NCBI GenBank assembly: GCA_010405405.1
Contig: MU004236.1
Location: 1,866,070-1,930,069, forward strand
Reading direction: 5' to 3'
Source of the DNA: Microthyrium microscopicum
Lineage: Eukaryota
DNA length: 64,000 nucleotides
Shown in pieces: positions 1 to 64,000 of this stretch (position 1 is its first letter; every line of letters starts with the position of its first letter). The translations under genes were made by a program, and so were the position numbers. The notes beneath the pieces are model-generated. The model saw nothing but the letters and a program-made list of their open reading frames with translations. It was not told the origin of the DNA and searched no databases.

Positions 1-999
1 ATATCCAGAGACCTTAGCTCATGGCACCACGAAGAGAAAGAAAGTGCAAAGGAATAACAAGTGTACTATTCTACGACGAAAACATGATAGCGGTGGCAAT
101 GGTAGAGAGAGCTACCACATGCAAGAAACGCGATCACCATTCATGGAAGCTTTGGGTATTGGCAAGTTATGAAAGTCGTGCAAACAAAACCGTCCAGCCG
201 CCTGGCCAACGGTAGTCCGATTGACTCCATACAGCCTTATCTTACCAAATGAAATGATATGCGACTAGTGGAACTGGTGTTTCTCGCCCACCGAGGCTCA
301 AGTAGCCGCATGTCATATTCATTGGGTTAATAGACGAACGCATTGAGATACAGAAAGGGGCTCTGACGACGTTTGCGTCAATCTTTTGGCAAACTATTTT
401 CTTGGAGTCCAGACCGGGCTAGAAAGTCAGAAGTGTTCATCAGAGGTATCAGGGTTATGGCCGATATAATTGGTATGAGGCGAGTTGCTGAAACATCTTC
501 ACGGGGCAAAACTGGTTCGATGCTGTATCATATGAGGAAACAATGATGCAGACCATTTCCCCGCTTGAAGCATAAACTCTGCAGAAAAATCACTGATAAT
601 GCAGAGAAATCCCGTTCCACGTTTGGGTCAAGTTCTTTTCTTTGATCATGGCTAGTGCTGCGATGGGACATACCGACGACGATGTTTTATTTTCATGGAT
701 ATCTGGACTTGAAATTTGCTGTGATCCTTGGAAATTAATGAGTAAAATTCCAAACGTCAAGCTGAGGCCGATGATAATTGAAGGGGAGTGTCTCTAGTAC
801 TGAACGGATTGTAGTGACCCCGAGGTGATATCCCAATAGCGTTGAGTCTCGTTATCTCTTGAAATATAAGCGGGTTTGATTGTCATCGAGTTCCGGCCTA
901 ACTCGAGATAAGAGATCTTGGTTTCCTGACTTGGGCTAAAGATTCAAACAAAACAATATGGCTGGTTTCTTCGATGGACAGTCAGTGAATGTCCCAATT

Positions 1000-1670
1000 T
1001 GTAGAAGCTACCATAGCGCGCCCTTGGGGTTCTGAGATACTCTGTCTTTAGTATGGCAAGCTTCGATAGATGTTATTTCGTGATAGGATTGTAGCAGACA
1101 TTCATTATCGAGATCTACCAATTTTATCTAGAATGTAATAGCATTACAGGCTATTAGATAGAAATAGCCTGTCCAAAAAGCTTAAAAAAGCAAAAAAAAG
1201 GCGCCTGTAGGGACCCGGAATTGAACTAGTGGCATGTGTATGCACTAACCGATTCGTAGTACATTATTTATCTTAGCTTACATTACATTACATCACATCT
1301 ACTAACCTACTTAGGCATAACACGCTTACTAATCTGCATAAATCTTACATATTATTTTTACTTATTCGCGCGAACTATAAATAGATATTACCTTTCTCTA
1401 TATAATATAAGCAATTTAAAGGACCTTTATCTAGCTTCTTAAATAAATATTTGACAGACTATCTAGTATAACATAGTATCTAGATAAATAGCTATTAAAT
1501 ATAAGAGAAAACTAGGCTACTAGTAAATTATATAAAATATATTTCTTAAGAGATATATAACTAATATAAAAGCTATTAGCGACTATAGAAGGGTGTTATT
1601 CTATTAATTATTTGCCATAATAGCAACAGAGTGTCTCCAAAACCCTAGGGCGCGCTATGGTATTCCTACA
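1000..1670. mobile_element. Non-autonomous TIR element with RIP-type AT-rich interior (superfamily unassigned)
   Basis: Imperfect ~60-bp terminal inverted repeats: left TGTAGAAGCTACCATAGCGCGCCCT...ACTCTGT, right (reverse complement) TGTAGGAATACCATAGCGCGCCCT...ACTCTGT. ATT lies immediately outside both ends (997-999, 1671-1673). Interior is very AT- and TpA-rich. Confidence 0.75.
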
Positions 1671-1839
1671 ATTCTGCTGGGTGGAATATCAACCATCAAC
1701 CATTGACCAACTAAGCACATTCCTAGCTCTAATAACAAGATCATTTACCATGATGGTACGATCTCAAAAAGAACTGCTGATGTAGCCCAACTTATCCGAT
1801 TCTAGTAACCATGTCGAACTCATCTCTTAAACAGCCAAA

Positions 1840-3638
1840 TTACAATCGTGAACTCTCCCCAATAGCATAAAACTCCACCTCCCCAATCATCGTCCTCGCC
1901 GGAATAGTAACACAAATCGGAAAATCCCCATAATCCGGATCCTCATTCGGCATAACCGCCACCAACCCACCCCTCGTCTCATCACCATTCAGCGTCCTCA
2001 ACGTCCTCAACTCCCCCGTCTCTCTATCTGCCACCAACTTCTCCTCAAACCTCAAGATGCCGGTAAACTCTGCCGCCGAGCTAAGCGACCTTCCACGTAC
2101 CTGGAACCCCCAGCCGATGAGCAGGAATTTAGCGCCACCAAGATGGATTATCATGCCGGCGCCGGGACCGGACTTGCCAAAGACGAAGGCGCGTTCAATG
2201 CGTAGTTCCCAGTCGCCAAAGTGTTTGATGATGGATTGGAAGCGGTCGGATGCGTTTTTGGTGATCTCGTCGAAGTAGAAACCGATGGAAGAGTTTGGTC
2301 TGCGTTGTGCTTCGAGAACGATTTGCGAGACGGATGATAGGAGGCCGTAGTGTTTTGTGAAAGGGTTGGTTTTTGGCTCGAGGGTGTCAATGCCGAACGG
2401 AGATACACCTATTGCTTGATGTGACCCGTACGCCACCCAGATACGTCGTGCGCCGTGTTCGTCTCTTCGCTGCTCGGCGATAAAGAGAGGCTGGTTTTTG
2501 TGGCGATACTTGGCACATGAGGTTGTGTAGTCGTTGAGATAGACGTCCGGCGTGATCATGTCGAGGTTTGGTGCAAACCGCTGCCAGATGTCGAGAACGT
2601 TTGTTGTCCCGCCTCCCGATGGATAGCCTCCTGGTTCCTTGCCACCTCCTACGAACGCTGGGAACGTATTGTCAGCGTCGTAGTTGTTCTGCCATACATT
2701 CGTGTAAAGTGGAAGAGGATATTCCTTCTTGCCTGCGGCTGCAACCTCATTCAGATACAATGAATAGTGATAAGCCATAAACAACTCATCCGTCTGCGGC
2801 CCAACACCAAAAACCTCCTCCCACGACCCAGACGATGTCGAATTCGCTTTAAAAAAGTCCAAATTTGGCTTGCAATCCGCATGTAACTTCTCAAAGTCAC
2901 TGCTCAAAAACTCGACCAACGCCTTTGGAACGGGCTCCAAAAACTTCTTAGTAGCAGCAGGACTTGCATCTCGACCTGATCCTGTCAGTATCAAACCCCT
3001 TCAAAAAGCTGAAAGCCTTACTATCACCAAGCAGCCCACATTCATTCTCAACCTGCACCATCAGTACCGTCGAATATTCCTCATCAATCTTCCTCAAAAA
3101 CCGCATCAATTCTCCAAAGGCACTCGCATCCGCCCTCTTCGCCTCCTCATCAAAGATCGACAACACATCCGCCGTTTTCAACACGCCCCTCGCCTTGCGC
3201 AACTTGGCTCTTGGAAAGCGCTTTGGATCCGTCTTGATCCACGATGGCACATATGTAGAAACACCTACAACATCACTTAATGATCCCATCCAGTGCAGTA
3301 TATCTTTGGGTGCATATCTTACCATTCTTAAAACTCCCAAACCACAAAATCACCAACCGCAATCCATGAGCCCTGGCACCAAGCACAAGTTTCTCCACCC
3401 CTTCGAAATCAAACTGGCCCTCGATCTTCTCGATATTTTCCCATGTCACGCAGCCGAGTACTGTATTGATATTTGCAGCTTTTAGTTTGGGCCAGACTTC
3501 ATTCATATACTCGGCGGACGTCAGGGCGGAGTTTTGGAGTTCGGCGCCTAGGACTAGAAAGGGTTTGCCATGGACGATTAGTTGTGAAGACGTTTCTGTT
3601 TTCCGGAAATGAGGGATCTTTGAAGTCGTTGTTACCAT
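1840..3638 (-). CDS. Glycoside hydrolase family 35 beta-galactosidase-like protein (no signal peptide evident)
   Basis: Three ORF pieces join through introns at ~3322-3265 and ~3021-2976. Motifs GAELQNS, LWFGSFKNG, VLMVQVENECG, YPSGG, PLFIAEQ, LNGDET. Confidence 0.9.
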
Positions 3639-4468
3639 ACTTGGGAATGTTAGTATACGGGTAATGTGAATGGTGGTATTGAAGATGTAGGTAAGAGAGC
3701 TAGTTGATGCCGAGGCCGGTTGATGTTATATGTGAATGTTGTTACCAGGTATCTGGTTTGTAAACCGGGTAGCTTTTGTGCCCCTGGTTTGATTATATAT
3801 ATGACGGATGATGCTGTAGCAATATCAGGAAGATCTCTCTATATTCTGACCATGCTGAAATTGGAGATCCACTCAGTGTTTGCTGTATTAATAACCACGG
3901 AAATGCTGTAGTTACAAGTCTTCTGAACCATTCAAGTACTCCTAGAAACATACAAATACCAATGCAATCCGCGCTGCATGACAATATGAGCTTCTATTAT
4001 TGGTTAGCTATTCCCCGCCATATGCATATCAATATAAATACCTGTCAGCGATCAAGTGGGTCCTGCTGCATCAGGACTACTTTGTAGTACTCATACTGTT
4101 ATTCGAATTCAACGAGGGAGCTGTAATCCAGAGCCAGTGTCAGTAAGATCACCTTCGAAAGCCAATATAGGAACATGAAGTTTTCATTGCGTGATCGTGG
4201 TATGCCTACCATTTACTTCGCTGAGAACTATTACCCCATCAGCAAACTCAAAAACGAGTGCCAACAGTACACACATTAATACAAGTCTTGATATGAATAC
4301 AAGCGAAGATCGTGTGTAATCATAAAGAAGAACTAATCAATACTCCCGAAGATGCATTAAACAATGCCAATTCTCGGAGTCCAAAATCATGCGCTTGCCA
4401 ATTCGAGGATTCAGAACCTCTGTCCATGCCAACGCTTCATCCATTCCACCCTGATCCACAATGTTCAG

Positions 4469-5936
4469 CTACTGAAATAAATACTCTATCGCACCCTGTA
4501 CATTACCACCACTTCTCCGCAACGCCGCAACGTTGCGATCAAAGTCGGTACAGCCCATCTCATTGAGCTGCCGTAGCTGATCAGCGTACTGCTCTTCTGG
4601 TGGTCGAGTATCTGCCGGCGCCTGTGGTGTTGAATCTGCACCACCACCGAACATTGCAGCCCATGGATTCGCCGCACCGTCTCCTCCGAAGCCGCCAGCA
4701 GGTAAGCCTCCGAGGCCACCAAGACCACCTAGACCGCCTGCTCCAGCACCGGCGCCACCGAGTCCACCGAGTCCACCGAGTCCGCCAGCACCGCCCATTG
4801 ATCCGGCGATTTGTTGAAAGTCTGGGTTTTGCATGAGCCGCATCATGGCACCGAGTTGATCAGAGCTTGGAGCTGGTGGCCCTTGACCTGGAGCTCCACC
4901 TGCTCCACCCAGAAGTGCTTCTAGACCAGCAAGAGGATTTGCTGCACCAGCTGGGTTGTTTGGTGTTTCTGTGGAAGATGAGTTTGGTGGTTGAGATCCT
5001 GCGCCTGGGCCGAACAAGGCAGCAAATGGATTGGCTCCAGGTGGCATGCTGAAAGGGAATGGTTGACCAGCACCACCAGGTAACGCGCCTGCATTGGGAG
5101 TCGCATTTTGTCCTTCTTGGCCTGGAGCCTGACCTTCACCAGTGTTGTCTGTTTGGCCTGGAGCCGGAAAATTGCCCCGAGACCGCGTCGAATCCATTTG
5201 TTGTTGTTGGCGAATTTGCATTCGAATCACTTCAGGGTTAAGCATCATACGCCGAAATTGAGGATTCTGAAACATTTGCCGTGCCATGGGATTGTCTCTC
5301 ATCATCGGACTATTCAACATCATCTCTTGGAAGGCTGGATTGTCCATCATTTCGTTCATTTGTTGCATCATGTTAGGATTATCGAGCATTCGTTCGAGAC
5401 TTTCGGGATCCATTCCACTACCACTCATCTGTGCTATGTTAGCCATCGACTGTTGAACTGGAGGAATTTGATTGTAGGCATACACCACCGTCAGCGCCAA
5501 ATGAGTCTAGACTTGGCAGGCCGTGAAAGCCAGCGTATCTCGCACCCGTCAGTCCAGCAAGTACATTATTGCCCGTTCCAGCTGCTATGTTGGTAGGGAC
5601 GTTCGCAGCAGGTGCTGGAGTAGCTCCGGTGGAGGACGCAGCAGGATTCTGTCGAACATTGCTGGCTGCGCTCTTGACTAGATGTACGGTATGGCCTTCC
5701 TTGATCTTCGCACTCGCTAGGGTATCGGTGTCTTTCAGTACTCGTCCAGAGAAGATAAGGCGTTGTCGATTTGCTGGTGTGTCGGCATAGTCGGCAGCTG
5801 CCAGCTTTTCTTTCAGTTCCGCAACAGTAGCGCTATCTGCCATGGAGACAGGGTATTTTGTGGTGTCTGATAGGCGGACGAGAAAGTTAATCTGAGAGCC
5901 ATCTTGAGATGCTGAGGATGGCTCTGCATCAGCCAT
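4469..5936 (-). CDS. DSK2: Ubiquilin / UBL-STI1-UBA proteasome shuttle (Dsk2/Dph1)
   Basis: N-terminal UBL (RQRLIFSGRVLKD), central M/N/P-rich STI1 region, C-terminal UBA (PPEEQYADQLRQLNEMG...GGNVQGAIEYL). Intron ~5483-5429. Confidence 0.95.
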
Positions 5937-7109
5937 TGTGAGAGATTGTAATCGTTTGCTGGTTCAGAACGCGAAGAGGCCTGATGGACAGGGCGACGAG
6001 GGGTTGCGCAGTGGCGGGAAGGAGCTGCGGATTGCAAATCGTTTAAGTATTTTGTATTGGGGTGTATTGGTGGGATGGCGAGGTAATAGATAATGGTGAG
6101 AGAGTGAGTTTATTGTACTAAGGTTTATAGGTGTGATGAAGTAAAGGATATCAACGAGCAATGAGAGAGAAAGGCCGGCAATTGTAGGAGCAGGAGCAGG
6201 TGACGTTTGGGATGGTTAAGGAAGGAGCTGGTGGTGCCTTGTGGCAGGAGCAACGGCACGGCAGTGGCGGGACTTGCCTCAAGTAGCTGGAGCTTCCTTC
6301 CTTCTGTGCCAACATCCTGGAGAGCTTCCATCTGGCCTTCTATTCACTTCCAATATCTTCTCAGAGTTCTATAACCCATCAGTTCTGTTTCATGCCCTTA
6401 CAGTGATACTGTTATAAAAAAACAAGCTGTCTTATCAAAGCGACACCTTTTCAACCACTCAAATATAACATCACGGACGAATGAGCTCATGTCATACATG
6501 TCTTCAAAATTTCAGAGACAACATCACCATCACAGATTCAACGGATTACAGATCAGTCCATTGTACTGAACATTTACTATAGACACTAGTTACTATGCTG
6601 TATAAATTATTGTGATGATGGATGGAATGGCGCTCAAGGACATGTGAAGTGTCTTTCATACTGAGCCACCCATAGCAATGTATGAATTGAGTACGTGCAC
6701 ATCAAAAACACTACCAAAATACTGTGAAAGACAATTTGGAAAGGCGAGGATATCACATCAGGATATCAAGTTCAGATTATTGATTTGTATATGATTGTAT
6801 GATCATCCCCATGATCTTTTCATTATCCACTCATCATAGTATATAAACAAATCATATCTCAAGCCAAATATAGGCCAAATATGTACCCAAAGTAGAAACA
6901 TTTCTCTTTAGATTTTTCCTCCAAAATAGCGCAAATATATACCCAACTCAAAAACAAGCGCTTCGTCTCATCTGTGGGTATCAAGTTGACTTCTGCAGTT
7001 CTGGGCCTTCCCAATCAAAACATATCCAATGCAACGCCAAACAAGATGCTATCAAAAAAAGCTATAAACAGAATGAAACAAGAATATCCAAGGAGTCAGC
7101 GCCTTTGAC

Positions 7110-7853
7110 TCAGGGCGGCGGTTTTATCAAGCGTCGTCGATGCGCTCGTTCTTTCCGCACCCGTATCCGTTTCTGTATATAGTTTGCTCGCGGCGCCATA
7201 TCGCGCGATCGCCGATAAGATAGCATTGGCGACGTGGGATCTTCGGGAATTGTTTCTGTACTGATTGTGTCTGGTTGATGTGAAGGAGATGGCGATTTTG
7301 ATGTGGAAGGAGTGATGAAATTCAGTTCGGGAACTGAAAAGTCTGTGGGGAGGGATTCTAGATAGGCTTCTACATCGTTCATTTTTGATAGATGAGGTTG
7401 ATAACGCGTACTTGACTGCCGTTGAGCACGTCGGGCATTGCTCAGTGATGTATTGGTGAGTGATGCATTGTTTCGTCTCTGATGTGTTGGGAGTGATGGA
7501 GCACGCATTTGGAGATCCAATGAGTTTATTGAAGGACGGCTGGATGAAGGAGATGGATATGCGTATGTATTGGTGGTTGCGAGATTTGCCTGGCCGAATT
7601 GTGATGCCAGGAGAGATAGATCAAGCGCTGAGACGTCTTTTGAATCTGGTGCAATGTCTTCAATTGGTGTGTCCAAGAATGAGTCGACTCGTCGTGGTTG
7701 TTGTGAGCCAAAGGAGAAACCAGTCAACATGGAGTGCAAGTCAGTTGGCGGCGATAGTCGAGAGTCGCGATCCAAATCCATCAGGTCAGACTGGTGTTTG
7801 TGCTGTGTGCTACCATCGGGCAGGTCAGCGGGATTGGGAGGAGGAGGATTCAT
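7110..7853 (-). CDS. Hypothetical S/P-rich protein with basic C-terminus
   Basis: 247-aa ATG-initiated ORF, low-complexity, ending in KRIRVRKERAHRRR. No recognisable domain. Confidence 0.6.
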   Translation of the reverse strand: MNPPPPNPADLPDGSTQHKHQSDLMDLDRDSRLSPPTDLHSMLTGFSFGSQQPRRVDSFLDTPIEDIAPDSKDVSALDLSLLASQFGQANLATTNTYAYPSPSSSRPSINSLDLQMRAPSLPTHQRRNNASLTNTSLSNARRAQRQSSTRYQPHLSKMNDVEAYLESLPTDFSVPELNFITPSTSKSPSPSHQPDTISTETIPEDPTSPMLSYRRSRDMAPRANYIQKRIRVRKERAHRRRLIKPPP

Positions 7854-10110
7854 GATGGGCGATCTGCGTGTTGAACATGACGACCCAGAAAGCTGGGAAG
7901 GATGAAGAAAGGCGATGTAGGCACCGGCAGCAGGGAGGCGGAAAGTTTGAGCAAAGACATGCAGAAGAACAAGCGGGGGTGCAACCCTTTCAAGGCCAAT
8001 GATACGAGCTTCTGTGCTGGATGGCGCTTTTTTAGTTCCAGCTGGACGAAAGACAAAAGTCCTGACCTGGTGCCGACCTCAAGTTGGTCTGGTAGTTCTT
8101 ACCACACAGAGACTAGCTGACGGCTCGAAGCGCTGAACTTAAGAGCAATGACGGTATGCAACTGGAGGTTGGTCGCTAAGGTACCATACAGATCAAGATC
8201 AATGTTCAACAGAAAACTCTGCTGAAGTTCCTGATCATATCATGATGTAGATTGATGGTCCCGACAGCGAATGTCACATTACAATTTCACCTGCAGGTCG
8301 TCTATCCTGGCACTGTAGGCTGAATACCTCCACTTGGGGCCAGTCACGCAAGTTGCTTCTGAATCCTTCATCATCTACGGATATTTCAAGTAGTAGGACC
8401 ATGAGCACAGTGCGCTTTTTTGACCAGGAACAGGGGCAATATACACTCTGTTCCTGGTTCACTGCAACCTTTGATTATTAGTTAAACGGCCCAGCAGACT
8501 GAATAATGGAAATTGAGGGCAAGCTGCAACACGCGATCCGAGCAACGTGGTCTTGACAAGGTCAACAAGCGTCGATGATCAGGGTACTCTAGAGTAGGAA
8601 GGAGATCGGCGAAAACAGTCAAGTGCGAGAAACCACTAACTGGGTCCAACCAATCACATCTTTCCCCCTTCGGATACGCCCGCGTCCCCAAAAGTCGGGA
8701 TTTTGGAAAAGTTTGGAACTTGGGTTTTGGCCCTTGGGATCATTCAACTGCACAATTCTTTACATCTTCAAGGTTTTGCCTCTATTTTGTCTCAGATAAT
8801 AAATGGTTTCAGTAAAGTCTTTGTCATTAGATCTCTTCAATTACTGCGAACTACTCTAAAAAGGCTGGAAGAGCCTGCGAAGAAACCATCTGATTATTCA
8901 CGGCGACCACTTTAGGAGACCGACATGGAGACCGAGGAGAACCTTTCCTGCGCCGCCTTGCTTGACGGTCTAGACCCTTATGCAGGACGACGTTGACATC
9001 CAAGCATCTGTTGGTGGAGATGTACAACACACACACACCTCAAACATCAAAATCAGCGAGTGGCTCTTAACTTGAATCCTTCGCGCCTCAGCCTCTTCTT
9101 ATGTCGCGTGTGCCACGGCCTAGATCATCTCCGAGGCCGAGAATGATTGAAGCCAATGAACCTTGGCCAGGAGACTTTTCTAGCCAGAGCGAAATATCTC
9201 GAACATACAAACAATATCCCTGTTACCTTAAAGCCACAGAGCGGAGACTGTGTTGTGTACCATTGACACGGCGCGTATTGATCGGATGTCCCCACGCCTC
9301 AGAAAGCAGTCTACTTATTCCTACAAAGTCTAGCCATGAGCTCGAATCTCGGTATTCGTTGTGGATTAGGAGGAAAACGCCCCCGACACTGGGCACATTG
9401 AACGAGTAAGAGTAAGGCAGTCGGGGTTAGAAGTTAACATTGGCCTGCACCGAACGCAGTAAGCGACATATCTAGTATACCTAGGTATGCAAGTATCGGA
9501 TACTTCCAACTGCCATTAAAGATCTTTGTCAGCTCTGTGGTCCGTCAACTTCCAAGAACTAGCAGTCGGGAAGCGGCAGCTTCCACCACCTGCATGAGTA
9601 CATCACGCCATGGCGAACCCAAATTCTCAAGAGCCCAATTTCCTGGAGCCATCTGAGATTCTGGATGCCAGACCTCGATCCCCATTTCCATGGAAGATGT
9701 CGCGTGGGTGGGGACTGGGGAAATCCCCCTTGAAGCCACATGGAAATTCTAGAAGCCTGTTGTGGACAGTTGCGGACGGTTGCTGAAAATAATAGGTCTT
9801 GTCTCGCCGCACGTCAAGTGTTTGGGCTTGGACGAATCGAGTAGTGGCGTAATGTGCGATAACTTCTAGACCCCGACTTGTTGGAATTGCGTTGCTTGCG
9901 AAATGTACCGAGTAGACTCATGTGCTTTTGGCTACTTAGAAATGTTCGGGATGGGAGGACAACTTTGCATGGTGTCATTGATGCTTTTCGAAATATAGTG
10001 TCAAGTACAAGTCACAGACCTCGTCTACCCAGACTGCCATGAGAGCCCCCAGCAAATGGTGAGTCCTGCTTGCGCTTACATTAAAGTAGACATTATACAA
10101 CTCTACAACA

Positions 10111-13018
10111 TCACAACGGCCCCATGACATCCACCCAACTCCGCGCCAACTCTCTTGCCAGTCCTAGCCGCAAAATCTTCAACACCTCCCTCGAAGTACT
10201 ATGTTCAGTCAACCCCTTCCGCCAATCCCACTTGCGTTGAATCGGGACATGCACCAACACCCCACTGCCCTCATTTGAAGGCGGCTCCAGCACCATCGAG
10301 TTGAGCATATCTTTATCGATAATACTAAACTGACTTGACGCGGTCGTCAAATTGCTAATCGACTGCTTAAGCGTTTCATACGGTGAGGATGTTCCTGAAG
10401 CTTGGGAGTTTTTGAGGGCAGCGCGGAAAGAGGCTTCGCAGCGCTCGTAGATGTTGGATGGGACGGTTTCGAGATCTTCGACTGCTTTTAGGAGGGTGGT
10501 GAGATCGGCGAAGGTCAGGACTTGTTTAGGGACTGGGATTGTTAGCGATTGTTTTGCAGAAGGTATTACGGATGACTTACGGCTGATGAAGGCCAGTGCC
10601 TCGCCGAGAAGAACTAGAAGGTTCTCGACTGGAACGATGTGCTCAGCTGCTGGGTTGTAGATGCCGCCACGGATGCTGTCTACGGCACTGTTGATGGCAG
10701 CGACTAAAGCTGTAGCAGCTTTCTTCCGTCTTGCGACCTCAATGTCCACATCACCGTCGCCGAATTCTTCATCTGGGGCATCGCGGGCCTCATAGAAATT
10801 GCGAATGGTAGCGTAGCCGCTGAGATATAACGCGAGATATTGGCCTGCTTCAAAGTCCGTTGCTCGAAGAGCCCGAATGGCCTTCAAAGGCGATCTCAAA
10901 AGGTCCGCTAGTGTAGCGTCGAGTGCATTTTTGGGAGGATATGCCGCAGATTGAACCACGGAGAACGTAATGAGCGCGTGGAGAACTCGCTTTAGATTGT
11001 CTGATTTGTGAGCGCGAGAATAGTAAAATAGCGAATCGCCGTAACTAGCGCCAGACTCTGCTAAATGCTCTGCGTATCTCTATAAATGCATTAGTCAGAA
11101 TTGTAAATGTTGAGATGCAGAAACTCACCTCTGCAATATTTGCTGCCTGATCAGTAAGTCCTAGCTCCGTACAGGTTTGTAGAACTTTGTCTACTCGACC
11201 GCCTGTAGTTAAAGACAGATTGTCCAAAATCATTGCCGCATTTTCTGACATTGCCACCGGGTCGTCCATTCTCGCGATCAAACCGAGTGCAAAGTCCCAC
11301 CCCTCGGTACTATTGCTGAGCTCGGTACTATTGCTGAGCTCGGTACTATTGCTGAGCTCGGTACTATTGCTGAGCTCGGTACCTTTGATGAGCTCGCGAG
11401 AGCTCACTTGTCGCGCATAGGTTGCGATTGCCATATCTTTCAAATGGATGTTTGGGGAATGGTTGGCATAACTCAAGACCATCAAATCGTTCTCGTCAAG
11501 TCCATTGGGACGAAGTGATGATTCCGATAGCCAACCTGCCATAGCACCCACTTCAGTGATAGAAGTTGCAATGCTGAGAGAGAATGTTTGAACCAATGAG
11601 ACCACACCTTCCATCTGACTTTCAAATACACAACCCACAGCAACTTGCAAAGGATCGTTGTAATCGATAGAATCTGCTAATTCGGTCTCGTTCACAACGT
11701 AGTCAAGTGATTCCGCGAGTCGCTGTCGATAAGCCAAAGTAGGAGTGACGTCAACTGCTCTAGATTGTCGAGCTCGCTTTTGTGCTCGCGGACTGCCAGC
11801 TCTGCTTTGACGCATACTTTTTCCAAGCTCTTCGACGGGTTCATCTTCACCGTCCCACCAGATTGTCATGGCGAGAACTGCTTCGACCCAATCGAAAGAA
11901 GAGTTGAGAATGGTGTCCGTATGTCCAAGCATTATATTGCACATGTCGATTAGTGTTTCCGATATGTCTTGGGGTAGTCGACTCTCTGCCTGCCGGCTGG
12001 CTACGCTGAGACTGAAACTCAATTGGCTCTGGCCCATATCGTCACCGCGGTCGGCACCAAGAAGTTTTCTAAACTCTTGTCGCGCCTTGATGACTTTTCG
12101 TCGGAAAATAGCCCAAGCCGGCCCTTTGATATCCCAATCACCCGATGTAAGTGCTGGGCATGATTCGATCAACTGAAGCATAAGCTCGACACCCTCATTG
12201 ATATAATCCAGCTGGGGATTTGTGTATTCCTCAGCGGACTCACCAAAGTCGGCATCCTTGAGAAAGGTCATAACTCTCGCAAAGTTGCCGCGAATCAAGG
12301 ACGTCATAACCCCATCCCAGAACTCTTCAACGCGACAGTACTGGCCTCCTGCTTCCTCGACAGAGCTGACAATATCATAACCTGGTTCATGGAATGCGGC
12401 GAGCCATTGAAGCAAGACTTCGGGAACGGGACGACTAGGCTTTGGGAGGGCCAAAGCTTGATGATTGCGCGTACTACGATCTTGCTTTTGACTCCAAGCA
12501 GATGGATGGTATATTGAAAATAGTAAGGTAGCAATCATGGTTGCGGCGGTTGCGGGATTGGAACGATCACTGACAAGGTTCTCGGAGTGAACAAATTTCT
12601 CGTGGAGTGGATTTAGTTCGTTCCAGAGTTGTAGTAAATCGCCAGCTGTGCTAGACGCCATAGACTGCGCCTGAACAAGGTCGATAATTTCGACATCTCT
12701 GGTGGATAATCCCTCGATAATCTTTTGTTCGGTGCGAAGAATCAAAGCATCAGAGTCATTCAGAGTAACTCCTGAGCCTGAAGGAACAATGCCACGAGCA
12801 TAAGATAGCATATGCGACGATGCATCTGATTGCTGTTGTGGGCGCTTGAGTCCTCGTGTTGATTCTCTATTTGTGTTATTCGGCGGGCTGCTAGGCGGCG
12901 GAATAGCGAATGCTCGACGCTGTGAAGGGGGTGGACCTAATGGTGTTGTAGAAGGTATAGGATCGCGTATACTGGATCGGTCGGGAGTTGAAGGTATGTC
13001 TGGTACGGTGAAACTCAT
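10111..13018 (-). CDS. NUP85: Nucleoporin Nup85-like protein
   Basis: Two long ORFs linked by introns (~11128-11080 and ~10577-10533). Motifs DWDIKGPAWAIFR, DWVEAVLAMTIWWDG, LSGYATIRNFY and RKWDWRKG resemble filamentous-fungal Nup85. Confidence 0.8.
11303..11382 (-). repeat. 18-bp coding tandem repeat, four perfect copies plus 8 nt (encodes TELSNS repeats)
   Basis: CTCGGTACTATTGCTGAG starts at 11303, 11321, 11339 and 11357, followed by CTCGGTAC. Confidence 0.97.
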
Positions 13019-13343
13019 TGCGACCGAGATTTGCTGGGAAATGGGTGTTATGGATGTTTACGGTCTGAACGCCTGGAGTGTCAAGCTCTCAAGCTCAATT
13101 CTTGTGGTTGGAAACGCGACACGCGCGGCAGGGACCACCTTCCATGCTCATTGGGGTACAGACGCTGCGCTAAATTCGGGCCGAGATATCACGTGCTTCA
13201 GGCTCGAAGCCAGGAAGATTCGGAATTTCGGACCGATATGACATTCCCCCTCTCATGCACTATGTAAGTTAAAGTCTACTCGAACTTTCCCAACGTACCA
13301 GGATATTTGATACCATTCATGTGTAATGACTAAGTTACATTTT

Positions 13344-13453
13344 CCGAGGTGCAATATATTTGATCTACCCTAGTTTCCAGCGCGGCGTTAAGGCCATGAC
13401 CTGAGAACCCAACGTGGTCATGTATTAAGAAAGTATCACGCGTCAAGCCGAGG
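13344..13453. promoter_or_regulatory. Two CCGAGG (CCTCGG) FarA/FarB-type fatty-acid response motifs upstream of SCP2
   Basis: CCGAGG at 13344-13349 and 13448-13453, within 600 bp upstream of a PTS1-bearing lipid-transfer gene. A hexamer can occur by chance. Confidence 0.4.
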
Positions 13454-13937
13454 CTCCAGCTTGATTATTGTAGGCATGCGACACCACATAACAGTTAAGG
13501 CACTTGGCAATTATTATTGTGCGCAAATCGCTCAAACGTGGCAAACCGGGGAGACCTTATACCTCAGGGGTTCTAACGGCCGTTGCCATTGGCTTTACTG
13601 TGAGCAAAACCTGTTGGCGTCATGACTTGCAGAGCTCACCACATGGCATATCGAGGTTGCGACCAGATCCGGCATCACATGCCAGTTTCCTTTACCACCA
13701 CATAGCTGTTCTGACCCTCTGCTCACTTCATCTACTGCTTCTCATACCAATCGCCTTTAATTGACCATATAACTCAACCCACAATCTCTCCATCCGTGCA
13801 CCCGCTGTCTCTTGCACCTTTAAATACTCCAGCCAACCCCTCCTTGTTACCCTACAAGCCAATACCTCCAGTCCCTACCTTCTCGTCAACCACAACTTAC
13901 TCCACGTTTACGTCACTTCCATTCTACAATCACAACC

Positions 13938-14403
13938 ATGGGTGTCGCCGATCCAGCATTTCCCTCCTCTGAGGCATTCGACATGATCGATTCCGCCCTC
14001 AATGCCAGCGAAGAGGACCGAAAAGAGGCCATCAAAAGAGGTGGTGCCATCTTTGCCTTTACACTTAAGAACGCCGAAGGCAAGCAAGAAAGCTGGTACC
14101 TCGACCTAAAGAAGGAGGGCAAAGTCGGCAAGGGTGCTTCTCCTCCTGGAGAAAAAGCTACTGGTAAGCTCGCGCGCCCTCATCCGTGATGTCGAAGCAT
14201 CCAAATCCATCATTTACTAACATAATCTGTTACTAGTTACTCTCGTTCTCACCGATGCCGACTTTGGCAAGCTCGTGAAGGGCACTGCCAAGGCTCAAAC
14301 TCTCTTCATGGGCGGCAAGCTCAAGATCAAGGGTGATATGATGAAGGCTACCCGACTAGAGCCAATTCTCGGCCAAGCGAGACAGCAAGGCGCCAAGTTG
14401 TAG
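13938..14403 (+). CDS. Peroxisomal sterol carrier protein 2 domain protein (POX18-like)
   Basis: FPSSEAFDMI...WYLDLKKEGKVGKG, intron ~14164-14236, then AQTLFMGGKLKIKGDMMKA. Ends in -AKL stop (PTS1). Confidence 0.92.
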
Positions 14404-15326
14404 ATGCGGTCTATCTCTACGCGGTTGGACACAATGATGTTGGTTAGTTCCGGTTCCACGCCGACGGGAGATATCGATACATCAAATAATGCATTGTAAA
14501 TTCACTGTTCAAGTAGAATCAATCGGGAATTTTCTCTTTCTCAACTCCTGTTTTCGTAGGCCTTTCGTACGATTCCAGACATCCAACTTTCTAGGACAGA
14601 ATGACTGCAACAATGTAAATTCGGGAGGCCTTGCTAAATCCATATCAACAGGCCTTCACCCAAGTCTAGCGCGCAAATGCTATACATATTATCTTAATCT
14701 TATGCCATCCAAGAGATAAACAGTTGCATACCGTAAACGAAGCAATACCAGATGCTTTTTGGTCAGGGTCCTTGGTCGCAGGGCGAACCACCAGACAACG
14801 CGGTTCATGATCGCAATAGTGTGTACTAACCACAATGTGATATATGCAGCTGCTGCATAGGGTCGAATGCAAGAGATAGTTCTGTTTTCAGCTTTGATCT
14901 TGCGCTTCATATGCGCTGTACCTGCCCCCACACACCCAATTTTCGAGGTCTCGTTTTTTCTATTGGTTAGGTTTCTTGACCGCAATTGCCTGACGTGGCC
15001 AGCAGACAGCAAGTCTTGATCGCATGCACGATTCAAATATGCGACTTCCATTTTGAAATTAGGCTAACGGGTTGTGATGGAAGGAACATAAGAGGTCTTT
15101 ACTCCGTTGGTCATATATGGTTTGCATATTAGGACAATGTCACATTCTATCCCTATCAACTCTATCACCATTCACCTCTTGACTCGCCGTTTGTGTTAAG
15201 TCTTCCAACGCCTCGTTTCAAGGAATAAATACTCTTCTCGTCCTGATATGCTCTCTTCCTATTAGTCAACTCTAACTCTCGACGATATCCTTAGACTGCA
15301 GCAAACAATTGAACAAAGCCATCAAG

Positions 15327-17122
15327 ATGCCTACAAGCAAAGGAATACAGTGCTATTCATACATCTGCGCTCCAGGATGTCAAGTCGAATTCTCCATTCC
15401 CGGTCATACCATCACAAAGACGAACCAGAAAGAGTACGCCAGCGACCACTTAGAGTTGGACAAGAAAGATCTGAAAGGCATCTTCAACTTCTCTGGAATC
15501 TTCAGATTCCGCGTAACTCAGAACGGACAAGAACTTGCCAACAAATGGGTTCAAATCAACGTCCTGACCGGCAACTTGGAAACTGGTAACATGAAAGCCA
15601 TGGAAGATCAAATTGCCATCGTCACCAAGGACATTGTCATTACCTACACCTTCTACGATGCAGGGAATGGAGAAGTAGGCCTGCCAAAATGGGTCCAGTG
15701 TATGGTGTCTGTCTCGCCCAACTACTCGCAATGGATGACTACAGTGGCAGCTCCGGGCTCTTCTCTGGCTAGTCGTCCATTCGTCAACTTCTGCCTGCCT
15801 AGTTCGCACGACATTGGCATGAACAGTATGCAGAACTCGGAAGTCTTGCTGCAGAATGCATCGACGATATTTCTCAGTGTGCTCAAGATGAACTTTGGCG
15901 TGTTCAGCGACATCAGTAACGATATTGTCGATAAAGTACTACTTGGAATGGCACCCAACATCATCAGAGGTCTTGCGATTACACAGAAAGATAGCTTGAC
16001 GAACATACTTCAGGCTGGTACGCGGTACTTTGAGTTTCGCCCGGCGCATTTGTATGATGTGGTGAGAGCTGCGAATGTGATGCCTGATGTACTGTATTTC
16101 CAGCATGGACCGATTCCTGGAATGCCTTATGCGCAGTTTCTGGCTGATTGTGTCAGCTTTCTCATCAAAAATCCAGGCGAAATCGTCGTCTTCCAAATTC
16201 GATGGGATGGAGTACCAGCACAATGCGCTCGACCTGATGCAAACGAACTCGCCAAATATCTTAACGATGCCTTGGCTCCATCAAATGGAAGTCTAAAAGC
16301 AGGCTCGCTAGATGACATGCTCAACTCCACAATCGACAGCCTCCGAAGCCAGAACAAGCGCCTGATCGTTCTCGAAAATGTGGCCTCGTACAGCACGTAC
16401 GATGACACAGGCAACGCGACTCTTTCTGGAGACAGCATCATTGCAGAGTTTACAAAGCTCAGTCCTGACAATACAAGGGGCCATGCTTTTACTAATCTTC
16501 AGTGTCAAGCTACTGCGACTAAGATCAAGAATGTCGTCGCGTACTCGTCACTGACGGCTAATGTGTCGAACTCTTGTCTCCTGGCTACGAAAAGTATATG
16601 TGACAATAAAACAATGCCTTGGGTCAGGGATAATGCGTTGAAATCTGGTATGTATCTCATTCTGAGCCTTTGGGAGTTGTTGACTGAGAGGTGCTGTACT
16701 CATATTTTCGCAGTGGATCCAGCGCAGCTGATTGTCATCATGGATGACTTCGTCGACGGTGGTATGGCTGATTTAGCCCGTGATCTTTCGATAAAAAGGC
16801 TGAATGGGTATGTTGAAGTTCTCCTACTTGATGTTTATACTGCACACCTGACTGCCTGTTTCTCTTGACTTCATTCCAAGTCAAGAGCTTCACAAAGTTT
16901 TTTGACTACCCGGTCCTAAGTGCTTTTACTGATACTCCTCTCAGAACCGAAACAAAAGTTCAAAGCTCATCAACAAACGTTGTATCGAAACCCAGGATGA
17001 ACGTCGTTGATCCCAGCCCTGAAGAAGAACCAAACACTGAACCCGCCAAAGCGAAACCGCGCACATCTCAACGTTTCAGTCAACTCTTCAAGTTTTTCCG
17101 TCCAAGCTCCACCAGTAACTAA
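15327..17122 (+). CDS. PLC-like phosphodiesterase (PI-PLC X-box TIM-barrel fold)
   Basis: LPSSHDIGM, AITQKDSL, GTRYFEFRP, FQHGPIPG, NPGEIVV and MDDFVD motifs. Introns near 16648-16713 and 16808-16944; the last exon is uncertain. Confidence 0.8.
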
Positions 17123-17790
17123 ACCAGAACACGCGACTCATAGAAGATGTCCTACGTAGCCACTGCACTCAACGGTCCGTAGTTGTGGCGGAAACCGATA
17201 CCGCTTGAGCATCCGCGACCGCTTTGTCACCAACAATTCTCACAACTCAGCCTTGAACCGCTGTTCGCAAGGATGCGATGTGACGAAGGCTTGCGGCTCT
17301 CGATCCAATAATCCCTATAGCATTCCTGGTCCTGCATTAGCTCCGATAATCCATCCCTACGACCTGTGCAAAACATACTCCTTTCTTCACGTCTACTCGG
17401 CACTATGATGCCGAGCCGGTGGTCACTCTTCATTTTTTTACACCTAATTATTTCCTGGTAACTGGTATCTGAGGCATTATTCACTAGCTGAGGATTGATC
17501 GCCGGTGCCGTAAACATGGGTTATCTTTTGCTCTGCTTCAGCAAATCCTGGAAATCGCTTCACGATGCCGGGGACGGATTTGCCAAAATGTCAATGATGG
17601 TAGAACCTAGTTGCGGTTTGTTATTGCCGATTATAATGTATAAGTTTTAACTTCTGCTCAATATAGAGTCTTGTGTGTATTGTTTTGTCTCACCTCTCAC
17701 CAACTGAGCCCAAGTATCTGCATCTTAGTCTTTCTACTGGCCTAACCTTATATCAACACCATTTATATCACAGGGACACCATAAACTAAA

Positions 17791-19722
17791 ATGAATGAGC
17801 GCCAAAGGGCGGCGGAAGCCACCCTCCATGGTGAGTTCAATCGTGCTGAGATGTTGAAATATCACTAACATCTTCAACCAGACCAGGAGAATCTGCTACC
17901 AAACAAACAGTTAATATTCGTATTTGGACTCCTAGCAGTGTCGTTGCTGGTCATGTTCGTCGACCAAAACGGCATCGGACAACTTCTACCTACCGTTGCA
18001 AAGGACCTCAACGCAACAGCTACTATATCCTGGGCTGGTACTTCCGCACTGATCGGTAACACTGTTTTCCAAGTTCTCTATGGTCGACTTTCCGACATCT
18101 TCGGCAGGAAAAAGGTCTACCTTAGCGCTTTGGCTCTGCTCTCCTTTGCGGATCTGATGTGCGGACTGAGTAAGAATGCGCCAATGTTCTACTTCTTTCG
18201 AGGTTTGGCTGGTGTTGCCGGAGGCGGAATTACCAGTTTGTCAATGATGATTGTCAGTGATATCGTCAGTCTCGAACGACGAGGAAAGTTTCAAGGAATT
18301 CTGGGTTCCATGGTTGGTAAGTATTCCGACTACAAAATTCATTAGGAAATTTCACTAACACTTTTTAAGGCATTGGAAACTTGATAGGTCCAATCCTAGC
18401 GGCAGTTTTCGCTCAAAAGGCTAGTTGGCGATACCTGTTCTATATGCTTGTACCACTCTCTGCCATATGTTGTGGTGTTTGCGGATATTTCTTGCCGACT
18501 ACTATGCCAAAGGGTGGTCTGAAGGAAAACGTCAAGAAGATTGACTACTGGGGAGTCGCTACAGCCTCAGTTGCATTGATTTTGCTTCTCATTCCAATCT
18601 CTGGAGGCGGTGCCTACTTCGAATGGAACTCGTAAGTTTAACCGACTGAATTTGTGAATGAAGCTAACTTCTATTAGACCAATGGTGATATCTATGCTTG
18701 TTATTGGTGGTGTTTTCCTCATTGCTTTCATCATTGTTGAATGGAAGCTGGCCGCTCTGCCCATGATTCCTCGTAAGTATTCTCTTGTCTCATACTGAAA
18801 ACAGACTCTAAGAATCCCAGTCAATGTTTTCAAAAACCCGGCTGTCGCAGCTATTCTGGTGCAGCAATTCTTCTTCGGCATCCTCTTCTATGGCTTCATC
18901 TACTATCTGCCGCTCTACTTCCAAAACGTCCGACGCTTCACACCACTCAAGAGCGCGTTCATGACTATCCCTCTGATGGTCACTCAATCGATTGCATCTA
19001 TCTGCTCCGGGCAGTACATCTCACGCATGAAACGATACGGCGAATGCATTGTCATGGGCTACGTCCTCATCACTCTCAGCACATCCCTAACCACTCTTTT
19101 CGGCCAGAACACAGCACTCTGGAAGATCATCCTCATCTTGATCACAATGGGCATCGGCAACGGCAATGTTTTTCAGCCAACCATCATCGCACTCCAGGCA
19201 CACTCACCCAAACAGCAGCGCGCCATCATCATCTCCATCCGAAACTTCCTCCGATGTCTGGGTGGCGCAATCGGTCTTGCGCTATGTGCAGCAGTTCTCC
19301 AAAACTCCCTGCGCTCTGCGCTACCAGAAAAATTCAAGAACCTCGCACATTCAACCTATTCTAGACCTGACTATACACAGTACAGTGAAGCGGATGCAGT
19401 ACTTATCCAGGCAGCATATGCACATGCGAGCCATACTGTATTTATTTTCTTTGCGCCCATGGCAGCTTGTTGCTTACTTACCTGTTTATTCGTACGAGAC
19501 AGGGGATTACAGCGGGCTGAAGAGGTGCAGGCTGAGAAAGATCGGAAAGAAGCGGCACAGCTACAAGCTGAGCAACAGCGTGATACGGAAAAGGCATTGT
19601 CAGTCCACTCGCGGTCATCGCTGCCAGTCACTGGATCGGAGAAGGACAAAGAGGATATCAGTGTGAAGGACGATTTCGAGATACAGAAGCCGATGGTTGC
19701 GCCGGTCGCGCAGAAGATGTAA
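17791..19722 (+). CDS. MFS drug/metabolite transporter (14-TMS DHA2-like)
   Basis: Multi-exon gene with LYGRLSDIFGRK motif A, FRGLAGVAGGG, ERRGKFQG, IDYWG and YYLPLYFQ. Confidence 0.92.
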
Positions 19723-19946
19723 CGACAAATTATGATGTATATATGAAGCGTTTGATAATGTTGATAATTTCATACGATGAACTCCCCAATAATAGCAGGT
19801 ATCTCGGGCATATCTTTTCCTTATATAAGAGGCTTGGCTAGAATGGTAATAGAAACTTCACGTATTGAAAACTTGCAACACATATTGATCTCCAATAAGG
19901 TACTTTTGCAAGTTTGATTAGGCCGTACATAATAGCTTTGTTCCAC

Positions 19947-21266
19947 TTAAGCGGTATACGTGACATTTCCTAGCCATTGACGCAAGATACGATTGAACTC
20001 TTCTGGTTTCTCTTCGTGGGGCCAATGTGCGGTAGCAATGGTCTTCTTTCATCAGTCAAGGTGTTTTTCAAAATATGACGGTAAACTTACGGTGTTATAA
20101 TGGTTCTTGAGGAATGAAGCTGCTTTGACTTGTTTGGCGAAATCTTCCCAGTTAGACACGGGGTCTCTGGTTGGGTAAAGAGCGAATGTAGGAACTGAAA
20201 GGGTATAGTTGCCTTGAGCAACTTCATGGTCATATGTTCTCTTTCGGTTACCCATTTGGTATCCGTTGAAGGCTGTAGTCATTAGCACAATTTCTTCATG
20301 AGTAAGTCAGGCACCGAATCTCACTGTTGTAAAAGCCTTGCTTCTTGTATGATTCCACCATATAGTCCTCCACTTCTTGGGTCATGATGCCAGAGAATGG
20401 TATTCTTTCGATCTGATGAGATTCAACATATTGTCTCCATGGGCCCAAGAAAGTATCAGTCTTTGTAAGGAAGTCTGCGGGGAGCTGGCTATCGGCGACC
20501 TGGGCGCATGAGCGAATGGCCCAGCGAGGACTGTCGTCTAGCTCAACGGCTGCGAGGTAAGGATGGTCTGAGAGATAAACTTGGTAGCCGAAGAACTTGT
20601 TGAGCTTTGCGAGACCACTATTCGGAGTGAAGCCAATGCCTGCTGAGACATACTATCAAAAATGTTAAGATGACATCCATAAAAAAAAGTGAAGGGAGAG
20701 CTTACTGGAATTCCAACATTAAAAACGCCATTGAATCTATCAGGACGAGCACGACCTGCTTCCCAGCACACTTGAGCGCCAAAGTCATTTCCAATGCAAG
20801 GAGCTTGTGAAACTTTGGCATCATCCATCATACATATAATATCGTTGACAAACTTGAGCCGTGATTAGCGAAGTTTCGCATTGTCTAAATTCAATGCGCT
20901 TACATCACCCATCGTGTTGGAATTATCAAGACTCTTTGGGTGCTGAGAATCACCAAAACCTCGATGTTCTGGTATGATAAGGCGGTAGTCTTTTCCAAAC
21001 TCCGCAATCTGATGACGATATGTTGTCCACATCGATGGCCATCCGTGGGCCATCACCAGAGTCTTTTTGGCTGTTGGATTGATGTCCAAGTACGCCAACT
21101 TCAGCTTGATCGGGGTCGACTTGTTTGCCGCTCGCTCTTCAGCATTGCAAGTCACGAATTTCTTTTGATAGGACCATGGGTCGAAAGCAACGGCTGGGCT
21201 TGGGGCAGCAGAGGCTCCTGCAAGCAGAGAGCTCGCAAATGCGAGAGCGTACAGACTGTTCACCAT
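19947..21266 (-). CDS. Alpha/beta hydrolase, epoxide-hydrolase-like, with predicted signal peptide
   Basis: MVNSLYALAFASSLLAGASAAP leader; HGWP oxyanion motif, RGFGDS, GNDFGA nucleophile elbow, RDPV acid, AHWPHEEKP catalytic His. Several short introns. Confidence 0.85.
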
Positions 21267-22384
21267 TTTCAAACTAGTAAACGAGTGTATCGCGAAGTTG
21301 GCAAAAAATGAAAGACAGGACGTGATGACATTGTTCACATTACTGGACGGCCATTTGCTAATATAACAAGTCCTCGCAAATGTATTCTAGTATATTAAAA
21401 TCACGTTGGCTTGTAGACGTTGGTGTCAGCCGCAACGTACTTACATTTCACTATGAATAAGGCTTAATATCCTAAAACGAACTTTCTGCGTGACTAGCAT
21501 GGCCATAGAACTCACTGTGCGGCTTAAGATTAATGTCGAAGATGCTCATGGGAATCAAAATCAATCTAGCACGGCGTACTTTCCCTAAAAACAATTATTG
21601 TAATTTGCCCTCGGCCGTGTCCTCCGCTGATCTGAGACCAGCATTTTGTAGGTACCGATCCCATAAGTACTTTCGACTGTAACTCAATGTTCAAGCACTC
21701 AAAGTACTCTACCTCGATACATTATTCCAGCGGAAACAGGTCTCCAGATTTTGAACTTCCAAATATCCTGATATTTGGGTGACAAACTTCAGATTATAAT
21801 ATAAGCACTCAACAGAGTTTGCGTAAAATATGTCATACATCAGCAGTAGTTCAGTGTCACCAAGCCCTCGGAACTCGTTACCTTTTAGCTCTATTGCCCA
21901 ATGATGAACTGTGCTCCAGGGAAGTCAATCAGCGCACATGTAATCTGTGTAGTCTAATCAATATAGGCGTCTATAGTACCAGGGGACAAATAGGCTTAGT
22001 AGGTGCCTTTTCAAGTACCTGGGAATTCTGCTCTAGGTGGTCGCCTTAACAATTCTTCTAATGTTGGCAGTCGGATATCGCCGTAGATCTCGAATCTCTA
22101 AAGCTTAAGTGTGCCGAATCTTGAAAGGACCAAGATCTGAAATATCGGCCAGTCACCAAATGCATCTTAGGTTCGGTCCGAATTTCTAATATCCTAGGAT
22201 TTTGAGATGTTCAAGCGGGAATTATTCTAGTTCAGTCAGTGAGCAAGCACCCAAGTCAACTGTGGCATCTATTGCTGTCTTATCGAGCGGCATTCCTGAG
22301 TATTCGGATCACCCAGTTGACACCAATGTGGTCCAAAAGATCTATTTCCTTTCAAGGTGTATAAAAACGCAGAATCCTCGCTCA

Positions 22385-23674
22385 TCAGTCATCCGAATCT
22401 TCAGAATCATCATCCTGCGGCCACGGAATCGCTGGAGGTCCAGGTCGGTTCGGTTGCGCTGCTTTCCCCTGTGGTGGACTGCTAGTGATGGTAAATGAGT
22501 ATTTTCCTGCAGCAGAACCATCAAGAGTGACTTGAACCCCATACTCTGGTAGATCAATCTTTTGCTCCTTTCCAAAGTCCAGCGGCGAACTATTCAGATG
22601 CCCACCTCGGTTCATATGACAACCTGCGAGTGATGGATGTGTGTCTATAACTTTGATAGGCGGTGCAGAATAACCGCCATCCGTTCTCACAACATATGGA
22701 AGCAATCCCTGGCTACAAGACCCCTTGTCCTGCGCCAAATCTGTTCTTACTTCAAATGCTAGGACCGCAGTGTTGTTGAGTCGAACAGTGACCATTTTAG
22801 TACCACCAGGTACCTCGATGGGATCCAGTGAATGCTTTGTTGTGCCTGCGGTCGAGATACAGTCAACCTGGTTGTCATCGATCCAGCCAAGTTTCCATTT
22901 ATGCCAGGCCAGCAGCTCGGGAGACGTCCCATTGATCAAGCCCATGATATCGAAGCCGCCCGCCCAAGCTCCAACGGGTAGCTTCAATCCGTCCGGCGGA
23001 TAGAGATCGGGCAAACCCATGACGTGTCCGGTTTCGTGGTTGAGCACTTTATATCCCCATTTCAGATGCAGATCTTGACCAAAAGTGACAGCGGCGCCCA
23101 TGCGAGTTCCGTCGGCCATTTTCAGGGGCGATGTTGATGTTGGTGAAAAGGAGATTTGTGCAGCGTTGCGAGTGGGAACGATGTACACTACATCACTGGG
23201 AGAATACTTGTAGCTAGTTCCAATTGCAGCGACAGCATCGCGCATATAAGCACCCATTTTAGGTCCTGACCGATTCCAGGTATAGAACGAGGATGGATTG
23301 GCCATGCGGTAGAATTTCGACTTGTCAGCATCGACGGTGAGATTTAGACGGCCATATGATGATGTGTCGTACCATTGTTGAGATTCGGGGAAGAACTTGT
23401 CATATAACGATTGAGTTGTATCGTTGGCTATTGCATCCGGGAAATCGACGAAGAACATAAACGCCTTTAAAGTTCCGGTGCTTGGTGCAAATCGGCCGTT
23501 GGGTGGTGATATACCCTCGCCTAGGCCTCCTCGACCTGGTGGAGATAGCTTGCAGACATTTGCGAGCGGAGTCCGGACTGGCTGTTGATCTACTTCAACA
23601 GGTGTTTCCAAGCTTCTCGCTACGACGGGAGACCATAATCCCAAGAGGGCTGTTAGTGCTGGTGTAGCCAACAT
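22385..23674 (-). CDS. Secreted M6-family (immune inhibitor A-like) zinc metalloprotease
   Basis: Intronless 429-aa ORF with signal-like N-terminus, FVDFPDA, SYGRLNL, HETGHVMGLPDLY (HExxH), FDIMG and AWHKWKLGWI. Confidence 0.9.
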   Translation of the reverse strand: MLATPALTALLGLWSPVVARSLETPVEVDQQPVRTPLANVCKLSPPGRGGLGEGISPPNGRFAPSTGTLKAFMFFVDFPDAIANDTTQSLYDKFFPESQQWYDTSSYGRLNLTVDADKSKFYRMANPSSFYTWNRSGPKMGAYMRDAVAAIGTSYKYSPSDVVYIVPTRNAAQISFSPTSTSPLKMADGTRMGAAVTFGQDLHLKWGYKVLNHETGHVMGLPDLYPPDGLKLPVGAWAGGFDIMGLINGTSPELLAWHKWKLGWIDDNQVDCISTAGTTKHSLDPIEVPGGTKMVTVRLNNTAVLAFEVRTDLAQDKGSCSQGLLPYVVRTDGGYSAPPIKVIDTHPSLAGCHMNRGGHLNSSPLDFGKEQKIDLPEYGVQVTLDGSAAGKYSFTITSSPPQGKAAQPNRPGPPAIPWPQDDDSEDSDD

Positions 23675-24361
23675 TGCTGAAGAGAAGTTGCCAAATGTCT
23701 GTCTTGGATATCAAACCATTGGGGTCGAGAGAGACGATGGTGTTGAAAGCCCCAACTCATTATAGTGCCGTTTATAGGTGAGCCAGGTACTTATGATAGG
23801 AGCTCATGTATAATCAACATTATCTCTGACCCTAGAACATATAATCTGGGGAGAAGGCTTAACGGGATTCCCGCAGATTCATTCCCCTAAATAGAGCCTC
23901 GGGTGATAACGATAAGCCAATCAAATCGATTTTGGTATAAGACGTATGATGCAATATAACAAACGTACCTTGAGTCTTCTTCTTATTCTTGTGATAAATT
24001 ATGACCCAAGTATGTGGATTATGAAAACGACTTGCATGCTCCGATTAATCATCCAAGATTCGGATTCGTACATAGGAGAAAACCCATCATGTACGAAGAA
24101 TCACTCTTTCACTTGGCTGAATATTCATGATTCTTTTACAATACCGATATATCTAAGGTACTTAAGGTAGCTACAAGTTCACAAATGAGAAATACTTATC
24201 ATTATCATACCGGTATACAATTGAATTTACGCTTCAAGGTTTCGCTCTTGACGATGAAATACAGCAGAACCATTACCATAAGAAACCCGCTCTTCAGACA
24301 AACACATACCAATTTCTCCCCAGAGGCCCCGTATTAAGCTCCACAAAAGCCAGAACAACAC

Positions 24362-25934
24362 TCACACATCACCATCCTCTCCCTGTCCCACCATCTTGCT
24401 ACTTTCACCACCCATCATCATCTCAGGCGCATATTTGCTATTCATCCGCCACTTCTCGCCAAAAAAGAACAGCGCAAACGGCATCGTCGCAAACGCAGAT
24501 CCAATGAATCCAAAGGTGCTCAATGCCCACGCGCCGGTCAACTTCATGACCATCGGCACAATACATAACGGAATACTCGCCGCTAACAGAATACGCATGA
24601 CTGCCGCAATGGTAAGCGCAGATAGTGTGCCGTCGGGCCTGAATGCGTCAAAGAGGTATGGTACGATGGATATCAACGTGAGCAGTGAAGCGTATGCGTA
24701 GACTGCTGTGGCTGTTATAGGCGCTATGTAGTGGACTGTTGGTTTTGCGGACCATCCAGCCCAGAAGAGGGAGGCGGGAAGGAGGAGAGACCCGATGAGT
24801 GCGGGAATGAGACGGTATTCTAGCGGCATGGGTCCGCTCATCGAGTGTGATTTATGCCGTCGGTAGAGGAATTGTTCGATAGCGATGCTAGTGAGTGCTG
24901 CGCATATAGAGCCGATTATGGCGCTTACGAAAGCAACGCCTGATCGTTCGACAGAGAAATTATAGTTTCCGCCGAGGACGATGGGGACTGTGATAAACCA
25001 TTGAAACAAGACGCCCCAGTTGAAGAGCAGATAGAGGGTGGAGAGGAGGACGATGGGTTCAGTGATGAGTTGGGTGATTGGGTGGATTACTGTGATGGTG
25101 AACATTTGGCTGAGGGTCACGCCGCTTTGGGCGGCTGGTTGTTGGAGTTTGACGCCGTTTTTGCGGGCTCGTCGGCGTGGGATTTCGCGCTGGTAGGTTT
25201 CTGACATGCCGATGCCAAAGAGCCAGACTCCAAGACCGATCATGAGGGAGACGTAGCCGGTCCATCGCCAGCCTTTGTTGGTTGCGACGAAACCGCCGAT
25301 TAGAGGACCGAGACCGGCGCCAATGTAGGAACTTGCGCCGAGGAAGGCGTAGTAGGTGTTTGTGGTTTCTGCGGACCAGATGTCGGCAAAGGTTCCTTCA
25401 ATTAGGACGAGAGATGGTCCTCCGAAGAAGCCGGCGAAGAAACGGCACACCAGCAGACCACCGATGGTTTGGGAGCGTGAGGCGCCCAATATAAATAGCA
25501 GGTTGATGGGAATAGTTATGAGGTAAATATATGATCTGCCAACGCGCTCGGCTACGTGTGGTGTGTAGATGGGTGCAAAGGCGATTCCCATGAGATATAT
25601 GGTGAAAGCAAGAACACCAACGGTCATGGAGACATGGAACTCAGCAATAACCTGTTGCAACCCCGCAGTATATGTTGTCAAACTGAAAGCTCTACTCTCT
25701 TGTTAGCTTTGTTTTTGTTGATAAGGGGTAGGTACTAGGGTGCTTCGAGACTTACACGCTGAAGCTGAACAGCCAAGCACAAGCAGATGTGTAGATCTTC
25801 CTGTGAAAAGGCCAATTCATCGGATTGGCTTCATCGTCTGGAGCCAGTGAATGAGATAGAACTTGAGATGGCATCATTGTCGTATGATTTTGATGTTTCT
25901 CTGTAGACATATGTGCTTCGGATATGTTATCCAT
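24362..25934 (-). CDS. MFS transporter (12-TMS DHA1-like)
   Basis: Exon 1 has DDEANPMNWP..RK; exon 2 has AERVGRS, RFFAGFFGG, GWRW, MSETY and EYRL. Intron ~25755-25692. Confidence 0.92.
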
Positions 25935-27850
25935 GACTGCGATATATTGTCGGTTCGTTGGATAGAAAGAAGATTGTTGAGACTAGTTGGAGACCTAATA
26001 GAAGAGTCCTGTGATGCTACTAGATAGAATCAAGTAAAGCCGGAACGATTGCTTTATATCCATTGGCATTGGAACTCGACTCGATGGCAGATAGCCTTTA
26101 TCCACCGGAATTCCAAATTTGGGTTTCCCGATCATTTTCACCGCTGACATATTTGATTGAAAGACACTAAGGCTTAGACAATGTCGAGGGTCCAAAACGA
26201 CTCCAAGCATTTGATGCGTCGCATAATTACCACAATGGTAAAAGCTTGTGGAGATATGGTGCCAAATCAGGGGTGAAAGTAGTAGGATACGATTTGAGCC
26301 GCCAATGAGACGAGACCTCTGAGAATCTCACTGTGAATATTTAGTACGCAGATAAAGCTCTAGAACGGTCAAGTAGGACGGATATAACAATGCAAATACA
26401 TGGGATAGAAAATAGGAGCTATGGTCTAGGGTGGCTTGTCTTGGGTGGTGTTGTTGATTCCTCATCAAGATCTGGATAAGAAAGGGTTGAAATTAAGGTT
26501 CTTACTGGACCCGGCTCACCATAAACACGATCCTTATGCACGGCACAACGGCTTAGGCATCATTTTCTCTTGGCTAGTCTGGGAGTGAATCAGTGAAGTC
26601 GGCAATCGACACAGCCTCACAAGGCGACCAAGAAATGTGGTTTGGAATCAATGGCTTGGAAAAATTGTCCGCGCAATAGGTATGACACTAAGTAGCTAAC
26701 CTTAGCTGCTTTGTGTAAACTTAGACTTGACTTGTAGTAGTAGCCGTAGATTTTATCGATTAAACCTGGGCTTTTCAATTCCATTAGAGCAACACCTTTT
26801 TCGTTCGAGCGTTCTATATATTCGCACATTCTACAAGTCGAACTCCGAACTCAATGCGAAGGAGAATGACTTGCAACTCAACGCACCTTTGCCCACTTCT
26901 TTAGGTCAGCTTTTCGACTTTTTGAATTTCGGAGTCGTTATTTTCTGGCTCGATAAAGCACAACGAAATCGAGTGGATAGACCATACGCAATTTTCATTT
27001 TGTTGAGAAGGACTGGAAATCAGAACTTCTAGCAAATACTGCTTCGAAGCGAGAAAAACGGCCATACTGGGGAAGATGTAAACAACCTAATTCATGCACT
27101 GGAAGAGACGATTTGGACCGATCGAGAACAGGAACGGCATCAGGTTGTTCAGTGACCGACGTGTTGAAGTCACAGCTTGTTCACGAGAAACAACGGTTCA
27201 CTTTCTTTCAGATGGCCAAATGAATCAGTATTCTTGAGCTGCAAGAGATCAATGAGTTATGCGATCCAAGGTAAAGCAAAGTTTCCATTTCACCAGTAGG
27301 GATTGGGTACCTATGAGAGACAACTGGGAGTTTCTGGTTGTCCCGCAAAGCTGATGGAATGCAGAAACCAAACGTCCAAATCCTAGAGTAATGAAGAAAA
27401 TTCCTAGCAGATTAGAAGGCGGGAAAGGAAAATGCGATTGGTTGTATGAAGGGCGTTCATGGACACGTAAAATAAGGCTTGTTGCGATGGACCAAACAAG
27501 AGACGGGATTTGGCAAAAGATGAGAGAATTTGCAAACTGCAGAAGCAGATCGGGAACTGAGAGGGAAAAAAGCTGGAGGCTGGGGAGTGGGAATTGGGGG
27601 AAAGCGCGAACGAAAGCTGGAGCAGGTGCGGGTGGCTGGAAAACCAAAACAGAAGGAAGGTTCGCTCCACTCTGCGCCGCTGTGCTCCTTCCTCACGTCT
27701 TTCGTCCACCTCTTGTCGCGACAACAAAACACCACAACCCAGCATCCCCTCTACAATCTCGCACCCCTCCCTTTAACTCATCCGATCTAAATACTATTTA
27801 CTTTCGGTCGCATAACTCTATAGCCTTCATCGCTATTCCAACATTTCACT

Positions 27851-28977
27851 ATGACGACCTGGTTAGCCAAACACAAGAAGAGCGAGCTCCAAGCCCTAGC
27901 TAAGCATGTTGACATCAAGTAAGCTCCCCCCAGACGCCACCACATACACTTGACATGATCTAATCTTGCGCTTTATAGGAACACCGATGGGTTGTTGAAA
28001 GACGATCTCGTCAATGCTATCGACGAGCACCTACGCGCCAACTCATCAAAGTATTCTGGCGACAAACTCCTCGCCGAGTTCTACGAACGCGGTGGCTCGC
28101 CAGCCAAGAAGTCTCGCGCGTCCGCCTCTGTCGATGCGCCAGAACCTGAAAAGGCCGAAAAGAAGCGCAGAAAGACTATCGTTAAGGACGCTGCCTCTCC
28201 GTAAGTATTGTCGCATAACTATGCCAGCGCGCAAATCCGCGCGTCACGTCGACGTCACTAACATCATTCTCCAGAGATGCTTCTTCTTCTGCGCTCATCC
28301 CGCGCACACCAGCTTCACTGCAGCGTCTCGCATCGCGTGTGCGCCTGCCAAACTCGCCTGCTCTGAGTCGCGCTGTGTCAAATCAAAGTACTTGGGTGTC
28401 AAATCAGTACAAGTCGCTTGTGAAACAGTCTGGAATCAAAAACAAACTGCCAACTGTCAGACAAGAACTAAGCACCATCAAGGTTGTTCACCTGCTCATC
28501 TTAATCTTTGAAGCTGTTGGACTAGGCCAAGCAAAATATCCATTTGGCAAGAGAAATCTCAAGGATCTCTCATTTGGCCCAATCGTGTTTCCTACATATG
28601 ACTATTATGTCCCCAACATCTGGAACTTTCGCCAAAGCGAAACCTGGTCGGCAAGCTTTCTCTGGCTCCTCACTAGTCTGATCGTACCTGGTGCCGTCTC
28701 GTACCTGATCAACCTGACATATGCCAATCCCCGACCCAAGACACGGAGAACACAGCCAGCGCGTCAATTTGATCCTCTGGTTTTCAGTATCGTAAAGGGT
28801 CTCCTGGCTTGGGTTATTTTCCCTCTTGGTGCCACCTTCACTTTCGGGGGACTTTTCAGTCCTGCCACTGTCACCAATGTCAATGCTGCTATTTATGGTG
28901 GCTACCATACCATGTTGATCGGTTCTGGCATTGGGATAATCACTGCCCTGTACGATGGACTGAGCTTCAAGTCATGA
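27851..28977 (+). CDS. Conserved fungal membrane protein, putative GTT3 family
   Basis: Spliced N-terminus MTTWLAKHKKSELQALAKHVDI..LKDDLVNAIDEHL, then TM segments with WLLTSLIVP..SYLINL and FDPLVFSIVKGL. Family assignment is from memory of this pattern. Confidence 0.7.
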
Positions 28978-29737
28978 TTCGAGCCCAGTTTGGCTTACTT
29001 GTTGGATTCGCGCGCGTTTGCTTCATTTGCTTTTGTGTTTTGGTCTCTTGTAACAAGATTGGAATGATTGACTGTACGACGGCGACTTCTTGATTCTCGT
29101 TTTGGAGGGCGGCTGGAGTCAGTCGGCGTTGATGGCGTTGCGCCTGATACCCGCGCCTAACGGCACACTTTGGGGGGGCATTGGCTACCGTTAAGAACTA
29201 TGTCCTTTGGAAGACTAGGATGGATTGCAGGATTGCATGGGGTTTCTTCCGTTTCCAGTTACGTATTTCTTGTTTTTTTCCCAAATCTAGTACCCAGTCT
29301 TCGCTTTTGGTTCTTGTAATGGAAACTTACCGTTTGTTTGTTCATTGATAAAAAGCTAGTCTGTCAAGTCTGTCCAATTGAAATGCTCGCAAATAAGCCT
29401 TGTGCGGAATATTTTCCGCGATCACCTCCACTTTCTCTCCGCAATATTGCTAGCGTCCTCGTTTATAGCATGGATCGTGGTCTTACAGGCGTGTTTGATG
29501 CATCTGATCTGCTAGGTTCGGGGTACAGGAAGGCACGATGAGGTCGTTTGGAGCCTTTCAGACGGGACTGGATCCGTGGATCGAGGTTTGCCGTTGGACT
29601 GGAATGCTTATATTCATAGTATTCCCTTCATCTCAGCTACAAGAGTTCTTCCCGGCCATACCAACTAGGCAACAACTTTATCCAGCTATACATCACCAAG
29701 TACACAAACAGGTTGTACAACTACATCACAGTACGCC

Positions 29738-31437
29738 ATGCTTTCACCTGTTGTAGGAGTTGCGATTCTATCAGTGCTATACGTTCTCTGGAAGTATGTC
29801 AATGCTACAGAACAACCTAAAATCAAAGGACTACCAGAAATCCCAGGCCTTCCACTTTTCGGAAGTCTCATTGAATTGGGTCAGAATCATGCAAAGGTAG
29901 CTCAGAAGTGGAGTCAGAAGTATGGTCCCGTCTTCCAAGCAAGACTCGGAACCAAGGTATGTTGTCAATTCCGCACACCTGCTCAGAAGACTGACATCGA
30001 TACTAGAGAATCGTATTCGCCAATGACTTTGATTCTGTTCGTCATTTATGGATAACCAATCAGTCAAGTCTCATATCTCGACCAACACTACATACGTTCC
30101 ACTCCGTTGTCAGTGACTCGTCCAATTTCACCATCGGAACTTCTCCATGGGATGAAAGCTGTAAACAGCGACGCAAAGCCGCTGCCACAGCACTGAATGT
30201 CCCTGCTGTAAAGTCATACATGCCAATCATAGACTTGGAGAGCTATGTCAGCATCAAAGAGCTACTTGAGAACAGTCAAGGTGGAAAAGTCATGGTCGAT
30301 CCATGCGCTTACTTCCAACGATATGCTCTCAACACCAGTCTCACACTCAACTATGGCTTCCGTATCACTGGAGATATCAACGACAAGTTACTCACAGAAA
30401 TTGCTGCAGTCGAGCGCGGGATATCCAACTTCAGATCTACAAGCAACAACTGGGAAGATTATGTACCACTTCTAAGACTGCTACCAGGAAGAAAGGCGAG
30501 CCCACTGGAGTTCAAGCAGCGAAGATCAATATACATGGCGAAACTCCTCAACATGCTAAAAGACAAGATAGCACGCGGAGAGGACAAGCCATGCATAACA
30601 GGCAACATCCTCAAAGACCCAGACGCAAAGCTAAACGCAGGTAAGTCCTCCCCCAAAACCAAACCACCCAATCTCCCATATCACCCATAACTAACACCTC
30701 TCCCAGCCCAAATCGACTCCGTCTGCCTAACAATGGTATCCGCCGGTCTAGACACCATCCCCGGCAATCTAATAATGGGCCTCGCCTTCCTCTCCACCCC
30801 CTCCGGCCAAGCAATCCAAGCCCGCGCCCACCAAGAAATCACCACCGCCTACCCCAACGGCGATGCCTGGCAAAAATGTCTCGAGGAAGAAAAGATCCCC
30901 TACCTGACAGCCTTCTACAAGGAAGTGCTGCGATATTGGACCGTTATACCGATTTGTCTACCGCGCGTCAGTATTAAGCCGATTACGTATGGCGAGTGTG
31001 TTATACCGGCTGGCACGACATTCTATATGAATGCGTATGCTGCTGATTATGATGAGACGCATTTTAAGAATCCATATGAATTCAATCCGGAACGGTATCT
31101 GAAGAGTACGGATGGCGGAGGCGACGGAGGAGCAGATGGGGATAAGGTATCCGGGACACCACATTATGCCTATGGCGCTGGTAGTCGCATGTGCGCGGGC
31201 AGTCATTTGGCCAACAAGGAGCTCTATGTAGCTTTTGTGCGTCTCATTTCCGCCTTTGAGATTCGTGCGTCGGAGAAGGTGGAGGATGCGCCGGTGATGG
31301 ATTGTTTGGAGGCGAATGCGGTGCCGACGAGTTTGACGATGGATCCGAGGGCGTTTAAGGTGCAGTTTGTGCCGAGGGATGAGGAGAAGTTAAGGGGGTG
31401 GATGGAGTGGAGTGAGGAGAGGGCGAGGGGGTTGTGA
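29738..31437 (+). CDS. phacA: Cytochrome P450, CYP504 family (phenylacetate 2-hydroxylase-like)
   Basis: ISRPTLHTFHSVVS, FTIGTSPWDESCKQRRKAAATALN, MVSAGLDT, KEVLR, PERY and heme motif YGAGSRMCAG. Two introns. Confidence 0.88.
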
Positions 31438-32439
31438 TGGGTTGGAGGATGGGATGGTGGTTGTTTGTGATGATGGGTTTTGGTGATTGGTGAATAATGG
31501 CTACTGGCTTTCGTATCTTGTTCTCATGTATATGGATAGGACAGCGCTTTGAAATTGAGCGGTTGCTAAATTTAACGCATGAAATGAAGGTTCGAGATGA
31601 GTTACTCCAGCCTTGTAAACTTGATATGTGCCAAATTTGCTGTTACGAAATTGCGTACACCGCTAACGAACGATTTTCTCCCTAACAAGAAACCTGCTAT
31701 CAACAATGGCAGATTCAAGCGATGTTCAGAGTACAGCTTGACAGATGCTCGGCTCGATACAATGCATGTGGTAATTGAGAAATGAAGCAGGTGATTTATT
31801 GGCACAAAATGTTGGCCAAGGCTTCGTGGTGCATCACTTGTTGCTGATGAAAACAGTCGAGAGCATCGCAATGCGTAACAAAGTGCAGCTGGATTTTATA
31901 CCGCATATGGTTTCAGTGGTTTGAGGAAATGTGAAGCTTTGAAGGGGAAAGTCATGCCAGCTTGATGCTTCGTGCATTTTGATCGTTTCATATGACTGGT
32001 TTTTAGCTCAGGCCACATGCCCGATGTGGTCTTCAAGAACGAAGATTTCATGAAAGTGACATGTCTGTAGGTCCGTTTTACCTACCTAGGTAGCATTGAT
32101 TTGCGATTTCTACTTGAAGTGCATTGGGAGCTAGAAGAGTGTCACCATACCAATCCATGATATATCTGATTATTGAAGACGGCACTCAGGAGACAGGACT
32201 GGGTGCTGAACCTCATAAGCCGCAGCATAACTCCTGGACTACTAATCAAGATTGAATCCACCGCCAGCCGTGAACAAACAAGACACTTTACAAGTATCCA
32301 CTACTTGCTTGGGAATATTTTGATTCCAAAGCTGGCGGGAGTGTTACCAGAACTCGATGTTGCCACACTACCGGTATCTAGTGCGTCCATCCATTTGGTA
32401 GCATCGTCAGAATCGCCCTTGTAACCATGGATTGAAGAT

Positions 32440-35400
32440 GGTAACCACTAAATATCCACAGCCTTTTTACTAAATATCCACAGGCCCTTTTACTAAATAT
32501 CCACAGCGCTAACAGATCCAGATATACTAACCCAAATAGGAAATAAATATAAATTATTAAGTATTATTTCATAGGTTAAACCAAAAACTAGTGCAAAATA
32601 TCAAAGTTTTTACTATAGATAAAGCCTACGAGATTAGTTTAGTAGATTAACTCCTATGATAGCAATTTTATACCTAAAATATGCCTCTAAAGAGATCTAT
32701 CTCTTCTGTATCCTATTACTATTTTTATATCCTCTTACATCTATTCTATATCCTATCTTAAAGCTATTTTTAGTAGTATTAGTAGTTATTATATAGAGGG
32801 TCCTAGTAGTCTAAAGGAAGGTTATTTAGTAGGTCTTCCTTACTTCTTTTATAGAAGTATTAATATTATAGTATCTTCTTCTTCTTATTATTCTTTATAT
32901 AGTCTTTCTTACTTCTATATAAAAGGAACTAGTATAATAGTAGTTAAAGTTATAGTAGTGCTATCTTATAAAGTTATCTTAGTAGTAGTAGTAGATGTTA
33001 GCAGAGGAATTAAAGCTAAAGCTACTCTAGAAGTAGCTAACTATTGCTCTAATCTTATAATCTAAGCCTATAGTTTAGCGTTCTTATTATCTACGATTTT
33101 AGTAGTTAGCTTCATAGATCGTTAAGGGCAAGCTTACTATAGATTAGCTGTAGGATTAGCTATAAGACTAGTAAGATCTACAATATCTGCCTCTATAGCT
33201 ATAATATTAACTTGACGTTACTTAGCGAGTAATTCTTCTTCTAAAATTAACTAATTATCCTATTTACCGTTAGCTACTTTAGCTATAGCTATAGTATCTA
33301 CTACTATAGTAGTTCTTCTAATAGGAAGTTTATATAAAGATAGAATTTAACCTATTAAAGCTTATAGACGTTAAGCCTATAATGCTAAAGAATATTTGCT
33401 AATAAATACCTATATTAGCGGTAGAATTTATAGAGAAGAAGTAGAAGCTTATTCTTTAAGTCTAATAATATATAGTAGTAGAGGAATATTACTAACTCTA
33501 AACTTAATTTAATTGTAGTACTAGTACGTATTAATATTAGTCTTTTAAAGCTACTATTTATTATTATAGAAGAGATATTCTTTAATTATATAGCTATAGG
33601 GTAATCTATAAATAGAATTAAAGTATTTAATATATTTTATTAGTAGTTCTTTACTTATAACCTCTCTTTTCTATTTATAATATTACTTTATAACCTCTTT
33701 TAAGACGTAAGTACTAATATAATAGTAGAATAAGGAAAGAAGAATAGGAAGATTCTTTTGCTTTAAAAGTACTAGATTCTTATTAAAATCCTTACTAACT
33801 TTAAGAATTAGACGCTTAATTTGCTCCTTAATAGCTTTAAGGATAATATTAACTATATAAAGTATATCTCCTATAGAATAGATTTATAACTTTAAAATAT
33901 AATAAAGACCCTCTAATAGTAATATTGTAGTACACTCGTAATGCTTAAATTTAAATAAGAATGTAAGGCATAATTAATCTTTAAATGGTATCTAGGTATT
34001 ATCTAAATATTTAATAAATCTATAACCCTAAGGATTATTAAATTGCTATTTTAAGGCGTTCTATACTTTATCTAGCTAAGTCTCTATTAGGGCGTCTATA
34101 ACTTATAAATTTATTAGTAAAATAACTATCTAAAAGAGGAAGATCTAGCTTACCTCTAGCTATATGTTATATACCTTATCTTATTTTTAATATATAGTAG
34201 ATTTAGCTATACGATTAAAAGCGTTAGTAATATTAAAGATATTATAAATATACTCTCTAACGTTCTCCTTATAGTAGTATTAATAGATTATTTAATAAGA
34301 AGGAATATAATCTTAAAGCGTATTCTTTAGCACTTTATAAGAATTAGTAAGAATAATATTTAGAAGCTTTATTATAGAACTAGGGCCTTAAATAACCTAA
34401 TTAAAAGCTTTAAGGGCCTACTAATATTCTTCTTCTAATTTCCTTGTTATAAAATAGAAGCTAACTAAGAAGTACTTATAAATAGCTATTCTTATACTAA
34501 TATAGAGTAGTAATATCTTATACTAATTAGTCTTATATATTAAATTAAAGAGTAAGATATTAGGATAAGCGTAATAGAGAGCAATCTACGCCTTTATAGT
34601 AATAAATAGGCTTCTTAAATAGCAATTATTAAGGCGTATTTTAAAAATAAACTCTTTATATTATTCTAATTTATTAAGAAGTATTTCTAAGAACGTATAG
34701 CTCCTTATTTACTCTAATCTTATAGTTTAGTAAGAGTTATAAATATTAGATATCTTAAGCTTTATTCTAGAGTATAAATTCTAAAGTTTAGTAAGAATCT
34801 CTTGCGAGTTAGTATAAGTTTTATATAACTCCTTAATTTTAGTATAAATATTAAAAAGTAGTATATCTTAGCGTTAAATAGAAGGAATAGAAGTAGGAAC
34901 TAAGGAAAGGTATAAATAGGAATCGCTATTAATAATAATCTTCTATAATAGCTCTCCTAGTAGAGTAGGATTATTAGTAAAGTATATATCTTAAAGATAT
35001 AGTTTAAAGTAATAACTATTCTTTCATAATTTAGCTTAATGAATGCTAATTAATTTAGAGATATAGATACTATATTTTAAGTATTTTAGATAAATATTTT
35101 AATAGTTAGTATTAGTACTAGCTAAGAGCAACTTTCTAGAGATTTAAAGTCTATAACTATACTCTTTCTTATATTTTTTATATATATTAATAGTATCTTG
35201 CTATATCTCGTATAGGATGTTTGTTAGTAGATCTTTAATAGAATCGTAATCGTTTATAGTAGTAGTAGTAGTTAAAAATTAGAGTAGTAGTAGTTAAAGA
35301 CTTAGAAGAAATTTAAGATATTATGGTAAAGAGGTGAAGTTAGATAATTTATACTAGTAAGTTATTTTAGTAAAATAATATTAATTTTAGGTTAAGATCT

Positions 35401-35534
35401 AGGGCTATGGCCCTAAGGCTAGCTATATTAGGTTAGTAGTAGGGTATCATATTTAGATCTATTAGCGCTATGGATATTTAGTAAAAGGGCCTGTAGATAT
35501 TTAGTAAAAGGGCTGTGGATATTTAGTGGTTACC
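32440..35534 (-). mobile_element. Mutator-like (MULE) DNA transposon, RIP-inactivated
   Basis: TIRs of ~95 bp starting GGTAACCACTAAATATCCACAG with three internal ACTAAATATCCACAG-type repeats. Perfect 9-bp TSD ATTGAAGAT (32431-32439 and 35535-35543). Minus-strand remnants KHYECTTILLLEGLYYILK (~33945-33890) and RLPYSY (~33615-33595) revert by transitions to MULE-like HYGxTTSxLEGLH and SWIM-type GLPCSH. Confidence 0.93.
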
Positions 35535-36208
35535 ATTGAAGATATAGAATTTGTGATGACAACAATTAGTGCGATTCGAAAATCAGGACAGAAAGCTCGG
35601 GCTCGAGCGCCGTCCTCCGTTCCTCGTCTCTTACGTCAACTTAGCGATGGTTTTCTGAGAGTAAGCTTTAATCGTGATAAGCTCTATGTGCAACTGATGG
35701 GGCCGATTGTCCCTTAGTAGAATGTTAGCAATGGAGAGATGAGATGAAGTAGAGAAAGCAATGTCTTGGCGGACGAAACAACTGTCTGTGCTTTTTGAAG
35801 TCAACTCCAACTTCGCGACGTGCCAAGCGCTGACAACACCAGTCCTTCGCTGCATTGGCTTGATACGAAATGATTAAGAACAATAGTAGACAACTGCACA
35901 AGATGTCAATAGCTATCGCGAGGACTGAGGATACGCGCGACTGAAGAGTCTCGAGCCTCGAGGTTTACCAGCTTCTCGCCAACAGGCTAGACTTGAGTAG
36001 TATCGAGTATCGACGATTTGACGTTGTCCATCAAGCTAGAACCCGGTCACAGTCAAGCCTTTGAGAGTTTCGTTTCAACCTTTCTTCCTACAAAACTTAG
36101 GACCAACTATTTGGCTCTAGGGAGGGCTCTGCGTTCATTGACACGATTTGTGCTCCGCTTGGTCAGACTCGAACGTCCTACCATAGCTTATCAGGAGCTG
36201 CAGTCAAT

Positions 36209-38686
36209 ATGCTTACTCCCTACCTTGCTATTACGGTGCTTCTTTGCATAGCAGCCTTCTTATTCCGTAGGTTGTCCCTGAGACAACAGGTCGCTCAAGT
36301 AAGCACAGCACTCAAGTGAAGACATTGCAAAACTCACTCGGCAATTATAGGACGATAAAGTTATTGGCAACAAGCATGGATGTCTTCCTCCTCCAGTCTT
36401 CAAGAATCAATGGCCGCTTGGTGTCGACCGCCTGGAGCAGCTCTTTCGAGCGAATGCGGAATCTAGATTGATGGAACACTTTCTAGGCAACTTTCGACAA
36501 ATGGGGAGCACCTTTATGACATTATTTCTCGGCAATGCTGGATATGCTACGATGGAGCCAGCGAATCTGGAAGCTTTACTTTCTACAAACTTCAATGGTA
36601 TTTTTAATGAAACTTACATGCTCTAACATTTGGCGGACTAACTTCTGCTAGATTATAGTATGGGGTAGGTTCATTTTTCAATTTGTCTCACGGGGCTGCT
36701 GGGGTGGTTCCTCCATGATTTTATGATTCAAATCATAATACTTCTTCAAGAAAAGCGTGCTTCATGTTCGCCGACCGCAAGAGAAGTCCAGATCCTTCAT
36801 CGCAAACGACGCACTCAATGAGCAGGCTAATGATTGACATCGTGATTGACGGAGACATCACCCGAATGCAATCCCCTGACGCTGGGGCGACGGGAAATCT
36901 TGCGTTACCACGCATCGAGCAAAGCTTGCTAACATTTCGTTCCGCAGACCAAGACGCGAAGTGTTCTTTCCCATGTTTGGTGATGGGATCTTTACCCAAG
37001 ATGGACAAGCATGGAAGGACTCCCGGCAAATTTTGCGTCCTCAGTTCATGCACAGACAATACGAAGATCTGTCTATATTTAAAGAGTCGGTAGATGATTT
37101 AATAGAGGCTATCGACAAAAACCTTGATAGCGAAGGAGTTGTAGATCTTCAACCACTATTCTTTGGGTTTACATTGGTAAGTGACTTCCTAGCAACAAAA
37201 CCACGACTGGGTCAGAAATTTCTGCCTTGTATGTTGATAGAACGTCGGCATCTACAGAAATGCAACCTACAAGGGCCTTGTTTCTTGAAATTGATACATA
37301 CTGACAACTGTTAGGACACGACGACTGCCTTTCTCTTTGGAGAATCTGTGCGTAGCTTGAAAGCTTCCACATCAACAGGAGATCAAACCTTTGCAGAAGC
37401 ATTTAATATTGCGCAAGACTATATCGCAAAGCGCATGCGACTGGTGGATTTGTACTGGCTCATCGGAGGAAAGAAATTTAGGAAAGCCTGTCGCACAGTT
37501 CATGAGTTTGCCGACAGTATCATCGACCGAAACCTTTCCCGAGACCGTACTGCTGGAGATCAAAAGCAATTCGTGTTCCTTGACTCGCTCGCCGAACACG
37601 TCTCCGATAGAATTGCCATCAGAGGACAGATTATCAACATTCTCATTGCCGGTCGGGACACCACCGCCTGCCTGCTATCTTGGACATTGTGAGTGTCCGA
37701 GAATGGAATTACTATAGTATGGAGTATTGCTGACTATTATTGGTAGCTTCTTACTGGTTCGACATCGAGAAGTACTACAGAAATTAAGAGCAGAAATCAA
37801 GCGGTATCTCGTGCATGACTCATATACGAGGAAAGATCTTCTTGACATTAGATACCTGCAAAATGTTCTGAAAGAAAGTAAGCTATGAACTCGATTACCT
37901 AAGCTTTAAACACTTTTGCTCACGTAGTCTATCAAAGCTCTACGACTTTACCCATCTGTTCCTGTCAATACCCGCTCTGCAGTGAGGACGACTATTCTTC
38001 CAACCGGTATGTACAGAATACTGCGCACATCGATGCGTTGCAATAACACTTATCAGGTGGCGGCCCCGATGGTACTCAGCCAGTTCTCATTCCAAAAAGC
38101 ACCGGAGTTGCTTTCAGCGTGTACGCCATGCATCGCAGACCAGATTTGTATGGTATGGATGCAGAGTTATTTCGACCCGAGCGATGGGATGAACCCTTAC
38201 CTATGGACTACGATTCAATCAATGCTAAATGGGGGTACCTACCTTTCAATGGAGGCCCAAGAGTTTGCCTTGGCAGTCGGTATCCTTACCAGATTTTGTG
38301 TCAATAAACTGACGGATCGTAGTGGACTTTGCCCTGACAGAAGCATCGTATGCTGTGGCTCGTATTCTTCAAGAGTTCCCTAGGTTAGGACTGCCACCCA
38401 ACGAAAAAGTCGATATAGTGGTAAGTAATTGCAGTCTTACTTTGCTTAGCAAGCCTGTGGAGTAGTCACTAACCTGTATCGACCTGGACTGGTCCAAAAT
38501 TGGGAATTACCTATTCTTGATTTCGTTCATCCTGCTAATTCAGAAAAATATGACACTGCTCCACAAAGCTTGAACTGTCTGGCTAACAATTTGTAGGGAG
38601 TAGAGAAACAGACCATGACTCTTGTAGTCTCGATAACCGATGGCTGCAAAGTACAGATGACAAATTATGAAGCCAAGCACCGATAA
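36209..38686 (+). CDS. Cytochrome P450, CYP52 clan (alkane/fatty-acid hydroxylase-like), many introns
   Basis: TM anchor MLTPYLAITVLLCIAAF, WPLGVDRL, EPANLEALLS, FGDGIFTQDG, AGRDTTA, LRLYPSVP, FRPERW, PFNGGPRVCLG. About 10 introns including micro-exon DYSMG. Confidence 0.88.
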
Positions 38687-40180
38687 TATCTTGTTTCTTG
38701 ATCGATGTTCTCGAGAAAAGGATCAAAATGCTCAGCAGAAGTAATGGACTACAAAGCTGCCAATCTCTCTCGCGGCTAGTGCTCTTGACTCACAAACGAC
38801 TCTGGCCTAGTCTATTAATTTCACAGCTTCCTATTTTTTCTTTTTGCTCTGCATTTGTTAGGTCAAGCAATGTATTCGTGTAACGGGAGCCGGCATCAAC
38901 GCAGCTATACCAAGAAGACACAAGGCATATAGGAAGATTCAGACTTTGTGGCACGAATTTGATGCCCAAGAAGATCAGCGCTCTCGATTATGTACAGATA
39001 CAATGCCACTGAGGCATCATCCTCAGAGCAGTCTCTGATATGGCCCGGATCTAAGTCCAGCTGCTCCCCGATGAAGCATATCAGTAAGTTCGGTTTCAAT
39101 AGCACACAATGTCTGTAACATTTCTCCAAGACTCCCACTCGTCTTCTAGAGCTGCCAGCTACTCTCCGGCTAAGTGTATCTGTCTGGATAATGTGACAGC
39201 AGCTACTGCTCTTGAAGCAACCATCGCCAAATCCGTTCCAAGTCTACTATAGTGACCATCGACGGAAATAGTGGAGCATACTTAGGTAAATACAATACTA
39301 AATGACAAGGCTCAGACTTGTTTCCTTGTAGCGCCAGTGACGTTTGTTTGTGACCACATGAATGTCTTCAATGTCTACTGACAGATTGCTTAGAACATGT
39401 CTTCGACTTTTTCTAGATTTGATTGTGTATCCAAAGATTGTTTTGTCTTTCGTATCAGTAATGCAAAATACCAGGTATATATTCAAAAGTTGGGAAATTC
39501 CATATAATACACCACCTCACAGTGTCTCTCGGTGTGTTCTAGGGACCTATCATTTTCAATACGTACTCCGAGACTGGGGCTATCGCCGCAGTGTCTTCAC
39601 AGGACAGGCCTGGTCAGCCTAGCCGGCAACTACCATAACTTTTAGCCTCTTTGGGACAGATAGTTGTGTTAAACTCGCGGGTCATACCAAATGTGATGTT
39701 GACTTTTTGTTTTTATTGTTGTAGAAATACTGGAATTCGTCATGAAAGCTAGAAGAAATTTTACCCTACATTGATCGTTGTTGACGTCGGTAAATCGCCA
39801 TGTACAACCCGACTTTATAGCCAAGCATTTTCGAAAGAGCCGCACTAGGCCAGTTTGGGACACATATATTGCCTAGAACGGAAGGAAGACGCTAGGGATG
39901 CTTGCCCCACCAGCTTGGATGGACATCGCTCAAAATTGCGCACCAGTTAAGAGTCACCCAACCAGTTGCCACAAGCGAAGAATCTCATCTTTCCAACATA
40001 GAACTCCACGAAGCCCAGTTCACTCGCATTCATCGCCGCGCCAGCCAAAGAGTCAAAGTTCCTTCACTGTCCAATACGGAGTACCCCGCTTGGACTTGCG
40101 CTCCACTACCTGAATATCGCAAACCCAATACACTATCACCCACATCCTGAACATAAGCGTAACGTCTTACAACCGCCATC

Positions 40181-41234
40181 ATGTCGTTAACGAACTGTCG
40201 GTTCTACGAGGAGAAATATCCTGAGCTGGAGAGCTTTGTGATGGTCAAAGTCCAGCAGGTACGCATGACACGGCTCGCGCATGGCCAGCAATGACGAATT
40301 AATATTGGAACGATGGCTAACAAACAATAGATTGCCGAGATGGGTGCCTACGTCAAGCTACTCGAATACGACAACATCGACGGCATGATTCTGCTAAGCG
40401 AACTGTCGCGGCGTCGTATAAGATCTATCCAGAAACTCATCCGAGTTGGACGAGACGAAGTAGTGGTAGTTCTCAGAGTCGACAAGGAAAAGGGTGCATA
40501 CTTCAGAAGTCATGCCCAAACATCTTACTGACTTTGTCACAGGCTATATTGATCTCTCGAAGCGTAGAGTGTCCGCCGAGGACATTGTTCGATGCGAAGA
40601 GCGTTACAACAAGTCCAAAATGGTCCACTCAATAATGCGACACGTCGCAGAGCGGACCAACCTACCACTTGAGGAGCTCAACCAGGCCATTGCCTGGCCA
40701 CTCAATAAGAAGTTTGGCCACAGCATAGATGCTTTCAAGCTCTCTATAACCAACCCCGAAGTCTGGAACGATGTCACCTTTCCCTCAGACGCAGTCAAGC
40801 AAGAGCTTCAGTCCTACATCGGCAAGCGATTGACACCACAGCCCACCAAAGTCCGATCGGATGTTGAGGTCACCTGTTTCGGATACGAAGGTATCGATGC
40901 CATCAAAGCTGCTCTACGGAAAGCCGAGGAAAAGAATACCAAGGACAACATAGTCAAGGTCAAGCTTGTCAGTCCGCCACTCTATGTCCTGACTAGCCAA
41001 TGTCTGGACAAAAATCAAGGCATTGCAGTATTGGAGGAGGCGATCAAAGATGTTGAAGCATCCATTACGAAAGCTAATGGTCGCTTGGTGGTCAAGATGG
41101 CCCCGAAGGCAGTCACAGAGAGTGACGATGCTGAACTGCAGGCCCTCATGGCGAAACGTGAGAAGGAAGCTGAGCTCATCGATGGTGATGATGATGAGAG
41201 TGAGAGCGACGAGAATCCTATCCGCGAGGTTTAA
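40181..41234 (+). CDS. SUI2: Translation initiation factor eIF2 alpha subunit
   Basis: [47 protein letters not shown] (Ser51 context), [10 protein letters not shown]. Two introns. Confidence 0.98.
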
Positions 41235-42069
41235 CAGAACAACTCGACAACTGAAATCGTCATTACTAGATATTTCAGGCGAGATGATGGAAAAGTTGGA
41301 CATAGGCTGCATTATTACCAAGGGCTACATTAAGCTTGAAGCTATACCGTGAGTTCAAAGCTTACGGATGCATCATTTACGGTGTTCTAGTGCTTTTCTG
41401 TCATTAAGAAAACGATAAGGATCAATTCAATTATCAATAGCATTTTTATGCAAATTCCCTGTTCGCTCTTCACTTCCATCTTCAGTTGTCACTCAAACAC
41501 TCCCCATATATGGATAAGTTCGCCTTGAGGGACGCGGATAAGACAGTCGCTCAGGCCCATCGGATATACAGTCTACAGTCTATGGAACATGCTAAGATGG
41601 GTTAAGAATTCGAAAGTCACCACAGCATCATACCAGTTGGCAGCCGGGTGTAAGAGTGGTGCGACTCTATTCTTGTTCTTCCAGTCAATGCCGGCTTCAC
41701 TTGTCTTGAGCTGTAGCTCGAATAGGTATAATGTCGCGCTCGCTTTAAGCCTTGAATCTTATGACAGTGCCTCCGTTCTAAGTCTTTTCTTAGTAACAAA
41801 TCTTTGACTGGGATTCCAACCGACGTGCGGGTTGATGTCTCCTAGCGAGCTAGTGCTGACTTCAAAATCTAATCTCCTGCATCTAACCATGTTATAAGTG
41901 TGGTTGTGTCAGCACGGATCGTCTGGCTCTGCAACGGAATGAAGTAACCCGAAAAATTGCTCGCATGCTGTTAGCTAAATGAAAGTTATATCTCTTCCGT
42001 TTGAGACTTTCAACCCCAACTTCACAATCTTGTCCCATCATTTTTCCCCATTTCCTTGGTTCCAGAGAG

Positions 42070-43269
42070 ATGACGTCTCCAAAATTCCAGATTCCGGACG
42101 AATTTAAGTCACAGCTAACTTACACCGAGCCCCAAGACCCTCGAACGGAGCATGAGATCCTCGCTAGTATCTCCACATATCAGCGTATGACATCCGAGAA
42201 GAATATTTGGTGTTTCTGGAATTCTGGTCTCTCAAATATCCCTGCATGGTGCAGACGAAACATCGTAGACTGGGCGCGCATCAACGGCCCATCATGGACG
42301 ATTCGAGTCCTCGATACTGTTCCAGACTCTCCCAATCACATCTTCAAATATCTGCCCAAGGAAATCCTTCCAGAAGCAATGGTCAAGGGGACGATGAATG
42401 GCCCATACGTAGGACCACACAGCTCAGACTTCCTCCGCGGAGCAACACTCTACCAATACGGTGGTGTGTACATGGACGTTGGGATCATCCTCATCCGCCA
42501 GCTGGATCGCATGGGATGGGATCAGCTCGAAGATCCGACAAATCCACGACAAATCATAGTACCACAGATGTACGGCACTACGATCTCTAATTCGTGGGTG
42601 GCCAGTCGAAAGGGTGATCCGTTTATAAAGCGCTGGCATGACCTCTTCGTCTACTTGTGGAAGGACAAGACAAACTACGAAGGATTGATCACCCATCCAC
42701 TTCTGACGTTTGCGCAAACCATGGACTTTAGCGAGTCACAGAAGAAAGGTTATGCTTGGGAGTTCATCGTCGGACCTGTCACCGTCTTCGAGTACATCTC
42801 ACAAGTCCTCGCCTGGATGCGACTGTGCTCTCTAGAAGACGCTGGGGATGGTTTCAGTGGTGCGGAATACCAACGTGATCATATACTCTGGTATGATACG
42901 CTACCAGAGAATTGGAGCGCGGAGACTGTAGTCGGATACACAGGTCAAGCGTTATTCGATGCATTGAGCACAAGAACTGATATAGATCCTGATACGGAAG
43001 AATACAAAACGGCTTACAAGCTTGTATGGCGTATGCTGACGACAGCAAGCATGCAAAAAATTACACATGGGAAGAATCTTACGAAAACGCCGGCGCTGGG
43101 CCTACTGTGGGATGAGAAGGAAAATGAAGGGAAGGATAATGCGCCAGGCACGTTTGCGGAGCTACTTCGTCTTGGGAGTCGATACTCGTTCCAGAAAAGA
43201 CAGAGTATTGCGTTTGTGAAGACGGAAAAGCCGGCAGTGACTATGAAAAAGGGGTTGTTGGAGCCTTGA
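42070..43269 (+). CDS. Capsule-polysaccharide-synthesis-like / GT32-like DxD glycosyltransferase
   Basis: Intronless ORF with SEKNIWCFWNSG, WTIRVLD, HSSDFLRGATLYQYGGVYMDVG and PFIKRWH. Confidence 0.82.
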   Translation: MTSPKFQIPDEFKSQLTYTEPQDPRTEHEILASISTYQRMTSEKNIWCFWNSGLSNIPAWCRRNIVDWARINGPSWTIRVLDTVPDSPNHIFKYLPKEILPEAMVKGTMNGPYVGPHSSDFLRGATLYQYGGVYMDVGIILIRQLDRMGWDQLEDPTNPRQIIVPQMYGTTISNSWVASRKGDPFIKRWHDLFVYLWKDKTNYEGLITHPLLTFAQTMDFSESQKKGYAWEFIVGPVTVFEYISQVLAWMRLCSLEDAGDGFSGAEYQRDHILWYDTLPENWSAETVVGYTGQALFDALSTRTDIDPDTEEYKTAYKLVWRMLTTASMQKITHGKNLTKTPALGLLWDEKENEGKDNAPGTFAELLRLGSRYSFQKRQSIAFVKTEKPAVTMKKGLLEP

Positions 43270-43714
43270 TTTGGAATGAGTGGTACCACGCTTGTCTCTT
43301 GTTGCGGACGTCATCTGCTGAGATACATAGGAGTAATATAGAATTCGAAGGTCTATAGAGAGTTCAGTGTGCTTTTGAATGGACCTGCTTTCATGTTAAT
43401 GCGTTACAACAAATCCGATGTGCTTCTTGGCGAGTGGTGATAGCGAATTTGGTGTTGCATTGACATTGGCGAGACAGGGGTTGTGCCAAGACTTGCACCA
43501 AAACTGCAATGACGTTGATCTCTATTTCTCGTACTAACCATTCTAGGCCTGGTTCCTTCTCTCTGTATGAACGTGTCTGGTGATTGCCTCTACTACTAGA
43601 CGAGCCCTCAGCCGTTGATTTCTATCTGCTTCTTAATATGTTATTTTTCATGGCATAATTTGCCTTTGAATTTCTCTATCTTGTTTGTTGTTTATATGCA
43701 GAAGTATCCCAGTA

Positions 43715-46700
43715 ATGGCGGAAAGCCCCAGGAGCCCGCTGGTTGAATCCCAGCAGCTTCGTCTCGGCAACCTTGCGGCAGACTCGTACACGGCGCAGCG
43801 ATTAGTACGCTCCGCTTTTCTTCTTATAACCCATTGCTAACGCGTTTCTAACAGCAACATGCGACTCCGGAGCATCTGTATCGAACTTCACGTCGTCTCT
43901 TCATCGGACCTATACCTAAAGGCTGGCTCCGCAGTCATCGAAAGACATGGGTCGAGCAGAGCCTGAAACGAAACTATGGATCAAAGGTCGCGACTTTCAC
44001 TGCGAGTGATACTGTCACCCAACAAAGACGGCTGACTGGGCTGGGAGAGGATTCAAGTCAATCCACGAAGCCCAGCTTTCCTCGGCCAGATGATGCAGTG
44101 GAGGTTGATACTTCAGTTGAACAGTCCAGAGGCAGAAAGGGTGTAACAATCCGGCGTAGGGGTGATACGGATCAATCATCGGAGCCACTAGATGGTGCCG
44201 TTCCTTTATCACCGCCTCAGGTTGAAGGACCTCGAGACAAATCACCGCAGGCAACCTCGCCGTTGATCCAAATAACGCAGTCTCCGTCAATCCAGCCTGA
44301 TTCAAATAGTCCGGTGATTGGGTCAGGGAAGACTTCAACTTCTACGGAGGATCGTCGAGTTGCTCAAGTAGACAGTCATCCTGGAAGAGCGAGTAGTACG
44401 GCTCCCTTAATCTCAAGAGGCACAAATACAGACAATGCGAGAGTGCAATCAGGGCCCCGAGGTATTCTCTCCAAAGTGAAAAATGCTCGGCCGAGATCCC
44501 GTGAAGCTTCAACGCAAGACGTGTCACAGGCAGATATGCCCGACCCAGAAGCATCGCAGCCACGAAGAAAGAGCCATATCCGGTTTGACAAAGACATTGG
44601 CCAATCAGCACTCCTGATGAGAGCCAGAATGGAATCTACCGATATCAGGAACAAGGTATCCACTGCCTTGAAAAGGCGGTATACGGATGGAACCATTCTC
44701 AAAATGGAGAATATGCTCGTTCGGATGGACATATCGGCCCAAAGAAAGATTCCACACAACTACGACGAGAACACTAGCCAAGGCGTTGTATCTACTACCC
44801 AAAAGAAATGGAGAGAATACACAGTCGTCTGTCGGCAAAGTGGAAAGACTAGCGAAGCAAGCTATGTCTTGCAAGTCTACAAAAGTCGTGTCATTCCAGC
44901 AGCCGAGGAGGCACGATCGAAGAAACCGGAGTACGAGATACCTCTTGATAATCGACAGTCAAGGCTAAACATGTACTCATCACTGGACAAGACTCTTGTT
45001 CTATGGAACTCGAGCTCGCATGGAACCAAAATATATATCCTGCAAGCACGAGCGGCGTCGAGTGCTGTCGAATGGCTCACTTTCCTTCGAGGTCTAATGG
45101 GTTTTCATCGTCCTGCTGAAATCAGTATCCTCATTCCACAAGTCGGTCTCAGCTTGAGACTGGAGGATCCATTCCGGGTTATGACCCCAGATGAAGGCAC
45201 CTCCAGTGGCGACGAAGAAGAGCTCATGGCTTCAGCGCTATCAATGGAAGAGTCTGTGGCTCCAATGATGATCAAGCGATGTCTAGAGATGTTGTCGGGA
45301 AGTGATGATTGGGCAGCTATCATCGAATCATGGTCACGAGGGCAACGAATAGGACTTGCATGGAAACGCTATGACAGGCTTGAATGGGTTCACGGGATTC
45401 AAGAAAAGAAAATGTTTGGTACACTGGCCATGATACACACCCACGACCTGGAGCTTCGGCCTAAAGAGCACTATCCCATCACCGCGCGAACAAAGAAAGG
45501 CAAATTGCTCGACGAGCCTCCGCCAGTGGAAGGGTTTCTTATAAGACTGACATCAAAGACTGGCAAGCAAAAGAGCATGGGACGATATTTCTTCAAGCGA
45601 CTGTATTTTGCAACATTTGATCATTTCCTTATTTATTCTCGGCCCAACAATGCAAAGCCACCTGCTCCACCATCTCCGGAAGGCCTTAACCGTGGCTTAA
45701 CCTCTGAGGAGGTCTCCAAGACTGTACCCATCATCTATTCGGTTAATCCATATCCAGTGAATGACAACAAGATCAAGTGGCTCGAAAATTCGAATGCTCA
45801 AACCATTGAGCAGCATGATCAAGACGCGCTTGATGAGACGAGGAGGAAGGCCGATCTTCTGAAGAACTGTGATGGCTTCATCAATCTTTGTGACGTTGTC
45901 AAAGTACGTAAAGTTCATCATGAGCTCGACGGGAAAGAGATACAGGTACCAACAGAAGATTCGGAGGTTGATTCTGATGACGAAGCGATTGACAACCAGG
46001 AGGAGGGACAAGTAACCAGCATCGACGATAGCAAAACCATCGAGCTCTTACTAAAGAATGGTCTTGTCATCCGATTACGAGCATACGACGCACAAACCAA
46101 GAAAGAATGGAAGCGTCGTCTCCGTGCTTTGGTAAAGTACTGGCGTTGGCGTCATGCTGAAGACACTCAACTATATCACCAAATTCGCGATCAAAACCTA
46201 GAGCAACTCGGAGTTGATGAAGAAGGCGAGGCTTGGGTAGGACAATTTGCAACGAAATGGGAGCTCAGTCAAACCTATGCTTCAGGTCAACTCTACAACA
46301 TGTGCGGCATATCCTGCTGTCGCACTATTCACATGTCTGGTCCCCTATATTCCAAGCCTCGGGTCCATGGCAACTTTACGCTATCTCACTGCCTCTTGAT
46401 CCCGGGCTTTCTCCTCCTTTTCGAAAGCGCTCATCGCTCCACTAGCGGTAAAGTCATCCCCCACATCGACCACGACAAAAACAAAGAAATAGATCTCTCA
46501 GACTGCTATCTCTACACAGGTCTTCTCACCGAAGGAGATCTTCTCTACCGCAACACCACTTTCGACGCCAACTCGCCCGGCCACCACGCACTACCGCGCA
46601 TGTGGCCTGAAGATGCGTGGGACAATTGGGACGAAGATGTCATGACGTGCTTTGTCCTCTGGAAGCCGCAAGGCAAGAGCTGGTTCCGCGAGACTGGAGA

Positions 46701-46896
46701 AGGGAAGCGGGCACGACTCAAGCGTGTTAGCAAGCTGGGAAAGAAAGGTAATCGCATGGTGTTTCGGGCTAGAAGCCGGGCGGAACGCGATCATTGGGTT
46801 TTGGCGATTGCGGCGGAGATTGAGAGAGGTGCTGCACAGGCGGAATTCAGAATTACAGGGGCAAATGATCCAGGAGCGGATGTACAGGCAGAGTAG
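43715..46896 (+). CDS. SPO71: Sporulation PH-domain protein Spo71/Mug56
   Basis: Exon 1 ends SYTAQRL, intron ~43805-43854, then HATPEHL..SRRLFIGPIPKGWL, YSSLDKTL, LAWKRYDRLEW, EPPPVEGFLIRLT and VFRARSRAERDHWV. Confidence 0.88.
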
Positions 46897-47392
46897 AAGG
46901 AGACGATAATTGCTAATACTACATATTCTTGACTGATACTGCGCTCAGCCTTGCCTTCAGCCTTATGAAGTAAGAAGGGCCCAAGCTCCTGCCCGATTAT
47001 CAGGTAGCGCCTTAGAGGTACCCCACACCAAGGATCCACGCCTTGATCTGGACAGCTCACAAGCTTCTGAGCTTTTGATTTTGTTGCTGCCTCTTTCCAT
47101 TACTCCGACACACCAACTAAAACTCACTGCCAATCTCCTTTTCAATTTTACGGTATTCAGTTTGATACCGACAATCCAGAAAGTTACTCCGCATCCTCCT
47201 CCAAACACGTCAAGCGCCAAACCTCAGTGACCTCAACGCCATACTGCCCCTCAGCGCCTTCTATACCTCAGCCTAACACCAAGTTTCCATCCAATTCCCA
47301 CCGTACCAGGCATCGATTTTACATAAAATCATCCTCCTCTTCCTCTCTCCAGCTTCCAAAACCATCAAATCAACATCTTCCCTGCAACAACC

Positions 47393-48335
47393 ATGGCCGC
47401 CCTCATCGCGCTCTCCGATATTCCCACCATCCCCGTCCTCTACAAAACCAAGTGGCTCACCGTCGTGCCCACTCCCTCTCGCACCCCAAACGCCGTCTTC
47501 AACTCCAAAATTGCCATCATTCGTCACGATATCACCCGCCTACAAGTAGATAGCATCGTCAACGCAGCCAACGACTCCCTCCTCGGCGGCGGTGGAGTCG
47601 ACGGCGCTATCCACCGCGCAGCTGGCCCACGACTCTTCGATGAGTGCGAAACCCTCAATGGCTGCGACACTGGTAGCGCAAAAATCACCAACGGATACAA
47701 GCTACCAGCGAAGAAGGTCATCCATGCAGTTGGACCCGTATATTTCCGCGAGAAGGGACGTGGTCGGCATGAAATATTGCTACGGGGCTGCTATCGCAAG
47801 AGTCTAGAGTTGGCGGAGCAGAATGGGCTGAAGAGTATTGCGTTCAGCGCGCTGAGTACGGGAGTGTATGGATATCCGAGTGGAGAGGCGGCGGATGCGG
47901 CGATTAGTGAGGTGCGGAATTTCTTCGAGGAAGGCAAAGGAAAGGACTTTGAGCGCGTCGTGTTTTGCAACTTCATGGAGAAGGATGAGAAGGCGTATCA
48001 GGCTACTATGAGGTATGGTGATATCTACTTTACGAGCTTTTAAACTAACCTTTGATAGCAAGTATTTCCCGGATGCCAAAGACGGTGAGGGCGAGAAGAC
48101 TGAGGCCGAGGGATCCAAGGCGCCGAAGGTCAAGTCAATGTTAGACGTGGAGCCGGAGGAGATTGCTAAAGAGCTTCCTGATGTTCCGAAAGACGAGCCA
48201 TCTGCTGCCAATACATCCGGTCTCAAATCAGGCGATGTTACTGACGACGACTGGGTGGACGTCGGTAAGGATACTACTGTTCCCAAGAAGGCCACTGTCG
48301 AGGACGTTGAGGATGAGGATAACAAAAAGCACTAG
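47393..48335 (+). CDS. MacroD-type macrodomain protein (O-acetyl-ADP-ribose deacetylase / mono-ADP-ribosylhydrolase)
   Basis: [40 protein letters not shown] and STGVYGYP. Intron ~48013-48058; acidic C-terminal tail. Confidence 0.93.
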
Positions 48336-48557
48336 GGTGGAAGATGCTGCCAAGTCAGTTAAAGAAGTATCCCCAGCACTAGTAGTCTTATTTACGATCA
48401 AGAGGCGTAGTGGAGTCGGAATTACAAGGTTGGAGGATAAGGTTAGAAGACAACTGCAATCGGAATTATCAAAGGCGTTCATAGTCATACTACTTGATAG
48501 CTTTTTGATATCCAAATCGATGCTTTGATTATCAGAGTTTGCACTAGTTCCCATCGA

Positions 48558-50136
48558 CTACGAGTTTTCCAACACCACATCATCCAGGTTGATATGGTTA
48601 GGAGCTGCAGCAGCTTCATCTTCACTTCCTACACGTAATTGCGCATGTTCCTCCAAAACATGATTCAGTCCTTCCCTCTGTATACACTGACTAAACGCAA
48701 AGCTCTTCGCAGCACCATCCAACTCCTCCAAACTCGCTCCCTCAAACAATCTCGCAAACTCATCCTGTACAGCACCCGCCGTCCATATCTGCAACACCAA
48801 CCTCACAATCTGCCGATCTGTAGCCCATGGCGTCGGATACTGCTCCTTGCTCTCTGGTGCCTTTCTATCAATCCACTCCACCAACTGTCCCAATAGCCCC
48901 TCAATCTCCGGCGCCGGTCTACGACCCCACGCATCCAGTTGCATCTCCCTCTTGCGCTCCTGGAACGCTGCAATCCGCTGCATATACACGCTCTTGGGAT
49001 CACAGTATACCATTCCCTGGTATCCAATGTCCTTGTATAGCCAGATGCACCAGTGTATCTTATACCGATCGTATATCTTCAACTGTGCCGCTAAGAGATC
49101 ATAACGTGCCTGATTCACGCTCACTGCATCATCATCGCGCTCAGCGTCGGCGTAGACAGGGCCAAACTCGCCATTCCAGATCGGCACGCCGTGTTTATGC
49201 ATAAACTCCGCCTTTCTTAGAAACTGTCCTTCTAATTTCCTAACCTGCTCTTCCTTGCCCTCAAATCTCTCGCCCTTGGGAAAGCCCATACTGCTATAAT
49301 CATGCAGTGCATATACACAATTCGGCAGCACTCTATCGAAGCCGCGCCATTCCATCGCGAAGGTGTTGCCGTCCAGCCATAGTATGTGCTTTGAGTCGAT
49401 TGCGCGGATCCGCGGCTCGATGCGCTCGTAGAAGGCTGGGAGACGGACGTGTTGGGAATCGCACGGCTCATTGATGAGGTTGTAGCCGGCGATCCATGGA
49501 TTGGAGGCATAGTGCGTGGCGAGCTGTTCCCAGAGCCAGATGGCGCGGTCTTGGAAGTCTCGGTGGTCCCAGAAAGAGGCGTGGGAGGTTAGGTTGTCGG
49601 AGTGCCAGTCTGGGTTTTGGCCTCCGGGAAGAGCGTGGAGGTCGAGGATTGTGTAGATGTTGTGTTTGGCGCACTAGCTCTTGTCAGAAGTGATAGAAAC
49701 GGAAATTGAGTAAGGCTTACGAGCTCGATTACGCGGTCGAGATGTTTGAAGCCGGCTTCTTTGAGGACGCGAGGATTCATATCGTCTTCAAAGTGGTGAT
49801 AGTTGAAGCCTACACGTAAACAGTTGAGACCTTTGGAAGCGAAGAATCTGGCATCATCTTCGGTAAAGAAATATTCGAGGAATTTGTCAAAGAAGAAGTC
49901 GTATTTCTCTTGGCCGAGAACTTTGAGCATGGCTGCTCTGTGCTGAGTTTCGTGGCCTGGGAAGCCAGTGATGAAATTCTCCATGCTATGTTCAAGTCAG
50001 GATTTATTCTGTCATGTTCTATCAATGAGAGGACTTACTTCATCCATCCACCCAGTCCAGCTCCTCGGAGAATTACTGGCTTGTCGTCCTCTCCTACGAC
50101 TTGGGTGCCTTTCACGCGAAGAAATCCAGATGCCAT
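48558..50136 (-). CDS. Glycoside hydrolase family 5 (intracellular type)
   Basis: MASGFLRVKG..LRGAGLGGWM, NMENFITGFPG, DLHALPGGQNPDWHSDN, GYNLINEP (acid/base) and WNGEFGP (nucleophile). Two introns. Confidence 0.93.
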
Positions 50137-50667
50137 GTTGAGTACTCGGATAGACGTTTGTGTGCGATAGTCTATCGCTCTGCCTGTAGCATAGTGAACA
50201 TCAAAGAGAGCAAGAAGCTAGCATGCCATAGTCGCGATATCGGGTGGAGCTCCTCTCTGAGAGTGTACAACTACCATCCGCATCCTAGAACTCCATGCAT
50301 CTAGCAGGGATAGAAGCGGAGAAACTTATGATTGGTTCGGATACTGCCGAAAATCCCTGCAGCTGACCATTCAGCCAATCGTAGCTCATACACAACTTCT
50401 TCTCAGCCTTATGAAGTGAGAAGGCTGAATAGGGGCATGAACAATGCTTATTGAGCGTCTACGATCTTGCGAATAGTCACAGAATATATCATAAAGCAAA
50501 ATGTCAAAAACTTGTTTGATAATAGCCACCGTGAGATTCAGCCAAATAACATTTAGCTTCGAGCATTACAACTTTCCATGCTAATGCATCAGAGACAAGC
50601 TCATCTCACTAGTCAGAATATTGAACGCATGGCATGCACTGCATGATGGGCTAACAAGATCATCAGC

Positions 50668-51621
50668 TCAATCAATCTCCATGGCGTCCGCTCGCACTTG
50701 ACCTTGTGTGCCCGCTTGCGCTTCGACTTCCATTTGACTCTCTATATCTTTTTGGCCTTCTGCATCCATTTCATCTTGCACCTCTTCTTCTGCATCTTCA
50801 ATCTCATCCCATTCGAAGCCGATGTCTCGAAGCAGAGCAGGATCATCCCTATGAGGAAGAGAGCCCAAAATAAGCACCTTACCACCTTCGCGCTTCAGTG
50901 TATGCACATGCACTCCCTTGAGAGTACGCTTAAGCTCTGCCACTTTATCTGCTGACGCCTGCCGAACAAGCTCATCATCGTCGCCTAAAGGGGGTAGGTA
51001 TCTACCACATAGCATGACTTCAACGAACCCTTTTTGAAAGAAGCAACGGTGACCCTGCAATTCCCACGGAATCCAAGTTCCCGGACCTTTTCCTAACGCC
51101 CCTGGCTGCGGATTACATTCACATTCCTCCCGAACGCATGCATTGCAGACTGACATACTATCGCACTCGCGCCCATTCTGCTGACAAGCTACACAAGGAC
51201 GAGCGCGCATGACGACGTAGTTGCCAATGTACTCGATGTGGATTTTCTCGCGGCCGCCATGAGCCGGGCGCATAATTACTAGGCGACTGGCTTCTGAGTC
51301 GGTGCTGAGCTTAGTCTGCTGGTCGAGGCCGAGAAGAGTTGATTTGTAGCCTATGTCCGCTGCCTCAATGCGGTAGTGCAGTATTACAAAGAAGACGATG
51401 TAGCTCGCGTCTGGGTTGCATAGTTGTTGTTCTTCTGGAGACATATCTTCCAGGGGCTGAAGATTGAGGACTGTATGGAAAGCTGCTTTGTTGTATACGT
51501 TCTTGTTGCGGGTCTGTCTTCGGAGGACGGCAGGACTAGGTTTGTAGAAGTTGCGTAGAAAGGAGGTGCGTTGGCCTGTGCTCTTGACGACTTGGTCTTC
51601 TGGGCGGATGATGATATGCAT
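50668..51621 (-). CDS. Orphan protein with central Cys6 (Zn2Cys6-like) motif, paralog 1
   Basis: Intronless 317-aa ORF containing CVACQQNGRECDSMSVCNACVREECEC (C-x2-C-x6-C-x5-C-x2-C-x6-C). Colinear similarity to the adjacent ORF; acidic tail. Confidence 0.8.
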   Translation of the reverse strand: MHIIIRPEDQVVKSTGQRTSFLRNFYKPSPAVLRRQTRNKNVYNKAAFHTVLNLQPLEDMSPEEQQLCNPDASYIVFFVILHYRIEAADIGYKSTLLGLDQQTKLSTDSEASRLVIMRPAHGGREKIHIEYIGNYVVMRARPCVACQQNGRECDSMSVCNACVREECECNPQPGALGKGPGTWIPWELQGHRCFFQKGFVEVMLCGRYLPPLGDDDELVRQASADKVAELKRTLKGVHVHTLKREGGKVLILGSLPHRDDPALLRDIGFEWDEIEDAEEEVQDEMDAEGQKDIESQMEVEAQAGTQGQVRADAMEID

Positions 51622-52029
51622 GGTGGTGAGATCTCAGAAAACGATAATACGAGAACGTTGACGGGTACTGGATTGGCTGTGCAGAAACTGGTGGGATTAG
51701 CGAGGAAAATGAATCAGAGGAGCCTGAGAAAACTACAGCTTAAATGCAGACTGATATAGCTAAGGAAGTCACTGGTATGGCTGCTCACCTTGATATCGGT
51801 GACGGGCCACGGCTGTCGAGGTGTCAGCCCAGTAGATGGGTGTTGGTGCATGAATACAAAGAAAACATGAGAACATCACTTTGACTGTCAGAATATACAT
51901 AGCGCTATGATAGATAGTGTTGCCCATTACAAAACTGACACCGAAAATCAAGAACATCGAGATACCAACATATGAGAGAAAGAAGATGTTTTTCTTAAAA
52001 CCGCGCGATGTTTGCTGAATGCAGGCAAA

Positions 52030-53043
52030 CTAAGCGACAGAATCTTCGTCCATTGGGGTGGCGGTGTCTAAACCTTCTAACATCGGCTGTTCGTCAACTG
52101 GAGCGTCCTCTACTTCCTCCGTAATATCATGAACCCTTTTCTTGCCTTTGCCCTGCTTACGGGGTGTTGGTTCAAGCATGGTAAGTGTTCCCTCTACAGC
52201 CTTGTCCCAGTCAAAGTTCAACTTCTCCAACAGGTCAGGATCTGACACTCCCGGAAGGCTGGACATAATGAGTACTTTGGAGTATTCCCGCTTCAAGGTG
52301 TGGCGCTTTAGTCCTTCTAGCACATGTTTGAGAGCGTCGTCGGCACTGGATCCCAGCTGTGGCGCATCTGCCGCGCATGGAGGAAGAGTTTCATCTGCTA
52401 GGACCACAGGCGGATTCGGAGATTCTGCCTTGAAGTGCTTCTTGCGAAAGCACGAATGGCTAGTGATAGTGGCCAACTTGGCTACATCTAAAGCGCCAGA
52501 TTGAGGCACACATGTAGTATTGCTTTGGTAGCATGGCTGGCAAGGGACTCTGCTATCACAGCTCGCTGGGAAACCAGACCGATCGCAATGAACGCATGGC
52601 CTGGCTCGCCATAGCACGAAATTTCCGTAGTATTGGACATGCAGTGCCTCTCGAGTTGTCGAAGCGGGTCGATCAATGATCAAACGTCGGCCATCAGCCT
52701 CGACTCTGAGATTACAAGTCGGATCCAGAGCTAGTATTGCAGGTTTGTACTCGCCAACATTGTCGTCTTTCCCGTCGTCGTAGTTGAAAACCACCACGAA
52801 GGTCACTTGATGACACTTCGGAATCACAATGCTATCAGAGCTGCTTGTGCCGAATAGGCTGAGGTTCAGTACGTTTCGAAAGCAGTCAGGCTTTCTTTGT
52901 CTAGGTCCGGATCTTTGAGGTGGTGATCCTAAATCTATCTCGTTTTGAGTGGGATTGGACCACTTCTTCAAACGTGAAAGACGACCAGATCCTCCTTTTA
53001 CCACAACTACCTGATCTCTGGGCTCAATCACATTTTCGGCCAT
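52030..53043 (-). CDS. Orphan protein with central Cys6 (Zn2Cys6-like) motif, paralog 2
   Basis: Intronless 337-aa ORF containing CVHCDRSGFPASCDSRVPCQPCYQSNTTC (C-x2-C-x8-C-x5-C-x2-C-x6-C), an NLS-like PRKQGKGKKR and an acidic tail. Confidence 0.8.
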   Translation of the reverse strand: MAENVIEPRDQVVVVKGGSGRLSRLKKWSNPTQNEIDLGSPPQRSGPRQRKPDCFRNVLNLSLFGTSSSDSIVIPKCHQVTFVVVFNYDDGKDDNVGEYKPAILALDPTCNLRVEADGRRLIIDRPASTTREALHVQYYGNFVLWRARPCVHCDRSGFPASCDSRVPCQPCYQSNTTCVPQSGALDVAKLATITSHSCFRKKHFKAESPNPPVVLADETLPPCAADAPQLGSSADDALKHVLEGLKRHTLKREYSKVLIMSSLPGVSDPDLLEKLNFDWDKAVEGTLTMLEPTPRKQGKGKKRVHDITEEVEDAPVDEQPMLEGLDTATPMDEDSVA

Positions 53044-53752
53044 CTCGAAGAAACTGCAGTGAATCTTTGGATGTCAATGCTTTGATTAATTTGCACTTAC
53101 TGACAGAGAGAAACGAAGTTATCTGGGCGTAAAAGTGACTGTAAAGTGTTAAGCGCAAGGAGCAAGAAGTGGACGATGAACGAGGCTCTTATACACAAGA
53201 CCGGGATGAAGTTTGCGTTATTTGGTCCTTCTATTATGTACAGGTGACCCAACCGTATGATATATTAGAAGCATCAGCTTGTTGCGGTATTTGAGAAGGC
53301 AGGCTGGTGCGACCAAATGTTGACATTTCAGTCTTTCAAAATGTTGTGAATATTGATTTAGAGTTTTTCCAATTAGATTTGAAATATTTAGAGAGCTTCC
53401 TTTTTCAATCCCGGCCTCCAAAATCTTGCTCAACTCTACTTCATTCGTTTGACACATCAAAAGCAACCGCCGGAGATTTGGCACTCCCAAGCATTAGTTG
53501 AGTTATTGCAGGATTGATCATGGAATCCATTAAGTCAAAATTGCCATTGTCCAGATTTCTGAAAGTTAGAATACTTTAGTTGAAGCTACGAAAAGTATTG
53601 GAAAAGCTATCAGGCTGAGCGCAAGGCTGACATAACACAAACTCCATGCCACATCCAAACAAACAAGCACTCAACAAGCTCAACCGAAAAAAAATACTCT
53701 CTACCCACAATCTTGACAAGTAAAAATAATAATAGAATTAGCAAAAAGTTCA

Positions 53753-53886
53753 CCACACATCCGAGATGTGTGGCTATGAAAATCAGGCGACCTGATTTTA
53801 CGATGCAAACGGGGCTCGAACCTGGAGGTTGTCATTGCCACTTCTTCGTTAGACTTGAGCAGGAGTTGTCTCTTAATTACGCATCG
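53753..53886. other. Cluster of two perfect 9-bp hairpins and a tRNA-like fold
   Basis: CCACACATC-CGA-GATGTGTGG (53753-53773) and AAAATCAGG-CGA-CCTGATTTT (53779-53799), then CGATGC...GCATCG (53801-53886) enclosing a minus-strand GGTTCGAGCC B-box. Confidence 0.55.
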
Positions 53887-54596
53887 GGTTAGACTATCTG
53901 ACTCGTTCGAGATTAGACATCAGATAATAACCGTCAATTGCCACCCTTATATTGTACCTAAATGTTAGTAGATATTTGCAAATTGCCATGCTTTGGCATA
54001 TATACAGCAATTGCGAATCACGTTCATTTCCCCAAGATCTTTCCGAACTGTTCGTCACACTATAAATGTAATTCTGTTTATTCCTTCTCCTTTTCAATAA
54101 AGTTAGTCCCTAAGTTACAGAAAAATGCTCAAGATAAATTGAAAGTCATGATGATTCTTTACCGTTATCGTGTGTCTTTGCTCACCCGCCAAAAGATTTA
54201 TTGCAAAACTACCTAATTCAATTTACTCATCTCAAGTCCGCTGTGGAGTGGAAACGAACAATTAAAGATTACAATTGAATTAAAAACCTTTCTATCACTT
54301 TTGATTATACGAAGAGTCCGAGATTACCTGTTTGGCCTATTCCATTGGTTTGCCATAGCCATCGACTCTGTACGGTCTCTCCATTGTTGTGGCTTTCATA
54401 CACACACTACGATTATCAATCTCCAATTTCAACCAGCCAGATAGAGGCCAGCGTATCAATGGCGTATGCTCAATGTAGAATCTCTCCATGGTACCAGGCA
54501 ACGAATGGGAAATCCTTTCACCAAGGTGTATTCTTATTGATTTTAGAGGTAAAAGTAAAGTATATACAGCGAATCACCCTACGAAAACATCATAAC

Positions 54597-55401
54597 CTAT
54601 TTTGCGAGGGCCTTGATGGCTGCTGCTACTGCCGGAGCAAAGCACTTGGCGACCTTCTTGTCTCCTTTAGCATTCATGTGCACTCCATCAGAGTTATCCG
54701 CGCTAGCGTCATATCCGGTAAAGCAATCGACGACAGTGATTGGAGACTCTGCAGTTGACTTCTTTGGTGCCCAAACAGCGATCTCAGCATTGAGCGCATC
54801 GACCTTCGCGAGCTTCATTGGTGGGATCTTGGCGACGATGATCTGCATGGTGGGCTTGTTGGCTCTCATTTGATCAACGAGCTTTGAGAATGCGGCAGTG
54901 ATCTTGGCTGGCTTTCCGCCAAAGGCCTGGTCATGAAGTTAGTCGTTTGCACCTTCTGAATGATACTATGGCATGATGCGTACCATGTCGTTGACACCAA
55001 GAAGGATCAATGAGATATCTGGCTTGATGGTGGCCAAAATCGTGTTCAATGGTCTTTGATCCCATGGCTTTCCTCCCATCGATGCTGGACCAGATTCGGC
55101 TGTTGTGGCCTTGATGGCGGGATATCCCTCATGTGCTCCGTCGAACTTGCGTCCAGAGCAGCCCATTGACTTTTGGGTGCCTACAAAGTGGTAGTCCGTT
55201 GCGCCAAGTTGCTTGAGTTCGTCCCAGAGATCAGCTCTCCAGCATGTCTGGTAACAGATTATTAGTGACAGCAAATATGTTGCTCTCAACAATACTGACT
55301 ATGGCTGTGGTCGAGTCTCCCAAAGGCATGATGTTTACACCTTGCACAAGAAGAGGCGCAAGTAGCGCAGCTCCGAAGAGCATTTGAGAGATTGGAGCCA
55401 T
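54597..55401 (-). CDS. Secreted SGNH/GDSL esterase, carbohydrate esterase family 3-like
   Basis: Signal peptide, IMPLGDST (block I), FVGTQ, HEGYPA, LLGVNDM (block III) and DGVH (block V). Two introns. Confidence 0.9.
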
Positions 55402-57413
55402 TGATAATATTCTTGAGATGATACCAAAGTCTACTGAGTATGAAGCTTGGATAGCAACCGAAAACCAGGACTGAAGTTGACTTATATAACGGCCCATCTA
55501 TGTGACCTAAACAACTGATATCAAATTACCTACTGGCAAAATATATTGCATTAATGTATAGTGAGGCGTTACAGATCGATCTGAAATTATAGTCAACATT
55601 AGATGAGATGGTCCTCCCCGTAGTTCGCCCGCTCCCTCTTGCGCAATTTTATGCAGGTAGGCAAGTAAATGAAGCTGGTGACCCAGTCAAATACTTTGTC
55701 TATAGGGGCTAGTTCGTAATGAAGGTTCTACTGAATGTTCCCTATAGCATTGTATCAGGGGTAGGGCCTTCATTTCTTTGAAGACAGTGGGTGGCGTCCT
55801 TTCATCGGAACTTCCGCCCAATATTTAGGGTTGAAAGAATGTAATACAGAACAAATGATAGCAACGCGTGTACGTGCCGGTAGAAAATCGTCTTCTTCTT
55901 CGTGCCTTCTGGTTTACTTACTTCTTACTACAAGGAAATGTTATTTCTTGCATGATATTTCTGCAGAAGTTAGCCTTTACTTATTGTGTCTCTGCACAGC
56001 AACCAGATGCTTATTAACATGACTTGGACTGCTAGCTCAGCAGGCGATACACTGGGTGATAGCAGCCTCTAAACACTCAGCTAGAGTGCTCGTTGATTTT
56101 AGCCGTTGATAGCTTCGTTCCCTTTTCTAGCTACCTGCTTGAGTATGCCACTCATTGTCGAATATGTTTCCTAGGAAGCGCATTTTTTGGTGAAAACTTC
56201 GAAGTCTGGCCCGGACAACCACTAAAAGCTAGCTGAGATGACAATCAAAGACGAAGGAACTGGAACACAGCAGCAGCGTCAGATTTCTATTATATGTATG
56301 ACAGTTGTTTAGGTTAGTTCTGACAGAATTAGAAGAGTATCGGTCCGAAATCAAGACCGATAACTTGAATGTTTGCCCTCTCTTCTTAGCATCTGATGTA
56401 ACATGAGAACTAGAAGTACAAAATTTTTCTTCCACTCTTTCTCATAGAGACGCTGTCATTTCTCCCGACTTGGTGCAATTGCTCAGAGGTCCATATAGGG
56501 AGGAGGATAGATAACGCCTTTGGCACCCGGGCAGCCAACACAGATAAAGGGCAAACATACAGTTTTGTACGATTCAGAGCAGTCCAGAGCCCCAGACAGA
56601 TGGTAAGCCCACCGTAGACTCACATACAGATCTATCATCGAGTCCAGCGGGATGGAATCCACGGAAAGGTCTATAATATCACTGCAGTCTTATCACTTGG
56701 TTACATTTCCCAACCTTAAAATTCCCCATCGATCTTGATCTACGAGCCGTCCCTTTGCAGGGATCCGCCTTAAGCCTTGGATATTCTTGACAATTGACAA
56801 GGGATGCCAAACTCTATCTCTTTATTGACAAAGATCATGAATCGACTACACAAACCAACGTCAAGTTTTTTCACTGAACCCGGTGCCAATTAAATGGTCA
56901 CCTGTAGATCGACACGCGACCATTTGTTAGTGAGCCAACCGGAGACTTTGTATTTAATCACAGCCTTTAAATTTTTCGATAAGGTGGTAGCCCCTGTCCT
57001 TGCTCTACATCTTCACCTGCCCAAAAGTCTTGCACGACTCAAGCGATGGGAAAGCTACTGTTCTTTTACACCACCATATTTTCTGGAGTAGTGAACCTAC
57101 CTAGAAAGTCACTGGAAGTGTAAATATTTGAGGTTGGAATTTGGCAGTAGCTAGGAAGCTCTTTGATAACATGGCACCTCGCAATCTTTCGAGTCAGTGA
57201 AAGTTACAGTTGCCACGAGATTGACAGCGACTAGATCGAGCATCTGAAGTCACAATGTGATATTTCACAATCACCTGCGAGTCGTGGTGAAGAAGTGAAA
57301 GATATATAAACATGTCTACAAAACGAAATATAGTTCTGTTTCCTATCAACCAGCTTTTCCTTCATTTCACATCACACTGATAGCATTTCCGATACCAAAT
57401 TCACATCGTCAAT

Positions 57414-58946
57414 ATGTTCAGCAAACTTATTGCTCTTTCTCTCTTTGCTGGTGCTTTTACAGCACCAACCGAAAAGCGCGCCTCTCTTTGGACGCCAGCT
57501 GTTGGCACAAAATGGCAGATTGTCATTTCCAAAGCCGTTGATACTAGTGGCAACATCCAGCCATCAGCTGCCTCTGTCTACGATGTAGACCTATTTTGTA
57601 AGTTTTCTACTCGTGTGAGGTCTACAACAATCTTCATGAGCTAACAATACTTTAGACACATCGGCCGAAGACGTCCAGAGACTCAAGTCTCAAGGAAAGA
57701 AGGTCATCTGCTATTACTCGGCTGGATCTGCCGAGAATTGGCGATCAGACTACGGCTCCTTCTCCTCATCTGACAAGGGTGAAGGCCTCCAAGGCTGGGC
57801 TGGCGAGAACTGGCTGAACATTCGTTCAAACAACGTTCTCAATGTCATGAAGAAGCGGATTGACCTGGCCAGCCAAAAGGGCTGTGATGCCATCGATCCA
57901 GACAATATGGGTTTGTTTCCACCCTCTTCTGGCAAAGGCGCATTCTAACTTTCTCAGATGCATACGACAACGGCGGAGGAGGATTCAGCCTCACCCAAGA
58001 TGACAGTGTCAAGTACTTGAAGTCGATGGGTAAGTCGCAAATCATGATCGTCTTCTTCCAACCGGTCATCAAACTAATATCACATCTTAGCGTCTTACGC
58101 CGCCGCAAAGGGTATGTCGACTGGTCTAAAGAACGCACAAGCTATTCTAGGCGACGTCCTTTCCAACGTACAGTTCGCCATCAACGAGGAATGTGCTGTC
58201 ACTGAGGACACAAAATGCTCAGAGTATGATTCTCTGTTGAGCGCCGGAAAAGCCTTATTCCACATCGTAAGTTACTCTGCTGATATATCGACTACTTCCA
58301 CTAACAATATGTAGGAATATCTGGATGAAGGCGACAACGGTTCCAACGGCAAGAAAGTCAAGCGCCAGGAAGCCTCCCGGGAATCGATGTGCCTAGAAGG
58401 TGGTGTTGGCAACAAGGCCAGCACCGTTATCAAGTACTTGGCTCTCGACGGATACGTCGAGTACTGTGATGGTTCATCGTCAACGACAGGCACCACCGAC
58501 GCTGCCACCGGAGGTATGTTTCCCTTTTACATCTGTTCTTGCAACTTGCTAACATCAGTTTCAGATCCCAAGCAAGGAGGTAAGACGCCTTGCGCACCCG
58601 GCTCGACGCAATCTCATTGCCTCCCAATATAGACTCCAGTACCAGTCTTCCGCCGAACTATGGCTACGATAGCTTGCTATAGTATCCTGTGGCGAAAATC
58701 TGACTGTTAGAGTCTCAACTCTTGTTAAGTGCGAATATATCCACAACACTTCCGTGTTGTCTCCTGGTGTGTAATTCATAAGCTTGGAACTAATACCTTC
58801 CAGATGGAGACGATGGAAACAGTGGAGATAATGATAACACTGGCGACAATGATAACAGTGGAGACAATGACAACAACTCTGACGATGGCAACAACTCCGA
58901 CGACAACAACGATAACGAGGATGACAATAACAACGACGGAGCATAG
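57414..58946 (+). CDS. Secreted GH114 endo-alpha-1,4-polygalactosaminidase-like protein with D/N-rich tail
   Basis: Signal peptide plus KR site, then KWQIVI, YDVDLF, KVICYYSAGSAENWRSD, GWAGENWL, KGCDAIDPDN, GLKNA and AINEEC. Multiple introns; the terminal exon (58804-58946) is inferred. Confidence 0.88.
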
Positions 58947-59809
58947 AATGTCATGAGTGGGTTGGTGTTGGAAAGATGTTCAAGACGCTTGTCGGAGTCT
59001 GCTGGTGGTTGTTGTTCGCAGTCATTGAAAAGGGGTTGATGTGTCTTCCTTTAAGACTAGATTATATTTTCACAGTACTAATTCATAATCTTTATTTTGT
59101 TACTTTGTTTCTCTGGATGTAAATTGTTGCTAGTCGTACTTCTGAGGTCCAGACTCTCTGGTTGACTCTCACTGCTTATGATATGACATTACAGCTTATT
59201 GATGAAGATTTACAGCTCGCCCTTTTCAAAGATAATAGAATGGCTCAGATAATCTTGATTGGAACAAGAGGCTTTTAGTGAAAAGAAGCTTCCATTTCGC
59301 ACGATGACTGATAGACAGAAGTGGGCATGATCTCAATTCACACTGAACTCAGTACGTGAAGTAGACTTGGATATGCTGAAATATCAATGATCGTGAGAAG
59401 ACGATTGCAAGCTATTCATGAAAGATCGAAAAACCAGTCTCTCACAATTGCCTCATTATGATAGAAGGATCCAGGCAATATATCAAAACCCAAGCTGACT
59501 ATACTCTAACTTTAAACCTCATCTCGCCATACACAAGTATGGTAAGAAATCATAAGATGCAGTAAGAAAATCCCCTCCCTCCTACAAACACCATACTAAA
59601 ATAGCAAGCGACGATCTCGGAGCATTCTCCTAACAGGTACTTTTAGCTGAACCGCGCTTATAGTGGAGATGATTTAGATCACCTTCAACCTATCCACCCA
59701 TCTGACCTGACACTCCAGCTTACCACACATTTATCACGAGTGTTCTAAAACAATCTTCATTTTCTTTTCTTTTGTATTTACGATCACGAGCGTAGACTCG
59801 CGTAGAATT

Positions 59810-60182
59810 GGGCAGCGTTAGCAGTTCAATTCCTGCTACCTCGGAATCCTCCGTTGGAACTGATCACTTCCTAAAGAGGTTAACCAGTTCAAATCCTGTT
59901 CAAGGGCCTTGAACTCAGTTCAAGGACCTTGAACTCGAATTGAATTGACGGGAGAGGCGTTCTTTAACGCTATGAAGCCTAGCGTTGTCTATCTCTCTTG
60001 GCTAAAGAATATTATTCGTTAATACCTTTCGACTAGCCTAGCGTTGCTCTGTTCTAAAAAGGATTGAGGCTTGAGCTAGGCTGAGGAGGCTTGAGCTAAG
60101 GACTATTGTAGTTTAGCTTTTGCCTTCGGATACCGTAATTCAAATCGGAAACAGAGCTGGATTTGAACTGCTAACGCTCCCC
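59810..60182. mobile_element. MITE, 373 bp, 3-bp TSD ATT (PIF/Harbinger-like termini)
   Basis: Left GGGCAGCGTTAGCAGTTCAATTCCTGCT; right reverse complement GGGGAGCGTTAGCAGTTCAAATCCAGCT. ATT lies on both flanks. Internal tandem palindromes GTTCAAGG(G/A)CCTTGAAC. Confidence 0.82.
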
Positions 60183-62539
60183 ATTAGCCGAAACTGCGCA
60201 AAGGTTACGATCGCCAGTTAGCCAGACATATGATCAGCGGTGCAGAATGCACCAACTGCACTTGCGTTTATGCTACGTTGGACCCCTGTCAGAAGGAAGG
60301 CTGGCAGAAGAAGGTGAGATGGAATGGGTTCTTGAAGGGAACAATCTATGGGACAACTGCGTATGAATCTACAACAGGTTGAAAGGGGTATATTCTTGGA
60401 AATGAGAGGAAGCAAAAAAGATCAAATGGTACAGCGTATTGTTGGAAGTAGGGACTCGTGGCCTCGTGGATGTGGAGTGTAGAAAGAGTATCCATATCGC
60501 CAAGCAAAGCGTCTGCAACGAGCAATGCATTTCTCGTCATTTGCCGCGTGGACCCGCGCATGGAGAAGGGAGCGTGCCGCACACCGCCAGGCTACATTGC
60601 TACAAGTTGCCGTTGACGGTTGATGCAAGGTGGAGTTATAGCCTGTAAGCATAAAGGAGAAATAGAAATGAGCAAAGAAAAATGGTTGAAAATCGGGCTT
60701 TTGCGTAGAATATCAGAGGCCGTGCTCGAGTCAGTTCATCGTTAGTCAAAAAAAGGTTATGTTGGAGTATGCCGCCTAACGTTTCAGAGTGCTAGTTAAC
60801 AGGCTTGGCGTGCAGGTGCGCCGCATGTTCATGCTTGGGGGGGTTTTTGTTGCTAAAATGGAACCAATTACGAGAATCGTTGAAACATTCCGTGGGGACA
60901 ATGGGGAATTGACAAATTAGCGGTTATCGTGAACTTGCGACGAACTCGATCCGTATTCTGTTCTTTGTTGAGCCGAATTGGAAAGTCTGAGAGTATCCTT
61001 GGTTCTGATCAATATATTAAATCGGCCTTCTGGAAGCATAAAGAAGCTGGGACTTGCTTTTTCTAGCAGAGCCGCAATAAATAGATATTTGACAGGGTCC
61101 GGAGTGGAGATGGTGCTAAAAAGTAAAGTTCGATTTGCACATCGGTTTGGTTGCGAGCCGGACGGGATTGAAATGAAATGTTTCTCTTGTAGTTTCTTTA
61201 CCGACAAGTATACCAAAGTTTACTAGGAATTGTTGATGATGAGATAGGTCTCTTGTTCCCATGTTGTTTTGCGGAAGGTTTGTGCTTTGCTTGATGCATA
61301 CTGCAGAGTGCAATGCAGCAGGGAAAAAAGACCAGTCAAAAACAGGGGTTTCTCTCGTGGGAGGTTGGCGACAAATGCGTCTAATATGATAATGGGAATT
61401 CTTAGAAACAATCAACTGGTGTATGACAGAGAGAAATAGCCTTGTTGAGGACTATCATTTTCATTAAAGATATGTCGAATTTGGATCGGAGAGAGAATCG
61501 AGAATGTACGGTTCAAGTAAATTGGGTCCCGAGGACTCGGAGACCAAATTTACCCCAAACGATGGTCTGTGTGCTGGAGTAAATACTGCCATATTGGGCA
61601 ATTCTGGTAGGACAAGGGCGAGAAGGGTAAAGGCAAGCGAGGGCCAGAGACCCAATTATTTGGCGCCGATGGATGAGATTGTGGAGAGTGAGTGCGCGAT
61701 GCATCCCACTCTCCTGAACGAGCTGACAGTCTTGCACCTGCCACCCAGTGTGGACAGTGTGCGGATGGCGAGCCGCAAGCAAAGAGGCAAAGAAGCCAAA
61801 CGATACCTGAAACTTAGGATTTTGTGGTAGTTTTGGAGGCGTCAAAATTGCAGGGAAGACCTGGTGCTGACCAGTCAGGGTCGCCAACCTTGACGCTGGC
61901 TTGGAGCAAAGCAGCAGCCAACCATGCTCTGGGGTCTGTTATTGGTTGCTTATTTTTAGCGTGGTCACCGAAGCGCCAGCACGCCGAGGGAGCAATTCAG
62001 CGCCGCCGGTATTAGAATGGCGTTGAGGCGACAAGTGCTCGCGGAGCGCCCGTGTCAGAAACGTGTTGTGTTGTTGAATCTCAAGAACATGTCGCGAATT
62101 CTCCTGGAAGGTCAAGACTCCAGAGATGGAAAGAATAGATCAGACTGGGTAGAGACGGGAGGGATGCGGCGAAATAAAGTGAATGGCTGGGAATAATGAA
62201 GAGTAATTAATGTACAGATGGATGTGAAGGTGCTTGGCCTGAACGAATGCAGGACGACCTGACTGTCCTGGTTATTTTTGTACACGCCAAGCCGAGGTTT
62301 GTCCAATTAGAGATGCGTGTTTCAGCGGGGCAAATGCATACTAGAGAGGAAACGGCTGAAAGAGCTGGGGAGTTATGCACTGAGTAATCAATATAACACC
62401 ATCCCAAGCCAATCAACATCCGCGAGCGGCAAGAAAGACAGCAAGCGGTAAGAAAGAAGCCAAAAGTGGCCTGAAGGAGAATAGTGATTCAGTTTGTAGC
62501 GCGCCAATTGTGGCAGGCCAGATCAGATGGTTCCTCATC

Positions 62540-62849
62540 GGGGAGGGTTAGCAGCTCAGATTCTGCTCTTTTTGTTAGCTCGTTTTCTAACCAAAAGCAG
62601 ACTGATTAGGCCTTTTTGGCTCTAGCATGTAACCTTATTGTTTCCACAAAATATTTAGGCTGGACAGCTTTGAGCGGCTCAACCAATAATAAGCTACAAA
62701 TAGTGCCGCTATACCTTTTCGAGGAGTTCAGATTGAGTTCACGGCGCCAGAACTCAGCTCTGGCGCCGTGAACTCGTTCTGATCTACTAGCCGCTTTGGG
62801 TGAAGATCGCCAAATAAAAAGAGCAGAATCTGAGCTGCTAACCCTCCCC
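62540..62849. mobile_element. MITE, 310 bp, perfect ~34-bp TIRs, 3-bp TSD ATC
   Basis: GGGGAGGGTTAGCAGCTCAGATTCTGCTCTTTTT ... AAAAAGAGCAGAATCTGAGCTGCTAACCCTCCCC, with ATC at 62537-62539 and 62850-62852. Internal 17-bp perfect hairpin. Confidence 0.9.
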
Positions 62850-63531
62850 ATCGAGACTCCTCACTGCTCACTGCTCACTGCCAATTCGCTCCTGCTCAGT
62901 TGCTCGACAAGCTGCAGACACTCAGTACTGGAAGGAGCAATCCACAGTCAGTCGGTCGTTCCTTCTTTCTATCGCCATCAACGACTCCTTTGCTCTTTCC
63001 CAAAATATTCACTCTACCAAATCCCCAACACCAACTACATCTCCTCGAATTTGTTTATGGCTCTGTGAGCTTCCTCTAATACTCCTTCATCTTCCTCTTC
63101 AAACCCCGATTTGCGAGTCAATCTTTGCGACATACACCTGTTCGCCCTCCAGACCCCATCTATCACCAACACTATTTTCCATTGCGCCAACCGTTTGCCG
63201 TTGGAATCCTGCACCTGTGAGCTCCTACATCGCGGCGCTTAGAGGATCAAATCCGCCTATACCATTCCTTTCTTCCTTTCTATCTGTCAATTCATTGATT
63301 GTGCTCGGTATGTTGGTTCTGTGCCGCAACTTCACTTCCCTGCCCGCCTATTACTCCTTTTGTTTCATGCCGCATTGCTCATGCCAACCTGCAAGTCGTG
63401 TTTCTGTCTGTTTGCACTCTCTTGTCCCTAAGTCTCCTTCTTCCTTCCTTCATCTTCACTGAGCAGCAGTCTCAACTACTTCATCTCCTGTTGAGCTGCT
63501 CACGCTTGCGCTGCTTTCCTTGCCTTCATAC

Positions 63532-64000
63532 ATGCCGTCAACTTTCGCCATGTCTTCCACTACCGTGTTTTACGAAGCTGACAGTCCTACGCTGAAAAGG
63601 TCCAAATCTGAAAACGACAGTCCAACCTTTTTCGCCTTGTGTCCAACTCCAAAGAAAGTCGAATTCACTATTACTGCGCTCCCTCTACCTTCTCCCACTC
63701 CCAGGACGCCGCGTCGAACCTACGAATCTTCACATCGCAGAAAGGCCAGCATCGAAAAGTCGGGAAGGAAAGTTACAAGCCGGTCTTCCAACATGCAGGC
63801 ACAAAAACCGTCGGCGTTTGCCATGCAACAAGCACCTTCCTTCATGACCGTCTTTCAAAAATCCAATGCCAGCGAGACAAACTCATCAACGCATAGTTCC
63901 AATACCTCACAATCAGATTTATCCAAAGACTCGCATGGACCAGATACGATATTCAGCCCCATAGAGCCTACATCCTTCAACCCATTCCACCAACCGCGGA
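63532..64000 (+). CDS. 5' part of an S/T/P-rich protein, truncated by the window edge
   Basis: ATG at 63532 opens MPSTFAMSSTTVFYEADSPTLKRSKSENDSP..., with no stop for 156 codons to the window end. Preceded by a pyrimidine-rich leader. Confidence 0.65.
   Translation, partial: MPSTFAMSSTTVFYEADSPTLKRSKSENDSPTFFALCPTPKKVEFTITALPLPSPTPRTPRRTYESSHRRKASIEKSGRKVTSRSSNMQAQKPSAFAMQQAPSFMTVFQKSNASETNSSTHSSNTSQSDLSKDSHGPDTIFSPIEPTSFNPFHQPR

Follow-up and report, generated by a model that had tools for sequence, protein, structure and literature searches.

A tandem gene pair of Microthyrium microscopicum with a mid-protein Zn2Cys6-derived cluster, possibly members of a rare family of atypical nuclear regulators

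What kind of protein keeps the six cysteines of a fungal zinc cluster in the middle of its chain, within a region that matches no listed family? This question is raised by two neighbouring genes in the window, i.e., the whole 64,000-nucleotide stretch of Microthyrium microscopicum DNA that was analysed. Gene 1 (P0001, 317 aa) lies at 50668..51621 and gene 2 (P0002, 337 aa) at 52030..53043; they are in tandem on the minus strand with 408 bp between them, and both reading frames are intact, as an earlier note on this DNA had described. The colinearity claimed there was confirmed by pairwise alignment: BLASTP joined residues 4-273 of gene 1 to residues 5-281 of gene 2 over 286 columns with 99 identities (35%, E 3e-44), and all of the shared blocks listed earlier were present. 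The description of the genes as intronless held for the coding regions but not for the 5' leader of gene 2, where a candidate 47-nt intron (GTAAGT..CAG, 53054..53100, minus strand) is predicted from sequence, its size being like that of the introns in nearby RNA contigs (46-53 nt). The GC content, GC3 and RIP indices of the pair are like those of neighbouring genes. On one side these neighbours are a SPO71-like PH gene, a macro-domain gene and a GH5 gene, on the other a GDSL-like gene, and the surroundings are ordinary fungal DNA. The RNA contigs reveal three short introns of 46-53 nt in the macro-domain and GH5 genes (window 48011-48058, 49674-49720 and 49986-50038), and the GH5 transcript starts about 430 bp beyond the stop codon of gene 1. 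An AT-rich block farther away (window 32001-36000, GC about 0.30) is probably a RIP-mutated repeat.

The pair described in the earlier note does not stand alone. Searches of the genome with each of the four paralogs returned the same set of at least four copies: the pair, P0003 (contig C12, 423 aa) and P0004 (contig C14, 324 aa). Both additional copies are single uninterrupted ORFs at single-gene loci and are listed as hypothetical proteins of M. microscopicum; P0004 carries the UniRef label Zn(2)-C6 protein. The core identity is 28-37% in all six paralog pairs, so the four are about equally diverged. Their tree remains unresolved and star-like and supports no two copies as sisters, the tandem copies included. 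Identity at third positions is 26-32%, near chance, compared with 45-58% at first and second positions, and pN is 0.47-0.52 against a pS of 0.72-0.82, a contrast that the protein-guided alignment exaggerates somewhat. Because the silent sites are saturated while four frames of 317-423 codons stay open, these values mean that the four genes are under purifying selection, in agreement with what had been proposed for the two divergent ORFs of the pair. No DNA similarity was found between the flanks of the family loci. A second orphan accompanies a family member on C14: a 326-aa ORF without a Pfam match (L010:5609-6589, minus strand) shares the strand of P0004 and stops 169 bp upstream of it.

The proteins share one layout. 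A basic N-terminus with a GR-x-S/T-x-L motif (net charge +3 to +7 in all four paralogs) is followed by a predicted six-strand beta-meander (gene 2 residues 82-146; 52606..52800, minus strand) that is conserved in relatives outside the genome, and then by the six-cysteine cluster. After it, about 100 residues are predicted to be ordered. They include a conserved C-terminal segment (gene 2 residues 212-282; 52198..52410, minus strand) composed of a V-V-x-x-x-x-L-P-P strand, a helix, an H-T-x-K motif (H-T-L-K in gene 2) with a beta-hairpin, and L-P-x-x-x-D. The acidic tails noted before are present in all four paralogs (-8 to -43). That of gene 1 comprises 44 aa with a net charge of -14 (50671..50802, minus strand), and the low-confidence tail of gene 2 (52033..52197, minus strand; net -8) has an NLS-like basic run, RKQGKGKKR, recognised by eye, before it turns acidic. 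The beta-rich region of no assigned family that had been placed around the cluster is likewise found in two structure models of modest confidence (pTM 0.56 and 0.51). Fold searches with these low-confidence models gave no clear match to the flanking domain, and Pfam searches at E up to 10 gave no enzyme family, no PF04082 and no PF11951.

A profile of the four paralogs matched nine proteins among 1.84 billion representatives, i.e., three self matches, four relatives (P0005, P0006, P0008 and the fragment P0007) and two ordinary multi-cluster proteins. The latter two were dropped; neither the beta segment nor the C-terminal segment alone matches them. Five outside relatives are full-length (P0005, P0006, P0008, P0011 and P0013), all of them environmental records from JGI/IMG or Logan. 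The five are distant, and they keep the whole architecture of GR-x-S/T motif, beta-meander, six-cysteine cluster and LPP/H-T-x-K segment. Comparison of the profiles of two sub-alignments gave a probability of 99.1% over 226 columns, which extends beyond the cluster. The beta segment alone scored 20.4 bits against P0005 and the C-terminal segment alone 12.6 bits against P0006, neither score being reached by any of 200 shuffles. The remaining pairs of segment and relative were weaker (0 to 7 of 200 shuffles), and with the N-terminal segment alone the relatives were not set apart clearly from shuffles, 6 to 107 of 200 reaching the score. No description of the family was found in the literature, which was available in part. 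By these searches the family is small, rare and restricted in distribution, as the earlier note had expected; the further expectation of a lineage-restricted zinc-binding fold stood for the rarity but not for the fold, since the cluster itself belongs to a known type.

Zn(II)2Cys6 clusters follow the consensus C-x2-C-x6-C-x5-12-C-x2-C-x6-8-C. The cluster of gene 1 (C143-C169; 51115..51195, minus strand) fits it exactly (C-x2-C-x6-C-x5-C-x2-C-x6-C), and that of gene 2 (C150-C178; 52510..52596, minus strand) has all six cysteines but eight residues in loop 1 (C-x2-C-x8-C-x5-C-x2-C-x6-C). The previously noted spacing, x8 included, is therefore correct for both proteins, and so are the mid-protein position (first cysteine at residue 143 of 317 and 150 of 337) and the scarcity of basic residues, loop 1 containing one in each gene (QQNGRE and DRSGFPAS). 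The six cysteines are invariant in all nine full-length members, as is an arginine four residues before the first of them. The best PDB matches of the family profile are all Zn2Cys6 proteins, namely Pho7 (E 1e-4), Leu3 (0.003), then Cep3, Ppr1, Put3, Lac9 and Gal4, which indicates that the cluster descends from the known Zn2Cys6 module and does not represent a new zinc fold. At the PF00172 gathering cut-off of 21 bits no member was accepted: gene 1, P0003 and P0004 had no match, gene 2 scored 12.5 bits and the outside relatives 14.6-19.6 bits. In the usual layout the cluster is near a terminus and precedes a coiled coil and a middle-homology domain. The coiled coil after the cluster is also described in the available text of a study of Pho7 (PMC6265462). 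The family departs from this layout, with its cluster mid-protein and PF04082 and PF11951 absent.

For comparison, PF00172 matches of the same genome were used; 133 were found, 70 examined, and 41 were intact in one frame (30/30 of the top-scoring and 11/40 of the lower-scoring, the remaining 29 being not scorable). In this set, which was picked with the Pfam model and so leans to canonical loops, loop 1 had six residues in 41/41 and K, R or H at position 4 in 40/41. In the family, loop 1 has six to nine residues, seven to nine in four of the nine members, and position 4 of the five six-residue loops is G, N, S, S and G. The net charge of the cluster is -3 in gene 1 and 0 in gene 2, and -3 to 0 over the four paralogs, versus +1 to +9 in 30 controls. 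According to the available text of the Pho7 study, loop position 4 supplies the base contact in CGG reading (Gal4 Lys18, Pho7 Asn299 and a histidine of Put3), and in all solved Zn2Cys6 domains two main-chain carbonyls also read CGG (PMC6265462). Both genes of the pair have glycine at this position, which cannot make a side-chain base contact because it has no side chain. Judging from the alignment, the pair genes have lost the canonical CGG-reading residue of loop 1, although the main-chain carbonyl contacts would survive a glycine. This loss is not universal in the family, since P0003 and P0004 have asparagine at position 4, P0006 has arginine there, and in P0005 an arginine occupies the corresponding place when residues are counted from the third cysteine.

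We hypothesize, with a probability of roughly 45%, that the family consists of atypical nuclear regulators with a structural zinc cluster and not of ordinary transcription factors. The former is likelier because the Zn2Cys6 module has lost its reading residue and sits in an unclassified domain. On the other hand, the proteins could be sequence-specific factors in the manner of Pho7, acting as monomers whose cluster docks in the major groove of DNA by main-chain contacts, with the meander and the C-terminal segment giving a new specificity and the acidic tail serving for activation. The best solved relative is indeed a monomer whose flanking segments read 14 bp, as the available text has it (PMC6265462), and the asparagine in two of the four paralogs, the invariant arginine before the cluster and the acidic tails would all suit such a factor. 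The lengthened loops, the neutral to negative clusters and the glycine in both pair genes argue against it, and we regard it as possible but doubtful.

Upstream of gene 2 by about 700 bp, and in the same orientation, lies a copy (53735..54010, minus strand) of a noncoding RNA-like gene with TATA, A-box-like and B-box-like motifs, hairpins and a T-run. Contigs of an RNA-type run pile up at 53741-54014, and contigs of this type cover variants of the RNA-like gene, running past the T-run into the flanks. The genome contains 14 copies of about 235 nt with 67-91% identity, the others being L051-L059 and L065-L068. In ten aligned copies a TATA precedes a conserved start by about 30 nt, and after it come A-box-like and B-box-like motifs (called against the box consensus), a tRNA-like core, two hairpins and a T-run. 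Most of the model is covered by the four weakest copies, too. There was no match to an Rfam family or to a tRNA (Rfam, ARAGORN), and the evidence for structure is modest (z -0.65; two-sided change at 4/62 pairs). The copies are predicted to form an undescribed, Pol III-like gene family. The 5S rRNA genes found in the genome, at least seven, are all dispersed and fewer than these 14 copies. A candidate 18-nt motif with up to 3 mismatches was seen near six of the ten copies and also just after the SPO71-like gene (window 53613 and 46945; L053:1381, L055:1048, L057:1410, L058:1200 and L059:1374). A putative vWA/DUF2828-type gene (L056:2-862) ends near one copy. Such domains occur in Ro60-like proteins, but this one case in nine is probably due to chance.

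The top-scoring of the other RNA-like copies is about 400 bp downstream of P0004, also in the same orientation, so that a copy is found within 700 bp of family genes at two of the three loci. The chance of the second adjacency is 0.001-0.007, a post hoc value. This neighbourhood would be expected if the genes were a selfish or conflict family (meiotic driver, suppressor or incompatibility factor) spreading by recombination at dispersed Pol III-like genes, for which there is a precedent in Schizosaccharomyces octosporus, where 72 of 83 wtf genes adjoin 5S genes according to the available text (PMC9562144). The very patchy distribution (six non-self matches in 1.84 billion representatives, four of them true relatives) and the rapid divergence point in the same direction. 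However, the genome searches with the four paralogs, whose counts are lower bounds, found no young duplicates, fragments or pseudogenes, and the synonymous sites are saturated. Moreover, no poison/antidote arrangement is visible, and the P0003 locus on C12 has no RNA-like copy within about 4 kb. Twelve of the 14 RNA-like copies are without a family gene, because the family has only three loci. The observed arrangement would also result if an older array P0004-RNA-gene 2-gene 1 had been broken up by a single rearrangement through two RNA copies. A selfish origin is therefore considered unlikely. The bolder combination, in which a new composite fold (Zn2Cys6 in a beta/alpha domain) belongs to a conflict family of the sexual cycle that disperses at, or works with, the 14-copy Pol III RNA, is quite improbable; if true, it would provide a filamentous-fungus parallel to wtf at 5S rDNA, with a new protein and a new RNA.

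In the nine full-length members (numbered as in gene 2) the first Met, Phe82, Arg146, the six cysteines, Leu220, Pro222, His248, Pro264 and Asp268 are invariant, so that His248 and Asp268, within the H-T-x-K and L-P-x-x-x-D motifs, are the only invariant polar residues beyond the cluster region. These two could equally mark a metal or catalytic site, and the proteins would then be small enzymes or metal-binding proteins whose cluster only stabilises the fold. Two such residues are few, no enzyme family was matched in Pfam, and the second model gives the segment low confidence (pLDDT below 50 at residues 244-266); we judge this explanation very unlikely. The weakest proposal is that the two proteins work only together, as a heterodimer or two-gene module, or that protein and neighbouring RNA form a module: the tandem arrangement, the adjacent RNA-like gene at two of three loci and the clustered heterodimeric pair Yna1/Yna2 (PMC4559421, as far as its available text goes) speak for it, but the family genes at the other two loci are single, none of the four paralogs has a supported sister and the flanks share no DNA similarity, so that the module suggested by the earlier note is highly improbable.

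The atypical-regulator reading can be worded as follows. Genes 1 and 2 are old tandem paralogs in a small fungal family that evolves fast, and its members would be single-domain nuclear proteins, for which we infer zinc binding, nuclear location and a regulatory role. The ancestral Zn2Cys6 cluster would have been kept as a two-zinc structural core, embedded between the beta-meander and the conserved LPP/H-T-x-K segment, and would not read CGG by the canonical loop-1 side chain. Regulation of transcription or chromatin is the most likely role. Any contact with nucleic acid or a partner would fall to the flanking domain and to the GR-x-S/T motif of the basic N-terminus; the acidic tail would recruit or chaperone partners. 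The family copies probably act singly, and their movement may have been aided by the dispersed Pol III-like genes.

Among known systems, Yna1/Yna2 of Hansenula polymorpha likewise are two clustered Zn2Cys6 paralogs; these two bind to a defined DNA motif within a cluster of pathway genes, as given in the available text (PMC4559421), whereas the neighbours of our pair (GH5, GDSL-like) share no evident pathway. The wtf drivers of S. octosporus and S. osmophilus resemble the family in being lineage-restricted and multi-copy and in a possible link to dispersed Pol III-type genes, here next to two of three loci. They have no sequence relation to it, and the family differs in its only four old copies, its intronless ORFs, the lack of any sign of poison/antidote forms and an RNA gene other than 5S, the 5S genes found lying elsewhere. 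If the RNA link were causal, the family would provide a second example of fast-evolving fungal genes that spread at Pol III genes. Pho7 of S. pombe (PDB 6E33, 6O19) is similar in having a residue other than lysine at loop position 4, and according to the available text it gains extra specificity from flanking segments (PMC6265462). The match to Pho7, however, spans only about 35 cluster residues, and Pho7 keeps the Asn299 and Lys300 contacts and a basic loop, neither of which the pair has. With the Zn(II)2Cys6 factors at large (PF00172; Gal4, Leu3, Put3, Ppr1) the family shares the cluster order of the six cysteines, the arginine before the first of them, C-D after loop 1 and P-C-x-x-C. It differs in its sub-threshold Pfam scores, mid-protein position, loop 1 of six to nine residues, glycine at the base-reading position of the pair, absence of PF04082 and PF11951, and a conserved domain of no listed family. 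Since it falls short on the cut-off, the loop and the layout, we do not count it among the canonical Zn2Cys6 transcription factors. A Zn2Cys6 cluster is taken to be a DNA-binding domain that reads CGG, and proteins with one are annotated automatically as transcription factors, which is what UniRef does for P0004. The rarity of the family limits its general importance until a function is shown. A family in which all six cysteines are retained, the reading residue is gone and an unclassified domain surrounds the cluster would nevertheless show that this module has been reused as a scaffold, and the flanking domain would supply a new domain to solve.
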